Shown: piece by piece, positions 1 to 64,000 of the stretch
Numbering within the stretch: the stretch's first letter is position 1
Layout of the letters: the number at the start of each line of letters is the position of its first letter
Origin: Octopus sinensis
Lineage: Eukaryota
Length of the DNA stretch: 64,000 nucleotides
Reading direction: 5' to 3'
Assembly (NCBI RefSeq): GCF_006345805.1
Contig: NC_042999.1
Span: 165,974,001 to 166,038,000 of the forward strand
Translations under genes and position numbers: made by a program
Notes under the pieces: generated by a model
What the model saw: the letters and a program-made list of their open reading frames with translations, nothing else
Databases searched by the model: none
Told to the model about the DNA's origin: nothing

Positions 1-26
1 ACATTAAACGATGATGAACTAATGGA

Positions 27-290
27 ATGTGTAATTGTAAACCACAAAAATGTCCCCTGGATAACCAATGTCTCCAGAAGAATATAATATATAAGTACTT
101 GGTCAAAACCCCGGAGAGTGTCCATTATTACATAGACACTACAGCTTCAAAATTCAAGACCAAAATTACATAACCACATTCGTTCTTTTAAATACAAAAG
201 AAAACTGCATTTCAATAGCCAAGTTCATCTGGGACCTCAAAGGGAAGAACAGAAGCCACTTAATTTCATGGTCTATTATAGGTAGTGCTC
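27..290 (+). mobile_element. Degenerate GIY-YIG endonuclease fragment of a Penelope-like retroelement
   Basis: Manual translation: MCNCKPQKCPLDNQCLQKNIIYKYLVKTPESVHYYIDTTASKFKT, then after frameshifts LHNHIRSFKYK and SIAKFIWDLKGKNRSHLISWSII. This follows the CPLxxxCLxxNIIY...YIG...FKxRxxNHxxSF...W pattern of PLE-type GIY-YIG domains. Confidence 0.7.
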
Positions 291-443
291 TGAAGAGAAT
301 GGTTGAAAGTTAACAGTTCCATTGAATGATTGATAAATTATGATTACGCATACAATCCATTGTATAGTAAGGAAATAATTCCTCAGGTTATTCAAAACAT
401 TCCAACAGTACATAAAGTAAGAACATAATACAATTCTTCATTT

Positions 444-480
<37 letters not shown>

Positions 481-1243
481 GCTCAAAATGAAGCCAGTAT
501 GCTCCGATGGATGTGTAATGTCAGTGTTCATACTCAACAGAGTGTATGTACCTTGAGAGAAAAGTTGGACCTAAGAAGCATCAGTTGTGGTGTGCAAGAG
601 AGATGTTTGCGCTGGTATGGTCATGTGACGAGAATGGATGAAGATAGTTGTGTGAAAAAGTGCCACACCCTAGCAGTTGAGGGAACCTGTGGAAGAGGTA
701 GACCCAGGAAAACCTGGGACGAGGTGGTGAAGCACGACCTTCGAAATTTAGGTCTCACCGAGGAAATGACTAGAGACCGAGACCTATGGAAGTATGCTGT
801 GGGTGAGAAGACCTGGCAGGACAAGTGAGACCATAACATATGGCCTCTACCTGGGATGTAGCCAGTCCACCTATGCATACCTTTCCTTCTTGGGACACAA
901 AACTCTACTTGTGAAGACCTGTTGGGGCAAGTGAGAATCAGAATCAAAATCGAAATCGATCAACATCAATGGAAATTGTAGCTGTGATACCAGTACTGGT
1001 GGCACGTAAAAAGCACCATCCGACCGTGGCCGTTTGCCAGCCCCGTCTGGCACCTGTGCCGGTGGCACGTAAAAAGCACCCACTACACTCACGGAGTGGT
1101 TGGCGTTAGGAAGGGCATCCAGCCGTAGAAACATTGCCAGATCAGACTGGGCCTGGTGCAGCCTTCTGGCTTCCTAAACCCCAGTTGAACCGTCCAACCC
1201 ATGCTAGCATGGAAAGCGGACGCTAAATGATAATGATGATGAT
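481..1243 (+). mobile_element. 5'-truncated RTE-clade LINE (ORF C-terminus, 3' UTR, (GAT)n tail)
   Basis: ORF 499-828 contains the RTE C-terminal signature LRWYGHVTRMDEDSCVKK...GRGRPRKTW. It is followed by a 3' UTR shared with many copies in the window and a GATGAT tail. Confidence 0.9.
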
Positions 1244-1693
1244 ATATAAAAATACAAAATGGACAAGAATGCAAAACATCCGAATAGCTAGGTGATACAA
1301 AAAGGGACAACAAAACATCCAGATAGGCGATACAAAGAAAACAAGGATGGGTCATTCGAAGTTTTCTTTCCTCAGTCAAACACCAGATTATCCTCGCAAT
1401 TTCGGCTGATCATTCTTGAGATTGCTCCAATCTGACCAGCCCCAAGGAAAAACTAAGCTAAGAGCATTAGATTCCTTGGAAGAAAGCAGTGAATGTATAC
1501 AAAAACAAGGACGGAAAAAAACAGACAAAGTTACACAAATATAAACACAATAATAAATACAATAAAAATATTTTTATTATATTTATTATTGTATTTGTGT
1601 AACTTTGTTCGTTTTTAATATTTAATAATCATAGCATTTTATTTAATCTGTATGTAGTATGAGTGAATGTATTGTATTGTTAATCTTACTTAC

Positions 1694-1782
1694 CGACACT
1701 TTCAACTTGTACTTGTTACATGACTTAATAAATCTTCTAAAGCCATCAGTCTCCTTGGTAGCAATTGTTACTATTAAGAGTT
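1694..1782 (-). CDS. PLOD: Lysyl hydroxylase (procollagen-lysine 2-oxoglutarate 5-dioxygenase), coding exon 2
   Basis: Minus-strand acceptor tctttttctctattgtAG and donor GTAAGT bracket 89 nt translating as (E)LLIVTIATKETDGFRRFIKSCNKYKLKVS. This closely resembles the PLOD1 N-terminus as I recall it ([29 protein letters not shown]). It starts in phase 1, matching exon 1. Confidence 0.92.
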
Positions 1783-2994
1783 CTACAATAGAGAAAAAGA
1801 ACAACTTGGTAACATAATTTATTCTGAAAGCTTTCTACATCAAACATGTTTGACAACTGACTTTGATAAAGCACAAACTATAACAGGACACACTTTTCTC
1901 TAGCCCAGCAGCAGAGTGTGTCAACAAGCAGATAACAAGCTGTGACAGGTAGACTTCAGCAATAGAGGTACACAAACAAGAAAATATGGATTAGATAGAA
2001 TGCTGGGAGGGAGTAAGAAATATTTATGTTAACAAGAATGATAACTTCATAGAATTAAGCCAATTAGTATCAATTAAGCCACTCTGTAACAGTGTTTCCC
2101 AACCTATTTTCCCCCAGGCCCCACTATGACTTTCCAGAAAAATGTATACTCCACCAGTGGCATACATAAAGAGATTAATAATTGACTTCTCATGATTATA
2201 TACTCTCCTTAAAGAAATATCCACACTAGGGCTTCAGAACAGTTTTCACACAGTATGCTTGGCTGAAGGAGAATTGACTTGGCTGGGCTGAGTGTAGGTG
2301 TTGTATATTTGCTGTGAGAAGAAAAGATTTTCAAGAAAAAATGTTGGATCTCATGCCCCATGTTGCTCTGCATGGTTTTTTGGCCCATTAGAAACAGTAA
2401 CCTATTTCCTCTCAAATCACTCTTTATCATTCGATAATGTAGCACTGCACATCCATAAAAAGACAAGATCATAATGGCAAGAAATTCCTCAGATCATAGA
2501 TCCACTGCTTCAGGTTCAATCTAAGGCTAAAAAGTAAAGCAATGACTTCATAGATTGGAGAACATTCATAAGTTTGAATGCCTATTTTCACTCCTAGACT
2601 GATCATACATGTTTCTCTATCTATCTAACTATTTTATCTGATTTCTATCTATTTTGTCTGATTTGTTCATTTCTCCTCTCGTTATATGATCGACCTTCAT
2701 CCTCTCGTTATATGATCGACCTTCGTATGATCGACCTTCGTGTATCGCGGTGCACCCACCCTGCCCACCCCCACCACCAATACCGGATATCTCTATTTTT
2801 CTCCATCTATACCGGATGTCGCTTCTCCCACTACCATTATAGGTGTCTTCTCTTCGAACCCCCCTCTTCAATACGCTATTTTACCATGCATTACCCCTCT
2901 CTTGATATCCTACCTTCTACTTGCCTACAACCTGTCATCATTTCTCTGAACCACCCCTCCCCACTGGTGCTCCCCTATATTCCTGCACCCCCCC

Positions 2995-3248
2995 CCCACA
3001 TAAAAAGCACCATCCGAACGTGGCCGATGCCAGACCCCTCTGGCACCTGTGCAGGTGGCACGTAAAAAGCACCCACTACACTCGCGGAGTGGTTGGCGTT
3101 AGGAAGGGCATCCAGCTGTAGAAACACTGCCAGACCAGACTGGAGCCTGGGGCAGTCCCTAGCTCCCCAGACCCCGGTCGAAACCATCCAACCCGTGCTA
3201 GCGCGGAAAACGAACGTTAAACGATGATGATGATGATGATGATGATGA
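2995..3248 (+). mobile_element. RTE 3'-UTR-derived short repeat (family A)
   Basis: Contains ggtggcacgtaaaaagcacccactacactc...ggcgttaggaagggcatccagc and a (GAT)n tail, matching 990-1243. Confidence 0.85.
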
Positions 3249-3429
3249 CAGCTGTTATGCTATGTGTTCAGGTAAAAGTCTACGTGTATAAACATAATAC
3301 AATATGCATATACAAGATGTGCCTATGAACATGTGCATAGACACATTGTTGCAGGACACAACATATATTGATGCAAGCGAAAATTAATTTTGCAATGAGA
3401 ACACCAGAGTTGTTTATAACATTCTAGCA

Positions 3430-3853
3430 TTTATCTGTTCCTTGTTTTAAACACTGGACTGCAGCCATGCTGGGGCAGTGCCCTGAAGGGCTTAGTCAAA
3501 AACAATTCAACCTCAACATTTATATATTTTTAAGGCTGGTACTTATTCTATCAGTCTCTTTTGGCCAAACTGCTAAGTTACAGACATTAAACCAATGCCG
3601 GTTGTCAAGCAATGGTGGACAACAAATAAAAACAAAAATACACATACACATTTTATATATATAGATATATAAACATATATACTCACACAAGCATATATAC
3701 AGCACAATTACCATCTACCAAATGAACTCACAAGGTTTTGGCCTTCCCAGAGCTATTGTAGAAAACCCTTGTCCAAGGTGCAACGCAATGGGATTGAACT
3801 TGGGATCCTGTGGCTGAGAAGCAAACTTCATAACATACAGCTACACAAGTGCC
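3430..3853 (-). mobile_element. tRNA-derived SINE family B, diverged copy
   Basis: Reverse-complement similarity to 18516-18924 across head, central microsatellite and tail. Confidence 0.75.
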
Positions 3854-4421
3854 TATGTCAGTAACTCCAACATTTTACATTTATTTAAACGAAATCGCTG
3901 TTAAATCTGAGTATGTTTATTGCTGAAAGGGGATATATAATGTTAGTTTTACCAAGATAATCAAATACATTTATTAGAGTTTGTAGAGTTCAGTTGGTGT
4001 TAGTGTAGGAAAATGTAGTGGAAGTGGAATACTGAGGTATGTCAATAAGTTGTAAATACAGGAAATATCTAACACTTGACATCACACATTCTTCCATTTC
4101 TGACTTCCACTATTCAGCTGGGAATTTATTCATTTGAGCTATTTACAGTAAAAGTAATCATTGTGTAGAGAACCATAACTATATATAAGTTATAATTAAA
4201 ATTAAAGTTTAGATATGAAAGTTTAAAATTTAGCATCCAAACCTTATTTTGAGCATGTTCCTAGTAGTGTGCCGGCAGAGCATGTTCACCACTTACAGGA
4301 TGCATTTGATTTCAGTATATCATTCCTCACCCACAAGGGAGCAGTGCAGAATTATGTCGAAACGATTGTTGTGATAAATAAAGTTTCCAGTACACTCTAT
4401 CATTTAGAATATACATATATA

Positions 4422-5288
4422 CTAGCTTAAGGTGATTCGCTCTACACGAAGGTGAGGATGTGGTTGTTACTTTCTGTTGCTTCCTTTTTGTTTCTTATCG
4501 CCACATTCTCCCTCTTTGTTTCTCTCTCCTTTCTCTTTCACTTTCTTTTACGCATGCACATATCACAAAAATAATTCAAAATTACTGAAAAATTTTGTGA
4601 AATTTGATACTTTTTTGGCATATTTTGACGTTTCATAATGCAAATGAAAGCTAAAATTTTGGCCTTTAACACAATGCTATTTTTACCCATGTCAACCAAA
4701 TAATGCAAACAGAAAAAAATTAAATCTAAAAATAGGGCAAAAATGTACTCATTTTAAAAGTTGAAAAATTTTAACCCCTTTTCCAAAATCACCCAAATTT
4801 TTACTCCCACAATTAAAGATAACCGCCTCTAGCCCCTGCAGCAACACGAAAAGCCACCATTATTCAAACAGTGCAACCTGTCTATCCCATAAAAGTCTAT
4901 TTTTCCCATATTCCTCACCATGGCAACCAGACAGTAGCCCCGAGCAACTTACAACCCTCCTCACACCATTGCCCACCCCATTTTACACCCCCCCCCGTGT
5001 AAATTTTGGCACCAATCCAACCCCATCTACTGCCCCTTAAACCATTCCCATACCAAAATGAGACAAATAGCCAAGAAATCAAACAACCTTTTCACATTTC
5101 AGATTTATAGATATTGATGATTATATATAGACGCATATATATATATATACACATTATATATATATATTTATATACACACATATATATATAAATTAACACA
5201 ATATATCTGATTAATATCTGTTATGATTGTGCGGTGGTGGTGGGCGATAATAATTCACTTTTTCGCATTTCAGCTTTATAGATATAGA
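4422..5288 (-). mobile_element. Probable non-autonomous Helitron
   Basis: CTAG end at 4422 next to a weak hairpin (ttcg...cgaa); a TC-TATATCTATAAAGCTGAA-type 5' end near 5288, with a similar end near 5118. Confidence 0.5.
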
Positions 5289-5290
5289 TT

Positions 5291-5800
5291 GTTATACTTG
5301 GGGATGGTCATATTTTGCTAATTAAACACAAGCAAAAAGTGCCAAAAAGTTCCTGGTTTTAAGGGTATCATGAAGGGCCTGGTTTTAGTTTTCCCAGAGC
5401 TATAATAGAAAGGCCTGGTTGGAGGACCAACTTTCTGAGTTCTTCTTCAGGGCTTACAAAAGACGAGGACTGCTGCAACAAGTGTGTGAATCTGAGAGGG
5501 GGAATATGTTGAATAAAATCATAACTCATTCTCTTGTATTTTCTTTTACCCAAAGCCAGGACCTTTTCAGCATCCCCTTGTATATGCTTGGTCTTTACTT
5601 CCGCTTTATTATCATTATTTTTGCCCATGTCGCTGAAGAGGACACAGGATGTGTGACAAGAGCTTAGACAAAGAAACAAAAATAATAATAAAGCTGAAGT
5701 AAAGATCAAACATACAGTGTTTAATTGGCAAAATATGACCATCCCCAAGAATAACAATGTTTCAACACATGATTTCACATCAAGAACCTTGCAAAACAAA
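5291..5800 (+). mobile_element. Penelope-like terminal repeat remnant with inverted end duplication and degenerate hammerhead motif
   Basis: 5291-5330 is an inverted copy of 5718-5757. Similar to 23062-23290 and 44944-45232. Motif tgtcgCTGAAGAggacacaggatgtgtgac-aaga-gctta-gaca lies at ~5628-5670. Confidence 0.65.
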
Positions 5801-6413
5801 TACATAAATGTGTGTGTGTGTGTGTGTACTAACATTTGTTTTCCATGCTGACATGGGCTGGATGGTTTGACAGGATCCAATGAGCCAGAGGGTTGCATTT
5901 AGCTCCATGTCAGTTTTGGTATGATTTGTACAGTTAGATCCCTTTTCTAATGCTAAAACACTCTACAGTATGAGCACTAGGTGTTTTGTTTTTTTTTCAT
6001 TACACCAGCACTAGAGAGGTTGCCAAGAAACTTGCAAAACAGGAATGAACAAGAAAAAGGAAAAGGGGAATAGGCTACAATACTACAAGTGTAGAAAGGA
6101 TTATTAAGTGGGAAGTAGCTATACAATATGTATACCATGATTCAATTGTATCCATAGCTACCTTTCTGCAAAGTGTAAACATTAGTGAAACCAATTTTAA
6201 AACAGAGGACTAGAAATAAAAAGAAAAAAACTGATCACATATATACATAAACGGTAAATGGACCCTTTGACAGTTTCATTGATTATCATTACAAAAGGGG
6301 TGACTTTGAAGTTCTGGCCCGCTAGTCTTCATTGGACATTTATTTGTGTGTGTGTGTATGCATGTATATATATATGTATACACATACATGTATGTAATGT
6401 ATATATATATTTA

Positions 6414-7546
6414 CTAGCAGTAAAGACCCGTCGTTGCCGGGTCATAGTGCTAGTGCATGTATATATGTGTATATATATGTGTACATATTACATGTACATC
6501 TATATATATATACATCTACACATAAAACACAAAATACAAAGTTATATCTTGATATCGCTAGTGATAACAATACTCAAAATATATAACAGACTGGAATTGT
6601 TAGCCCGTCTCTAGTAATTTCGATCAATTGTGCCTAGTCCTCCCTCTTGTATAGAAGTGTGGCTACAATCCAGCCTACCTCTACTTTGGAGGGGGGGGGG
6701 GCATTTTAAAATTTTTTTCCGGGACGTCCTACGTCCCAGATATAAAGGTAGAAATAAAATATTTCCACTTTGCAAGTTCGAGTCAAGTATTCCCTTGCAT
6801 GCTCCGTTGACTCGAACCTTGCTTCTATTGTGGTGAATTTACCGCCTCTGATTAGATATCTTTCATAGTCGCACCAAGACACTTTTCGAAGATGCTTTCC
6901 TCCATGTGTTCAAATCTTCTTTTTTCTCTACATTGTATACTTTATAGACAATAGTCTTTTCTTTAATTTAATTTTTTATTATCCATCTGGACTATTCCAT
7001 CTCTGCACGCTAATTTTATTTTTAATTTATTCCCATTCATGTGAAACCACTTATTCAAGTTCAAATCATTGATGCAATCTTATACCAATTGCTATTTTTA
7101 CTTTTGTTATGTTACGATTATATTATACTTTAGTTTGATTTTAATTATTACTTACTACATATTGTTATTATTATTTTTATTGTTAAAGTGAAAGTATCTG
7201 ACATAAAATAGAGAAATGTTTTTGTTTCACTTTTAACACGTAATACTGAAATAGTGGAGAAGATATGATATTGCTATGGGCTCGCTCTAGGCAAGAAGTT
7301 GAACATTTTTTTGCCCATGAAACTACATGGAACCTCAGTAAGGCATATGTAAAATTTGAATGGAATTGGTCGTGTAGTTCTCAAGTTTTAGGGAATCATA
7401 GTGGAGAAGATATGATATTGCTATGGGCTCGCTCTAGGCAAGAAGTTGAACATTTTTTTGCCCATGAAACTACATGGAACCTCAGTAAGGCATATGTAAA
7501 ATTTGAATGGAATTGGTCGTGTAGTTCTCAAGTTTTAGGGAAACAC

Positions 7547-7581
<35 letters not shown>

Positions 7582-7605
7582 CTCTCAGTTTTATATATAT
7601 AAAGA
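6414..7605 (-). mobile_element. Non-autonomous Helitron with internal 147-bp tandem duplication
   Basis: On the minus strand: A|TC 5' end at 7605, (CTGT)n microsatellite, hairpin gacccg...cgggtc, and CTAG|T 3' end at 6414. The duplication at ~7251-7545 explains the repeated peptide in ORF 7265-7702. Confidence 0.85.
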
Positions 7606-7845
7606 TATATATATATATATATATATATACTTATACATATGTACATGTACATGTGATTGTGTGTGTGTGTATGTATATATATACATAGTTCAAATTTACT
7701 GAAAACAAAAGATGAAGACAGCTGTATCACTTCAAAGGCGAGGAAGAATGAAAAAAAAAAACAGAGAAAAAAACGTATAGGGATTAATGGTTCAACATGA
7801 TGAAATAATGTGTGTGTGCATTTGTGCGTGAGTGATATTTAATGT

Positions 7846-8112
7846 ACACCGTATACAAGTAGTTTTATGCATCAGAGATGTGGTCTAGACAAATCTTAAT
7901 AACATGTCATGTGTCTTCAAGCCCTGAGTCCATCCACCTTCTCATTTTCTCTCATAAGTGATCTTCATCTAGGGCCCTAGTTTGTATATTGTATAGTTCA
8001 TGTATTCAGAGCCTAGTGGCAGCTTAAAGATACAAGGCATGTTATTAAAACATGTCTAGACAAAATCTCCAAAGCATGAAACTATTAAAAGCTTGTAATT
8101 GTATACTGTGTA
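7846..8112. mobile_element. Fold-back MITE with imperfect ~80-bp TIRs
   Basis: Paired segments tacaccgtatacaa/ttgtatactgtgta and gtctagacaaatcttaataacatg/catgttattaaaacatgtctagac, with TA at the ends. Confidence 0.65.
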
Positions 8113-8121
8113 AAGTAGATA

Positions 8122-8164
<43 letters not shown>

Positions 8165-8311
8165 AAAAGCAATAAAGATTCAAGTTAATTTAAATGAATT
8201 TACTTGAATATGGTACCTAACTTAGATGCACCAAAAAAAACTATACTGTTTTAACAATACAGTAATGCAGGGTGATTATAAGCGAGAAAGAAGCAACAAG
8301 AATGGATAGGT

Positions 8312-8402
8312 TTTTAGTACAATCGTTTCATACAAGGACAGGCTTTATTAAAAGTTGTAAAAATTACAGCATATAAACGTGTCCCGTACTCATCAGCTAA
8401 AA
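8312..8402 (-). ncRNA. Type I hammerhead ribozyme motif (sense to PLOD pre-mRNA)
   Basis: Reverse complement of the motif at 9407-9497. Confidence 0.75.
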
Positions 8403-9406
8403 TACATGTGAGTTCTCTAGACATCCTAGTGGTTGAGGCTATACTCATGAAGTAATGTAGATAATTAAGTAACATAAACAGATTTCCAAAGTTCATTAAA
8501 GTTCTTTAAAGATGATGTACAGTCTTATCACAGAATTTTAAAAAAGTTTTAATAGCATCACAGAGAAGGTGACCTAATCCATAGAGCACATATGAATTTC
8601 CAGAGATATGATGAGGGATTACATACTCACAGAAGACAAATTTATCCATTGTTAATCACAACGAGGTGGGTCTCAATTCCTGCTTATTAGCATTACAGAG
8701 AGGGTGAATTAATCCTTTGTATAGATGCACAATTTCCAATGGTGTAGATGTAAATTTCCAGAGAAATGAAGAGGAATTTCATATTCACAGGCGATAAATT
8801 TATCAATGGTTGAACACAATGAGGTAGGTATCAATTCTTGTTATATGATTAGGTATTTGCCACATTAATCACATTACTGCTATTTACAAGAGGCTGTAGC
8901 TATTTAACTTTTAAAGGCTGAAGGGCTTTCTAGAGAGGCAAAGAATAGAAAAGGGAAGGGAATAGAAGAAAAGAGAGAAAATAAAGGAGGAGGGAGCAAA
9001 AAAGGGGGGGAAGGGGACTAAAAGAGAAGAGAAAAGGAAAAAGAGAATAAGAAGAAGAAAAAGAAAAAAGAGAAAAGAGAAAGAAATAGGGAAAGAAGGG
9101 AAAAAAGAAAAAAAAAAAAAAGAGGGTTCTAGTTATACAGAAGAATTAGTAGACGGCAAGTCTGGTTTTAATTTACAGGCATCTAGGAACTAGAGGAGAA
9201 TATTATTCTTTGGCCAGTAAAACAGCTAATTTATTGCTGTTGAAATCAGCTATGAATTTAAAGAGAATCTAAAGAGATAACACAGTCAGGGGTTTAGGGG
9301 TCAGATGCTTTAATGAACTTTGGAAATCTGTTTATGTTACTTAATTATCTACATTACTTCATGAGTATAGCCTCAACCACTAGGATGTCTAGAGAACTCA
9401 CATGTA

Positions 9407-9497
9407 TTTTAGCTGATGAGTACGGGACACGTTTATATGCTGTAATTTTTACAACTTTTAATAAAGCCTGTCCTTGTATGAAACGATTGTACTAAAA
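9407..9497 (+). ncRNA. Type I hammerhead ribozyme motif (minimal stem III, PLE type)
   Basis: Stem I ttttag/ctaaaa; core CTGATGA; stem II gtacgggaca/tgtccttgtat around a long loop; GAAA; stem III Ac-gatt-gT; cleavage triplet GTA. Confidence 0.75.
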
Positions 9498-9528
9498 ACC
9501 TATCCATTCTTGTTGCTTCTTTCTCGCG

Positions 9529-9559
<31 letters not shown>

Positions 9560-9689
9560 TTTTATTCTTTTACTTGTTTCAGTCAGTTGACTGCGGCCAT
9601 GACACAGCACCACCTTAAAGGGCTTTAGTCGAACAAGTCAAACCCAGGACTTTTTTAAAACCTAGTACTTATTCTATCTATCACATTTG

Positions 9690-10152
9690 CTGACTGTCGT
9701 CTGTGCTAGCAGGATGCAAAGAGCACCATATAAGTGGGATCATTGACAGAGCGGCTAACCGGCATCCATGCCAGTGGCACTTAAAGGCACCATTCAAGTG
9801 TGATCGTTACCAGTGTCGCCTTACTGGCACTCATACCCCGTGCTAGTAGGGTATTAAGAGCACCATCCAAGCATGATCGTTGCCAGAGCGGCTATCTGGC
9901 CTCTGTGCCGGTGGCATGTGTAAAAGATTCAAGCGAGGTCATTGCCAGTACCGCCTGACTGGCCCCGTGCCAGTGGCAAATAAAAGCACCCACTACACTC
10001 TCGGAGCGATTGGCGTTAGGAAGGGCATCCAGCTGTAGAAACTCTGCCAGATCAAGATTGAAGCCCGGTGCGGCCATCTGGTTCGCCAGCCCTCAGTCAA
10101 ATCGTCCAACCCATGCCAGCATGGAAAGCAGACATTAAACGATGATAATGAT
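9690..10152 (+). mobile_element. RTE 3' UTR (family A) with ~5 tandem ~58-bp units
   Basis: Repeated gtgccrgtggcac...aaagcacca units, followed by the conserved 3' end and GAT tail. Confidence 0.85.
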
Positions 10153-10377
10153 ATATATATATATATAAGTGCAAAGTAATAGCTACTGTTCTCTGAAGCA
10201 GCTAGATTTGAAAATTCGATGTATAGATAAACAAAACAGGTACGTGTTTTTCTGAGGATTGGTCAAATGATAAGATATCAATAAGGGTTGAAAATCAATT
10301 ATGTCTGTTTGCCATTTCCCCATCTTTGGACAAATAAGTAAATTTGACAGACTTGTATGTCTAGTATGAAGGTTTAA

Positions 10378-10761
10378 GCACAGAAGTGGCTGTGTGGTAA
10401 GAAGCTTGCTTCCCAACCCCATGGTTTCGGGTGCAGTCTCACCATGTGGCACCTTGAGCAAGTGTTTTCTTCTATAACCTCAGGCTGACCAAAGCCTTGC
10501 GAGTGAATTTGGTAGACGGAAACATCGTATGTGTGTGTGTGTGTGTATGTTTGTGTTACTGTGTTTGTCCCCCCACCATCGCTTGACAACCAATGTTGGT
10601 GTGTTTATGTTCCCGTAACTTAGCGGTTCAGCAAAAGAGACCAATAGATTAAGTACTAGACTTACAAAGAATAAGGCCTAGGGTCTATTTGTTCAACTAA
10701 AAAGGCAGTGCTCCAGCATGGCGACAGTCAAATGACTGAAACTAATAAAAGAATAAAAGAA
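10378..10761 (+). mobile_element. tRNA-derived SINE family B
   Basis: gtggctgtgtggtaag head, (TG)n core, and cagcatggc...aaatgactgaaac tail. Confidence 0.85.
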
Positions 10762-12057
10762 TATATATATATATGGGTGGCTAATTTGTAATTTTACAAC
10801 CTAACAGCAGAAATATATCCGTCACTATAGTGAAATAATAGTAAAAACTACTCAATAGCCACAGAAGCAGGATCTTAATGACTGAGAAGGGAGGGAAGCT
10901 CCCTACAGCAACAGATCATCAATGCTTTCACATTTTGATGCTCACGCATTTTAATGCTCATTGATGGCTCTCACTGCTCCTAGGGTTAAACTCGGCTTAT
11001 AAAATATATATATATACAAACACACATATATGTATGCATGTACCAAGCAGTCGTACTCACATACAGAAAAAGAGTACAGCATGTTTTTTAAGTAAATCAT
11101 CTATACACACACACACATACAAATGCACACCATCCAAACTGAAGCCACAATAATTAGTTTACAGATAGATATATCTAGTTTCCATTTCTGAACAGTGGTT
11201 TAATATTTCCAGTCAAAAGGCAGCTCTGTTGCCAGACATTTCCTTTGTCACATGCCAACAATTCCTCTAAATCCGGCAAACAATCTATAAACATCTGCTG
11301 CATCCTATTCCAAATCAGTTGACTCAACAAATCTCATCTTTATTCAACAAAGATGAGCCAACCACCCTCTTAGGATGCACATCACACAACTGAAATGATA
11401 ATATATATTTTTGAAACAACTGTAATCAATGAAATTAATATAAATTTTCAACATCCAGATGTACGTATGAGAATGTATGTGTGTATGATTGTGAGTGCAT
11501 GTATATCAGAGTATGTGTGTGTGTCTATGTAAGTGTTGATGTGTAAGAGTAGACGTGTGAGTGTGAGCATATGAATATAGATGTGTGAGCGTATGTATGT
11601 GTATGTAAGTGTGTATATGTGTATCTATGTGAGTGCATATGAGCATGTATGTGAGTGTGTAGGTATGTGATTGTTGGTCTGTAGTGTACATGTGCGTGTG
11701 CGTGTGTTACTGTTAACTTTCAACTGATCAGGAACCTTTCAACCCAAGAAGTTTACAGGCGTCCACCAAGATCAGATCTGATCAGAGCACTGAGCTACAG
11801 TTTGCTGATAATTCTGCTCCTGTAACTCATGCTTTCCAAGTCCTATTGGTTGTTCATCATCCCAGTAACCATTCCAAAAAGTCAATGTATGTTTACATGT
11901 AAGCATGTGTGTGTATTCATATACTGTTTCCCTGCCTCATGCAGTCTCAACAATCCAGGACAAATGTCTACATACTGTAAACTTTAAGGGAACTCATCAC
12001 ACGCTAAAAAAAAATCAAGAGTAAGATCTTCAGAATGGGGGTCAATTCAGTCTTTAA

Positions 12058-12267
12058 CCCTTTAGCATCTGTCAAATGTAATGTTTATTCATTCACATTG
12101 TTTTGAATTAATCATACAATATTTCAAAGCTTTAAGAATTTAATGATCTGATTGTTTATTTTTAGAATTACACAGTAGGGTAGGTGTGAGAGGCCAGATC
12201 TAGCTAGTTTGAACATAAAACAAATCGAATATTTGGGCTCAATATGACCAGTTTAAATGCTAAAGGG
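12058..12267. mobile_element. piggyBac-type MITE
   Basis: TTAA|ccctttagcat...atgctaaaggg|TTCA; homologous to 14606-14824 and ~25490-25698. Confidence 0.8.
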
Positions 12268-12894
12268 TTCAAACACGCAAGATGAATAATGGATCAGAAA
12301 AGCTAAGTAAATTCAGTTCAGGCATAACATTTATGGAGCATTGGAAAACGGTCAATGGAAATTGTTGCATAGTACTAGTGAAATCAGTAGATGGCATGAT
12401 CCTAATGAAAGACCAGTGAGTAATAGTTGTTTGCTGGAAGTTGGGCTGGGTGGGAGCAGTTTCAGTCAAATGATAAACCAATGGATCCAGCAGACGGAGA
12501 GAAACTTTATGAATTGGCCATCATCCACCATTTTGAAAGACACAAGCTTTTGCAGAGGTTAGAGCTACATACATGTGAATGGGTGCTACTTCAGTGTGTG
12601 ATCTACCACAGTATCTGTGGTCTACACAGTAAAATGATCTGATCTAGGTCAGGTTTAGGGTTAAGGTTAGGGGCTAGAGAAAATTTAGGGTTAAGGGCTA
12701 GACTGCAAACAAAATGTAAATGACCAGGTAGACTGCATGTATATAAGCATACATGTGTAGAGAAATGTATGTATATGTGTAGATGTGAGCATATGTATTG
12801 GTATTCCAGACATCATCATATAATGTTGTCTCTCTCCTTAAAGAACATTATAGAGAAATACTAAATTTTTAGTTTATTTCATTTTATTTATATA

Positions 12895-13291
12895 CTAGCA
12901 GTTTCGCCCGGCATTGCTCGGGTTTGTAAGGGAAATAACTATATAAGCATTTTTAGAGAGTTATAGCCAAAAAATAGCAAAAAAGTGCATTAAAAATGGA
13001 AAAAAAATTATGGTAAATTTTTTTTTTTAATCGTTGACTCATCGTAGACATTTTTAGAGAGTTACTTCCCTTATATAATAGCGAAAAATGTATTAAAATG
13101 GAAAAAATGATGGTAAATTATTTTTAAAATCGTAGACTCATCGTAGACGCGCGCTAATACCCAGAAGGGCTCGATATGAATCACGACTATAAGATACCCG
13201 GTTTTGGTTAAACTGCACCGCAAAATGTGGGAGTAGTTAGGAATCTAAATTGTAGGAGACAGACACACAACTTCACTTTTATATATAAAGA
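12895..13291 (-). mobile_element. Non-autonomous Helitron (family H1)
   Basis: CTAG end, cccggcattgctcggg hairpin and TC start; very similar to 39130-39630 and 57539-57939. Confidence 0.88.
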
Positions 13292-13561
13292 TAACACTTA
13301 TTCTTTCAGATTACTCAGAAAACCATTTTATCACAATTCTGAAGACATGAAGTATCTAGCAGTAAGGGAACACTGGCAATGTGGTCACATTGGTAATAAT
13401 GGTCTCAATTTTGGTACAAGGCAGTAATTTTGAAAGGAAAGGGTAAATTTATTACATGAGCTCCAGTACTTGAGGGGAACTTTATTTTATTCACCCTGAA
13501 AAGCTGAAAAGCAAAGTTGACCTTGGTGGGATTTGATTTCTGAATGTAAAGAGCTGGAAAT

Positions 13562-14030
13562 CATCCTCATCATCGTTTAACGTCCGCTTTCCATGCTGGC
13601 ATGGGTTGGACGATTTTGACTGAGGACAGGCAAACCAGATGGCTGTGCCAAGCTCCAATCTGATCTGGCAGAGTTTCTACAGCTGGATGCCCTTCCTAAC
13701 GCCAACCACTCCGAGAGTGTAGTGGGTGCTTTTACATACCACCGACACATGGGCCAGTCAAGTGGTACTGGCAGCGGCCATGCTCAAATGGTGTTTTTTA
13801 GGTGCCACCTGCACAGGAGCCAGTCCAGTGGCACTGGCAATGACCTCGCTTTAATGTTTTTTCATGTGCCACCGGCACAAGTGCCAGTAAGGCAACGCTG
13901 ATAACGATCATGCTCGAATGGTGCTTTTTACATGCCACCGGCATGGAAGCCAGTTATCTGCTCTGGCAACAATCACACTCGGATGGTGCTCTTAGCGCTC
14001 CACTGGCACAGATGCCAGTCATTGAATTTG
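13562..14030 (-). mobile_element. RTE 3' UTR (family A) nested inside a SINE family C copy
   Basis: Reverse-complement family A sequence whose flanks (~13395-13560 and ~14036-14090) are two halves of SINE C. Confidence 0.8.
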
Positions 14031-14605
14031 ATATGAAACTAAGCATTTTTTCCCGGTATGCTAACAACTCTGCTAGCTTGACACCTTAATAATGATAATC
14101 CTTTTTTACTATAGGCACAAAGCCTGAAATTTTGAGGGGAGGAGACTAGTTGATTACATCGACCCCAGTATTTCACTGGTACTCAATTTATCGACATCGA
14201 AAGGATGAAAGGCAAAGTCAATCTCAGCAGAATTTGAACTCAGAACGGAGAGATGGGCGAAATATCGCTCTGCATTTCATCCAATCAAAGGCATTTAGGG
14301 GGAGGAGACTAGTCAACTACATTGACCCAAGTGCTTGACTGGCCCTTATTTTTAAAATAAGTACTGACAAACCCTCCCTTACAATATTTCAGGCCTTCTG
14401 CCTACAGTAGAAAGGATTATTGTTATCAGCAGCAGCTCTAAGCCAATACAAACCACGAAAGACAACAGCATTTCATTCAAACTCAATACTCTAACTTCTA
14501 GATAACACACTACTGCCACCAAGATAAAAATAAAGACATTGGATAGTGTAGTCTTGGAGTATGTCTGACTAAAAGACAGGAAAGTCATAGCTAGAACGCC
14601 TTTAA

Positions 14606-14824
14606 CCCTTTAGCATTCACATTATTCTATCAAAAGAAATGATTTTTTTACTCACATCATTTTGAATTAATAATGAATTACCTTGTAGCTATGAGATTTC
14701 GATAAAGTAACTTAATTTTTAGAATGATAGTGTAGGGTAGGTGTGAGTGGTTGGATGTGGCCAGTTTAGACATAAAACAGGCAGAATATTTTGGCCATAT
14801 ATGGCTAGTTTAAATGCTAAAGGG
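14606..14824. mobile_element. piggyBac-type MITE
   Basis: TTAA|ccctttagcatt...aatgctaaaggg|TTTA. Confidence 0.8.
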
Positions 14825-15257
14825 TTTATTAAAAGTGGTGAACAGATAGAATTGTTAACATGCAGAATTAAAATGCCTTGCAATATTTTTTCCAACCCTG
14901 TGCCGTAAGTTCAAATCCTACTCAGGCCAGCTTAATGCTTCATGCTTTCAGGATCAATAAAATGAAGCACCAGTCTAAGACAATCAATTGGTAAAATTGT
15001 TAGAGTACCAGTAACTTGTGTTCTGAGTTCTTGGGTGGTTAGCTTAATTTGTTGCCCAGTTTAAGGCCACTATCTTGAGTGCCTTTAGCAGGGTTTACTC
15101 AGTCGATCTTTCCTCACTGACTACGCATTAAAAAAATATGAGCTCAACCTTGTTACCTCAGTAAGATAGCAGGAAATATTTTAGGCAGGTAAATAATAAA
15201 TTATCACTAATATGATAACAGATAAGTTCAGGAAAATCAAGTATTTCTTCATAATAA

Positions 15258-15676
15258 GGGCAGGTATGGCCATGTGGTAAGAAGTATGCTTCCCAACACA
15301 TGGTTCTGGGTTCAATCTTATGACATGGAATCTTGGGCAAGTGCCTTCTACTGTAGCCCGTACCCAAGCATGAAGCTTTCATGCTTTCACAAGTGGATTT
15401 GGTAAATGGAAACTGAAAGAAACTCATCATATAGATATGCATGTGTGTGTGTGTGTTGTGAGGTGGGGGTCTTTATGTTTGTCCCTCCAGACCACTCGAC
15501 AACCAGTGCTTGTTTGCATCTCTATAACTTAACAGTTCAGCAAAAGAAACTGACAGAATAAGCATTAGGTTTTAAAACTAAGTAAGCTCTGGGGGTCGAT
15601 TTGCTTGACTAAACACTTCAAGATGATACCCTAGCATAGCCACAGTCCAATGACTGAAACAAAGAAAGGATAAAAA
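15258..15676 (+). mobile_element. tRNA-derived SINE family B, diverged copy
   Basis: Colinear similarity to 18516-18924. Confidence 0.8.
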
Positions 15677-18515
15677 CGTAAGATGAGAGTTATACAGCAT
15701 TGACCACATGACTTAGAGTTTGGACTAGTGTTGAAACCAAAAAAGAGCATTTGTATGTTGTAGCAATAACAAATTTTTGAACAATAGCAGAACAATTATG
15801 AAATATAATAGCTGATACATGTTTACGTGTGATTGTTAAGAGAAAGCATTATAATAGCCACAAGGTTTATAGAAAGCAAATCACTTCTTGCACACTGCAT
15901 ACAGTGAACTTGTAACGAAAGACTGTTTTGATGGGATAATGTTCCATAAGTGGATATGGGAGGGTGATACATTTGTGTGTTTGGGGTACTAGTGTACGGG
16001 TGTGTATGGAGCAAAGGCACAATGGTGTGGCTGGGACATTGATACAATGGTATGTCTGGGGAAACAATACAATAGTATTTCTGAGAGTAAAAATAGTACA
16101 GAGGATCTAAGTTAATTCTACATTAGTGTGACTGAAAAAATCCATCAATGTGACATCTGATATAACTAAACCAAGCTAATTATTAATTTAATGTAAAAAA
16201 CAAAAAGGGCGTTTTGTGAATATTTCTTTAAATATAAAAATGATTAGTTTTAAGTGATGAAAATGTGGAAAAAACAGTAGAGCATGAAATTAGAAGGTGG
16301 GGGTCACATAATGAAATAAATCTTACTGATTCAAAATGGAGAGATGTCTGTCAATAGAATATATCAAACTAGGAGAAAGATGCATATCTTTTGCACATAA
16401 TTTGAAATAATTATGATAAGGTACTTTAATAAAAAACCAAAAGTACTAGATATTCTGTTTCCTCTAACTCTTTAAATTGACAACATAAAAAGAAAATGCT
16501 CCAAGACATTATTAAATCTTAAAGCCAAGAAAATATTTTGACTTAGTGGTGTTTATTTACATTTCAAGGACATGGATTAATTTGTATTCAAAAAGATTTG
16601 AAAGCATGACTAAAGAAATTATGGTTGTGGTAGGAGCGGAGGAGAAGTAAACTAAATGCTGTTACGTATTTAGTTTGTAAGAGGAAGCTTCCTTTGTTTT
16701 TGAAACTATGCCAAATACAGAATGACTTGGTGACTTCAGCCAATGTTTGTTTGTTTGGAAAGACTTCTTTACAGAGACTAATATGATCAAAGATAAATTA
16801 TCAGAAAGACAAGAATCACAGACAATCAACTGTAAGAATTAATAAACCAGAAGGAAAGGAAAATCACAGAACAAATGAAAAGATTGGTTTGGAATAAAAT
16901 CCAGGTTGAAAACATTAGAAAGATGTTTCAGGAAACTAAGGAAATTTTTTGCCAAATCTGTTGAGCACCACGACTGCTCGATGGCACAACATGAGATTAA
17001 TATTGGCTCTGATTTTAGTAATCTCTTAGTTCCAAACATTATTAATTTTTATATTCTATTTCTGAATCAGGACAAAGTTGTAATTAATTAGTACAAGATC
17101 TGTATAGATACTTACTGTCTGTGTCACTGACTCGTTAATGTTGAGGCCAATAAGGAAGGCAATGTCTGTGAAAGGAGTTATGTGTCAACAATGGAGATTC
17201 CATGTGGTTGCTGCTATCTCAAGAAAAGGAATGACACACTGAACAATGTAAATCTAGCTGGAAAATAGTCACACTTAGGATGCTAGTTATATTATGAAAA
17301 GTGAACATATAACGGACAGATCAACACCAGGCATAAGAAAAATCCATAAACTACAGAAACCAAACACTAAGAAAGGTGTCAAAAAAGAGAAGTAACCAAG
17401 CATTAAAAACTCACACAGAACAGCCGATAGAAAGCATCAAAACTGACTTAAACCAGACTAACAGCATGGCTGAATCCTAAAAAAAAATTGCAATGCAGAA
17501 AACTAGATGAAAATTCCTAGTAACAACAATAATCTTACTTTGTGAAGCATTACGACAGCAATAAAATCAAACAAAATCACATACAAAATATGGAGCAGAA
17601 GAAAAACTACAACACATTTTGTTCAATGCTTTAACAATTCTGATAGCTGGCCGCTTTATTAACATGATAATAATAGAAGAGAATGCAAAACTGTCCCAAC
17701 AAGACTCCTTGAAATCTTAATTATAGATAACAAATGGCAAGTAGACACTAGCAGAGCACAATGTCACAATAGAAATGTAAACACTGAAAATAAAATCAAC
17801 ATATTACACACACTAACAATTTACAAACTTAAGACCTGTCTCTCACTGGCACCAAAATAATACAACAAGTGACACAACAGCATCACAACTAAACTTCCTT
17901 TATGTTCTAAACAACCTTCACTCAGACATCCACATACCTCATCAGGCAAACTCCAATAACTGCTCTCCTAGACATTGCTTTCTGCTGCAGATGCACAGCT
18001 GCTACAAACAAATAGCAAACAATCAATTCTCCCAGCAGCCTTTTGAGCAGATACCCTTCACTTTCACAACACATCACAATCATTGAACAAAACAAAAATG
18101 CCTTTGTAAACATAAGATGGAACTATTTTTACCATAAGCATTGCAGGACAAACATTCAAAAAGATGCTTCAAAACAGATCCCTCAGGACAACATTAAGGA
18201 AACACAACCTGAATTGCACAATTGAAATAGACAACCAGACGAGAGAGAGAGAGAGAGAAAAAAAAGAAACAAGAATACCCTCAAACACAGAGCAGCAACA
18301 TCACTCAACAGAAATGAAACTCACTTTGAGCAACTGAACAAATAACAAAATAAAAGCAGAAACTTGACAAACATTTGTATCCAACATGAAAACAAAGAGT
18401 AAAACCCAATGTAATGAGGTTAGCAGCTTCCTTCCATGGCTATCACATATCACATTAACAGCTACAAGTAACACACCTACATTTCAACAGCAAGTAAAAT
18501 GTTTAAAAGTCAACA

Positions 18516-18686
18516 GGCGCAGGAGTGGCTGTGTGGTAAGTAGCTTGCTTACCAACCACATGGTTCCGGGTTCAGTCCCACTGCGTGGCATCTTGGGCAA
18601 GTGTCTTCTGCTATAGCCCCGGGCCGACCAATGCCTTGTGAGTGGATTTGGTAGACGGAAACTGAAAGAAGCCTGTCATGTATATG

Positions 18687-18719
<33 letters not shown>

Positions 18720-18924
18720 GTGTGTGTTTGTCCCCCTAGCATTGCTTGACAACCAATGCTGGTGTGTTTACGTCCCCGTCACTTAGCGGTTCAGCAAAAG
18801 AGACCGATAGAATAAGTACTGGGCTTACAAAGAATAAGTCCCGGGGTCGATTTGCTTGACTAAAGGTGGTGCTCCAGCATGGCCGCAGTCAAATGACTGA
18901 AACAAGTAAAAGAGTAAAGAGAGT
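18516..18924 (+). mobile_element. tRNA-derived SINE family B, young full-length copy
   Basis: A-box-like gtggctgtgtggtaag, B-box-like gggttcagtccc, central (TA)/(TG) microsatellite and an AGAGTAA-type tail; very similar to the copies at 26346, 53958 and 59115. Confidence 0.9.
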
Positions 18925-19084
18925 ACCAAATACCATACAAAGAAAACAGGAACGCACGACACAAGATATATATCTTCCATTTTGACTTCTCCTTTTCTCG
19001 GACACCATCAGAACATAAGAAAATTCTCAATAATCAAAACAAATCATGACCCAAATAATCCTATATAAAATAAAAAGCAGTTGT

Positions 19085-19320
19085 GCTGATGCCCCATAAA
19101 AAGCACTCATGCTGGTGCCATATGAAAGTGCTTGTTGTGCTGGTGCCATGTTAAAAGCACCTATCACACACTGTAAAGTGGTTGGTGTTAGAAAGGGCAT
19201 CCAGTCATAGAAACCAAGCAAAACCAGAATGGAACATGGTGCAACTCTACAGCTTGCCTGCTCTGGTCAAACTGTCCAACCCATGACAGCATGGAAAAAC
19301 GTATGTTAAAGGATGATGAT
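19085..19320 (+). mobile_element. RTE 3' UTR (family A), diverged
   Basis: aaaagcacc...gtggttggtgttagaaagggcatccag...gatgatgat. Confidence 0.75.
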
Positions 19321-20077
19321 ATTCAACTACTTGTATGAACAAGGAATCTTCGGCACAGTCACTCAACCTGCACAGAAGATTCCCTCAAATCACATCCTAC
19401 TATCTTAAGAAAAAAAGGATAAACAAAATGTATAATAAAGGTCGCAATAACATTAAAAAGATAAGCTGATCATCACTGGGGACATTTTTGGACATAGCAA
19501 AGCAGACCTGAAGCTAAACAACTATTCATATTAACCCTGCTAAATCCCCAGAATTTAGAAACAGCATAAACTTAAACATTTCTAACACCAAGCCTATCAA
19601 CCCTCCCACAAACATCTAAAATTCTAGGAAGACTTAGCCTTGACATCACCCACGCACATACTCTCCTTTCTAATCCACACCATGATTTGTACACAAAGTA
19701 AACATATCACTCATAAACCTCATATGACAGGTTTAGTTTTCCTAAATCCCACTAAGAAAAGCTACACTGACCAATGTTGTCTTAGATATAAATAGGACAG
19801 TATATTCATGGTTAGAATGCTACACCTGGAGCACTGATAACAAACCTTCTTTCTGCACTATTTTATCATTAACGTCAGAAAACTAATCTCTTGGTCTCCA
19901 TAAGAAACAATGCAAAATGCTGAGTAACAAACTAACAAATAGTTTACTAAGCTTTATGTAGTATCAATAACAAAACCTTTAGAAATTACAATTTCCAGTA
20001 ACAAAACTCTTAGTACAACTTCCCAGGATCATCTCAATTACTCATTTTAAATTATACCTACACTTCCTCAAAATATA

Positions 20078-21341
20078 CAAGGGACGTTCAATAAGTAATG
20101 CCCCTGACCCACTTGCAGTTGTTTGATCTAGCTGAAATTTTGCAAGTGCAATTATTTATATCTCTATAGATTAAGTGGCAAATACAGGTTTCTGATTTAC
20201 AGGTGTTTGAACTGAGTCAAGTGTGAAACGGAGCCTGTTGAGCGTCGAGCAGTGATCCGGTTTTTGTATTTGAAAGAACACACACCACGGGAGACTTTTG
20301 ATTAAATGAAAGTAACTTATGGTGATGATGCCCCATCATATGACCTTGTAAAACGCTGGCATTGTGAATTCAAACATGGTCAGATCTCTGTGGAAACAGC
20401 TCCCAGATCTGGTCGTCATTGATGAGGCATCTCTCTGTCAAGTTGAGGCTGCCATTTTGGAAGATCGACACATAACTATTCGCCAAATAGCCCATGAGGT
20501 CAAAATTAGTACTGGGTCTGTGGAAACTATCATTCATGACCATTTGCATATGCAAAAGGTGTCTGCCAGATGGATTCCCAGGTTGCTCACACCTTTCCAG
20601 AAGCAACAACGCGTCGAGTGCTCGAGGATGAATTTGGAGATGTGCCAAGAAGATGAGTCAAAATTTTTCAAAAGACTGATTACACAGGATGAAACCTGGG
20701 TCCATCACTATGATCCAGAGACCAAAGCCCAGTCAATGCAGTGGAAGCTCCTTGACTCACCTCCTCCAGAGAAGGCAAGGGTGCAGCTCTCCGCTGGCAA
20801 GGTCATGCTCACAGTCTTCTATGACCAGGACGGAGTAGTGATGACAGATTTCCTGGCAAAGGGTACCACAATTACAGGAGCCTATTATGCTTCACTTTTG
20901 AGGAAATTAAGAGAAGCTATCAAAATCAAGAGGCGGGGCAAGATCAGCAAAGGCATCCTCCTCCTGCAGGACAATGCTCTGGTCCACAACTCACGTGTCG
21001 CCAGATCAGAAGCACAGGCGTGCGGCTATGAACTCCTCCCCATCCTCCCTACTCCCCTGACCTTGCACCCTCTGATTTTCACCTCTTCCCAGCCATGAAG
21101 TTGTTTTTGAAAGGAAAGTGTTTCCCAGATGACGCAGCCTTGATTTCTGAAGTCACGTCATGGTTGGAGGACCAAGCTGGGGTCTGCTACAAAAACGGTC
21201 TCCAGAGCTGCATCAAACGATGGGAGAAATGCATAACTCTGGGTGGTTCCTATGTAGAAAAAGACTAATAACTGTGCCAAGTTTTGTAGCTCTACTTCTA
21301 TGGGAAGTGGGTCAGAGGCATTACTTATTGAACGCTCCTCG
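20078..21341 (+). mobile_element. Full-length mariner (DD34D) transposon with frameshifted transposase
   Basis: TA-flanked TIRs caagggacgttcaataagtaatgcccctgacccactt / aagtgggtcagaggcattacttattgaacgctcctcg. ORF 20364-21098 has WIPRLL, TQDETWVHHY and LLQDNA; the YSPDLAPSDFHLF motif is in a shifted frame. Confidence 0.95.
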
Positions 21342-21909
21342 TACACACTACTCCATGTACAAATAAAGTTACTGTCCACAACTGATTTTAACTCTCCATG
21401 AATCAGGGGAGATGAAAGGGGACAGATGAAACACAGACTTCCTTGCTAGATTAGGGATCCCCAGGAGTCATATGGACCCTGGTTAAGAACCACTGATCTA
21501 AATTATAACAATCAATTATATACACATGCACACACATTAACATTATTCAAACTATGAACTTTGGTACAACTTTTATGTGTTAGGTGTGAGAACTGGATGC
21601 AGGAGCAGAGTATAGTTTGGATAATCTAGTGATGTGAAAATGTATATCTAAATATGCATAAAACTAAATGTAATATAGCTGTTTACTGAGAACCTGATCT
21701 AGTTTCCTAATTTAATGATGATTTATCAGTGAAGATGATTGAAGTAGAAAGACAATGGTTACAAGTTTTCACTTAGATGTGAAAAGTTAGGAGGAGTTCA
21801 TAAAACCACTTGATCATCACCATAGAATTCAGAAAAATGTTTGAGCAATTTATATATACTCCTGGGTAACAGACACATTTAGCATACATTAATATAAACA
21901 TCTGCGAAG

Positions 21910-22106
21910 ATGGCAAGCTGGCAGAACTGTTAGCATGTCAAGCAAATTGCTTAATGGCATTTCGTCCATATTTATGTTCCAAGTTCAATTTTGCTTCTCG
22001 TTATTTCAATTTCAATAAAAAAAGTAGCAGCTGAGCACTGGGTTCGATGAATTCAACTTACCCCTATCCCAAAATTATTGGCCTTGTGCCAAAATTTGAA
22101 ACCAGT
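21910..22106 (+). mobile_element. SINE family C (other copies at ~22610-22808, 27020-27220, 33640-33770, 56580-56790 on +; ~14100-14260, 31878-32090, 32110-32320, 51930-52075 on -)
   Basis: Recurrent ~200-bp unit gctggcagaa..gttagc...ttctgagttcaaat...gataaaataagtaccag...ggccttgtgccaaaatttgaaacca. Confidence 0.75.
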
Positions 22107-22804
22107 ATAAACACCTGGATGGCAGAGACATAAAACATTCATTTATAATATACATTTAGATAGCAGACACCTCTATACTCTGAATACATGAAGTAAATCT
22201 CTCCCAAACAATCTCCCTTTCCACTCTACCAGGGTGCACACCATGAATACATAAACATCAAGTGAAGCAACATCTCCAAATCACTTCAAATCAATGATGC
22301 AACCAGCTCTAACAAAGTCCCTTTCCTTATGATTGAGAATGTCTCAACCAGTGTCCTTCCAGAGCTAATCCCTCTCCTCACCAAACCATTTCTACAAAGA
22401 TGTATCCATCTACAATATGACACCCCATATGAGAAAAATCTTTTCTCATATGCAGATGCTGTTCTTTCCCTCATTCTCTCTGCTTTCCCCTGCTGAAGTT
22501 AACTTGCAATATTGCAAGTTAACATACATATATACATCCATAGACACACACACACACACACACACACACAATACACATATGTGTATGCGTGTGCATGTAT
22601 ACATATATAGGCAGTGAACAGGCAAAATCATTAGCAAGCTGGGAAAAATACTTAGTGACATTTCATCTGTTTTTATGTCCTATGTTCAAATTCTGCTGAA
22701 GTCAACTTTGCCTTTAACTCTTTTGGGTCAATAAAATACTAGGGCTGATGTAATTGACTTATCCCTTTGCCCGAAATTTCTGGCCTTGTACCAAAATTTG
22801 AAAT

Positions 22805-22851
<47 letters not shown>

Positions 22852-23237
22852 GAAATGTGGTAATCAGAAGATCGGATGGTTCATATTTACAGATATTTAT
22901 TTATATATTACATTTTTTACATATATATATCATATCATTCAGATCATTAGCGCTTTCTCCCATTCTAGAATGGGAGAAAGCGCTAACATATATATATACA
23001 TATATATACATATTATATATTATATACATATATATATATATATAATATATATATATATATACGTTTAAATATTTGTTGTGCAAGATTTTTTATGTGAAGT
23101 CGTGTGTTGAAACTGATATTGTTATATTTCGGAATGGTCATATTGCCAGTTTAGCCAATAAAAACACACGCACTATATATTTGGTGTTACTTTGCTTCAG
23201 TGTTATTTATTTTTTACATTAATCTTAATCTTATTTC

Positions 23238-23282
23238 GGCCAGAGTTCTTTCGTCACACTCCTGTGACCGCATCAGTGGTCC
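23238..23282 (-). ncRNA. Hammerhead-like motif in PLE terminal repeat (non-canonical core)
   Basis: Minus strand: ggacca CTGATGCG gtcaca-ggag-tgtgac GAAA gaac TC tggcc. Confidence 0.55.
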
Positions 23283-23691
23283 TTTGCTTTCTTCTTACTT
23301 ATTTGTGTCTCTCCTTACTAACCGTCAGCCATTTTGTATTTCTATTGTATGTCATCATTTGTGCATGCTTATATCTCTATGTGCGTCTATGTTTATTTAG
23401 TGTGTGTGTGGGGGGGGGATGCCTGTAATATTTGTATCTTCTGTTTATATACGTTCGTGTAATTTGTTTTTGTTGTTATTGTTTTTGTTTATTCTTATTT
23501 TGTTCATGTGTTTACATCCACTTATTATTATCATTACGTATGCTTGTATGTATGTATGTATAACAACAATACTAGTAATAATAATAATAAATTGAAAAAA
23601 ATATATATATATATAAAAAAAAATATATAGTTATTTATTTCTATTTGTTTATTTGTCTGTGTATTTATTATGTTTTCGGGATCCTCTACCA

Positions 23692-24729
23692 TCATATGTT
23701 GTGGTGTGTGCCAGTGTTCCATTCCAGTTTCCTATTCAGGCTAGGTTTATTTTCTATTATGTGTGTAGCTTCTGTAATTTGTCTGATTGTTGCATCTGTT
23801 CTATGTGTGGACAATATTTTAATTTCTATGTTATTGATTGATCCCCCGTGTTCCTGTTCAGCGTGTTGGTACAGAATCGATGAGCTTTTACCTTCCTTTA
23901 CCCGCTCTCCTATGCTTCTTGCCGTTTCCCCTACATATGTCGTTGTCTTGTTACTGCATCGTCCCTCTATACATCTTATACTATAGACTACATTTCTGGC
24001 TTTACAGTTTGTTTGTGGGCTAAATCTACATACAGTACAGTACTTATCCGTACAGGGGGTTCTACTAAAAGGATAGGTTCTACCAATTATAGATTTGATA
24101 GGGTTGCCTGGCTTTTCAACAACCTTAATCCTTAGCTTAAGTTTGTCTAGGGTCCTTCTAAAGCGGTACGCCAGTTCACCTCCAGGGGTGGTGTCAACGA
24201 ACATGACACTCTGGTATTTACGGCTATCATACCAAGAGTTGGCCTTCCCTATTTTCTTTTTTGTCCTTTCTATAGTGTTCCATGACTTGTTCCTATAGAG
24301 TGGGCAAATCCCATTCCTATCATTACATAATATATTGTCAAATTTCTTCATGGCTCCTTTGTATACTCTGATCCTTTCTTTATGGCTGTAACCTGAGAAC
24401 TGCATGCAATGAATGAAATATTGTATGTGTCTCTTTAACTCTGTAGGCTCGCACATGCGTGACACCTTTCTCATTATTCTGATGAGGTCTGCCATCAAAG
24501 TATTGAATTTGGCATTGTCCGCAATGGCTGAGTTCCGGTGGATCAAGTATTTTGAGGCCATAGGTTTGGCATAGTATGAATGAAGGATTTGGGTTTTATC
24601 ATTCACAATTTCTAGCCAGAGTTCAGTGTCTAGTACTGGTAGTCTATGGTTGGGGTGTTTAGTGGGGTAGTCTATTGTGACCTTAATACTCTGGTGGATG
24701 GAGTTAGCTATTTGCTGGATGCTCTCCAT
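23692..24729 (-). CDS. PLE reverse-transcriptase C-terminus/thumb plus GIY-YIG endonuclease (345 aa, open but 5'-truncated)
   Basis: RT end (LPVLDTELW, YYAKPMASKYLIH), Cys-rich linker, then NVVYSIRC...YVGETARSIGERVKE...EATHIIENKPSLN. Confidence 0.88.
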   Translation of the reverse strand: MESIQQIANSIHQSIKVTIDYPTKHPNHRLPVLDTELWLEIVNDKTQILHSYYAKPMASKYLIHRNSAIADNAKFNTLMADLIRIMRKVSRMCEPTELKRHIQYFIHCMQFSGYSHKERIRVYKGAMKKFDNILCNDRNGICPLYRNKSWNTIERTKKKIGKANSWYDSRKYQSVMFVDTTPGGELAYRFRRTLDKLKLRIKVVEKPGNPIKSIIGRTYPFSRTPCTDKYCTVCRFSPQTNCKARNVVYSIRCIEGRCSNKTTTYVGETARSIGERVKEGKSSSILYQHAEQEHGGSINNIEIKILSTHRTDATIRQITEATHIIENKPSLNRKLEWNTGTHHNI

Positions 24730-25998
24730 AGTATTAGTTTCTATTACTATATTTTTATATTACTATATATTAGTTTCTATTACTATATCTTGTGGCACCC
24801 CCACAAGACAGTACTGTTCTAATACTATGGAGAGCATCCAGCATATTGCAAAGAAGAGTTCCACATGAGTATCCAGCCCTGGAATATACCCTACTGTAGG
24901 ATAACAGATGCTAGCTGAATAACAGCATAATAACTTTTTAAATGCACATGACAAGGGTTTTACCTAAATTATACTTAATAAATAAGACTACCTTTATAAT
25001 GTATGTATGTGTGTGGGTGGATGGGTGGACAGACAGTTGGATGGATGCATGCATGCATATATATATCTGACCAAGGACCACACAACACACTCTGACTTGT
25101 ACCAGTTTAGAGTGCACTAAAGAAGTTTAGGCATGTTTTTCTTATTTCACAACCCAGTTTGTTTTTGTATGATTAAATTCTGGTTACTTCAGCAAAAACA
25201 AAATAATTCTTAGTTTATAATATAAATTTATCCCTTTGGAAAATCATTCAATATAAAATTCACAAAAAGCGTTTCAAATGGTGGGTAAGTAGAAGAGACA
25301 AGATGAATAGTTGAATAGGAAAACTTTTGCATAATCAATCTATCAGCTAAAAATAATAGCAAAATCTCCCTATGATCCCTCAGTACCATTTTTAAAAAAA
25401 AAGACAGATACATTGGAAAACTTTATTAGTAGCTACACTAGATCTACAAAAACAACATTCATGGCTCAAACACACTAAAAGAGTATTTAAACAGGCCACA
25501 CCTGACCCAAATATTCTACCTGTTTTATATTCAGACTGCCCAGATCCAACCTCTCACACCTATCCTGAAATGTCATCCTAAAACTAAACAATTACATCAC
25601 TGAAATCTTGAAGCTACAAAGCAATGCCTGGTCAATTCAAAACAATGTGAATAAATAAGCATCACATTTGACCGAGAAATCTGAATGGTAAAGGGTTAAT
25701 AACTACTAAATGCATTTATTTTATGACCTAATCAGAGAAGGAAGACAGCATCCAAAATCTTTTTGCAAAGCATCTGGCACTAGCAGGCAGAGGGAGCAAA
25801 AACAAAATCATATAAACATGCCTGCTGCATCAAGATCATATACTAACAACAAAATGGTTAACATGTGTCAAAAGAAGTAAATATTTGTTTAAAAATTACA
25901 TTTAATGTGAGAAAAGTTTATTATTCTTGTCATAAATAAACATTATTTGAGAACTCTTTACAGTTCTTGGAGCTAAATCTTGCTGACAGCCATTTTAA

Positions 25999-26218
25999 CC
26001 CTTTCGTTACCAACTTGGCTGAAACCAGCTTTGGCTCTGAGTACAAATGCCTGGTTTTCAAAAGTTCTGAATTAAAATCTTCCACCAAACCTTAGTCACA
26101 ATTTATGTTCCTAACACTAGCTGAATGATAACTAAGTTATTTTACTAAATTCTTTGTTATATTTAAAGTAATTGAAAGAAACCCAGAGCATCTCAACAGA
26201 AATACAGTAACGAAAGGG
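25999..26218. mobile_element. piggyBac-type MITE (second family)
   Basis: TTAA|ccctttcgttac...gtaacgaaaggg|TTAA, with a perfect 12-bp TIR and TTAA target site. Confidence 0.88.
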
Positions 26219-26345
26219 TTAAAGTGCAAAAGTTGCCCACTTATTATTGCATCTTTTATTTTCTTTACATCTAAAAATAAACAAATTATAATCAAATATT
26301 TATTTATGTTGGCTTGTTGAGATGTCAGATAAGTCGTCAATTGGA

Positions 26346-26756
26346 CAGGAGTGGCTGTGTGGTAAGTAGCTTGCCTACCGACCACATGGTTCTGGGTTCA
26401 GTCCCACTGCGTGGCATCTTGGGCAAGTGTCTTCTGCTATAGCCTCGGGCCGACCAATGCCTTGTGAGTGGATCTGGTAGACGGAAACTGAAAGAAGCCT
26501 GTCGTATATATGTATATATATATATATATGTGTGCGTGTGTGTTTGTGTATCTGTGTTTGTCCCCCTAGCATTGCTTGACAACTGATGCTGGTGTGTTTA
26601 CGTCCTTATCACTTAGCGGTTCGGCAAAAGAGACCGATAGAATAAGTACTGGGCTTACAAAAGAATAAGTCCCGGGGTCGAGTTGCTCGACTAAAGGCAG
26701 TGCTCCAGCATGGCCGCAGTCAAATGACTGAAACAAGTAAAAGAGTAAAGAGTAAG
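26346..26756 (+). mobile_element. tRNA-derived SINE family B, young copy
   Basis: Near-identical to 18516-18924. Confidence 0.9.
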
Positions 26757-27293
26757 AGATAGTTAGAACTTTTCCTCCTCTTCACCACCACCATCCTCAT
26801 CATCAACAACAACATTTATTTATGCCTTCATTTCTATGCTGGTAGACATTGGATGAATTATCACAGTTCAAGTCAGTTGTTGGTTCAAAGTTAGTGCCCT
26901 CCTAGATGGGTTGATGACTATGTCTTCCTCATTTTAAACTATGTCTGAGAAAACTAGGAGATATTTGGATCATAATTACCTAAAATCCATACGTCATGTA
27001 TATGTGTGTGTCATTATTAAGATGGTGAGCTAGCAGAATCATTAGCATGTTGGACAAAATGCCCAACGGCTTTACATTCTGAGTTTAAATATTGCCACGG
27101 TCAACTTTGCCTTTCATCTTTTTGGCGATCAATAAAATAAAGCGCCAATTATGTACTGGAGTCGAAATATTTGATTTATCCACATTCCCAAAAAACTTCA
27201 GACCTAGTGCCACTATTAGAAAGAATATTATGATGATGAAAGTAAAGGTAAGTTTTTAGCTGAAGCTGCACATGTAATTAAAATACACTGAAC

Positions 27294-27561
27294 ACCTTAA
27301 AGTTTTTTTTATATTTTCTGTAGAGAAAAAAAGAAGGCTCACCCCAACCTTAAAGTTTTTTTTATATTTTCTGTAGAGAAAAAAAGAAGGCTCACCCCAA
27401 CCTTAAAGTTTTTTTTATATTTTCTGTAGAGAAAAAAAGAAGGCTCACCCCAACCTTAAAGTTTTTTTAATATTTTCTGTAGAGAGAAAAAGAAGGCTCA
27501 CCCCAACCTTAAAGTTTTTTTTATATTTTCTGTAGAGAGAAAAAGAAGGCTCACTCCAACC
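27294..27561. repeat. Minisatellite, 5 x 53 bp
   Basis: Unit accttaaag(t)n-atattttctgtagagaaaaaaagaaggctcacccca starts at 27294, 27347, 27400, 27453 and 27506; copies are nearly identical. Confidence 0.95.
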
Positions 27562-28139
27562 GTGTTTTGGGGGACTTTTCAGGAATCAACTGCCCATGTG
27601 GAATTATTCATAGGGGCGTTATACTTAAAGCTTCTAGAATTAAGGGCCACATTAAATTAGATTTGCGTAAATCTGCTAAGCATAAATAGCACAATGCTAG
27701 CAGCTAAGGCAGTTAACAAATTTTTGACATGTTAAGAAATGTATGCTTGAAGCAGTAAATGCACCAGATTCTAAATTTTAAACTGACACTGCATCTGTAA
27801 ATATGCTACATTAAATACACTGGACTATTGTAAAAAAAGAAAAGAGAAAAAGGAAGAAAGAAATGGAAGCTGTATCAAATTGTTATTTTTGCAAATTGGA
27901 TTCTTTAATTCAATGAAGCCCTGAATTCTTGTCACCACAAACACAATGTATCCACAAGCAGCTGGAAATAGTTTCTGAAGCAGTCCTAAAAAGGATTGAG
28001 ATCAGATGCACCAGTCTCACTTTTTCTCTTCACAAAGTGATTGTATGAAGACAACTCTTTACAAGTGACTCGTTAATAAACAAATCATCATCATCGTTTA
28101 ACGTCCTCTTTCCATGCTGGTATAGATTGGACGGTTGTA

Positions 28140-28372
28140 CAGGATTGGCCAAAAGTCGCCCAACAGTAAATCAATATGCCATAAATAGTATCTGTAATTC
28201 TGTATTGACTCGAATAGAAAAGTGCATCGTTCAAGAAGGACTTCAGTTCGGACAATTTTCATCAGGTTTCATATTTAGATGCTTATATTAAATTCATTCA
28301 GTTGTTAAACGTAAATATATTTTTGAATTAAATGGCTTTAATTTACTTTCAGGTGACTTTTGGCCAACCCTG
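28140..28372. mobile_element. Tc1/mariner-type MITE
   Basis: TA|caggattggccaaaagtcgcc...ggtgacttttggccaaccctg|TA. Confidence 0.85.
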
Positions 28373-28861
28373 TATATTTTGATATACAAATTTAAAATAT
28401 AAACATGGAAGTTGTAAACTTCATGACTGAAATTGTTGTCAGACAAATGGGTTTGTCAGCTGACCTTGCATTTAAAACAAGGAGCCATCACAACAACTGA
28501 TGCATTACACAAAATAAATTTCATTGAAAAGCATTAATTGACAACAAACAAAAATCTACCAGGATTTAACTGTTATATAATTTTTAAACCAGGAATTGAT
28601 GATTTTGTCAGTTATAACAGTATTCTTGAGACTCTTTGCAACATACAGCAAAGTGCAGAAGCAATATACTAGTATTACTCTCATCATCCTGATGATGATG
28701 ATGCCAGAAAGGTCTTGAAACATTAATAGAGTAATGGATTTAAGAATGCAATTGTCCCAAACTAAACCTAAAGAACTAATAAGGAAATATGAAAAAATCC
28801 TTAAAACACTGAACTTGAACGGTCAAAGCCATTCCTTATTTACACAAATTATATACATATA

Positions 28862-29303
28862 CGAGGTGTGTTCAAAAAGTATCCTAGTGGCTACATGTTG
28901 CCTTTGTGATGCTGTGCATTGAAAACAGCTGGACACATGGATGACAAAGAACTGGCAACTTCACCATGACAAGGTGCCTGCTCATTCTGCCCACATAAAC
29001 CAAGCTTTCTTGATGAAGAACAACACACTACTTGTTCAGGTTCCCTATTCTCCCAACTTGGCACCATGCGACCTCTGGCCCTTTCCTAAACTGAAAACCA
29101 CACTGAAAGGGCTATGAGGAGAAATTATGAGAAGAGCAACGGTGGAACTCCATATCATTCCAGAGGTGTTACCAGCATTGGCAGAACCACTGGAAGAAGT
29201 GTGTGAACTTCTAAGGTGAGTATTTTGATTAAGCAAAATTTGGGAAATGTACAAAATTGTCTTTTTTATGACCAAAGGTCAGGTACATTTTGAACACATC
29301 ACA
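28862..29303 (+). mobile_element. Internally deleted mariner element
   Basis: TIRs cgaggtgtgttcaaaa / ttttgaacacatcaca with TA flanks; internal WQLHHDKVPAH and PYSPNLAPCDLWPFPKLK remnants. Confidence 0.85.
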
Positions 29304-29664
29304 TACACACACACAAATATATAGATACCACTGCATAGCACCTTGGGTTAGTCCTGAGCCAACTAAAGACTTGTGAGTGGGTTTGATAGATGGAAACTGA
29401 AAGAAGCCTATTGCATATAATATATCTGTATGTGTGCATGTGTGTAGGTTACTGTCGCCTTGCCTTGACATTGCTTGATAGCTGTAACCAAATGTCACCA
29501 TCATGAAAGTGGCATCCTTTGTTTCCAATCTTCTATGTCTGATCATGGGGAAATATTACCTTACTAGGAAATAGGTAAGAGTTGGTGACAGGAAGGCCTC
29601 TGGTCATAGAAAATCCACCTCAACAAATTCTAAGCAGACATTAAACAGTGATGGTGATTTTACG

Positions 29665-30200
29665 TTTCGTGTCCGTTGCCAGCCTCGCCTGGCCCTCGTG
29701 CCGGTGGCACATAAAAAGCACCATCCGTTCGTGGCCGTTTGCCAGCTCTGTCTGGCACCAGTGCGGGTGGCACGTAAAAAGCACCCACTACACTCACGGA
29801 GTGGTTGGCGTTAGGAAGGGCATCCAGCCGTAGAAACACTGCCAGATTTGACTGGGCCTGATGAAGCCTTCTGGCTTCACAGACCCCAGTAGAACCGTCC
29901 AACCCATGCTAGCATGGAAAACGGACGCTAAACGATGATGATGATGATGATGATGATGATATCATCATCGTCATCCTTTAACATCCATTTTCCATGTTGG
30001 CATGGGCTGATTTGACAGCAGCTGGCCAGCCGGGGAGCTGTCCAGATTCCACTTTCTTGTTTTGGCAGGGTTTCCACAGCTGAATGCCCTTCCTAACACT
30101 TAACAGAATGTACTGGGGCACTTTTTACATGCGACTGGTACAGGTGCATTTCCGCAGCACTTGTATGAGTGCATTTTACATGGCACCAACACCTGCCTCC
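29665..30200. mobile_element. Two RTE 3' UTR (family A) copies tail-to-tail
   Basis: A + copy at 29665-29960 ends in (GAT)n and directly abuts the (CAT)n of a diverged - copy at 29962-30200. Confidence 0.8.
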
Positions 30201-33200
30201 ATGTATGGATGACTGCAATTTTATTTAGCTTGGCACATCTTCTCAAGTACAGCAAATTGCCACAACTCCTGGCCTCTTGTTACCCCACATGTGCACATAT
30301 ACATACATAGATACGCATATGCATGTATACATATATCTGCACACAAACACCCTATTAACATCATACTCATTTTACATCTACTTTTGGATTGGTTGGATTG
30401 TCACGATCCAAGTCGGTTCTTATTTAGAGTTACTGCCTTCAAAGACAAGAAGATCAGGCTTTACTTCTACATTGCAATTTTCTCACTTTTGGCTTGGTTT
30501 CAACAGCTAGAGGCCCTTCCTCTTGCCAATAGCTTCAGAGAATCTACAGGGGGACATTTTATCATAGAACAAGCATTAAACAAGACTAAAGGTTCTTCCT
30601 CACTCTGCATTCTCTTTGCTTATTACCATTACTTTATGAAGCGTACTGGGTGCATTTTATCCATGGTACCTACACGGGTGAGTTTGCCTTGTACTTTATA
30701 AGACTAAATATTCCTCCTTCCGCTATGATAGGTTTGTTTCCTCAAGACAATGTGACCAAGAAGGTGAAGGGAAGGAAAAGTAGTGACAGAATGATAAGGA
30801 TAGGTGGCTGAAAGGAGCAAGAGTATGATAGTAACAAAGGAGTGGTTGAGGTGAGAGGACAGTAGGGGAGGGGTGAAAGTAATGGATAGTAATAAAAGTG
30901 AATAGTAAATAGTAGAAATATGGAGATCTGTGTATTTGTTTCAGTGATCACCTTGGAAACTAATTTTTTTCCATTATAAAGCCAGCCAGAGTTTACATCT
31001 CACATACCAGTAGGTAACATATCAAACTAAGCTTTATCCTCGTAATATATGGGTAAATGCCATGCTACTAAATACACTGGCTAAATCAGTAAAGGTCTAT
31101 CTAGTTCTAGTACTTCACAACTTTCTTGGTCACAAAGCTGTTATCTTGCCTGCTTATATAGGCCACTCTCAGTAATTATAGAATCAGACCAAAGTAGCTA
31201 AACAATTCATAAAGACCTTGGTACAACATTAAAAGTCACATTTAAAATGCACATACCCAATCCCTCACATACCTACACACACACATGCATGCATAAATAA
31301 CACTGATATTTAGTATGCAGTTCCATTAAATATCTAACAAAAACCAGAAAAAAGCAGACTGAGTTAGTACAGTAAGAAAGGTTAAATTACACTTTGTCAC
31401 AAGAAAAAGTGTAAATAACAATAATAAAGAATGCTCAACAGCATGTAAAGAAGAGGGTTAATTAGAATTCAAGAAAATTATAGGTATGCATTTTATTGTT
31501 AGAGAAATAGGTGCTATTGCTTAGGCTTAGGCCAGACCTGACTGAGCAGGTCTATGAGCTAAGGCATTCCAATTATGACCACTACATCCTTCTCTCAGGA
31601 ATTTTGTATAAAGGACTACATTATTTAAAGTTTCCCCTCCCATCCAAGGTGGCTGGATAAGATTTGAAAGAAATTTAGCTGCTATTTCTGGTGGGATGAG
31701 TGACTCTTTTTCTTAGGAACAACATATTTTGTAAGAGGAGAGAGTTGTATATAATATATAACAGAACAATTCAAAAGCTGTCATACACTGTTGGTATTTA
31801 ATCAATCCTAGAGGAATAGAAAATGAAGGCTCTCACAATAAAATTAAGAACAACAATGATGATGATGCTAATAATAATGGGTTAAAATTTTGATACATGG
31901 CTAGCAATTTCAGGGGAGCGGGGAAGTCAGTTACATCGACTCCAGTGCTCAACTGGTGCTTACTTCATCTACTCCAAAAGAATGAAAGATAAAGTCAATC
32001 TCATTGGAATTTGAACTCAGAATGTGAAGCCAGACAAAATACTGTTAAGCATTTTGACTAGTGTACTAACGATTCTGCCAGCTCGCTAACTTAGCAACAA
32101 CAATAATAATGGTATCATATTTTGACACAAGGCCAGCAATTTTGGGTGAGACAGTAAGCTGATTACATTGACCTTAGTGCTCAAATGGTACTTATTTTAT
32201 CAACACTGAAGGATGAAAAGCACAGTCAACCTCAGCAATATTTGAACTCAGAATGTCAAGTAAGAAGAAAAGCCGCTCAGCATTTTGTCAAGTGCAATAA
32301 CAATCCCACCAGCTTGCTGCCTTCAAAGGGTCAAAGGTCTTTCCTGAGCCACAGGCTCATAATATTGGTTTGCTGGATTCTCTGATGTATACACTCCCAC
32401 CCAAAATGAAGTGTTTTGCTCATGAACATAACACATTGCCCAATCCAGGAATTGAAGCCTGGGTGAGTGCAACACCTTGACCACTAAGCTATGCACCTCC
32501 ACATTAATAATAATAATGTTTCCTTTCTGTAATACAGAATAAAAGAAAAAAAATTCAAACTAGAGGAACCCAAAGTGGTAAAAACAGACATTTGTGTATA
32601 GTAGGTGTTATTAGAAATAGCTATAGCCACATGGCTAGGAATTTTACTTTGCAACCAAGGGCTCTCAATGCACAACACCTTGGGCTAGCATTGTCTTCTA
32701 ATGCAACCTTGGATTGATAAAAGCTATATGAGAGGAATTTGGTTTCAAATGTGTGTATGGGTTTTATCTAGAGGCTGTCTCCGATCTGTGAGATCAATGC
32801 CATCAATGTTCCTCTTGAACAATGGCAACTTAAGAACTGCAGGAAAAACATGTTTATACAGAATGAGTAAACAGCATCACAAGTAAGAGAATATTCCTAG
32901 TCTGGATAATGGTATGAGAATAATCTGCCCCCTGTGGTTTAAATAAAGGGTTCAGTTTGAAACTCAAAGAATGTTACTGAATATGACAGGCACTTGAATA
33001 AGGCTGCAGGTTTCAACAGCCAAAACATAACTATAACAAGTTGAGGACACTAGTCCAACAATGTCAATGTTACACAGTTAGTTGTGAGATTTGTGTCAAA
33101 AAGGAATAGGACATGTGTCTGTGTATGCCTGCATCCTTAAATGCAGGGCAGCCAGTGAGGGGAAGTTACAGCTTGAACTAAACCAGTGCTTCACATTCAG

Positions 33201-34102
33201 ACAAAAGTATACCCTTGCTTAGGCTGGAGTGGAGCAATGCAGACTGAAGAGTGAAGAGGGTAATAAATTGCTATGTTTAATAAAATTAAACCGAAAATTT
33301 AGCTGACTTAAATGTTTTTTAAACTTGTCAAACACCATGGCAAAGAAAAGAATTATTGTATATGGATGCAAACATTTTTTTTCTCATTAAGAGGGAGGGC
33401 GAAATTGCAATGACATTTGGTGAGAACATAGGTATCTTTTCAATTTTTAGATCACTAAACTAATCAAATACGTTTTAATTGAAACAAGACAGCTGCTTCG
33501 AAAGTACCAATTTTAAATTTCAGCTTCTATAGTAATTACAACACTTTATATAGTGACTATGTATGCATATAATTACTTGTGTGTGTGTTGTGCGTGCGCA
33601 CATGTATGTGTATGCGTGTAACGAACGTGCGCGTGCACGTTGGCAGAATCTCAAGAGCATCAAAGGAATGCCGAGTGACATTTCTTCCAACTCTTTACAT
33701 TCTGAGTTCAAATACTACTGAGGTCAACGTTTGCCTTTTGCCATTTTGGGGTCTATAAATCAAGTTCCAATCCAATTATTATTATTTTGGTGGGAATGAT
33801 TTTTTGCTCCCTTTTTAAATTAATGCTTGAAAAGGTTAAGCATGTTTTTAAAGTAACATAATCTCAAAAGTTTTTTAAAAAATAAATATCTGAAAAAATT
33901 ATTTAGAAAAAGTTAGATCTGAAAAATTACGGAAAGAGGGGGAAACAAGCTGTCCCCCATCTGTCCCTCCTCCCCACTTAAAAAAATGTAGAATTGTCAT
34001 CTAAAAACACACAGCTGAAGAAATTACCGCTTTTGGCACATATTTTCCGGCTAAATTCTAAAGGAAGGCGACAACACACACACACACACACACACACACA
34101 TA

Positions 34103-34333
34103 AACCCACGCTAACTACACAATACTTGACACTCAAACTTTTACTCTCCTGTTTCCACTTGGATATAATTTTGGTGTTGTGGAGAAAGTGGGTTTTTCCC
34201 CCCTCATCGTCTCGTTTTATACACACACACACACACACATATATACATATAAACACTTTCTCCACAACACCAAAATTCTGGAGACAGGAGCGTAAAAGTT
34301 TGAGCAACAAGTATTGTAAAGTTGGCGTGGGTT
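34103..34333. repeat. Imperfect inverted repeat (~85-bp arms) around a CA microsatellite
   Basis: 34103-34190 pairs with 34254-34333; the inner aattttggtgttgtggagaaagtg / cactttctccacaacaccaaaatt match is perfect. Confidence 0.85.
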
Positions 34334-36120
34334 GACTTGGTTCATCAACACAGATTGTGTGGGGTCGGTCGGTGGCAGAGTCTGGCCTACGTGATGCAGA
34401 GCAGATTTGCTTAGTCAACATTTTGATTCGCTTGTTTGTTTCTTGCTATTTCCTTAAGAATCTAAGTAGGGAGGAAAGAGATGACACCAGTCAGTTGGCT
34501 TGTACCCCATTTATTGACATTACTGAATTGATCAAAACAAATCGATCAACGTCTTTGTCTTTGTCTTTTCTCGCATTCCTTGAATGAATAAACATTGAAG
34601 GCTGCCTCCACATGGTTGCTCGATCTACTAGAAATAGCAGCCAAATCTCCTTCGAATCACGACCTACTGTCTTGAAAAATGTACACATTGAATAATGTAC
34701 ACTAAAGAAAAAAATTATATGAGGGTAACTATGGGAACAGCTTTGATCATAAGCAGCAGAATCAGATATTGCTGACCTGGGGACTAAAGGGCTCTGCCTT
34801 TCTCAAAAGCCACAGTGATATAAGTGAAGTAAAATAACAACAAGCAATTGCAAGGAATCCTTTTTGTAGTCTAACTTGCTATAAATGACAATCAAATCGC
34901 CCTCAAATGACATCCTACCGTCACGAAACTATAAAATTGTCCCAGATACACTTATAGCCTCACCCACTCGAGATGACAACGGCCGAAAGCTTTCAACGTA
35001 TGTATTCCAGGTCATGGTTGACCTGGGGCTAAACAGCATCATTATGAACTGTCTCCGCACAGGGCTCGTCCCAGCTCTGCAGCTTTATTAATATGAATTT
35101 AAAGGCATTTTTACAAATGTATCCAGTCACTTATTAAATAAATCCAGCAGAAAGTAAACTTTATAGAAAGTTTATTCCCCAATGGCAGGTGGAAACTGAT
35201 ATTACGTATTAGACAAAAAGCTGAGAGTGACAATTTCTTTTTAAAGTCTTCTTTCTTTCTGCTGAAGTATTCAGAACAAATTTTCATCTGAGTTTATCAA
35301 CTTTACTTTTCAATTTCTTTCTTTTTATTCCAATAAGCAATTATTTCATATTCAATTTTTAATGTCTATCATAACCAGAACGATAGATAGATAGATAGAG
35401 TTGCATAATACACACATAAACGATGATGGGGAGACGATTTAGTTAAACGATTTGGGCCAATATGGAAAATAAGGGCGCAATCAATAAAGAATTGGAAGCG
35501 CACTGTGACCAGCGGTATATAACATCCGTCTGATTGATACAGGTGATACACACACACACGTGTGTGTGTGTGTATACATGCACGTGTGTTTGCATGAGAC
35601 AGAATGGTTGCAGGTATGCACATGAAATGTGTACAGTGTGTGACCCGATCGTGCAATACAATGGAATCGGCTCCAGAGAATTGGTTCTCCCCGTAGAGAA
35701 TATTCAGGTAAGTTTCCTAAGAATAGGATATTTCCATAAAGCCGTTTACCATGGATCTTTCATTAAATGTGGTATTAATAATATATATTTTTTTACGAAC
35801 GTGCGCTTTTATACACACACGCTTCATTTTGACAACCTTGGCGATTTAAGGACACTTCTTTCTTTTTGACTACGAAATCAACTTCTCTGGAGTTGATATT
35901 GTCTTTTAACCGGCGGTAAAACAAGTACCAGTAACATACGGCGGTTAAGTGGATTGCCGAGGGTGTTTCTCCCAGGCAAAAGTTTTCGTTTTGCAGTGCC
36001 TGGTCCGAAACAAATATGTTATTGCAGTTAAGAAACTTTGGTGGATCCGCTGAATGTCTGCGGCGATGCTTTGACTATTTTACCGAATGAAATTCTATAA
36101 ACAAATAAATAGTAACTCAC

Positions 36121-36181
36121 CTTGACAGACGACCATATAAAGATCCAAAAGTGCGCAAAGAATTAAGATATATTTCTTCAT
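36121..36181 (-). CDS. PLOD: Lysyl hydroxylase PLOD coding exon 1 (signal peptide)
   Basis: ATG at 36181 gives MKKYILILCALLDLYMVVCQ plus one G, then a CAAG|GTGAGT donor. G+AA forms GAA (Glu) in frame with exon 1694-1782. The basic-then-hydrophobic peptide fits an ER-luminal enzyme. Confidence 0.85.
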
Positions 36182-36379
36182 GATTAGTGATAAAAGAATT
36201 TACATCGGAGATTACGATGGCTTTTTGTGTAGAGAGAGAAGAGAAAACGAAGAGGAAATGTATTTGGTTTGGTGCCAGAGGAAAAAGTGCGCGAGTGGAA
36301 ATGGTAAACGTGGAACAACGAATGATGCCAAGTAGACAGAGGGTTAAAAGAGGCTGAGTTGTGTTTGTAGATGCCACAT

Positions 36380-36620
36380 CAGCAACTTCCGAGAGGCTGT
36401 AACTTGATAGTCTACTGTTTAGGCTTCTGACTGTTGAAGCAGCGGATGGCAGGCAAAGACCAGTGGAAGCCGTCTTTTACGACATCAACAACATCTTCGT
36501 GGTTTCACTTCCGCCGACGTCACTTCCTCTGTCGAATTCTGTCATGGCAACTACAAGCTGACAACAATTCCAACTTCTTTCCTCAAAATCTATTCGAGCG
36601 GTCTACTGCAGTAACCATAA
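36380..36620 (-). promoter_or_regulatory. CpG-rich putative PLOD promoter
   Basis: Local CpG enrichment upstream of exon 1; cACTTCCG-ccGACGTCACTTCCt gives tandem ETS-type motifs overlapping a CRE-like GACGTCA. Confidence 0.65.
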
Positions 36621-36923
36621 TCTTATGTTGTGAAATAACCTGATTTAGGTTGGGGCCAAGACTTCCGTCCGTCCCCCACCAAAATCCACCCTTTTAAACA
36701 TTTTTTTTATCCGACACAAACCCCACTTTTCGGCTATGCTGAATTCGAATCTGCAAAAAAATTGGCAAAAATCGACATTTCTAAATTACCACCCCCATTT
36801 CCTTTATTTTTAACTTTTTTTTTTTCAGAATTTTTTGTTCCAAAATATGCGGAAAAATACGGAGATAATGATTCTCAAAAAAATTTCCAAAATCTTTGTA
36901 AAATTTTTCTTTAAGAATTTTTG

Positions 36924-38213
36924 GATCGTTTCGCTTTGATCGGCAGATTTTAAAAATAATTTCTTTGTAACTAAATATTTTAAAACTTCGTATACTGGTA
37001 GAATGTGTTTATAAAACATCTTTTTCTTTTGGCTTTCTTGAGAAAATTCTGTAGTTTGTAAGCTATTTGTTGTTTAATTTCTTGCATTTCGGCAATTTCA
37101 ACCAATCAATGATGTCTATTGAGGTGAATACAATTACTGCTGTTTGTCAACAACAATTATTTGCGGTGTCATATGAATTTGTCACTGTTATTTATGACAT
37201 ATTTCATGTCAGTTACGTTCGTATGAATAAAAGTTATTAAACTTTTATTAATAAACGCATATCCTAAGTTCACAACATATGCAGTTTTAATTTCCCTCTC
37301 TGTTGCACAGATACTCACATTACAAATTATATATTCGTTTAAGAAACAGATTGGGTTTATTTACATTTCTGAAGAAAGAAAGATACCCTTCACCCACCCT
37401 AACCTTAACCCTAACCCTAACCCAACCCTAACCCTAATCCTAACCCTAACTCTAACCCTAACCCAACCCTAATCCTAACTCTAACCCTAACCCAACCCTA
37501 ACCCTAACCCTAATCCTAACTCTAACCCTAACCCAACCCTAACCCTAACTCTAACCCAACCCTAACCCTAACCCTAACCCTAACTCTAACCCTAACCCAA
37601 CCCTAACCCTAACCCTAATCCTAACTCTAACCCTAACCCAACCCTAACCCTAACCCTAACTCTAACCCTAACCCTAACTCTAACCCTAACCCAACCCTAA
37701 TCCTAACTCTAACCCTAACCCAACCCTAACCCTAACCCTAACTCTAACCCTAACCCAACCCTAATCCTAACTCTAACCCAACCCTAACCCTAACCCTAAC
37801 CCTAAAACAGATTGAAATGCAATAGATCAATACTAGGGTCATAATTATGGGTGGACACTAAAGAGGGAACGATTTTGTTATCCAGCTCTGTTTACGAGTG
37901 ACCCCTCAGTTTATGGCCACAGGGTATCTTTTTTCTCGTAAATAACAGTGACAGATTCATATGACACCGCAAATAATTGTTGTTGACAAATATCCGGAGA
38001 AATTATATTCACCTCAATAGACGTCATTGATTGGTTGAAATTGCCGAAATGCAAGAAATTAAACAACAAATAGCTTACAAACTACAGAATTTTCTCAAGA
38101 AAGCCAAAAGAAAAAGATGTTTTATGGAACACATTCTACCAGTATACGAAGTTTAAAAGTGTTTAGTTACATAGAAATTATTTTTAAAATCTGCCGGTCA
38201 AAGCGAAAAGATC
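36924..38213. mobile_element. Fold-back element with ~275-bp TIRs enclosing a telomeric array
   Basis: 36924-37197 is the reverse complement of 37936-38213 with few mismatches; both ends are GATC and both flanks are TG. Confidence 0.88.
37397..37805. repeat. Interstitial telomeric repeat (CCCTAA)n with CCCAA, CTCTAA and TCCTAA variants
   Basis: Directly visible ~410-bp array. Confidence 0.97.
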
Positions 38214-39129
38214 TGATTTTTTTTCTAAATATGCAGAAAAATACGGACATCATGATTCGGACAAAAATTTCAAAACATTTCTGTACTTACAGTTAGGGTT
38301 TTAGGGTTAGTGTTGGGGAAAAAAGTCAAAATTGAAGAAGTTGGGGGAAATGGAGGGGGTGGGGGGGCAATTTCACAATGCCGATTTTTGGCAATTTTCC
38401 GGAACGTCTGTATCCAAAAACGGGGATTTTAGGCAAAAAACAATTTTTTAATAAACAAATTTGGGAGAAAATGGGTGGGGGACGGGCGGAAGTCTTTCTG
38501 GGCTGGGTTTAGGGTTAGACAGCATGCTAAAGTGACTATTTATTGGCAGTAAGCCATAGCCTTGATCCTTGAGGCCTCCAAGTAACCATCCAGTGTACCC
38601 ATGCCTAAGATGGCACTACATGCAATTAAAATATTTGGTGGAGCCATCTTCTATCACTGCAGCGTCACACTAGATAGATGCTTTGGAGTATTTCTGCAGC
38701 TCTCAGCCACATGCTATTTGACAGCAGACTTTCAGAATAGCTATCTCACATAAGGTGAAATTTCTCTGCTTTCTCGGGATTTTTTTCAAATTTGTTATTA
38801 TCCCACATTTCAAAATCATTGGTGGTGGGTGGGTGGAGCCTGTTTAAAAAAGAATTCTTTTAATCCATGTTTTTTAAACATCTGCCCTTCCCCCATCATT
38901 GTATCCTCTATAATAGCCACCACAATTTTCTTTTCCATTATTTTCTATGTGATAACATTCAACATTTTGACAAGTAATTCACATTTGCAGAGATAAAAAT
39001 TTCATAACTCCTCTTATTTCATCATACTTTTCACAATTAAAATAATTTTCTTTTTGTCATTTTTTTTCTATTGTATGTCATACTCTGAAACACATCTGAT
39101 AGTCTTTGTAGCTTTCATTTATAAAAAAA

Positions 39130-39630
39130 CTAGCAGTATCGCCCGGCGTTGCTCGGGTTTGTAAGGGAAATAACTATATAAGCATTTTTAGAGAGTTATA
39201 GCCAAAAAATAGCAAAAAATGCATTAAAAATGGAAAAAAATGATGGTAAATTTTTTTTTAAATCGTTGACTCATCGTAGACATTTTTAGAGAGTTACTTC
39301 CCTTATATAATAACGAAAAAATGCATTAAAATGGAAAAAAATGATGGTAAATTTTTTTTTAAATCGTTGACTCATCGTAGACATTTTTAGAGAGTTACTA
39401 CCCTTATATAATAGCGAAAAAATGCATTAAAATGAAAAAAAATGATGGTAAATTATTTTTAAAATCGTAGACTCATCGTAGACATGCGCTAATACCCAGA
39501 AGGGCTCGATATGAATCACGACTATAAGATACCCGGTTTTGGTTAAACTGCACCGCAAAATGTGGGAGTAGTTAGGAATCTAAATCGTAGGAGACAGACA
39601 GACACACAACTTGACTTTTATATATATAGA
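39130..39630 (-). mobile_element. Non-autonomous Helitron (family H1) with an extra internal repeat unit
   Basis: CTAG end, cccggcgttgctcggg hairpin, TC start; three copies of a ~100-bp internal unit versus two in 12895-13291. Confidence 0.9.
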
Positions 39631-40476
39631 TTTTTCAAAAAAATCTGTGTTCTTCAAATTTCTTAACCCCAACCCCATTTTCACATCACCTTTCATGCTG
39701 AAATTACTACTTCGGTCTTGAAAAGAAAATTTCAGTTATCTTTTGTTTAATTGAAGAGATGTATAATGGGAACCACCGTTGATCATAACAAGTGGTTGCA
39801 GCAAAGCAAAGTGAGGAGTCGTTACACAGTTGCTCAACCAGCCAGAAATAGCAGCCCAACCCTACTATATTAAGATAAGAAAAAGACATTAGACTATGTC
39901 ATCCCCTACCTGAAAAACATATGAATTGGTCCCTAATGCTGTGACTTTACCATAAGTGGTTTAACCCCAGTTCTTGTGTGGAAACTGAAATATCTTAATG
40001 GACAAAAAGTTATTTGAGTTGTCCATCAACACAAACAATAATGAAATCAGGTTCAAAACAAATTCTTGTTTTTCTTTTAATTGATTCATTTAATTTTTTA
40101 TGTTGTGTAGAAAAAAAATTACAAAGAGAAATTAATAAGCATGGGTAAACATGGCTTCACTACTATTTTAAAATTCTTTTACTCTTTCTGTTGGATATAA
40201 AAAAAGGGATGGGGTGAAAAAAATTAACAAATGTGTGGCAAAAGTGGGAAAAAAAAACAGAAATGAAGAAAGGATTTCAGTTGTAGGGACAAAAAATATT
40301 AATTATAGAATTCTGATGAAATTTTGGGAAAATCTCTTAAGTGTCATTGATAAAATCAGCCGTTTTATCTATTTGTTCAGCAATTTCTGCATAAAATTTT
40401 TATTTCTTTAACTTCCATTTCTTATGTTGTTTGAACCCAACATTTCCTTTGAGGTCCATGAGTGAGCTGAAAAGTG

Positions 40477-40523
<47 letters not shown>

Positions 40524-40889
40524 CATTGTCTGTCATGTTCCAGGAATGAGTCAAACTCACACTGGCACACATATGCGACTTTCTCCAAAAGATCATCATT
40601 CTTTCAATATTTTAAACATATGTGCTTCATTTTTATTTATGAAAAATTGGTTTGTTTTTTTTTTTAACAAAAAATAGTTCTTGCATCCCTGTGTATGAAA
40701 TTATATAGATATTATAGTCCTATCAAAAGAAAACAAGCAAAACCTTAAAAGATGGTAGTAAAGAATTCATGCTGCTTAAATATGATTTAGCCCTTGTATA
40801 TATCTTTGTAGTTATGAGGTAGATTGTATTTTACATTTTCAATAAAATAAATACCAGTAATACTCTCAAGTTATTGCAATCATACTATG

Positions 40890-41340
40890 TATTGGATTGT
40901 CCAGAAAGTTTGTGCCGATTTATAGCAGCTTACCTTTTGACTTATTTTAGAACACGGTTGAGTTCATAAAATAGGATTTGACTACACCTCCATTTAGAGC
41001 ACAGTTTAAGCTATCTTTTCTTAGAAGAAGGTTTATGTTCCTATAACCTATGTTAATTCTGTAACCCTTTAAAATGGAAGATAAGAAAGTTCATTTTCGG
41101 CACTTGATGCTTTGGGAACCAGACAAAAATTGCTGCAGATCAGCTGGGATGTGTTACCCCACCCTCCATATTCACCAGATATTGCTCCTTTGGATTTCCA
41201 CTTATTCAGGTCGCTGGAGAATAGTCTTAATGGTTAAAATTTCGATTCCTTGAATGACATAAAAAGATACTTTGATGAATTCTTCGCCATGAAACCACCT
41301 CAATTCTGGTAAGAGGGTATTTTCAAGTTAAGGGAAAGAG
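40890..41340 (+). mobile_element. Internally deleted mariner, truncated at the RTE junction
   Basis: TIR-like tattggattgtccagaaagtt; MEDKKVHFRHLML start joined to WDVLPHPPYSPDIAPLDFHLFRSL. Confidence 0.85.
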
Positions 41341-44217
41341 TAGCACTTTTGATGTTTTGTACTGATAATAATCTGGTTGCCACCAACACTTTGTTTAAGC
41401 AGCAAAATAAATATAAAATCACCTGGATGTACTCAAGATCTAAGGACTGGCATCTCATAGATTATATTCTGATCAGAAAACATGATATGAAAGATGTTTC
41501 TAGTGTCCGGGCCATGAGAGGGGCAGAGAGCTGGGCTGACCATCATCTAGTGTGTGAAAAAATAGATTTTTCGATAATGCCTAAAAATCGACAGTCTGGT
41601 TCTAAGGTACCGAAAAAGTTAAATGTTGCAAACTTTAAATAATCAGGCAACTTGCAAAGATTCCACGATGAAATACAAAGCTTCAATCTTGACCCAAACA
41701 ATCTATGGGAAGATTTCAAAACAAAAGTATTTCAGGTTGCAAGTTTGTCAGTGGGATTTAGATTACGTAAGTCCAGTGACTGGTTCTCAGACAGATCAGC
41801 AGAAATGCATGATCTACTTTTAGAAAAACAAAACTTAGGCAATACACTTCTTTCTCAGTCATTCAACCCCAACTCAAACAAAGCTTACTAAAAGATGAAA
41901 AGTAAAGTGCAGACTGCGCTAAGGAAAATTAAACTGGAAAGGTGGAATGATAGAGCAAAAGAGACACAAGAAGCAGCTGATAGAAATGATGCCAAGAGTT
42001 TGTACTCTTATGTTAAAGAGGTATATGGCTCAAAATCTTCTTCAATAGCTCTGGTGAGAACAGCAAATGGACGTTTGCTTCTGACTAACACCGCTTCTAT
42101 TCACAAGCGCTGGGTAGAATATTTTTCTGCACTTTTGAATAGACCATCATCCGTTGACATGAGGAGGATAGAAAAAATCGAACACCTTCCAGTTATAGAA
42201 GAGATGGCATTTGAATCAACTCTAAATGACATTTATTTAGCTGTGAATAAGCTGAATAACAATAAGTCTCCAGGGTCTGATGGAATCTGGGCAGAAGTCT
42301 TGAAATATGGGAGTGACAAATTGTTTGAACTCTTTGTTTGAAATATATTAATTTCTCACTGTTGGAGAACTGAGAAAGTGCCTCAAGACTGGATTGATGC
42401 CATTTTAATCTCCTTGTATAAATTGGGGCCAAAGGATTCTGTGTGGCAATTTTCGTGGGATTTCGCTTTTGTCTGGGGTTTGAAAGGTACTTACCCACAT
42501 TTTGTAAGAACATTTAAATACCTTCATAGTTCCAAATATAGTGTTTGAGTCTCAGTGTGGTTATCGTTCCTCCAGGGGCACAGCTGATTGTATCTTTACT
42601 ATCAGACAATTACAAGAAAAGTGCATTGAACAGAATCTTGCTCTATACCATTACTTTGTTGGTTTGAACAAAGTATTTGATAATGTTAATTGAAATGCTC
42701 TGTGGCTAATTCTAAGGAAAATAGGTTACCCAGAAAAATTTGTAAACATGGTCAGGGCTTTGCATCAAGATATGAAAGCTACAGTTAACTTTGGTGGTAG
42801 GCTCTCCGAATCTTTTGCTGTGGAAAATGGAGTAAAGCAAGGAGACCTTGATGCACCCACCCTCTTTGCAACATACTTTGCTGTTGTGTTGTCACATGCT
42901 TTTCAAAACTCTGAGGAGGGTATTTACATAAAATATCGAACAACAGGGAATGTTTTTAGTCTGACTGAAATTCAAAATAAAGGTTTTTACTTCACTCATT
43001 TGGGAACTTTTATATACTGATGATTGCCATCTTATCAGTCATTCTGAAACAGGTCTGCAATCTCTTGTATCTGAATTTGAATCAGCTTGTGATGATTTTG
43101 GCTTGACCATCAACTTGAAAAAAAAAAACAGTTGTAATGTGTCGACCTGCATGTGGTGCTGTTTGTAACCCCACTAAAATTTTTGTTAAGGGAAAGTTAC
43201 TTGAGGTTGTTGATTCGTTCATCTACCTCGAAAGAGCTGTACCAAATGATGGAAATCTTGATACAGAAATACATCTGTGAATTCAAAGGGCAGCAAAAGC
43301 ATTTGGTGGTTTGGAGTCACGCGTTTGATGCCAGTGACATATAAATAAGAATACAAAGTTGGCTCTTTACAAATCATTAGTCTTACCATTCCTGTTGTAT
43401 TCTTGTGAAACATGGACTTATGAAAAACATTTTAAATTGTTAGAACAATTCCACCAAAAATGCTTTCATTGCATTTTAAACATTAAATGGAGTTCTTTTA
43501 CTCCAAACAAAGATGTCCTTGCATCTATTGGCATCACCTCAGTTGAAGCTATGATTTTGAGGAACCAAATGAGATGGTGTGGCCATATTGTTTGAATGGT
43601 AGATGAATGCATGCTGAAACAGCTGTTTTATGGTGAGCAAGCGGAAGGGAAACGCTATCGGCATAAATCTAAAAATAGGTATAAGGATAGCATAAGGACT
43701 ACTATGAAGTCACTTGGAATAGACCCAGAAGACATGGAAACCCTTGCTTCAGATCGAATTAGCGAACAAAAGTGTGAAGTGGAGTGAAAGCATTTGAAGA
43801 GGCCAGGGTAATACATGTAAGACTCAAAAGAGATCTAAGGAAGAATGTTGCGATCGAGAAGGTGAATGACAATGACCTTTTTGTGTGCACAGTCTGTGAC
43901 AGACCATGCCATTCTTCTGCTGGGCTCAAATCTCATTTGCAAACCCATGAAAATGAACCTCCACCAACTATTCTGCCTATATGACTGTGTATGCCGGAAG
44001 GTTTGCAAATCCAACGGAGGCCTCAAAAGACATTTTAAGATCCACAAAGATCAGAACTTATTTGCAGCTCTTGGTGTTCCAAATCAGATATGCAATCTAT
44101 GTAGGCATCTTTTCAGAACATTGTCTGGTTTAAAAAGCCACATCAGATGCCATGATGCTTCTAAGGAGTAGGTACAAGAGGTGGTCAAACTCTGCATAAG
44201 GAGTAGACAACCACCAT
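41341..44217 (+). mobile_element. Degenerate RTE-clade LINE (APE C-terminus, RT, C-terminal C2H2 fingers)
   Basis: Fragments WHLIDYILIR...ADHHLV (APE), NNKSPGSDGI, GVKQGDLDAPTLF (RT) and MRWCGHIV, then three Cys/His fingers; many stops and frameshifts. Confidence 0.92.
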
Positions 44218-44292
44218 ATTTATATATACATACTTATATATATGTGTGTGTATACCTATATATGTATACATATATATATGTGTATATATATA

Positions 44293-44354
<62 letters not shown>

Positions 44355-44437
44355 GAATATATACATATATGTGTGTATATATATATATATGTATGTATAC
44401 ATATATATGTATGTATACATATTTATATATATATATA

Positions 44438-44860
44438 TGTAAATGTAATATGTGACAATTATTCGGTAGCCAAGATATAAAACTCCGAGTTTCGTCACCG
44501 AGGTGGAAATCCATGCCAACATCTCTTCAGTTATCCGGCCATCGGAAAAACGCTATGAAAAATGACCATTATACAAAGGGAAATAACTGTGTAATTGACC
44601 GTTATCAAGACAAAAGAGCTATTCGAATGACCGCTAATTAAAGTAAGGGGGTAAAAAGTTCATAACGGTCATTCGAATAGCTCTTTTGTCTTAATAACAG
44701 TCAATTACACAGTAATTTCCCTTTGTATAACGGTCATTTTTCATAGCGTTTTTCCGATGGCCGGATAACTGAAGAGATGGTGGCATAGATTTCCACCTCG
44801 GTATCTGAAACTCAGAGTTTTATCTTGGCTATTGAATAATTGTCACATATTACATTTACA
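44438..44860. mobile_element. Fold-back of PLE-type terminal repeat (~195-bp arms) with hammerhead-like motifs
   Basis: 44438-44633 pairs with 44666-44860; ggataa CTGAAGA...GAAA ctc(a/g)gag TT ttat occurs on each arm. Confidence 0.75.
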
Positions 44861-44943
44861 GATAAATTACTCTATTTACATAATATTGAGGTCTCTTTCT
44901 TTCTTTTGTTACCTTACCGTTTTTACTAATATATATATTATAT

Positions 44944-45232
44944 ACGTTTAAATATTTGTTGTGCAAGATTTTTTATGTGAAGTCGTGTGTTGAAACAGAT
45001 ATTGTTATATTTCGGAATGGTCATATTGCCAGTTTAGCCAATAAAAAATAAGAAAGAAGAAAACAAAGGACCACTGATGCGGTCACAGGAGTGTGATGAA
45101 AGAACTCTGGCCGAAATAAGATTAAGATTAATGTAAAAAATAAATAACACTGAAGCAAAATAACACCAAATATATAGTGCGTGTGTTTTTATTGGCTAAA
45201 CTGGCAATATGACTATTCCGAAATATAACAAT
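44944..45232. mobile_element. PLE terminal repeat with inverted partial duplication (same family as 23062-23290)
   Basis: 44944-45047 matches 23061-23164 directly; 45064-45232 is the reverse complement of ~23117-23287; hammerhead-like motif at 45068-45112. Confidence 0.85.
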
Positions 45233-45234
45233 AT

Positions 45235-45286
<52 letters not shown>

Positions 45287-45297
45287 TATATATATAT

Positions 45298-45375
<78 letters not shown>

Positions 45376-45406
45376 GTATATATATATATATATAGATATG
45401 AATATA

Positions 45407-45703
45407 TCATCATCATCATCATCATCATCGTTTAACGTCCGTTCTCCATGCTAGCATGGGTTGGACGGTTCGACCGGGGATCTGGGAAGCCAGAAGGCTG
45501 CACCAGGATCCAGTCTTATCTGGCAGTGTTTCTACAGCTGGATGCCCTTCCTAACGCCAACCACTCCGTGAGTGTAGTGGGTGCTTTTTATGTGCCACCT
45601 GCACAGGTGCCAGGTGAGGCTGGCAACGGCCACGGTTGGATTGGTGTATTTTATGTGCCACCGGCACGGAAGCCAGACGAGGCGGTGCTAGCATCGGCCA
45701 CGA
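45407..45703 (-). mobile_element. RTE 3' UTR (family A)
   Basis: (CAT)n followed by reverse-complement family A sequence. Confidence 0.88.
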
Positions 45704-45731
45704 ATATATGTATGTATATATATATATATAT

Positions 45732-45870
45732 ATATAAGTACATTAAAAGGCCCCTAAATAAAGAAGCAAGTACTAGATACAAAAAAAGGGGATAATTCAT
45801 GAATTTATCCCCTTTTTTTGTATCTAGTACTTGCTTCTTTATTTAGGGGCCTTTTAATGTACTTATATAT
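45732..45870. repeat. Near-perfect palindrome (~65-bp arms, almost no spacer)
   Basis: tatataagtacattaaaaggcccctaaataaagaagcaagtactagatacaaaaaaaggggataa-ttcatgaat-ttatccccttt...acttatata. Confidence 0.92.
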
Positions 45871-46030
45871 GAATAACATATAGTCTAATGACTAATTTGT
45901 CGTTTGTGCTTGATCACTGGTAATAATAATTTATTTTATTACCCTATTTACTATGTTATATATATATATTAATATATATATATATATATATAATATATAT
46001 ACGTATATATATGAATATATATATTATATA

Positions 46031-46062
<32 letters not shown>

Positions 46063-46090
46063 CACACGTACATACACATATATGTATATA

Positions 46091-48495
46091 CAGTGGTTCC
46101 TTCACTTACAAGTTTCATTCGTTCCATGATGGAGCTTGTAACTCAAATTGATTGAATGTCAAATTAAATGACCCCATTGAAATCACCTGAAATGCTATTA
46201 ATCTGTTCTGCACCCCCCACCCCCCAAACACCACAGTTTATTTTCTTATGTGTTTTTAAAAAAGGAAAAATGTATTTATAAATTATGAATATTGTATAAA
46301 AGACAATACAATGGAATGTACTGCAATAAACTGATTTTATTAAGTGTAATGTACAGCATTTACCTTCGAGATCAGACGACTTGAGGATGCCAACAGAAGG
46401 TGGAGGGGAAAGACTGAAATGAACAACTGAATCTTATCCACGGATTTTGGCCCTTTTCGCCACGCTTTCCTCACTTTCATCAGCAGGAGTTTTCGATAAC
46501 AACCTGTTCAATAAGGTTTGTTTCATCCTTACTGTCAAAGTGTTTCTGAAATGAGTTCAGCAATTGTCATTAAATTGTGCCATCACATGGCCACTTGCAA
46601 CTTTTTCTGGATGTTTCTTTTGAATAAAGTCTGAAAGTTTCTCCCAACATTTCCTTTATTGCACTGGTAGAGATAACCTCCTCCATCCCCCCACCCTTGT
46701 CGCCTATTTCCTGCAAAATCTCTGTATACTGCTGCATCTGTAGCTTCTTTAGCTCTTCCACTGACAATTCTTCAGAGTGCTCCTCGATGAGCTCATTGAT
46801 GCCATCTTCATCCTCATCCAGGCCCATGCACATGCTGAGCGATACAATCTCCTCCTCCACCACTGCTGCTTCAGGTTCGAGTCTTTCAAAGTCCATTTCA
46901 GACACAACTTTAGGCGACAGCTTCATCCATGCAGAGGTGAAGGTCCTCTTTGTAACACCTTGCCAGGCCATATCAATAATTCTGAGGCGTACCACGATGT
47001 TATAGTGTTCCTTCCAGAACTCTTGAAAAGTGAGGTTTGTGTTTTCCATCACCCCAAAGCAGTGGCAGAACAGGTGCTTGGTGAAGAGCTTCTTAAAATT
47101 AGAAATCTTCTGCTGGTCCATGGGTTTCAGGACAGGGCTGGTGTTGGGTGGAAGGTAGAGAACCTTTATAAACTTGAACTCTTCGAGGATGTCATCTTTG
47201 AGGTTAGGTGGGTGAGCAGGTGCATTTTCCAGGATGAGAAGGGCTTGCAGGAGTAGGTTATTTTCCTGGAGATATTTCTTAATGTCGGGACCAAAGACCA
47301 AATTGACCCACAAATAACTGCCTGGCAACTTATGACCTTGGATTTGCCCTTCACATAACCTGCAGTTTTTCTTTCAAAATCTTATGTAACTTAAAGGCTC
47401 TGGGGTTTCCTAAATGATAATGAGCAGTGGTCTAATCTTGCAGTTGCCGCTCGCTCGCATTAGTGCACAGTGCAAGGGTTAGCCTCTCCTTCATGTGTTT
47501 ATGGCTGGGCATCCTCTTCTCCTCTGCTGCTATATAAGTCCACGTTGAAGAATTGCTGGTGGATGTATCCTTTGGCTGCCATAATTCTGGCAAAAGTTTT
47601 GAGGTAATCCTCAGCAGCCTTCATGTTTGCTTCTCGCTGCCTCACCATGGCTGACAAGTGGGTGAATACCGGTCCGCTTTTAAAATTCTTGAACCAGCCC
47701 CAACTAGCTTTAAATGGTTCACCTGATGTCTCGGCCATACAAGTGCCTGGGGTCTGTTGCAGCAAATCAGCATAAATAGCTCAGGCTTTCTCACAGATTA
47801 TGGCCTCTGTCATGGTACCTCCTGTAAGCTGCTTCTCCGTCAGTCACACTATCAGCACTTCTCCATATTTTCATGGATAGATGTCTGATGTTTAAAAACT
47901 ATTTCAATGCCCTTGGCTGGCATTATAATCTTTATCGACTCCTTCTGCTTCTGTATGGTGCAGATTGTAGAAGTGCTAGGCCCGTACTGCTTCACCATGT
48001 CACTACATGCACACATCGATCATGTTTTTCGATAATTTCTTTCTATAATTCAATGCACATTATCCGCTTCTTCTCGCCACGTCCTTCACACTCACTTTCT
48101 TCAGATCCATGGCAGCTGAGGATTACCTCAAAACTTTTGTTGCCAGCACAACACTGATGCTTCTGTAGCCTGCAACAACTAAGTAAGCATTTTACCACTC
48201 ATCTAGCTAATGATCCACTAATGATCTTCGCACTTGCTAACACACATGTCTGTCTGGCTAGCGACCTATTTATGATATTGCACTTGCTAATGTGCATACC
48301 TGTCTAGGTATCAAGTGAGACACGGGATGTTAAGGTGTTCCTGTGGTATTTGATATACCAACTAGCAGTGGGGTATCTGAAGCAAGCTTGTTACCAGAAT
48401 TTTAGCGTGCAACTCAAAGCGAAAGATCAGCCAACGAACAGCTCATATCTCGAAACACTCATTAGTTGGGACACTCATAAGTCAAGGCACCACTG
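46091..48495 (-). mobile_element. Full-length Tigger/pogo transposon with decayed transposase
   Basis: TA|cagtggttccttcacttac...ataagtcaaggcaccactg|TA. Contains FKASWGWFKNFK (CENP-B-type HTH) and LLILENAPAHP...LPPNTSPVLKPMDQ (DDE_1-type domain). Confidence 0.93.
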
Positions 48496-48549
48496 TATAT
48501 ATATGTAAATATACATATACATATGTGTGTGTGTATAGGCACACATAAA

Positions 48550-48850
48550 TAAAGCTGAGAATGCGCATCTATCTGTCTGTGTGCATTACTAAAACTTGAG
48601 AACTACCCAATGGATTTCATTCAAATTTTACACATATCTTCCTTAGGTTCCATGCAGCATCATGGGCCAAAAAAAGTTTCAACTTCTTGCCTAATGCGAG
48701 CCCGGAGCAATCTCTTATCTCTTACATTGTTTCCATATTTGGCGTCAAAAGTGAAACAATAACATCTCTATTAATACTTTCACTATTTCATGGTTTCAAT
48801 TTTAATTACTATCATTATCTATATATATATATTAGCTTCAATTCTCTTAC
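48550..48850 (+). mobile_element. 5' fragment of the Helitron family at 6414-7605
   Basis: ctaaaacttgagaactac...cattcaaattttaca...aacttcttgccta is the reverse complement of sequence in ~7150-7590. Confidence 0.75.
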
Positions 48851-48920
48851 TTTCAATATATATTTATACACGTTTGTATATGTATGTATGTATGTATGTA
48901 TGTATCTATCTATCTATCTA

Positions 48921-49720
48921 TGAGAGAAAAGTTGGATTTAAAAAGCATCAGATGTGGTGTGCAAGAGAGACGACTGTGCTGGTATGGTCATGTGGCGAGA
49001 ATGGCTGAGGATAGGTGTGTGAAAAAGTGCCACACCCTAGCAGTTGGGGGAACCTGTGGAAGAGGTAGACCCAGGAAAACCTGGGATGAAGTTGTGAAGC
49101 ACAACTTTCGAACATTAGGCCTCACCGAGGCAATGACTAGTGACCAAGACCTTTGGAAATATGTTGTGCTTGAGAAGACCCAGCAAACCAAGCGAGACCA
49201 TAATCTTGTGGCCTATGCCAGGGGTGTAACCATCCCACTTATGTGTACCTTTCCTTCATTGGACACTAAACTCTGCTTGCGAAGACCTGTTCAGGCAAGT
49301 GAAATCAAAATCAAATTCGATGACTGGCATCCATGCTTGTGGAGTGCTAAGAGCGCCATCCAAGCGTGATCGTTGCCAGAGCAGCTGACTGGGTTCTGTG
49401 CCGGTGGCATGTAAAAAGCACCATTCAAGCGTGATCATTACCAGTATCACCTTAATGGTACTTGTGCCGGTGGCACGTGAAAAACCATTCGAGCATGGCC
49501 GTTGCCAGTACCGCTTGACTGGCCCTCATACAGGTGGCACGTAAAAGCACCCACTACACTCTCGGAGTGGTTGACGTTAGGAAGGGCATCCAGCTGTAGA
49601 AACTCTGCTAGATCAGATTAGAGCCTGGTGCAGCCATCTGGTTTGCCAGTCCTCAATCAACTTGTCCAACCCATGCTAGCATGGAAAGCAGATGTTAAGC
49701 GATGATGATGATGATGATGA
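48921..49720 (+). mobile_element. 5'-truncated RTE LINE (same family as 481-1243)
   Basis: REKLDLKSIRCGVQERRLCWYGHVARM...GRGRPRKTW, a 3' UTR with ~4 tandem units, and a (GAT)n tail. Confidence 0.9.
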
Positions 49721-49721
49721 T

Positions 49722-50216
49722 ATTACATGGAAAAATGCGAGCATGAAAACACTTAAGATTATAAACCTGGAAAAGTTCAGGACAAGTTCTTACACCTGTA
49801 AAAGTATAGGACAAACTATTACTTCTAGTAGAGAATAAGAAACATTTTACTTGAAATATTGCAGCAACGAATGCCAGTTTTTCTAATTTATCGCTCTTTA
49901 CAGTTTTCATCTTTTAAATTTATTATACAAAACTGTTCAGCTAATTTGTAAGTTTGTCTAATTAGTCACTTTTTTCTGTATTTAAGGTAGTAAATTAGCC
50001 AAATTCTAATTAAATAAGTATAATGTTATTTGTAAAAAATAATAAAATAAATTTAATTTTAGCTGCAAAATTTTAAGTAAAATGTTTCTTATTCTTTACT
50101 TTACTTGAAGTAATAGTTTGTCCTATACTTTTATAGGTGTAAGAACTTGTCCTGTGCTTTTCCAGGTTTATTATCTTAAGAATATGACTTTTCCTGCTTG
50201 CATTATTCCATGTAAT
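49722..50216. mobile_element. Fold-back MITE with ~145-bp TIRs
   Basis: attacatggaa...acaagttcttacacctgtaaaagtataggacaaactattactt pairs with aagtaatagtttgtcctatacttttataggtgtaagaacttgt...ttccatgtaat. Confidence 0.85.
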
Positions 50217-50859
50217 CCTTGATTTTTCCAGGCATTGCTTTTATAAGATAATTAATCATGTTTCAATTAATAATTTAAGATTTAACCTTATAAAATACTG
50301 AAAGATAATATTTCAATTTTTCCATGTAAGTGATGATAATATTTCAATTTTTTTCATGTTTAATTTAAATATATTTTGTGATTGAATTATTTAATATTAT
50401 TCATCCACACCAAATTAATGGCAGGGATTTTTACCATGTTGTTGGTTGCACCATGGCTCACCAAAAGTTACAAACAACAAGACCCCATAACCATCAGTTA
50501 CCAGGCTTACCTTAAGTAACCTAATTTTGCAATATTAGGAGGTCACAGGAATTCATTCAACGAAAAAAATTTCCAATGATTCCAGGATGGGGGGGGGGCT
50601 CACCCACCTCATTTTTTCCAAACCAAAATAAAGGACTTGCAGCATATTAGAAGGTCAGGGTACTTAATACCACGCAAAAAATAAAATTTTTTGTATTTTT
50701 TTTAGTGAAAATTGTGCAGGTGTTTTAAAGAAATTTACCATAATGTTGTTGTTATTTAGCCTCAAATCAACCCTGATACTGCAAACCTATCATCAAAGAC
50801 ATTCTAGCTCATTCATACATAAAGAAAAAAAAGTACGACAATTTTTCAGTCATCTCGGA

Positions 50860-51570
50860 AACATCTGAACCACTCGTACTCTTGTGTGCAACTCATGCAC
50901 TCCTCTCCAAACACTTTCTGCAATTTTGTGTTGGTCTCTGAGCAGGTATCACCGTGACAGCTTTCTCTGTCATGATCAATGTGATTATCACTCATTACTC
51001 ACACCTTCCTTCCAAGCTCTGCCGTAAAGAGAGGAGCTTAGTGCACGGAGTTCAAGGTCAATCTGTACCCAACTGGCTTCACTCTGAATGCTTTAGCTTC
51101 ATTACTATAGCAGCAGTCTGGATACTTATTGGTCAGACTTTGTATCTCTTAGTGTTCAGTCAACCAAATCACTCTCTTCTCATCGTTGATATTTCATACC
51201 AAACGATAAATTTTGATTCTCTGATGTCATACGCTCAGTTGGATCTCTTATCAATGTCACAGACTGATTTTTCTTGAATTGAGACTGGTTTCTTGAATTT
51301 GGAATGAGTTGTCTGTCCATCTGTCCAGTATCAACATAGCTGCTATTCCTGACGAAAGAACAGAAAGAGTTATTTGACCATTACCTCTGACATAAGCTAA
51401 CTAGGTATTTGTGAGGGAAGTTATTCCGGTTCCTCCTGGGGCCTTAATGAAAATGAGTGATGAGGAATTCATGTTCAAATGTCCAACATGATTATAAATG
51501 ACCTGTTGCTCTTCACTAAGCAGTAGTGTTCTTTCGGCAACAATATGTCACTGCTCATCAATGTTGTGCC
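50860..51570 (-). mobile_element. Decayed PIF1-family helicase of a Helitron (RepHel)
   Basis: Manual minus-strand translation LLSEEQQVIYNHV...LIFIKAPGGTGITSLTNT*LAYVRGNGQITLSVLSSGIAAMLI matches Helitron helicase motifs I/Ia (APGGTGKT; ASSGIAA). Confidence 0.8.
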
Positions 51571-52179
51571 ATCAGGGAAAAATATTTTTATGAATTCTTA
51601 TAAAAAAAATATCTCATAAAAATATAAGGGAAATTTCTAGGCACTCTTGAGGGTGTATAAAAGATTAAGGGAAGAAAAAAAAGTAAGAAAAAGGGACAGA
51701 TGGCAGTAGCTGCAACAACTCTTTGAAGTGTTGCCACTGCAAATCGACATTTTCAATTTGACATTTTTTTAAAGGGGTAAATGACTATTTTATTTGTAAT
51801 CTTTATCATCTTAATCAAAGGGCAGAAAAACAAACTAACTTTGAGTTTTAGTATAAGATAGATAGATAGATAGATAGATAGGTACACCCCACCACAGACA
51901 CACACATACACACACACATATAGTCATTTCAGATTTTGGCCCAAGGCCAGCAATTTCGAGTAAATTGCTCACATCAACACCAGTGCATATTTTAACAACC
52001 CTAAAATGATGAAAGGTAAAGTCATCCTAGATGGAATTTGAACTCAGAACGTAAAATGCCATTTGGCATTTTGCCCATATATATATTTATACAAACATGT
52101 GTGTGTGTGTATATATATATATATGCATGTGTGTGTGTATGTGTGTGTGTGTGTGTGTATGTATATATATATATATATA

Positions 52180-52558
52180 TATAAAGCTGAAGTTGTCTGT
52201 GTATGGCAGGTTTGGTAGCCTTCAACTAACACTATCTCCTCCGAGACTCTGCGGCACAAGTTGGCCAAAATCGAGAGTATGATAGAAGGCTTGTTCTTCC
52301 TTCTGTAGAAAAAAAAATTCAAATTGAACCATGTTAACATCAAAAATTATTTACATCAAAAGGGTGCTTTTTTTCTATAAAAATCCCTATTTTTTACGAT
52401 TTTTTTACTGCTGTGTCGCCATTTTTTGGTGTATTTCAACCAAAAAAATGTTCACTTAAAGAGAATAACAAGCTACATAATGCAAAACTTTTACTTTTCA
52501 AAAATTCCAATTCTAAAGGGTCGAAACAAACCCGAGCAACGCTGGGCGATATTGCTAG
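52180..52558 (+). mobile_element. Non-autonomous Helitron (H1-type 3' end, different body)
   Basis: Ends aaacccgagcaacgctgggcgatattgCTAG|T; 5' end reads tatataaagctgaagttgtctgt. Confidence 0.8.
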
Positions 52559-52594
<36 letters not shown>

Positions 52595-52735
52595 ATAGAG
52601 AACACTGGATATATCTTTCAGAAACAACTTCATATGTTTGTGTAGTTGTATTATTACCTAGTATAGAAACATATTAAGTCCTAGATAAGAGATGAACCAA
52701 CCACAATCCAATCTTGTTACTGAGGAAGGCATTGT

Positions 52736-53273
52736 TTATAACCTTTTTAACCTTTTTGCTACCAACTTGTCTGAGACCTCCCATTGTGCTATGATAAATC
52801 TTGTTTTAAAGTGATCTATATTAAAACCTCCCATCTGATGTAGCAATATTTTTTTTGCCTTTTCTGACATAAATGGACCTTTCCTCATCACATATGACAT
52901 ATCTGATGTCTTCAAGGAAAATATGTCTGATTGTTCCTTCTGACACGTAGAGATCTTTTGCAATTCGCCTCATGGATTTTCTGAGATTGTAATCAATGGT
53001 CGATTGAACTTGCTGGATAAATTCAGGTGTTCTGATGGTTTTAGAGCATTTAGGATGCTTTTTACACTTTGATACTGACGTTACTTTTTCATCTTTGGTC
53101 CCTAGCTCCTTACAAACTTTGGAGACAAAAAACCTACTGACTTTCAAAAATTGAGATGTTTCTAAATTGCTATGCTCAGCATTTATAGCCATGATAACAG
53201 CACTCCTCTTTATTTCTGGAAAAGCATTGGTCAGGCTGAGACTGTTGTAAAAGATACTTGCCCAAGATAACAA
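52736..53273 (-). mobile_element. Tc1/mariner-superfamily (maT-like) transposase N-terminal relic
   Basis: KRSAVIMAINAEHSNLETSQFLKVSR...IRTPEFIQQVQ...KSMRRIAKDLYVSEGTIRHIFLEDIRY resembles a paired-HTH DNA-binding region; the subfamily call is an inference. Confidence 0.75.
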
Positions 53274-53957
53274 CTAGTGTAATTTTTGAAATTTGCAGAA
53301 ATTTCTTGTATTACAAAGGAGCCGAAACATTCTGTTGATGTGCTATTGATCAAAAGATTTAAAGCTGCTCTTTAGGTCCTTCTAAACAATATCTGAAATG
53401 TTCTCATTTTGTATAAATACCAATACATGCCAGTGTGTGTGTGATTATGCATGTATGAAGATACACATAGATAAAGTGAATTAGAGATAAAAATTTGTTT
53501 CAAGTATTGTATGTCAGCTATACAGAATGTTGGGTGTATTTACAATTAAAGAAAAACTTCTAAGGAAAGCTTCAGAGAAATAAACAAAGAGATAAAACAG
53601 TGAGATGAGTAGATTTTATCAAAATTTAAAGTAAATATTTTGACAAAATCTGAGATACTTCAATAAACTAGGAAGCCATCTTGTTATGTTTGTGTGGGTA
53701 TATGAGTAATTAGGATATAGCCTTCTGTATGTTCCTGCTTGGTAAGATAAATGACAGTGAAATCAACTAATTTAGTGTTGAGTAAGTTGTAATTATCAGT
53801 TATATTTATAAAAGTAAAAGATGTAATATATTCCATTAATAATGGCTAAAAATGTTTAACTGGGCTTTTTTGTCATGCAGGTGACCGTTTTTAGAGAGTT
53901 AAAGTAAATTGCTATTGTGTAAGTGTATATGTGGATTATAACACAGGGAACACTAAT

Positions 53958-54359
53958 ACTCTTTTCTCTTTTACTTGTTTCAGTCATTTGACTGCGGCCA
54001 TGCTGGAGCACCGCCTTTAGTCAAGCAAATCGACCCCAGGACTTATTCTTTGTAAACCCAGTACTTATTCTATCGGTCTCTTTTGCCGAGCTGCTAAGTG
54101 ACCGCGATGTAAACACACCAGCATCAGTTGTCAAGCAATGCTAGGGGGACAAACACAGACACACAAACATACACACACACACACATATATATACATATAT
54201 ATGACGGGCTTCTTTCAGTTTCCGTCTACCAAATCCACTCACAAGGCTTTGGTCGGCCCGAGGCTATAGTAGAAGACACTTGCCCAAGATGCCATGCAGT
54301 GGGACTGAACCCGGAACCATGTGGTCGGTAAGCAAGCTACTTACCACACAGCCACTCCT
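53958..54359 (-). mobile_element. tRNA-derived SINE family B, young copy (older copy follows at 54467-54846)
   Basis: Reverse complement of 18516-18924. Confidence 0.9.
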
Positions 54360-55505
54360 AATCTTCAGAAATATCTAAAAAGAACTATTTGCTGAATGAT
54401 ATAGTATAAGAAAATATTAGGTTGGCACCTGTTGTTACGCTGCTGGTAAAAATATATGTTCATCATTTTTCCTTTACTTGTTTCAGTCATTAGACTGCGA
54501 CCATGCTGTGGCACTGCTTTGAAGAATTTTTTTAGCCAAATGAACCAGTCCCATTACTTATCTTATCTTTTTTAAGCCTGGTATTTATTCTATTGGTCTT
54601 TTTTGATGTGCCACTAAGTTACAGGGATGTAAACACACCAACACTGGTTGTCAAGTGGGGACAAACACAAACACAGACACACACACACAAGATTCTTTCT
54701 GTTTCCACCTACCAAATCCACTCACAAGACTTTGGTTGCCCCAAAGCTATAGTAGAAGACACTCGCTCAAGGTGCTGTGCAGTGAGACTGAACCTGAAAC
54801 CATGTGGTTGTGACTCAAGCGTCTTAGCACAGCGCTACACCTGTGCATACCTTCATAAATCAATCAAAGTGAAAGTCTTTTTTAAAAATCTGTGTTGCAT
54901 TTTCTATATGTTGAAAGACATACAGACACACAGACAGCCAAAAATAAAAACTATATCATCATCATCATTTAACATCTGTTTTTCAAGCTGGCATGGCTGG
55001 ATGGTCTGACTGGAAACTGGTAAGCTGGGGAGCTTCATTAGGTTCCACTCTGATTTGGCATGGTACTTATGGCTGGATTGTCCTCCTAATGCTAATCACT
55101 CCAGGAGCGTAGTGGGAGCCTTTTATGTGCCACTAGCACAAGTGCCAGTTATGCCACACCAGCATTAGCCACAGCTATGATCTCACTTGGCTTGACAGGT
55201 CTTCTCAAAGGTCTTAGTTCCTCATCACTCCTTCCGTGAGGCCCAATGTTGGAAGGGTGCTTTTTACATGCCACTGGCACATATACATATAGTCTGTTTT
55301 GAAGTCTGAATTGCGTTGTGTGACAGACTTGTACTTCAAATTCTCAAGCTGTTAATCAAAACTTGATAGTAACTAAGGTGACAACACTACTTATTTATCT
55401 ATTATTCATTCTCTCTCTCTCAGGAACTTTTTCTCCTTTCCTTCTACCTTCTCTCTAAACAGATGTTGTTACAGACAGAGATCAGATTCTCTTTTATAAT
55501 ATAGA

Positions 55506-56019
55506 CTAGCAGTATCGCCCAGCGTTGCTCGGGTTTGTAAGGGAAATAACTATATAAGCATTTTTAGAGAGTTACTTCCCTTATAGATGTCAATTCGGGC
55601 TTTCTTAGCCATTTCTGTTTTGGTGTCTTCAAGCCATGAAGTCGTTGTTCTAAAAGAACGCTGGTCTCCTTGACAACGCTTTACGACATTGATTTCCTTA
55701 CACTCCCTTCCCCACAGCTTCTCGAGGGAGGGAAGAAGGGGGAGAAGCAAACAGGTGCAGGTGTGACCATGGACGCCAACTTCGCCGCCATCGACACACG
55801 AAAAATTATGCATTAAAATGGAATAAAAAAATGATGTTAAATTATTTTTAAAATCGTAGACTCATCGTAGACGCGCACTAATAGCCAGACGGGCTCGATA
55901 TGAATCCCGACTATAAGATACCCGAATTTGGTTAAACTGCACCGCAAAATGTGGGAGTAGTTAGGAATCTAAATCGAAGGGGACAGACACTCACACAACT
56001 ACAGTTTTATATATATAGA
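55506..56019 (-). mobile_element. Non-autonomous Helitron (family H1) with distinct GC-rich internal segment
   Basis: Same termini as 39130-39630, but 55585-55800 is absent from the other H1 copies in the window. Confidence 0.88.
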
Positions 56020-56812
56020 TATTGATAATAAATCACTGTGCAAAACAAATTTAGTTTCTGTTCTATTTTTTCGCTTTTGGATTTGGTTTGCAAGATTCTT
56101 TATGTGAGTTTGTGTGTTGAAGTATATTCTGTTGTGTCTGGGGAGAGTCATTTTCTTTTTGTGCCTTTAATTTAACACACACACCGGTAAAATTTCCACT
56201 TATTTCTTTTTTTTATTTTCCTAAAATTTTTGTTGCGCCTTGCAACCTTTTCAATAGTCTTGACACTCTGTTTTATTAGAATATACTTAAATTTTTCTTT
56301 CTGCATGATAGGGAACAGTTGTTTGTAAAACATCATTCTGTGAAAGAAAGTGCTGAACTATAAAAGTTTGAAAACCCCTGTTTTAGATTAAACTTTCTTC
56401 TTAAATCATAACACACCTTCCTTGACAAAAAAGACTTTTCCATATTACCTGGTAGTGAATAATTTCTTGCTTTAAACATTATTTGTTCTGTGCTAAATTC
56501 TACAAGACCCTTGAACTTTATTATATATAACTTCAAAAATTGCTTGTTAGCTTGTTTTTGATATTCTATATTGTTTAAGGTGGTGATCTTGCAGAGTTGT
56601 TAGCATGCCAGGAAAACTGCTTAGCAATATCTTGTTCACCTTTACGTTCTGAGTTCAATTTTCGAAAAGGTTGACTTTGTCTTTCACTCTTTTGGAGTCA
56701 ATAAAATAAGTACCAGTTGCACACTGGGGTTGATGTAATTGACTTATTCACTTCCCCAAACTTGCTGTCCTGTGCCAAAATTTGTAACCAATATTCTATA
56801 TTGTTAATCATA

Positions 56813-56925
56813 AAGGAGCGTAGCTTAGTGGTTAGGGTGTTCGGCTCACAAATACCATGATCGTAAGGTCATGAGTTCGATTCCAGGTGGCATGTTGTGT
56901 TCTTGAGGAAGACACTTTATTTCAC
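56813..56925 (+). mobile_element. tRNA-like SINE head
   Basis: A box tagcttagtggttag and B box gagttcgattcc, continuing into a SINE-type body (gtgttcttgaggaagacactttatttcac). Confidence 0.65.
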
Positions 56926-57144
56926 AGATCGACAGGAGCCCTCATTGCCATAACTGACAGAGTACATATATATATATATATATATATGGATGGATGGGTG
57001 AGTAGACAAACAAAAGAAGGGCACTCAACACATATTTTGTACATATGTATAGATCAAAACAGTTTGATTCAGACTCCTTGGTACTCTGAGTTTCAAGTGT
57101 GTGGCTAGTCTTCGACCATTGTGGTCAGACCTCAATGGCCGAAT

Positions 57145-57188
<44 letters not shown>

Positions 57189-57192
<4 letters not shown>

Positions 57193-57249
57193 TTTATGTC
57201 TATCATTGTTTGAATTGCATAATAGTGGTTTTTCTCCAATTTATATATT

Positions 57250-57280
<31 letters not shown>

Positions 57281-57333
57281 AATTGGAGAAAAACCACTAT
57301 TATGCAATTCAAACAATGATGGACATAAACCAA
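57189..57333. repeat. Inverted repeat (~55-bp arms) around a TA microsatellite
   Basis: ttggtttatgtctatcattgtttgaattgcataatagtggtttttctccaattt / aaattggagaaaaaccactattatgcaattcaaacaatgatggacataaaccaa. Confidence 0.88.
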
Positions 57334-57457
57334 ATCATAAAGAAAAAATAAGTACAAAAATGTACAAAAATGAATAAACAATATATAATAAGTAAAAAGA
57401 CTACATACGTTTCATGGCTATAATCTAAATTCGAATTACAATTAAATTTAAATTTAA

Positions 57458-57490
<33 letters not shown>

Positions 57491-57538
57491 CTTTATATAA
57501 GGCTGCCTGCCTTATACAGCCCATCGTAGGTGATAAAA

Positions 57539-57939
57539 TCTTTATATATAAAAGAAAGGTTGTGTGCTGTCTATCTCCTACGATTTAGATTCCTAACTAC
57601 TCCCACATTTTGCGGTGCAGTTTAACCAAAACCAGGTATCTTATAGTCGTGATTCATATCGAGCCCTTCTGGGTATTAGTGCGCGTCTATGATGAGTCTA
57701 CAATTTAAAAAAAAATTTACCATCATTTTTTTCCATTTTAATGCATTTTTTCGCTATTATATAAGGGGAGTAACTCTCTAAAAATGTCTACGTTGAGTCA
57801 ACGATTTAAAAAAAAAATTTAGCATCATTTTTTTTCCATTTTTAATGCATTTTTTGCTATTTTTTGGCTATAACTCTCTAAAAATGCTTATATAGTTATT
57901 TCCCTTACAAACCCGAGCAACGCCGGGCGATACTGCTAG
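57539..57939 (+). mobile_element. Non-autonomous Helitron (family H1)
   Basis: A|TCtttatatataaaag...cccgagcaacgccgggcgatactgCTAG|T: canonical Helitron ends, subterminal hairpin and AT target. Confidence 0.92.
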
Positions 57940-57962
57940 TTATATATATATATATATATATA

Positions 57963-58148
57963 CACACCATATTTTAGCATGTATAAAGAACCCAATTTTG
58001 TCAAAAATTAAGTAAAAAAAATATGGGAGTTTCTTATACATGGATAGTATTATAATCCCTTAGAAAACCTTTTTCCCAAATTTGAAACACCTAAAATTAA
58101 GGGTTCCTTATACATGGGGGTTTCTTATATACATTAAAATATGGTGTA
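57963..58148. mobile_element. Small TIR MITE
   Basis: acaccatattttagcatgtataaagaaccc / gggtttcttatatacattaaaatatggtgt. Confidence 0.7.
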
Positions 58149-58389
58149 ATATATTGTTAACCTTCCTTGTAACTGAAAGGTGCTTATGTAGATGTTACCC
58201 ACATATCCACATAATAATTTAGAGACAATTGAACTTGATAAAGTGAATAATGTATTAAGATCCAAGGTGGGCGTCATATTCCTAGAACTGCAAAGCATCT
58301 TGTCATCTTAGTTCATACACATATTTTCTATGAGTTTTTCAGCAGATTTTGTGCTTTCATATCACATCCAGAAATTTAGTTTCATATAT

Positions 58390-58721
58390 TAGCTGTGATA
58401 CCTGTGCCGGTGGCACATAAAAAGCACCATCCGAACGTGGCCGTTGCCAGCGCCGATTTGGCTGGGTTCCGTGCCGTTAAAAGCTCCAACCGATCGTGGC
58501 CGATACCGGACCCCCCTGGCACCTGTGCAGGTTGCACGTAAAAAGCACCCACTACACTCATGGAGTGGTTGGCGTTAGGAAGGGCATCCAGCCATAGAAA
58601 CATTGCCAGATCAGACTGGGCCTGGTGCAGCCTTCTGGCTTCCCAGACCCCAGTTGCACCGTCTAACCCATGCTAGCATGGAAAGCGGACGCTAAACGAT
58701 GATGATGATGATGATGATGAT
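58390..58721 (+). mobile_element. RTE 3' UTR (family A)
   Basis: Tandem units, conserved 3' end and (GAT)n tail. Confidence 0.88.
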
Positions 58722-59048
58722 ATTCCCCTTGGTTCACTTCACTATGTACACCATCCTGTTACTTGGCTGTATGCTCCCTCACATTTTCACTGTCTCATCT
58801 CTCTCTCCTCTCCTCTACTGTAAGACATCTTTTTTCTGTCCCTCAATACTACTTCCTCCACTCAGTTGATGGATTTTGTCTTGTATGTTATGTGGTGACC
58901 TCACTGCTGTCAGTGGCATGTAAAAAGCACCCAGTATACTATGTAAGATGCTGTAGAAACCATGTTAAAACAGACAGCAGAACTTGTCTGTCCTGCCAAA
59001 TCCTGTCAACCTGTCCAATCCATGCCAGTATGGGAAACAAATGTTTGA

Positions 59049-59082
<34 letters not shown>

Positions 59083-59114
59083 GGTGTGGTGGCGGCAGCG
59101 GTGACCCCTGAGGT

Positions 59115-59310
59115 ACTCTTTACTCTTTTACTTGTTTCAGTCATTTTGACTGCGGCCATGCTGGAGCACCGCCTTTAGTCGAGCAAATCGACCCCGGGAC
59201 TTATTCTTTGTAAGCCCAGTACTTATTCTATCGGTCTCTTTTGCCGAACCGCTAAGTGACGGGGACGTAAACACACCAGCATCGGTTGTCAAGCAATGCT
59301 AGGGGGACAA

Positions 59311-59357
<47 letters not shown>

Positions 59358-59513
59358 TACGACGAGCTTCTTTCAGTTTCCGTCTACCAAATCCACTCAC
59401 AAGGCATTGGTCGGCCCGGGGCTATAGCAGAAGACACTTGCTCAAGATGCCACGCAGTGGGACAGAACCTGGAACCATGTGGTTGGTTAGCAAGCTACTT
59501 ACCACACAGCCAC
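59115..59513 (-). mobile_element. tRNA-derived SINE family B, young copy
   Basis: Reverse complement of 18516-18924. Further diverged copies at 60325-60724 (-) and 62809-63164 (+). Confidence 0.9.
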
Positions 59514-59789
59514 TAATATCCATTCATGTTGACTTACAAATAAATAGTTCCCTGTCTCTTAAAAATTTAGCTTCTTAAACATTTAAGCCCAGCCCTTTGA
59601 TTCTATACCTTTTAAATTTATCAAGTAATATATTGTGGTCAATGGTATGAAAAGTATTTTTCAAAATCAAGAAGTACTTCTGCTGCATACGTATTTCATA
59701 TCTATAAACACTACAGGAGTTTTCCTTAGTTAATTCAATTAGCACCAAAGAACTTGATTTGTTTGTTCTGAATTCATATTAATTGTCAG

Positions 59790-60175
59790 GTGGAGGCACA
59801 ATGGCCCAGTGGTTAGGGCAGCGGACTCGCGGTCATAGGATCGCGGTTTCGATTCCCAGACTGGGCGTTGTGAGTGTTTATTGAGCGAAAACACCTAAAG
59901 CTCCACGAGGCTCCGGCAGGGGATGGTGGTGATCCCTGCTGTACTCTTTCACCACAACTTTCTCTCACTCTTACTTCCTGTTTTTGTTGTACCTGTATTT
60001 CAAAAGGCCGGCCTTGTCACTCTCTGTGTCACGCTGAATATCCCCGAGAACTACGTTAAGGGTACACGTGTCTGTGGAGTGCTCAGCCACTTACACGTTA
60101 ATTTCACGAGCAGGCTGTTCCGTTGATTCGGATTAACCGGAACCCTCATCGTCGTAACCGACGGAGTGCTTCCCC
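59790..60175 (+). mobile_element. tRNA-derived SINE family D with perfect 12-bp TSD
   Basis: A box tggcccagtggttag and B box ggtttcgattccc; TSD attaattgtcag at 59778-59789 and 60176-60187. A diverged partial copy lies at ~61460-61618 (-). Confidence 0.9.
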
Positions 60176-61639
60176 ATTAATTGTCAGTCAGTAATTTGTG
60201 TTACACAAATGTATTTATACTTTTAATAAAAAGCTTTTCCAAGATCTTGGGAAAATTAGAAAGTAAAGAAACAGGAATTTGGAAAGAAGAATCTGTCTCT
60301 AATTTCATATAATTTTTGCAATCTTTTACCGTTTCCTTGTTTCAGTCTTTAGACTCTGGCCATGGTGGGGGTGGGGGGACACTGTCTTGAAGGATTTTTA
60401 GTTGAATGAATTGATCCCAGTACTTACTTTTTCAAGTACCAGTATTTATTTTATTGGCTTCCTTTTGCTGAACCACTAAGTTATGGGGACACAAACTCAC
60501 CAACACCATTTGTCAAGTGGAGGGTGGGGGACAAAAACAGATACAAAGACATACACACATTGATATACAACAAGTTTCTTTCAGTTTTTGTCTACAAGAT
60601 CCACTCACAAGGCTTTGGTTGACCCAAGGTTATCAAGAAGAACTTGTTCAAGGTGCCATGTAGTGGGATTCAACCTGGAACCATGTGGTTGGGAAGCAAA
60701 CTTCTTACCATATGGCCATGCCTACCTCTGTTTTGTTCTGAAAAGTGTAAGTTTGAAAGAACAAGTTACTCTGGTGTAACAATCCATTCAAGAGCTTCTT
60801 TGACTATTTTCATCAGTTTCATTCCACACAGCAAAATTTTTGTTCTTATAATACTAACAAGGTCTGTGATCCCCTTTTCTTCTACTCTTCTGTTCCCATA
60901 ATGATCATCAGTCCTTTAAATCACTGGTCTCCCCAACATTTTTACAGTCTGCACTGGTCACACACACATTGGGCTTATTTCAGTATCTGTCTGCCAAACC
61001 CACTCACAAGGCTTTGGTCAGCCCAAGTTGTCACACATCAGGACTGAACCCAGAACCATGTGGTTGGGAAGTAAGCTTCTTACCACACATTTACATTTTC
61101 AAGCAAGATGAGTCGACAGAGTTATGTAAACATTATTATAGATGACATAAGTGTCATGCAATTAACATTTTGGAAGTATATGAACTTGCAGTCCTACGTA
61201 AGTACTTGCTAAAAAAACATATGTGAAAGTATGATAATGTGTATGTACATACACACATCAACAAAGAATACCTATAACACTATACCTGGATAATTAATTA
61301 ATAAACCACAGCTAGAACCATTTAAATTCCCTATAAATTTTAAAATCATTGATGATCTCTCAAATTAACCTTGCATTTATTTACAAGATAGTGAAGTCTG
61401 ATTCATGATTTGAGAAGTTTTTTTGTTTTGTTTTTTATGTAACTAGTAATTGGTGATCCATTGGTTGCAACAATAAATGTTCCAGTTAATCCAATCCGCA
61501 GAACATCTTGGTTGTAAAATTAAAGTGCAAGTGGCTGAGCACTCCAGTGACACATGCAGCCTTAATGTAGTTCTGAGGGAGATTCTGCGTGACATAGAAT
61601 GAATCAAGGCTGGCCCTGAGGGCAACTGGCAAGTCTGGC

Positions 61640-62590
61640 TACTCAGCAGAGTCCGCCCAAGGATATTAACAAGCTGATGACGGAGGAAATCGTCAAATTT
61701 CTGAAAACAAATTGACCCAAAATGTTCTATTGTGTGACAATGCTTCAAGCTCTGGAGTGACATGCAATGGTAGCCAGGTGAAACTCACCAGGAGCTGGCA
61801 GCATGTATATGCGAAGACACTACAACTTGTGACTTTCCTCAGATCACAGACCCTCAAGATGAAGCTCTAGACTGAGATTCATGTTCTGTCAACAATGAAG
61901 CTGCCTTGAAGGCTCTTTTCAAGATCAAGGGCACAGAGGTGGACATTGCCTGTGCTGTCCAAGTCACGATTGACATGGTGAACGTTGCCAAGGAAACTGT
62001 TTACAGTTCCAAGACCAGGCCTGTCAACAAGGTCAAGCAGAGACAGAACAAGGGTCAATGAAAAAACCACCAGCAATCTAATTCCATAGACCCTGAGTTG
62101 AAGTGTTACAGATGTGGAACAGCCTATAAAGTGACATATTGCCCCTACAAAGAAATCAGATGCCACTTTTGTGACAAGGAAAGACATTTGGAAACTGCTC
62201 ATAAGAAGAAGCAATGACAGCAACAGGAACATTGTTCCCAACTGTCTGTGAAGAGAATCATGAAAGCAGAGCTTGTCAAAACAATTCTTGGTGAAGTTCC
62301 CGATGATACTTCTAGGCTAGTTGTGCTAATCACAATCCCTGACCGACAGTTCATGATGGAACTGGACACTGCAACTACAGGAAATTTCATTCCTTTGCTT
62401 GTCTGGAAACTAGGAAAACCGAAGCTTGATGATGTCAGACTTCGCTAGGAGTCTGCCAGCAAGCGCATGCTGGGAACTTTTATGAGCCAAACCAAGGATC
62501 CAATGAATGGTAAACAAAGCTCAATAATTTACATAGTCACCAAAGTTGCTGGGATGAAATGCTATCCAAACACTGGGAATCTCTGCGGAC
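61640..62590 (+). mobile_element. Decayed Gypsy-type LTR retrotransposon gag-protease fragment
   Basis: Remnants PGETHQELAA..CEDTTTCDFPQITDPQDEAL and SVNNEAALKALFKIK, CYRCG/CHFC knuckle-like motifs, and protease FMMELDTATTGNF. Confidence 0.75.
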
Positions 62591-63719
62591 ATTGCTCTCG
62601 GACTTAGATGCATATATTCAAATATTCTGCAAGAACATGTCTGGACATGGGGAAATATTGCTTGGAAACGGGTAAGTGTTGACAACAGGAAAGGCATCTG
62701 ACCATAGAAAGTCTGTCTCAATAAACTCTGTCCAATCTATGCATGGAATAGTGGACGTTAACAGCATGCATACCCAACTTTTGTTTTCTCATCACTTTCC
62801 CGCAAAAAAGGCAAAATGGCTGGGTGGTAAGAAGTTTGCTTCCCAACTACATGGTTCCAGGTTCAGTCCCACTATGTGGCACCTTGGGCATGCGGCTTCT
62901 ACTATAGCCTTGGGCCAACCAATGTCTTGTGAGTGGATTTGGTAGATGGAAACATACGTGTTCCCCCCACCATCGCTTGACAGCCGGTGTTGGTGTGTTT
63001 ACGTCCCCATATTCTAGAGGTTCGACAAAGAGACCAATAGAATAAATACTAGGCTTAAAAAAGAAAATAATACTGGGATCGATTCATTCGACTAAAAGTT
63101 CCTCAAGCCATTGCCCCAGTATGGCTGCAGTCTAATAACTGAAACTAGTAGAAAATAAAAGATAAATACTTTTCAGTTAGTGCAGACGACCATTATATTG
63201 GAATTTAATGTAAAAAATAAAATTGTTGGACACACATACAAATATATTGACACATCACAATTTTTTACGATATTTCATGTTTCATTTTATAGATATTGTC
63301 GTGTAGGAGCCCACCATTTTTTTTTCATATTAAATTGCAATACTAATCTCCACCATCTGAAAAGTAGTTGTAGAAAATTCATTAAAAATACTTATTTGTC
63401 GGAAAGTTATGAGGAAAGAAAGCCGAATCGTATGAATTTTCTGAATCCCCTCTCCCTACCCTCGGGAATATTTTTCATAACAGATTCTATTGTAATCAGA
63501 ATTTACATCATCTGAAGCGTATTTATAGAAAATTTCATTAAAGAATATCCATTTTTCTGGAAGTTATGAGGAAACTAAGTGAAGAGGGACAGACTTGTGT
63601 AGGTTTACCGATGATAACACGAATTGTCAAACAGCCACCCACTCCCAAGAATATTAGGATCGGAGCGGCGGATATAGTTCTCCTCTATTCTTTTATGTTC
63701 TGGGTTCAAATCCCGACAA

Positions 63720-63914
63720 CTTCGATATAGCAACACTAGAGCAAGCTCTGTGCTCGTGTCCCGCCCTGGATCGCAACTGGCGCGGTTCGTCGCTTTTGCT
63801 GCAGCTTTCACAGAGCGGAAGTGAAGCGTTAGTTAAACGGAAGCGGTATACCACGTGATAAGTACTTGATGTTGGTCCGTTGATACTACTTCAATTTGGT
63901 AATTTACCGGAGCG
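63720..63914. promoter_or_regulatory. CpG-rich putative (possibly bidirectional) promoter
   Basis: Strong CpG enrichment, two CGGAAG ETS-type motifs (gcggaagtg, acggaagc) and an E-box CACGTG. Confidence 0.65.
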
Positions 63915-63920
63915 ATGGGG
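63915..63920 (+). CDS. Possible first coding micro-segment (Met-Gly) of a gene extending beyond the window
   Basis: gcgATGGGG|GTAAGT: a purine at -3 and G at +4, directly followed by a consensus donor, downstream of the promoter motifs. Confidence 0.45.
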
Positions 63921-64000
63921 GTAAGTGCGAACGATTTTCACCTGCATACTGGCCGTGTAGAAGAGAAAGGGAGTGAGAAAGGCTTCTGATGGATCAACGT

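What the first reader, a model, noticed from the sequence alone, without database searches (positions are those of the whole stretch)
8282..9527. Intact hammerhead core on the sense strand of the PLOD intron, paired with its own 220-bp antisense copy
Seen: each arm has all type I hammerhead elements (stem I ttttag/ctaaaa, CUGAUGA, ~10-bp stem II, GAAA, minimal stem III, GUA site). Known: PLE termini carry minimal hammerheads that often need to dimerise through a palindromic loop III; here ACGATTGT is one change from the palindrome ACGATCGT. Inference: on the PLOD pre-mRNA the antisense arm (9527-9308) is made first and could capture the ribozyme arm (8501-8282) in a 220-bp duplex. That would silence the ribozyme and create an ADAR/Dicer substrate, and editing could in principle release it.
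Basis: partly seen in the sequence, partly recalled or inferred. Interest (0 to 1): 0.75.

Follow-up and report, generated by a model that had tools for sequence, protein, structure and literature searches.

The report
Young Penelope insertion with masked hammerhead
This is one of many hundred recent, broken insertions of a Penelope-type jumping gene, lying in the first intron of a collagen-modifying (PLOD) gene; its back-to-back ends are likely a by-product of how it was copied in, and the long hairpin they are predicted to form would keep its self-cutting RNA motif off even after heavy RNA editing, so it is likely not a switch for the host gene.

Summary
Observation confirmed: the arms are 220/220 identical, each holds a type I hammerhead, and they lie in PLOD intron 1. 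The pair is not a ribozyme with a dedicated antisense partner. It is a 5'-truncated copy of a very young Penelope-like element with Hydra-clade motifs (2,506 exact motif copies in the genome), inserted in (TA)n as two 3'-end pieces joined head to head. Arm length varies from about 40 to 1,070 nt among copies. In 28 of 28 two-ended young insertions, and 17 of 18 in older subfamilies, one end stops at a 'short' site and the other carries a 119-nt tail, which suggests priming on both target strands from two start sites. The hammerhead covaries across subfamilies and is dimer-type, but has no sense partner here. The duplex is predicted (-388 against about -11 kcal/mol); simulated editing never refolded the ribozyme (0 of 24). 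Opposite-strand hammerhead pairs, one-ended tails and siRNAs from inverted Penelope copies are in print, and this scan noted the same layout in other families. Open details: an extra G at 76% of short ends, and splice-acceptor-like sites between the arms.

The parts
8163..9309 (-). Main piece: 5'-truncated 3' end of the Penelope-like element (3' UTR, pLTR with hammerhead, 119-nt tail), sense to PLOD
   Evidence: 97-99% identical and colinear with sister copies that continue past 9309 into an RT + GIY-YIG frame
8163..8281 (-). Tail: same sequence as the leader between the 5' pLTR and the ORF in long copies; two conserved hairpins; ends at the distal putative RT start site
   Evidence: L050 and L053 internal copies run on into the ORF; consensus fold with 2 compensated pairs in 7 rows
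8282..8501 (-). Sense arm on the PLOD strand (part of the main piece)
8312..8402 (-). Type I hammerhead, sense to PLOD; predicted cut between 8318 and 8317; dimer-type helix III
9308..9527 (+). Second, shorter element piece in inverted orientation, ending at the 'short' site; antisense arm on the PLOD strand
9407..9497 (+). Identical hammerhead on the + strand; predicted cut between 9491 and 9492
9308..9309 (.). 2-nt microhomology (CT) at the head-to-head junction
9528..9528 (+). Extra G at the short end; the internal element sequence has T here
   Evidence: 34 of 34 tail or internal pieces read T; 24 of 29 short ends read G; genome-wide 698 G against 219 T
8126..8162 (.). (TA)n target, left flank
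9529..9557 (.). (TA)n target, right flank
8930..9127 (-). Pyrimidine tract of the element's 3' UTR with acceptor-like TAG at 9018 and 8930, between the arms, sense to PLOD
   Evidence: 2 of 3 such sites in the 34-kb intron under my own cut-off; absent from older subfamilies; use untested
8344..8349 (-). AATAAA in stem-loop II, 26 nt before the ribozyme cut site (mirror copy 9460-9465 +); possible poly(A) signal
   Evidence: AATAAA or ATTAAA in 9 of 9 aligned rows; function untested
36121..36181 (-). PLOD coding exon 1 (signal peptide), GTGAGT donor
   Evidence: joins exon 2 in phase 1; inferred from sequence
1694..1782 (-). PLOD exon 2 (start of the GT domain)
   Evidence: Pfam PF25342; LH3/PLOD3 chains as best PDB matches, weak

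Best explanation
The region is a recent, 5'-truncated insertion of a Penelope-like retrotransposon with Hydra-clade motifs into a (TA)n repeat of PLOD intron 1, made of two 3'-end pieces joined head to head; the pieces are likely two cDNAs primed from the two target strands at two fixed start sites, and the hairpin they are predicted to form would keep the hammerhead off, likely with no role for the host gene. Shown: identity of the pieces, the family's ORF, the (TA)n target, the short + tail pairing, variable arm length, hammerhead covariation. Inferred: the endonuclease cuts both strands of (TA)n; one 3' end primes 36 nt and the other 155 nt downstream of the ribozyme cut site; both cDNAs stop early (1,147 and 220 nt here) and are joined through a 2-nt microhomology. 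Since both starts lie 3' of the cut site, the template was uncut or religated there. The ribozyme is under selection in the element's own tandem RNA, where two sense copies can pair through palindromic helix III. In the intron it is a lone monomer inside a 220-bp duplex. The duplex is probably edited or diced like other inverted repeats and is removed with the intron.
For: 2,506 exact copies of a 16-nt hammerhead motif, control 1. 56 of the first 100 listed hits form 28 outward pairs 192-7,721 nt apart. Of 37 young insertions, 28 show both ends pointing outward and all 28 are short + tail; 8 show one end; 1 is a direct tandem. Two older subfamilies: 17 of 18 outward pairs. Arms run from 38 to about 1,070 nt. 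All 8 of 59 pieces with the 8358 variant occur as 4 same-locus pairs, so both pieces come from the same kind of template. [quoted passage not shown] Hammerhead pairs: 92% of 216 cells paired, 4 pairs changed on both sides, slid controls 27-46%. Duplex -388.5 against -10.5 kcal/mol for the ribozyme fold, 220 of 220 paired in the MFE; 0 of 24 edited folds form stem I. In vitro a Poseidon PLE cuts and extends both strands, starts at two internal sites bounding the tail, needs no hammerhead cleavage, and its ribozyme needs the protein (PMC11167929); single minimal hammerheads showed no cleavage (PMC4209133).
Against: No RNA evidence specific to this locus: only contigs were available and they mix all copies. 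No empty allele was seen, so age and target duplication rest on copy identity. Clade placement rests on motifs, not a tree. Loci were the best-scoring, hence youngest, hits. One short + short pair exists, and a few insertions differ at single sites between their two pieces. Arkhipova et al. explain head-to-head inversions by self-priming on antisense RNA (PMC3846280); PMC11167929 saw no difference in start site between strands. Equilibrium folding ignores splicing kinetics and proteins. The covariation set has 9 related rows, so its shuffle counts are not probabilities.
Confidence: 0.86

Rival explanations
1. One reading: the antisense arm silences an otherwise active ribozyme in PLOD pre-mRNA and A-to-I editing releases it to cut the transcript.
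For: Duplex predicted in full; 146 adenosines in the duplex; repeats and introns are widely edited in coleoids (PMC9068888, passages).
Against: Stem I formed in 0 of 24 simulated edited folds, with 49-90% of the ribozyme still paired to the arm; the chance that five core A's all escape is 33%, 12%, 3% at 20, 35, 50% editing. No dimer partner in the intron. The layout is generic to the family. No excess of A>G/T>C places in two RNA-type runs against two other runs, a weak test.
Confidence: 0.03
2. Splicing, not editing, unmasks the arm: PLOD exon 1 sometimes splices to the element's pyrimidine tract (9018 or 8930), which drops the antisense arm with the intron and gives a short exon 1-element RNA ending at the AATAAA or hammerhead site; the insertion would act as a weak gene trap.
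For: Both acceptor-like sites lie between the arms, sense to PLOD, with 92-98% pyrimidine upstream; both give early stops; AATAAA sits 26 nt before the cut site with a U/G-rich tract after it.
Against: No such joint among those listed (exon 1 was outside the stretch laid, so this was not tested). The sites lie in the loop of a very stable hairpin. The freed ribozyme would still be a monomer. The hexamer may be kept as part of stem II or by A+T richness.
Confidence: 0.07
3. The inverted arm arose by fold-back or self-priming of one cDNA or antisense RNA, or by template switching, not by priming from both target strands.
For: Proposed for Adineta Penelope (PMC3846280); some copies here are perfect palindromes without spacer (L005, L012).
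Against: A fold-back copy should end where the first piece ends or at random; instead the two ends are different fixed sites in 45 of 46 pairs, either piece can be the longer one, and both are joined directly to (TA)n.
Confidence: 0.12
4. The insertion is a MITE or DNA transposon with 220-bp terminal inverted repeats.
For: Perfect inverted repeats in a TA context.
Against: Arm length differs in every copy, the interior is the 3' UTR of an RT-coding element, and the left end extends 119 nt past the arm.
Confidence: 0.01

Closest known systems
Hydra clade of C-terminal EN+ Penelope-like elements, incl. Hydra-1_Obim (Craig et al. 2021, PMC8557442; passages, section 11 and supplement rows read)
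   Same: RWK, DKT, CxCX5C linker, no CCHH, CxxC and CxH near the EN end, (TA)n target, hammerhead near the 3' end with palindromic helix III, inverted truncated copy with a tail at one end only.
   Different: Unit about 4.6 kb against under 3 kb; ORF 947-1,105 aa with two N-rich inserts; 3' UTR about 1.4 kb; tail 119 nt against 30-40; 60-nt stem-loop II. The listed Hydra-1_Obim hammerhead and N-terminus differ by eye (not aligned), so this is another family.
Minimal and atypical hammerheads of metazoan PLEs (Cervera and de la Pena 2014, PMC4209133; results and discussion read)
   Same: Type I, small palindromic helix III, dimer design; the paper already reports pairs of motifs 100-700 bp apart on opposite strands.
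   Different: Here G10.1.U11.1 instead of G-C, no bulged base after A9, long loop II with an AATAAA.
Poseidon PAc of Anolis (Frangieh et al. 2024, PMC11167929; main text read)
   Same: Two internal RT start sites bounding the tail, downstream of the hammerhead, near stem-loops; AT-rich target.
   Different: Other clade; here the hammerhead lies upstream of the ORF start, the sites are 119 nt apart, both abut UAUA-like motifs that match the target, and each insertion uses one of each.
Adineta vaga Penelope with inverted pLTRs and N-rich inserts (PMC3846280, passages)
   Same: Head-to-head inversions, optional tail on one pLTR, microhomology joins, asparagine-rich ORF inserts.
   Different: Few copies there; antisense self-priming proposed.
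Penelope inverted-repeat siRNAs in Drosophila (PMC3681739, passages)
   Same: Inverted Penelope copies give dsRNA processed to siRNAs that map to the inverted parts.
   Different: Not tested for this locus.
L1 twin priming (Ostertag and Kazazian 2001; recalled, not read)
   Same: Both target strands prime, giving an inverted insertion.
   Different: In L1 the two cDNAs copy different parts of one RNA; here both copy the same 3' region from two fixed starts.

Membership tests
EN+ Penelope-like elements | Single ORF with RT and GIY-YIG endonuclease | tested here: met
   947-aa frame in L103 with YRDD; GIY-YIG Pfam E 7e-4 to 3e-3, below cut-off, in two C-terminal pieces, no family hit for the full-length frames; 54 homologues at E<=1e-10. 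The window copy itself holds no ORF.
EN+ Penelope-like elements | Partial tandems forming pLTRs, inverted 5'-truncated copy, tail at one end | tested here: met
   L050, L053, L113 tandems; 28 of 28 outward pairs short + tail
Hydra clade | RWK motif and DKG changed to DKT | tested here: met
   RRIRWK and PADKTG against PMC8557442 section 11
Hydra clade | CxCX5C linker, no CCHH in the EN, CxxC and CxH around the conserved E and N; C-terminal EN | tested here: met
   CKCRIKSKC; one C between VIY and YIG; CQLC; CVH
Hydra clade | Insertion into (TA)n and a hammerhead near the 3' end | tested here: met
Hydra clade | Generally short, under 3 kb (descriptive) | tested here: not met
   Unit about 4.6 kb; due to N-rich inserts and a long 3' UTR
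Hydra clade | Grouping with Hydra RTs in a tree | not tested
   Reference sequences were seen only as cut text in a supplement
Type I hammerhead ribozyme | Core CUGANGA, GAAA, NUH and helices I-III | tested here: met
   covariation in 9 rows
Type I hammerhead ribozyme | Rfam RF00163 gathering score | tested here: not met
   18.4 of 34 bits, long loop II
Type I hammerhead ribozyme | Self-cleavage | not testable with these tools
   needs in vitro transcription
Editing-controlled ribozyme switch in a host intron | Editing refolds an intact, active ribozyme | tested here: not met
   simulation only: 0 of 24
MITE | Fixed terminal inverted repeats shared by copies | tested here: not met
   arms 38 to about 1,070 nt

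The most novel reading that the evidence does not exclude
Each insertion of this family records an asymmetric two-primer reaction: an RT dimer holds one uncut RNA unit by its structured 119-nt leader and assigns one target strand to each of two start sites, and at the proximal site it makes a telomerase-like two-base template slip (or adds an untemplated C) in three of four events. With about a thousand near-identical insertions, this family would make the unexplained tandem/inverted Penelope integration cycle directly testable. As a side effect, sense copies in introns carry a splice acceptor between the arms that could unmask a combined poly(A)/ribozyme site.
Probability: 0.2. Interest if true: 0.6.

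Novelty: new member of a known kind. Interest (0 to 1): 0.3.

Why it matters
As a host-gene switch it would have been striking, but the evidence points to an ordinary transposon scar. Its value is as a record of mechanism: a very young, abundant Penelope family with a near-strict one-short, one-tail rule, an extra G at most short ends and a covarying dimer palindrome gives sharp predictions for how Penelope-type enzymes, sisters of telomerase, integrate. It also shows that such elements seed hundreds of near-perfect hairpins in an animal with very active RNA editing.

Tried and rejected
Rfam over 30 kb gave only microsatellite-driven miRNA matches and no hammerhead. PDB sequence search with the RT found nothing; Pfam gave no family for the two full-length frames. 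No RNA holder was listed on record for the exon 2 region. Laying contigs of two RNA-type and two other runs on window 1000-11400 showed the family in all four but nothing locus-specific: no usable editing, splice, cleavage or empty-site signal; this is no evidence either way. An intron in the element, suggested by earlier notes on other families: no colinear deletion with GT..AG ends against L103 among loci L001-L062 and L083-L103; the pyrimidine tract is not conserved in older subfamilies. Selenoprotein (Naiad type): rejected, the EN is C-terminal and the intact frame has no in-frame TGA. Hammerhead variation inside the young family is uninformative: 5 variable sites in 59 pieces, none in the core. 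My descriptor missed the second hammerhead family at 44.5 kb because of its stem II register, and found hammerheads in only 10 of the 20 loci L103-L122. Literature searches with no direct report: Penelope + twin priming + inverted (2 papers listed, neither on this by title or abstract); octopus + Penelope + hammerhead (4 listed, only PMC8557442 relevant); hammerhead + intron + inverted repeat + editing terms; Penelope-like + polyadenylation signal + hammerhead (1 review, listing only). bioRxiv 10.64898/2026.07.22.740005: passages read, no octopus mention; its supplements were not seen.

Full report
Observation. Positions 8282-8501 and 9308-9527 are exact reverse complements. Each carries a type I hammerhead: stem I UUUUAG/CUAAAA, CUGAUGA, a 60-nt stem-loop II, GAAA, ACGAUUGU and a GUA site. 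Rfam aligns its Hammerhead_1 model at 9407-9497 with 18.4 bits, below the gathering score of 34. A structural descriptor finds only these two sites in the window and none in 30 shuffles. PLOD is on the minus strand: exon 2 (1782-1694) matches GT_PLOD, and a signal-peptide exon at 36181-36121 joins it in phase (inferred from sequence). The element thus lies in a 34.3-kb first intron with the antisense arm made first. The genome is probably an octopus, judged from the two named protein matches.

What it is. The arm has many identical copies: 41 of 43 reported matches were full-length and identical, from 40 of 745 candidates scored, and a 16-nt hammerhead motif occurs 2,506 times against 1 for the control. 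[quoted passage not shown] It shows the motifs given for the Hydra clade of Penelope-like elements: RWK, DKT, CxCX5C, no CCHH, CxxC and CxH, (TA)n target (PMC8557442 section 11). It is longer than described members (unit about 4.6 kb, N-rich inserts) and differs by eye from Hydra-1_Obim. No tree was built. The window holds only the 3' end: a main piece 9309-8163, sense to PLOD, and a second piece 9308-9527 in inverted orientation, joined by a CT microhomology and flanked by (TA)n.

The arm is not a unit. Among copies the inverted overlap runs from 38 to about 1,070 nt. Of the first 100 listed motif hits, 56 form 28 outward pairs 192-7,721 nt apart. The layout is symmetric, so whichever strand is transcribed, the antisense arm comes first; nothing about it is special to PLOD. 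Opposite-strand hammerhead pairs (PMC4209133) and inverted truncated copies with a tail at one end (PMC8557442; PMC3846280) are in print.

Two fixed ends. Pieces stop either 36 nt after the ribozyme cut site ('short') or 119 nt further ('tail'); the tail is the leader that precedes the ORF in long copies and holds two conserved hairpins (7 rows, 2 compensated pairs). Of 37 young insertions, 28 show both ends pointing outward and all 28 are one short + one tail; 8 show one end and 1 is a direct tandem. Two older subfamilies give 17 of 18. Independent, equal use of the sites would give half same-type pairs. Either piece can be the longer, and all 8 of 59 pieces with one loop variant occur as 4 same-locus pairs. 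I infer priming from both target strands, one per start site. This fits the PAc biochemistry, where both strands are cut and extended from two internal sites and hammerhead cleavage is not needed, although no strand preference was seen there (PMC11167929). Both starts lie 3' of the cut site, so the template was uncut or religated. The loci were the best-scoring hits, hence the youngest. The scan noted the same two-site rule in other families.

An unexplained detail. Short ends read ...CTCGC-G-TATA in 24 of 29 pieces, whereas 34 of 34 tail or internal pieces have T there; genome-wide 698 G against 219 T. An older subfamily shows a like extra G in 2 of 16 short ends. It could be an untemplated base, a two-base slip, a target base, or copying of a read-through RNA from a source copy; my data do not separate these.

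The ribozyme is real in the element. Across 9 copies from subfamilies whose RTs are 77-97% identical to the query, 92% of 216 cells pair, 4 pairs change on both sides, and slid controls reach 27-46% (rows are related). Helix III stays self-complementary: ACGATCGT in 34 of 35 and ACAATTGT in 32 of 33 readable copies of two subfamilies; the window's ACGAUUGU pairs with itself through two G.U. Four nested pairs without a loop can form only between two motifs, so this is the dimer design. Single motifs of this kind showed no cleavage in vitro (PMC4209133), and the PAc ribozyme needed protein.

In the PLOD intron. No second sense hammerhead is present. The arms are predicted to pair over all 220 bp (-388.5 kcal/mol against -10.5 for the ribozyme fold). 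Treating 20, 35 or 50% of the 146 duplex adenosines as unable to pair, which favours release, left 49-90% of the ribozyme paired to the arm and never formed stem I (0 of 24); the five core adenosines would all escape editing in only 33, 12 or 3% of molecules. Editing or dicing of the duplex is plausible: repeats and introns are widely edited in coleoids (PMC9068888) and inverted Penelope copies yield siRNAs in flies (PMC3681739). The intron has 20 inverted pairs of 50 nt or more covering 4,635 nt; this one is the only near-perfect pair among the 15 printed. Public contigs gave no locus-specific evidence.

A better route to a host effect. The young subfamily carries a long pyrimidine tract with acceptor-like TAGs at 9018 and 8930, between the arms and sense to PLOD. 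Splicing from exon 1 to them would drop the antisense arm and give early stops. An AATAAA or ATTAAA lies 25-26 nt before the cut site in 9 of 9 rows. Both are untested, and the hexamer may be kept as part of stem II.

Verdict. Observation confirmed; interpretation partly supported. A new family of a known kind, likely inert at this locus; of modest interest as a record of the Penelope integration mechanism.

Noticed in passing
window 44440-44930: A second, older and unrelated hammerhead family in the same head-to-head layout (hammerheads at 44530 - and 44769 +, helix III ACTCGGAGT / ACTCAGAGT), one end at (TA)n; 4,116 first-look candidates in the genome, best other copies 92%. Upstream of PLOD exon 1.
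   Followed up: partly
window 9528; genome-wide: Extra G at 698 of 917 exact short ends, where the internal sequence has T.
   Followed up: partly
window 9460-9465 (+), 8349-8344 (-): AATAAA/ATTAAA in loop II 25-26 nt before the cut site in 9 of 9 rows, followed by a conserved U/G-rich tract: possible poly(A) site on top of the ribozyme.
   Followed up: partly
window 9018 and 8930 (-): Strong acceptor-like sites between the arms, sense to PLOD.
   Followed up: partly
window 8163-8281 (-): Tail of 119 nt, longer than the 30-40 nt in print, with two conserved hairpins; candidate protein-binding site.
   Followed up: partly
L103 1998-4841; L110 2055-5372: ORFs of 947 and 1,105 aa with two asparagine-rich inserts of different length, as in Adineta Penelope.
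   Followed up: no
G000 genome-wide: At least six related lineages at about 97, 85, 79, 72, 58 and 47-51% RT identity, several with long open frames.
   Followed up: partly
window 8581-8682 and 8739-8840: 102-nt direct repeat (78%) inside the element's 3' UTR.
   Followed up: no
window 7251-7544: Near-perfect 147-nt tandem duplication.
   Followed up: no
window 20352-21098 (+): Mariner-type transposase fragment (PF01359, E 5e-22) in PLOD intron 1.
   Followed up: no
window 41313-43595 (+) and 46570-47780 (-): Broken LINE-like RT frames and DDE/pogo-like transposase frames upstream of PLOD, recognised by eye from translations.
   Followed up: no
L111 646 (-) and 2075 (+): Another outward-pointing pair of compact hammerheads of a third family next to a related element.
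   Followed up: no

What the first reader, a model, noticed from the sequence alone, without database searches (positions are those of the whole stretch)
36658..38520. Nested fold-back elements carrying a telomeric array directly upstream of the PLOD promoter
Seen: ~410 bp of (CCCTAA)n with recurring variant patterns lies inside a 1.29-kb element with ~275-bp TIRs, GATC termini and a possible 2-bp TG duplication. That element sits inside a second TIR element that has its own TTAGGG snippets (38294-38310), with more TTAGGG-like sequence in the flanks (36644-36652, 38506-38518). I cannot assign these termini to a superfamily. Inference: a DNA-transposon family may be spreading interstitial telomeric arrays, possibly favouring TTAGGG-containing targets. 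Here it places potential G-quadruplex and telomere-protein binding sites under 1 kb from a promoter.
Basis: partly seen in the sequence, partly recalled or inferred. Interest (0 to 1): 0.7.

Follow-up and report, generated by a model that had tools for sequence, protein, structure and literature searches.

The report
Mini-transposons scattering telomere repeats genome-wide
One small gene-less jumping element sits inside another just upstream of a collagen-modifying gene (PLOD); both belong to high-copy families, likely moved by Merlin transposases, that carry telomere-type repeats and account for 14 of 17 short internal telomere-like sites sampled on one chromosome, with no effect on the gene shown.

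Summary
The nested structure is real, but its ends were misread. The inner element is 36923-38214 and the outer 36655-38499. Both families end in GG…CC and make 8-bp target duplications, not 2-bp ones. That is the Merlin signature. Transposase-coding Merlins are abundant in this genome, and one has arms homologous to the outer element; no partner was found for the inner one. The telomere-type tract is a fixed internal cassette (6,458 exact junction matches genome-wide). It is normally short (median 32 bp) and is expanded here to 415 bp, the longest of 75 copies measured. Such elements hold 14 of 17 position-ordered sites with four or more pure repeats on contig C1, so transposition is likely the main source of short interstitial telomeric sites here. 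Preference for TTAGGG targets was not found (2 of 64; background 5%). The PLOD first exon is confirmed by spliced contigs; no regulatory effect was tested. Repeat-laden Merlins and MITEs are known, and transposon-borne telomeric sites have been proposed in reviews. This scan noted the same kind of element in other genomes.

The parts
36655..38499 (.). Outer non-autonomous TIR element (family length about 500-620 bp), interrupted by the inner element; family termini GGC…TCC
36647..36654 (+). Left 8-bp target-site duplication of the outer element (AGGTTGGG)
   Evidence: 6/8 match to the right copy
38500..38507 (+). Right 8-bp target-site duplication of the outer element (GGGCTGGG)
36923..38214 (.). 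Inner non-autonomous TIR element, 1,292 bp (family length about 880-970 bp with the usual short tract); family termini GGATC…GATCC
36915..36922 (+). Left 8-bp target-site duplication of the inner element (GAATTTTT); single copy in uninterrupted outer elements
38215..38222 (+). Right 8-bp target-site duplication of the inner element (GATTTTTT, 7/8)
36923..37197 (+). Left arm of the inner element
37936..38214 (-). Right arm of the inner element
37391..37805 (+). Expanded degenerate (CCCTAA)n tract, 415 bp; longest pure run 4 units; 8 canonical G-quadruplex-type motif matches on the minus strand
38289..38317 (+). The outer element's own telomere-type tract in its short 29-bp form (23-156 bp in 21 copies)
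36121..36507 (-). PLOD first exon: ATG at 36182-36180, splice donor at 36120; contig 5' ends at 36473, 36481, 36507 and, in one run, 36689
1688..1783 (-). PLOD second exon region (GT_PLOD positions 4-35), joined to exon 1 in contigs of four runs

Best explanation
Two gene-less inverted-repeat elements, one inserted in the other, each carry a telomere-type tract as a fixed internal cassette; they were likely moved in trans by Merlin transposases, and the tract likely rides as passive cargo and changes length by slippage after insertion. Shown: structure, GG…CC ends, 8-bp duplications, nesting order (outer first, inner second), thousands of dispersed copies, and that 14 of 17 sampled short pure arrays on C1 lie in these elements. 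Inferred: each family founder acquired a short tract between its arms, once, probably during gap repair when the internally deleted element formed. The family then amplified in a burst, and single copies later gained or lost units; this copy is an extreme expansion. The position beside the PLOD promoter is probably a tolerated insertion.
For: 8-bp duplications: 43 identical and 17 at 7/8 among 64 inner-clan elements selected at 6/8 or better; the unselected length scan favours 8 bp for both families. Merlin DDE domain: 150 scored matches of 690 candidates, several inside GG-ended elements with 8-9-bp duplications. An outer-family profile matches both arms of the DDE-coding locus L145 in arm orientation (best E 1e-18) and hits 11 of 70 Merlin loci against 0 of 30 MULE loci. 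Copy numbers: 1,184 and 14,205 exact termini of two subfamilies and 6,458 tract junctions, all controls 0. In 30 copies of this subfamily the tree is star-like (22 of 27 inner branches unresolved), mean pairwise distance is 0.051, and tract length is unrelated to relatedness (Mantel rho -0.02, p 0.59). Variant units are subfamily-specific: among tracts of 40 bp or more, CTCTAA in 15 of 15 and CCCAA in 7 of 15 of this subfamily; the 4-bp variant in 11 of 13 and CCCAA in 0 of 13 of the short group. That fits inheritance plus slippage. Short-read contigs of two other studies bridge the inner 5' junction and of three the outer one.
Against: No DDE-coding element with the inner clan's ends was found among 66 distinct loci examined, of 150 scored and 690 candidates. 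11 of 14 complete copies in the position-ordered sample lack the tract. The 17-site sample is small and comes from the first 76 Mb of one contig; by bases, a single array of over 16 kb beside an assembly gap outweighs these tracts. The tree had unsettled bootstrap values and only 328 columns. The MULE control is weak: 1.5-kb flanks, and 10 of 30 loci on small contigs. One higher-order test was not significant (longest repeated unit string 12, shuffle maximum 14). The 415-bp length itself was not checked against reads. Passive carriage does not explain why unrelated families carry the same kind of tract.
Confidence: 0.72

Rival explanations
1. The tract helps the element: it binds a telomere-repeat protein or excludes nucleosomes, which raises transposition or shelters the copy, so unrelated families acquired and kept it.
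For: At least three groups without detectable similarity outside the tract carry one between their arms: the inner clan, the outer family and the palindrome at L213; a fourth small family shares only the tract flank. The most numerous subfamily (14,205 termini) carries the cassette in its usual 400-445-bp form. One inner-type family has the outer family's 8-bp variant unit, so cassettes were exchanged or converged.
Against: Many complete copies with intact duplications lack the tract (11 of 14), so it may not be needed, although loss could be later than insertion. The usual tract has only 2-5 units and is degenerate. No binding data.
Confidence: 0.15
2. Telomerase adds repeats independently at each copy, at breaks made by the fold-back arms or by excision, so the tracts are local healing scars.
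For: The organism likely has TTAGGG telomeres (array of over 16 kb starting at an assembly gap). Tract length varies without regard to the tree. Telomerase-type insertion is the standard model for short vertebrate sites (PMC9693754, passages).
Against: Same position, polarity and flanks in thousands of copies. Subfamily-specific variant units recur across loci and differ from the scattered variants of the long array. The longest pure run here is 4 units.
Confidence: 0.05
3. The nest has been co-opted as part of the PLOD promoter, the long tract acting through G-quadruplexes or repeat-binding proteins.
For: The outer end lies 148-182 bp from three contig 5' ends and one contig reaches into it. 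The insertion is shared by runs with three organism labels. This tract is the longest of 75 measured.
Against: The copy has decayed like its siblings (0.025 from the family majority, range 0.006-0.047). The 0.43-0.46 GC stretch lies at 36201-36700, mostly outside the nest. With many thousands of copies, some will lie near promoters. No expression test.
Confidence: 0.08

Closest known systems
Merlin superfamily (IS1016/IS1595-related) and its non-autonomous derivatives; PMC8101967 (passages, S1 Table part 1 of 2)
   Same: 5'-GG termini, 8-9-bp duplications, arms within 24-462 bp, internal tandem repeats; the paper proposes that Merlin spreads tandem repeats and reports many Merlin sequences in an octopus.
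   Different: The paper's main text has no occurrence of 'telomer', and its table gives periods, not sequences. One sea-slug family has a 6-bp array of unknown sequence. Here the repeat is the telomeric one, in several families and thousands of copies.
Tandem-repeat-carrying MITEs such as DTC84 of the clam Donax (PMC3879986, abstract); Xstir and (GTCY)n MITEs (listed in PMC6947457, table passage)
   Same: Flanks act as a cassette for an internal array of variable copy number with diagnostic variants.
   Different: DTC84 has short inverted repeats, a 2-bp duplication and non-telomeric core repeats; these elements have long arms, 8-bp duplications and TTAGGG-type cargo.
Short interstitial telomeric sequences; reviews PMC6410037 and PMC9693754 (passages)
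   Same: Short, degenerate internal TTAGGG runs that change length by slippage; transposition by mobile elements is named as a possible origin.
   Different: There the usual model is one-off insertion at repaired breaks and transposition is only a proposal; here the carrier families are identified and counted.

Membership tests
Merlin (non-autonomous derivative) | Termini 5'-GG…CC-3' | tested here: met
   Inner and outer families; this inner copy ends in T and this outer copy starts GCC, single changes against the family.
Merlin (non-autonomous derivative) | 8- or 9-bp target-site duplication | tested here: met
   8 bp best of lengths 2-10 in both families.
Merlin (non-autonomous derivative) | Terminal inverted repeats of 24-462 bp | tested here: met
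   About 275 bp inner; outer arms imperfect and modular.
Merlin (autonomous) | DDE_Tnp_IS1595 transposase in the element | tested here: not met
   Longest stop-to-stop frame overlapping the nest is 91 aa; no listed PF12762 match at this place. It is not an autonomous element.
Merlin (non-autonomous derivative) | Arms shared with a Merlin-coding partner: outer family | tested here: met
   Both arms of L145 are homologous over about 240 bp, about 67% identical; PF12762 lies between them. A relative, not the direct parent.
Merlin (non-autonomous derivative) | Arms shared with a Merlin-coding partner: inner clan | tested here: inconclusive
   None among 66 distinct loci of 690 candidates; nearby hits look like separate insertions.
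Mutator/MULE | Duplications mostly 9-11 bp (recalled, from no call) | tested here: not met
   9 bp and 10 bp fit far worse than 8 bp.
Mutator/MULE | Arms shared with MULE-coding loci | tested here: inconclusive
   0 of 30 loci, but flanks were only 1.5 kb.
hAT or P element | 8-bp duplication with CA/TA-type termini (recalled, from no call) | tested here: not met
   Duplication length fits, termini are GG. Their transposases were not searched.
Break-repair short interstitial telomeric sequence | One-off insertion at a unique locus | tested here: not met
   Same cassette junction at 6,458 places.
Chromosome-fusion telomeric array | Head-to-head arrays at a fusion point (recalled) | tested here: not met
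   The 415-bp tract has one orientation and is bounded by transposon arms.
Any Repbase/Dfam family | Match to a deposited consensus | not testable with these tools
   Neither library is held.

The most novel reading that the evidence does not exclude
Merlin-type mini-transposons have repeatedly captured the host's telomere repeat because it recruits telomere-binding proteins that help them move or escape silencing, and they have thereby laid a network of thousands of telomere-protein docking sites through the chromosomes, some expanded beside promoters such as PLOD's.
Probability: 0.15. Interest if true: 0.8.

Novelty: new variant of a known kind. Interest (0 to 1): 0.45.

Why it matters
Short interstitial telomeric sites are usually read as scars of break repair or chromosome fusion, and transposition is only a proposed origin in the reviews read. 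Here carriers are identified and hold most of the short sites sampled, so internal TTAGGG signals in this animal should not be read as fusion marks without checking the flanks. Thousands of near-identical copies with tracts from 13 to 415 bp are also a ready series for measuring how telomeric repeats expand inside chromosomes and at what length they bind telomere proteins.

Tried and rejected
2-bp duplication and GATC termini: rejected by the length scan. TTAGGG target preference: not found; the first outer-family test was one base out of register and was redone. A third element around the nest: the right flank has one other weak match in the genome and the rebuilt empty site has no terminal inverted repeat. 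Autonomous partner of the inner clan: candidates L128, L141, L143 and L148 inspected, none convincing. A first motif scan of minus-strand frames of 35 aa or more and a first reading frame did not identify the gene; the family search and contigs did. No run is on record as RNA: 'no RNA holder listed'; the four runs used are guesses, supported by their splice-like loose ends. Contig depth was not used as copy number. Look-up of earlier findings by sequence gave nothing. Ten paper searches listed no paper whose title or abstract start describes Merlin or MITE families carrying TTAGGG in a cephalopod; most subscription papers, Repbase reports and unread supplements are outside this.

Full report
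Observation. The window is G000:C3:165974001-166038000 in a 2.72-Gb assembly. The animal is likely an octopus; that rests on the scan's notes for this genome and was not tested by homology. The sequence shows a 415-bp C-rich tract at 37391-37805 between two arms that are 93.5% identical over 278 columns, and a second set of imperfect arms further out. Of 70 units, 40 are canonical and the longest pure run is four. The triplet CTCTAA-CCCTAA-CCCAA recurs 8 times (shuffles: mean 1.0, maximum 5 of 5,000; 4-unit repeat statistic p 0.015), although the longest repeated unit string was within the shuffle range.

Ends and order of insertion. A search with the left arm gave 3,700 candidates, 40 scored, 92-94% identical. 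Comparing copies moves each end out by one base, to GGATC…GATCC, and shows 8-bp duplications. Over 17 complete rows (16 elements), 8 bp was perfect in 9 and within one mismatch in 13; 2 bp was perfect in 1. The outer left arm gave 1,015 candidates, 40 scored. Other outer copies are about 500-620 bp, begin GGC and end TCC, and have 8-bp duplications: mean identity 0.85 at 8 bp against 0.25-0.41 at other lengths in 18 copies. They run through the inner site with one copy of the 8-bp target. So the outer element came first and is the more diverged (80-88% to its scored siblings).

Superfamily. PMC8101967 (passages) gives Merlin as GG termini, 24-462-bp arms and 8-9-bp duplications, summarising Feschotte 2004, which I did not read. 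PF12762 had 150 scored matches of 690 candidates in G000. I fetched 70 loci, 66 of them distinct. Several hold GG-ended elements with 8-9-bp duplications, and six of six proteins scanned carry the domain. An outer-family profile hit 11 of the 70 loci and 0 of 30 MULE loci; in L145 it covers both arms of a DDE-coding element in arm orientation, best E 1e-18. An inner-arm profile hit 10 of 70, but the four most promising looked like separate insertions. The outer family is therefore linked to Merlin by sequence and the inner clan by structure alone.

The tract as cargo. Exact counts, controls 0 in each: 1,184 termini of this subfamily, 14,205 of a shorter sister subfamily, and 6,458 tract-flank junctions. 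Tract length in 49 copies had a median of 32 bp, the next longest after this one being 141 bp; in 75 copies the next longest was 219 bp. These samples are biased towards close relatives and, towards pure runs. In 40 position-ordered termini of this subfamily on C1, 14 formed complete elements with a duplication and only 3 held two or more exact hexamers. Of 18 position-ordered junction sites, 16 had a measurable tract of 13-52 bp. The outer family's tract ranged from 23 to 156 bp in 21 copies and uses a different variant, TTTTAGGG.

Share of interstitial sites. Four pure repeats matched 4,258 times, many in long arrays. The first 30 loci make 17 distinct sites in the first 76 Mb of C1. Ten lie in the short subfamily, three in a third inner-type family, one in the outer family, one in another palindromic element, one is isolated, and one is an array of over 16 kb that begins at an assembly gap and may be a misplaced telomere. 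That is 14 of 17 in the families studied. The sample is small and from one contig.

How length changes. For 30 of the 75 copies, those with this subfamily's inner segments, the tree is star-like and tract length does not follow relatedness (rho -0.02, p 0.59); variant units are subfamily-specific. This fits a founder tract inherited through a burst and then slipping locus by locus. It fits poorly with fresh telomerase addition at each site. How founders got the tract is inferred only. That groups with no detectable similarity outside the tract all carry one is unexplained and is the basis of the novel case.

Targets. A telomere-like hexamer lay within the 72-bp empty site in 2 of 64 inner-clan insertions, against 230 of 4,620 background windows, and in 2 of 18 outer insertions, one being this one. 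No preference is shown.

The gene. GT_PLOD exons lie at and beyond the window's left end on the minus strand, the first at window 1688-1783. Contigs of four runs from four studies, guessed to be RNA, leave the genome at 36121 and continue with the start of that exon, an intron of about 34 kb. Their 5' ends are 36473, 36481, 36507 and 36689; contigs cannot fix a start. The outer element begins 148-182 bp beyond the first three and the tract about 0.9 kb beyond. The tract holds 8 G-quadruplex-type motif matches. Nothing here shows an effect on the gene.

What is known. Internal tandem repeats in Merlins, and their possible spread by transposition, are stated in PMC8101967 (passages and S1 Table part 1). 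Repeat-cassette MITEs are known in a clam (PMC3879986, abstract) and listed in PMC6947457 (passages). Transposition as an origin of interstitial telomeric sites is a proposal in PMC6410037 and PMC9693754 (passages). PMC9071541 (passages) added nothing on carriers. Ten searches (listings only unless named above) showed no description of these families; Repbase and Dfam could not be checked. Earlier notes of this scan describe the same kind of element in other genomes.

Verdict. A real nest of two likely Merlin-type mini-transposons with telomere-type cargo; a new variant of a known kind. The genome-wide carrier role is the interesting part and the promoter position is probably incidental. Interest 0.45.

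Noticed in passing
L227:3186-9901 and L228 (G000:C1:75755185 to beyond 75771800): A noisy (CCCTAA)n array of over 16 kb starts right after a 100-base assembly gap in mid-contig; likely a telomere placed internally by scaffolding, or a very large interstitial block.
   Followed up: partly
L043, L047, L128, L134, L139, L141, L143, L148, L150, L151: Inner-clan copies lie near 10 of 70 Merlin transposase loci and 0 of 30 MULE loci; with nests such as L106, L139 and this window, Merlin-type elements may cluster. The control is weak.
   Followed up: partly
L201, L205, L211: A third family has inner-type arms (about 77% identical) but a tract with the outer family's 8-bp variant unit and different flanks, suggesting exchange of cassettes between families.
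   Followed up: partly
L151:4271-4537; similar in L133, L139, L152: A small GG-ended palindromic element shares the 45-bp tract-flanking motif with the inner element, and its first six bases match those of the coding Merlins L039, L040, L048 and L050.
   Followed up: partly
L118:2222-5592; L123:2148-5454; L145: Palindromic Merlins with inverted copies of transposase sequence inside one pair of ends; L118 and L123 each have two facing DDE matches.
   Followed up: no
L041, L044-L047, L052: Merlin transposase genes flanked on both sides by inverted tandem arrays of an approximately 315-bp unit.
   Followed up: no
window 12640-12700: Isolated degenerate TTAGGG-like stretch in PLOD intron 1, weakly similar to the target site of the outer element (35 bp, 83%).
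   Followed up: partly
window 41313-43595 (+) and 46570-47780 (-): Broken reading frames resembling a LINE reverse transcriptase and a DDE/CENP-B-type transposase (by eye, not searched).
   Followed up: no
window 39183-39485 and 12948-13148: Related arrays of an approximately 100-bp unit at two places, probably another dispersed repeat-carrying element.
   Followed up: no
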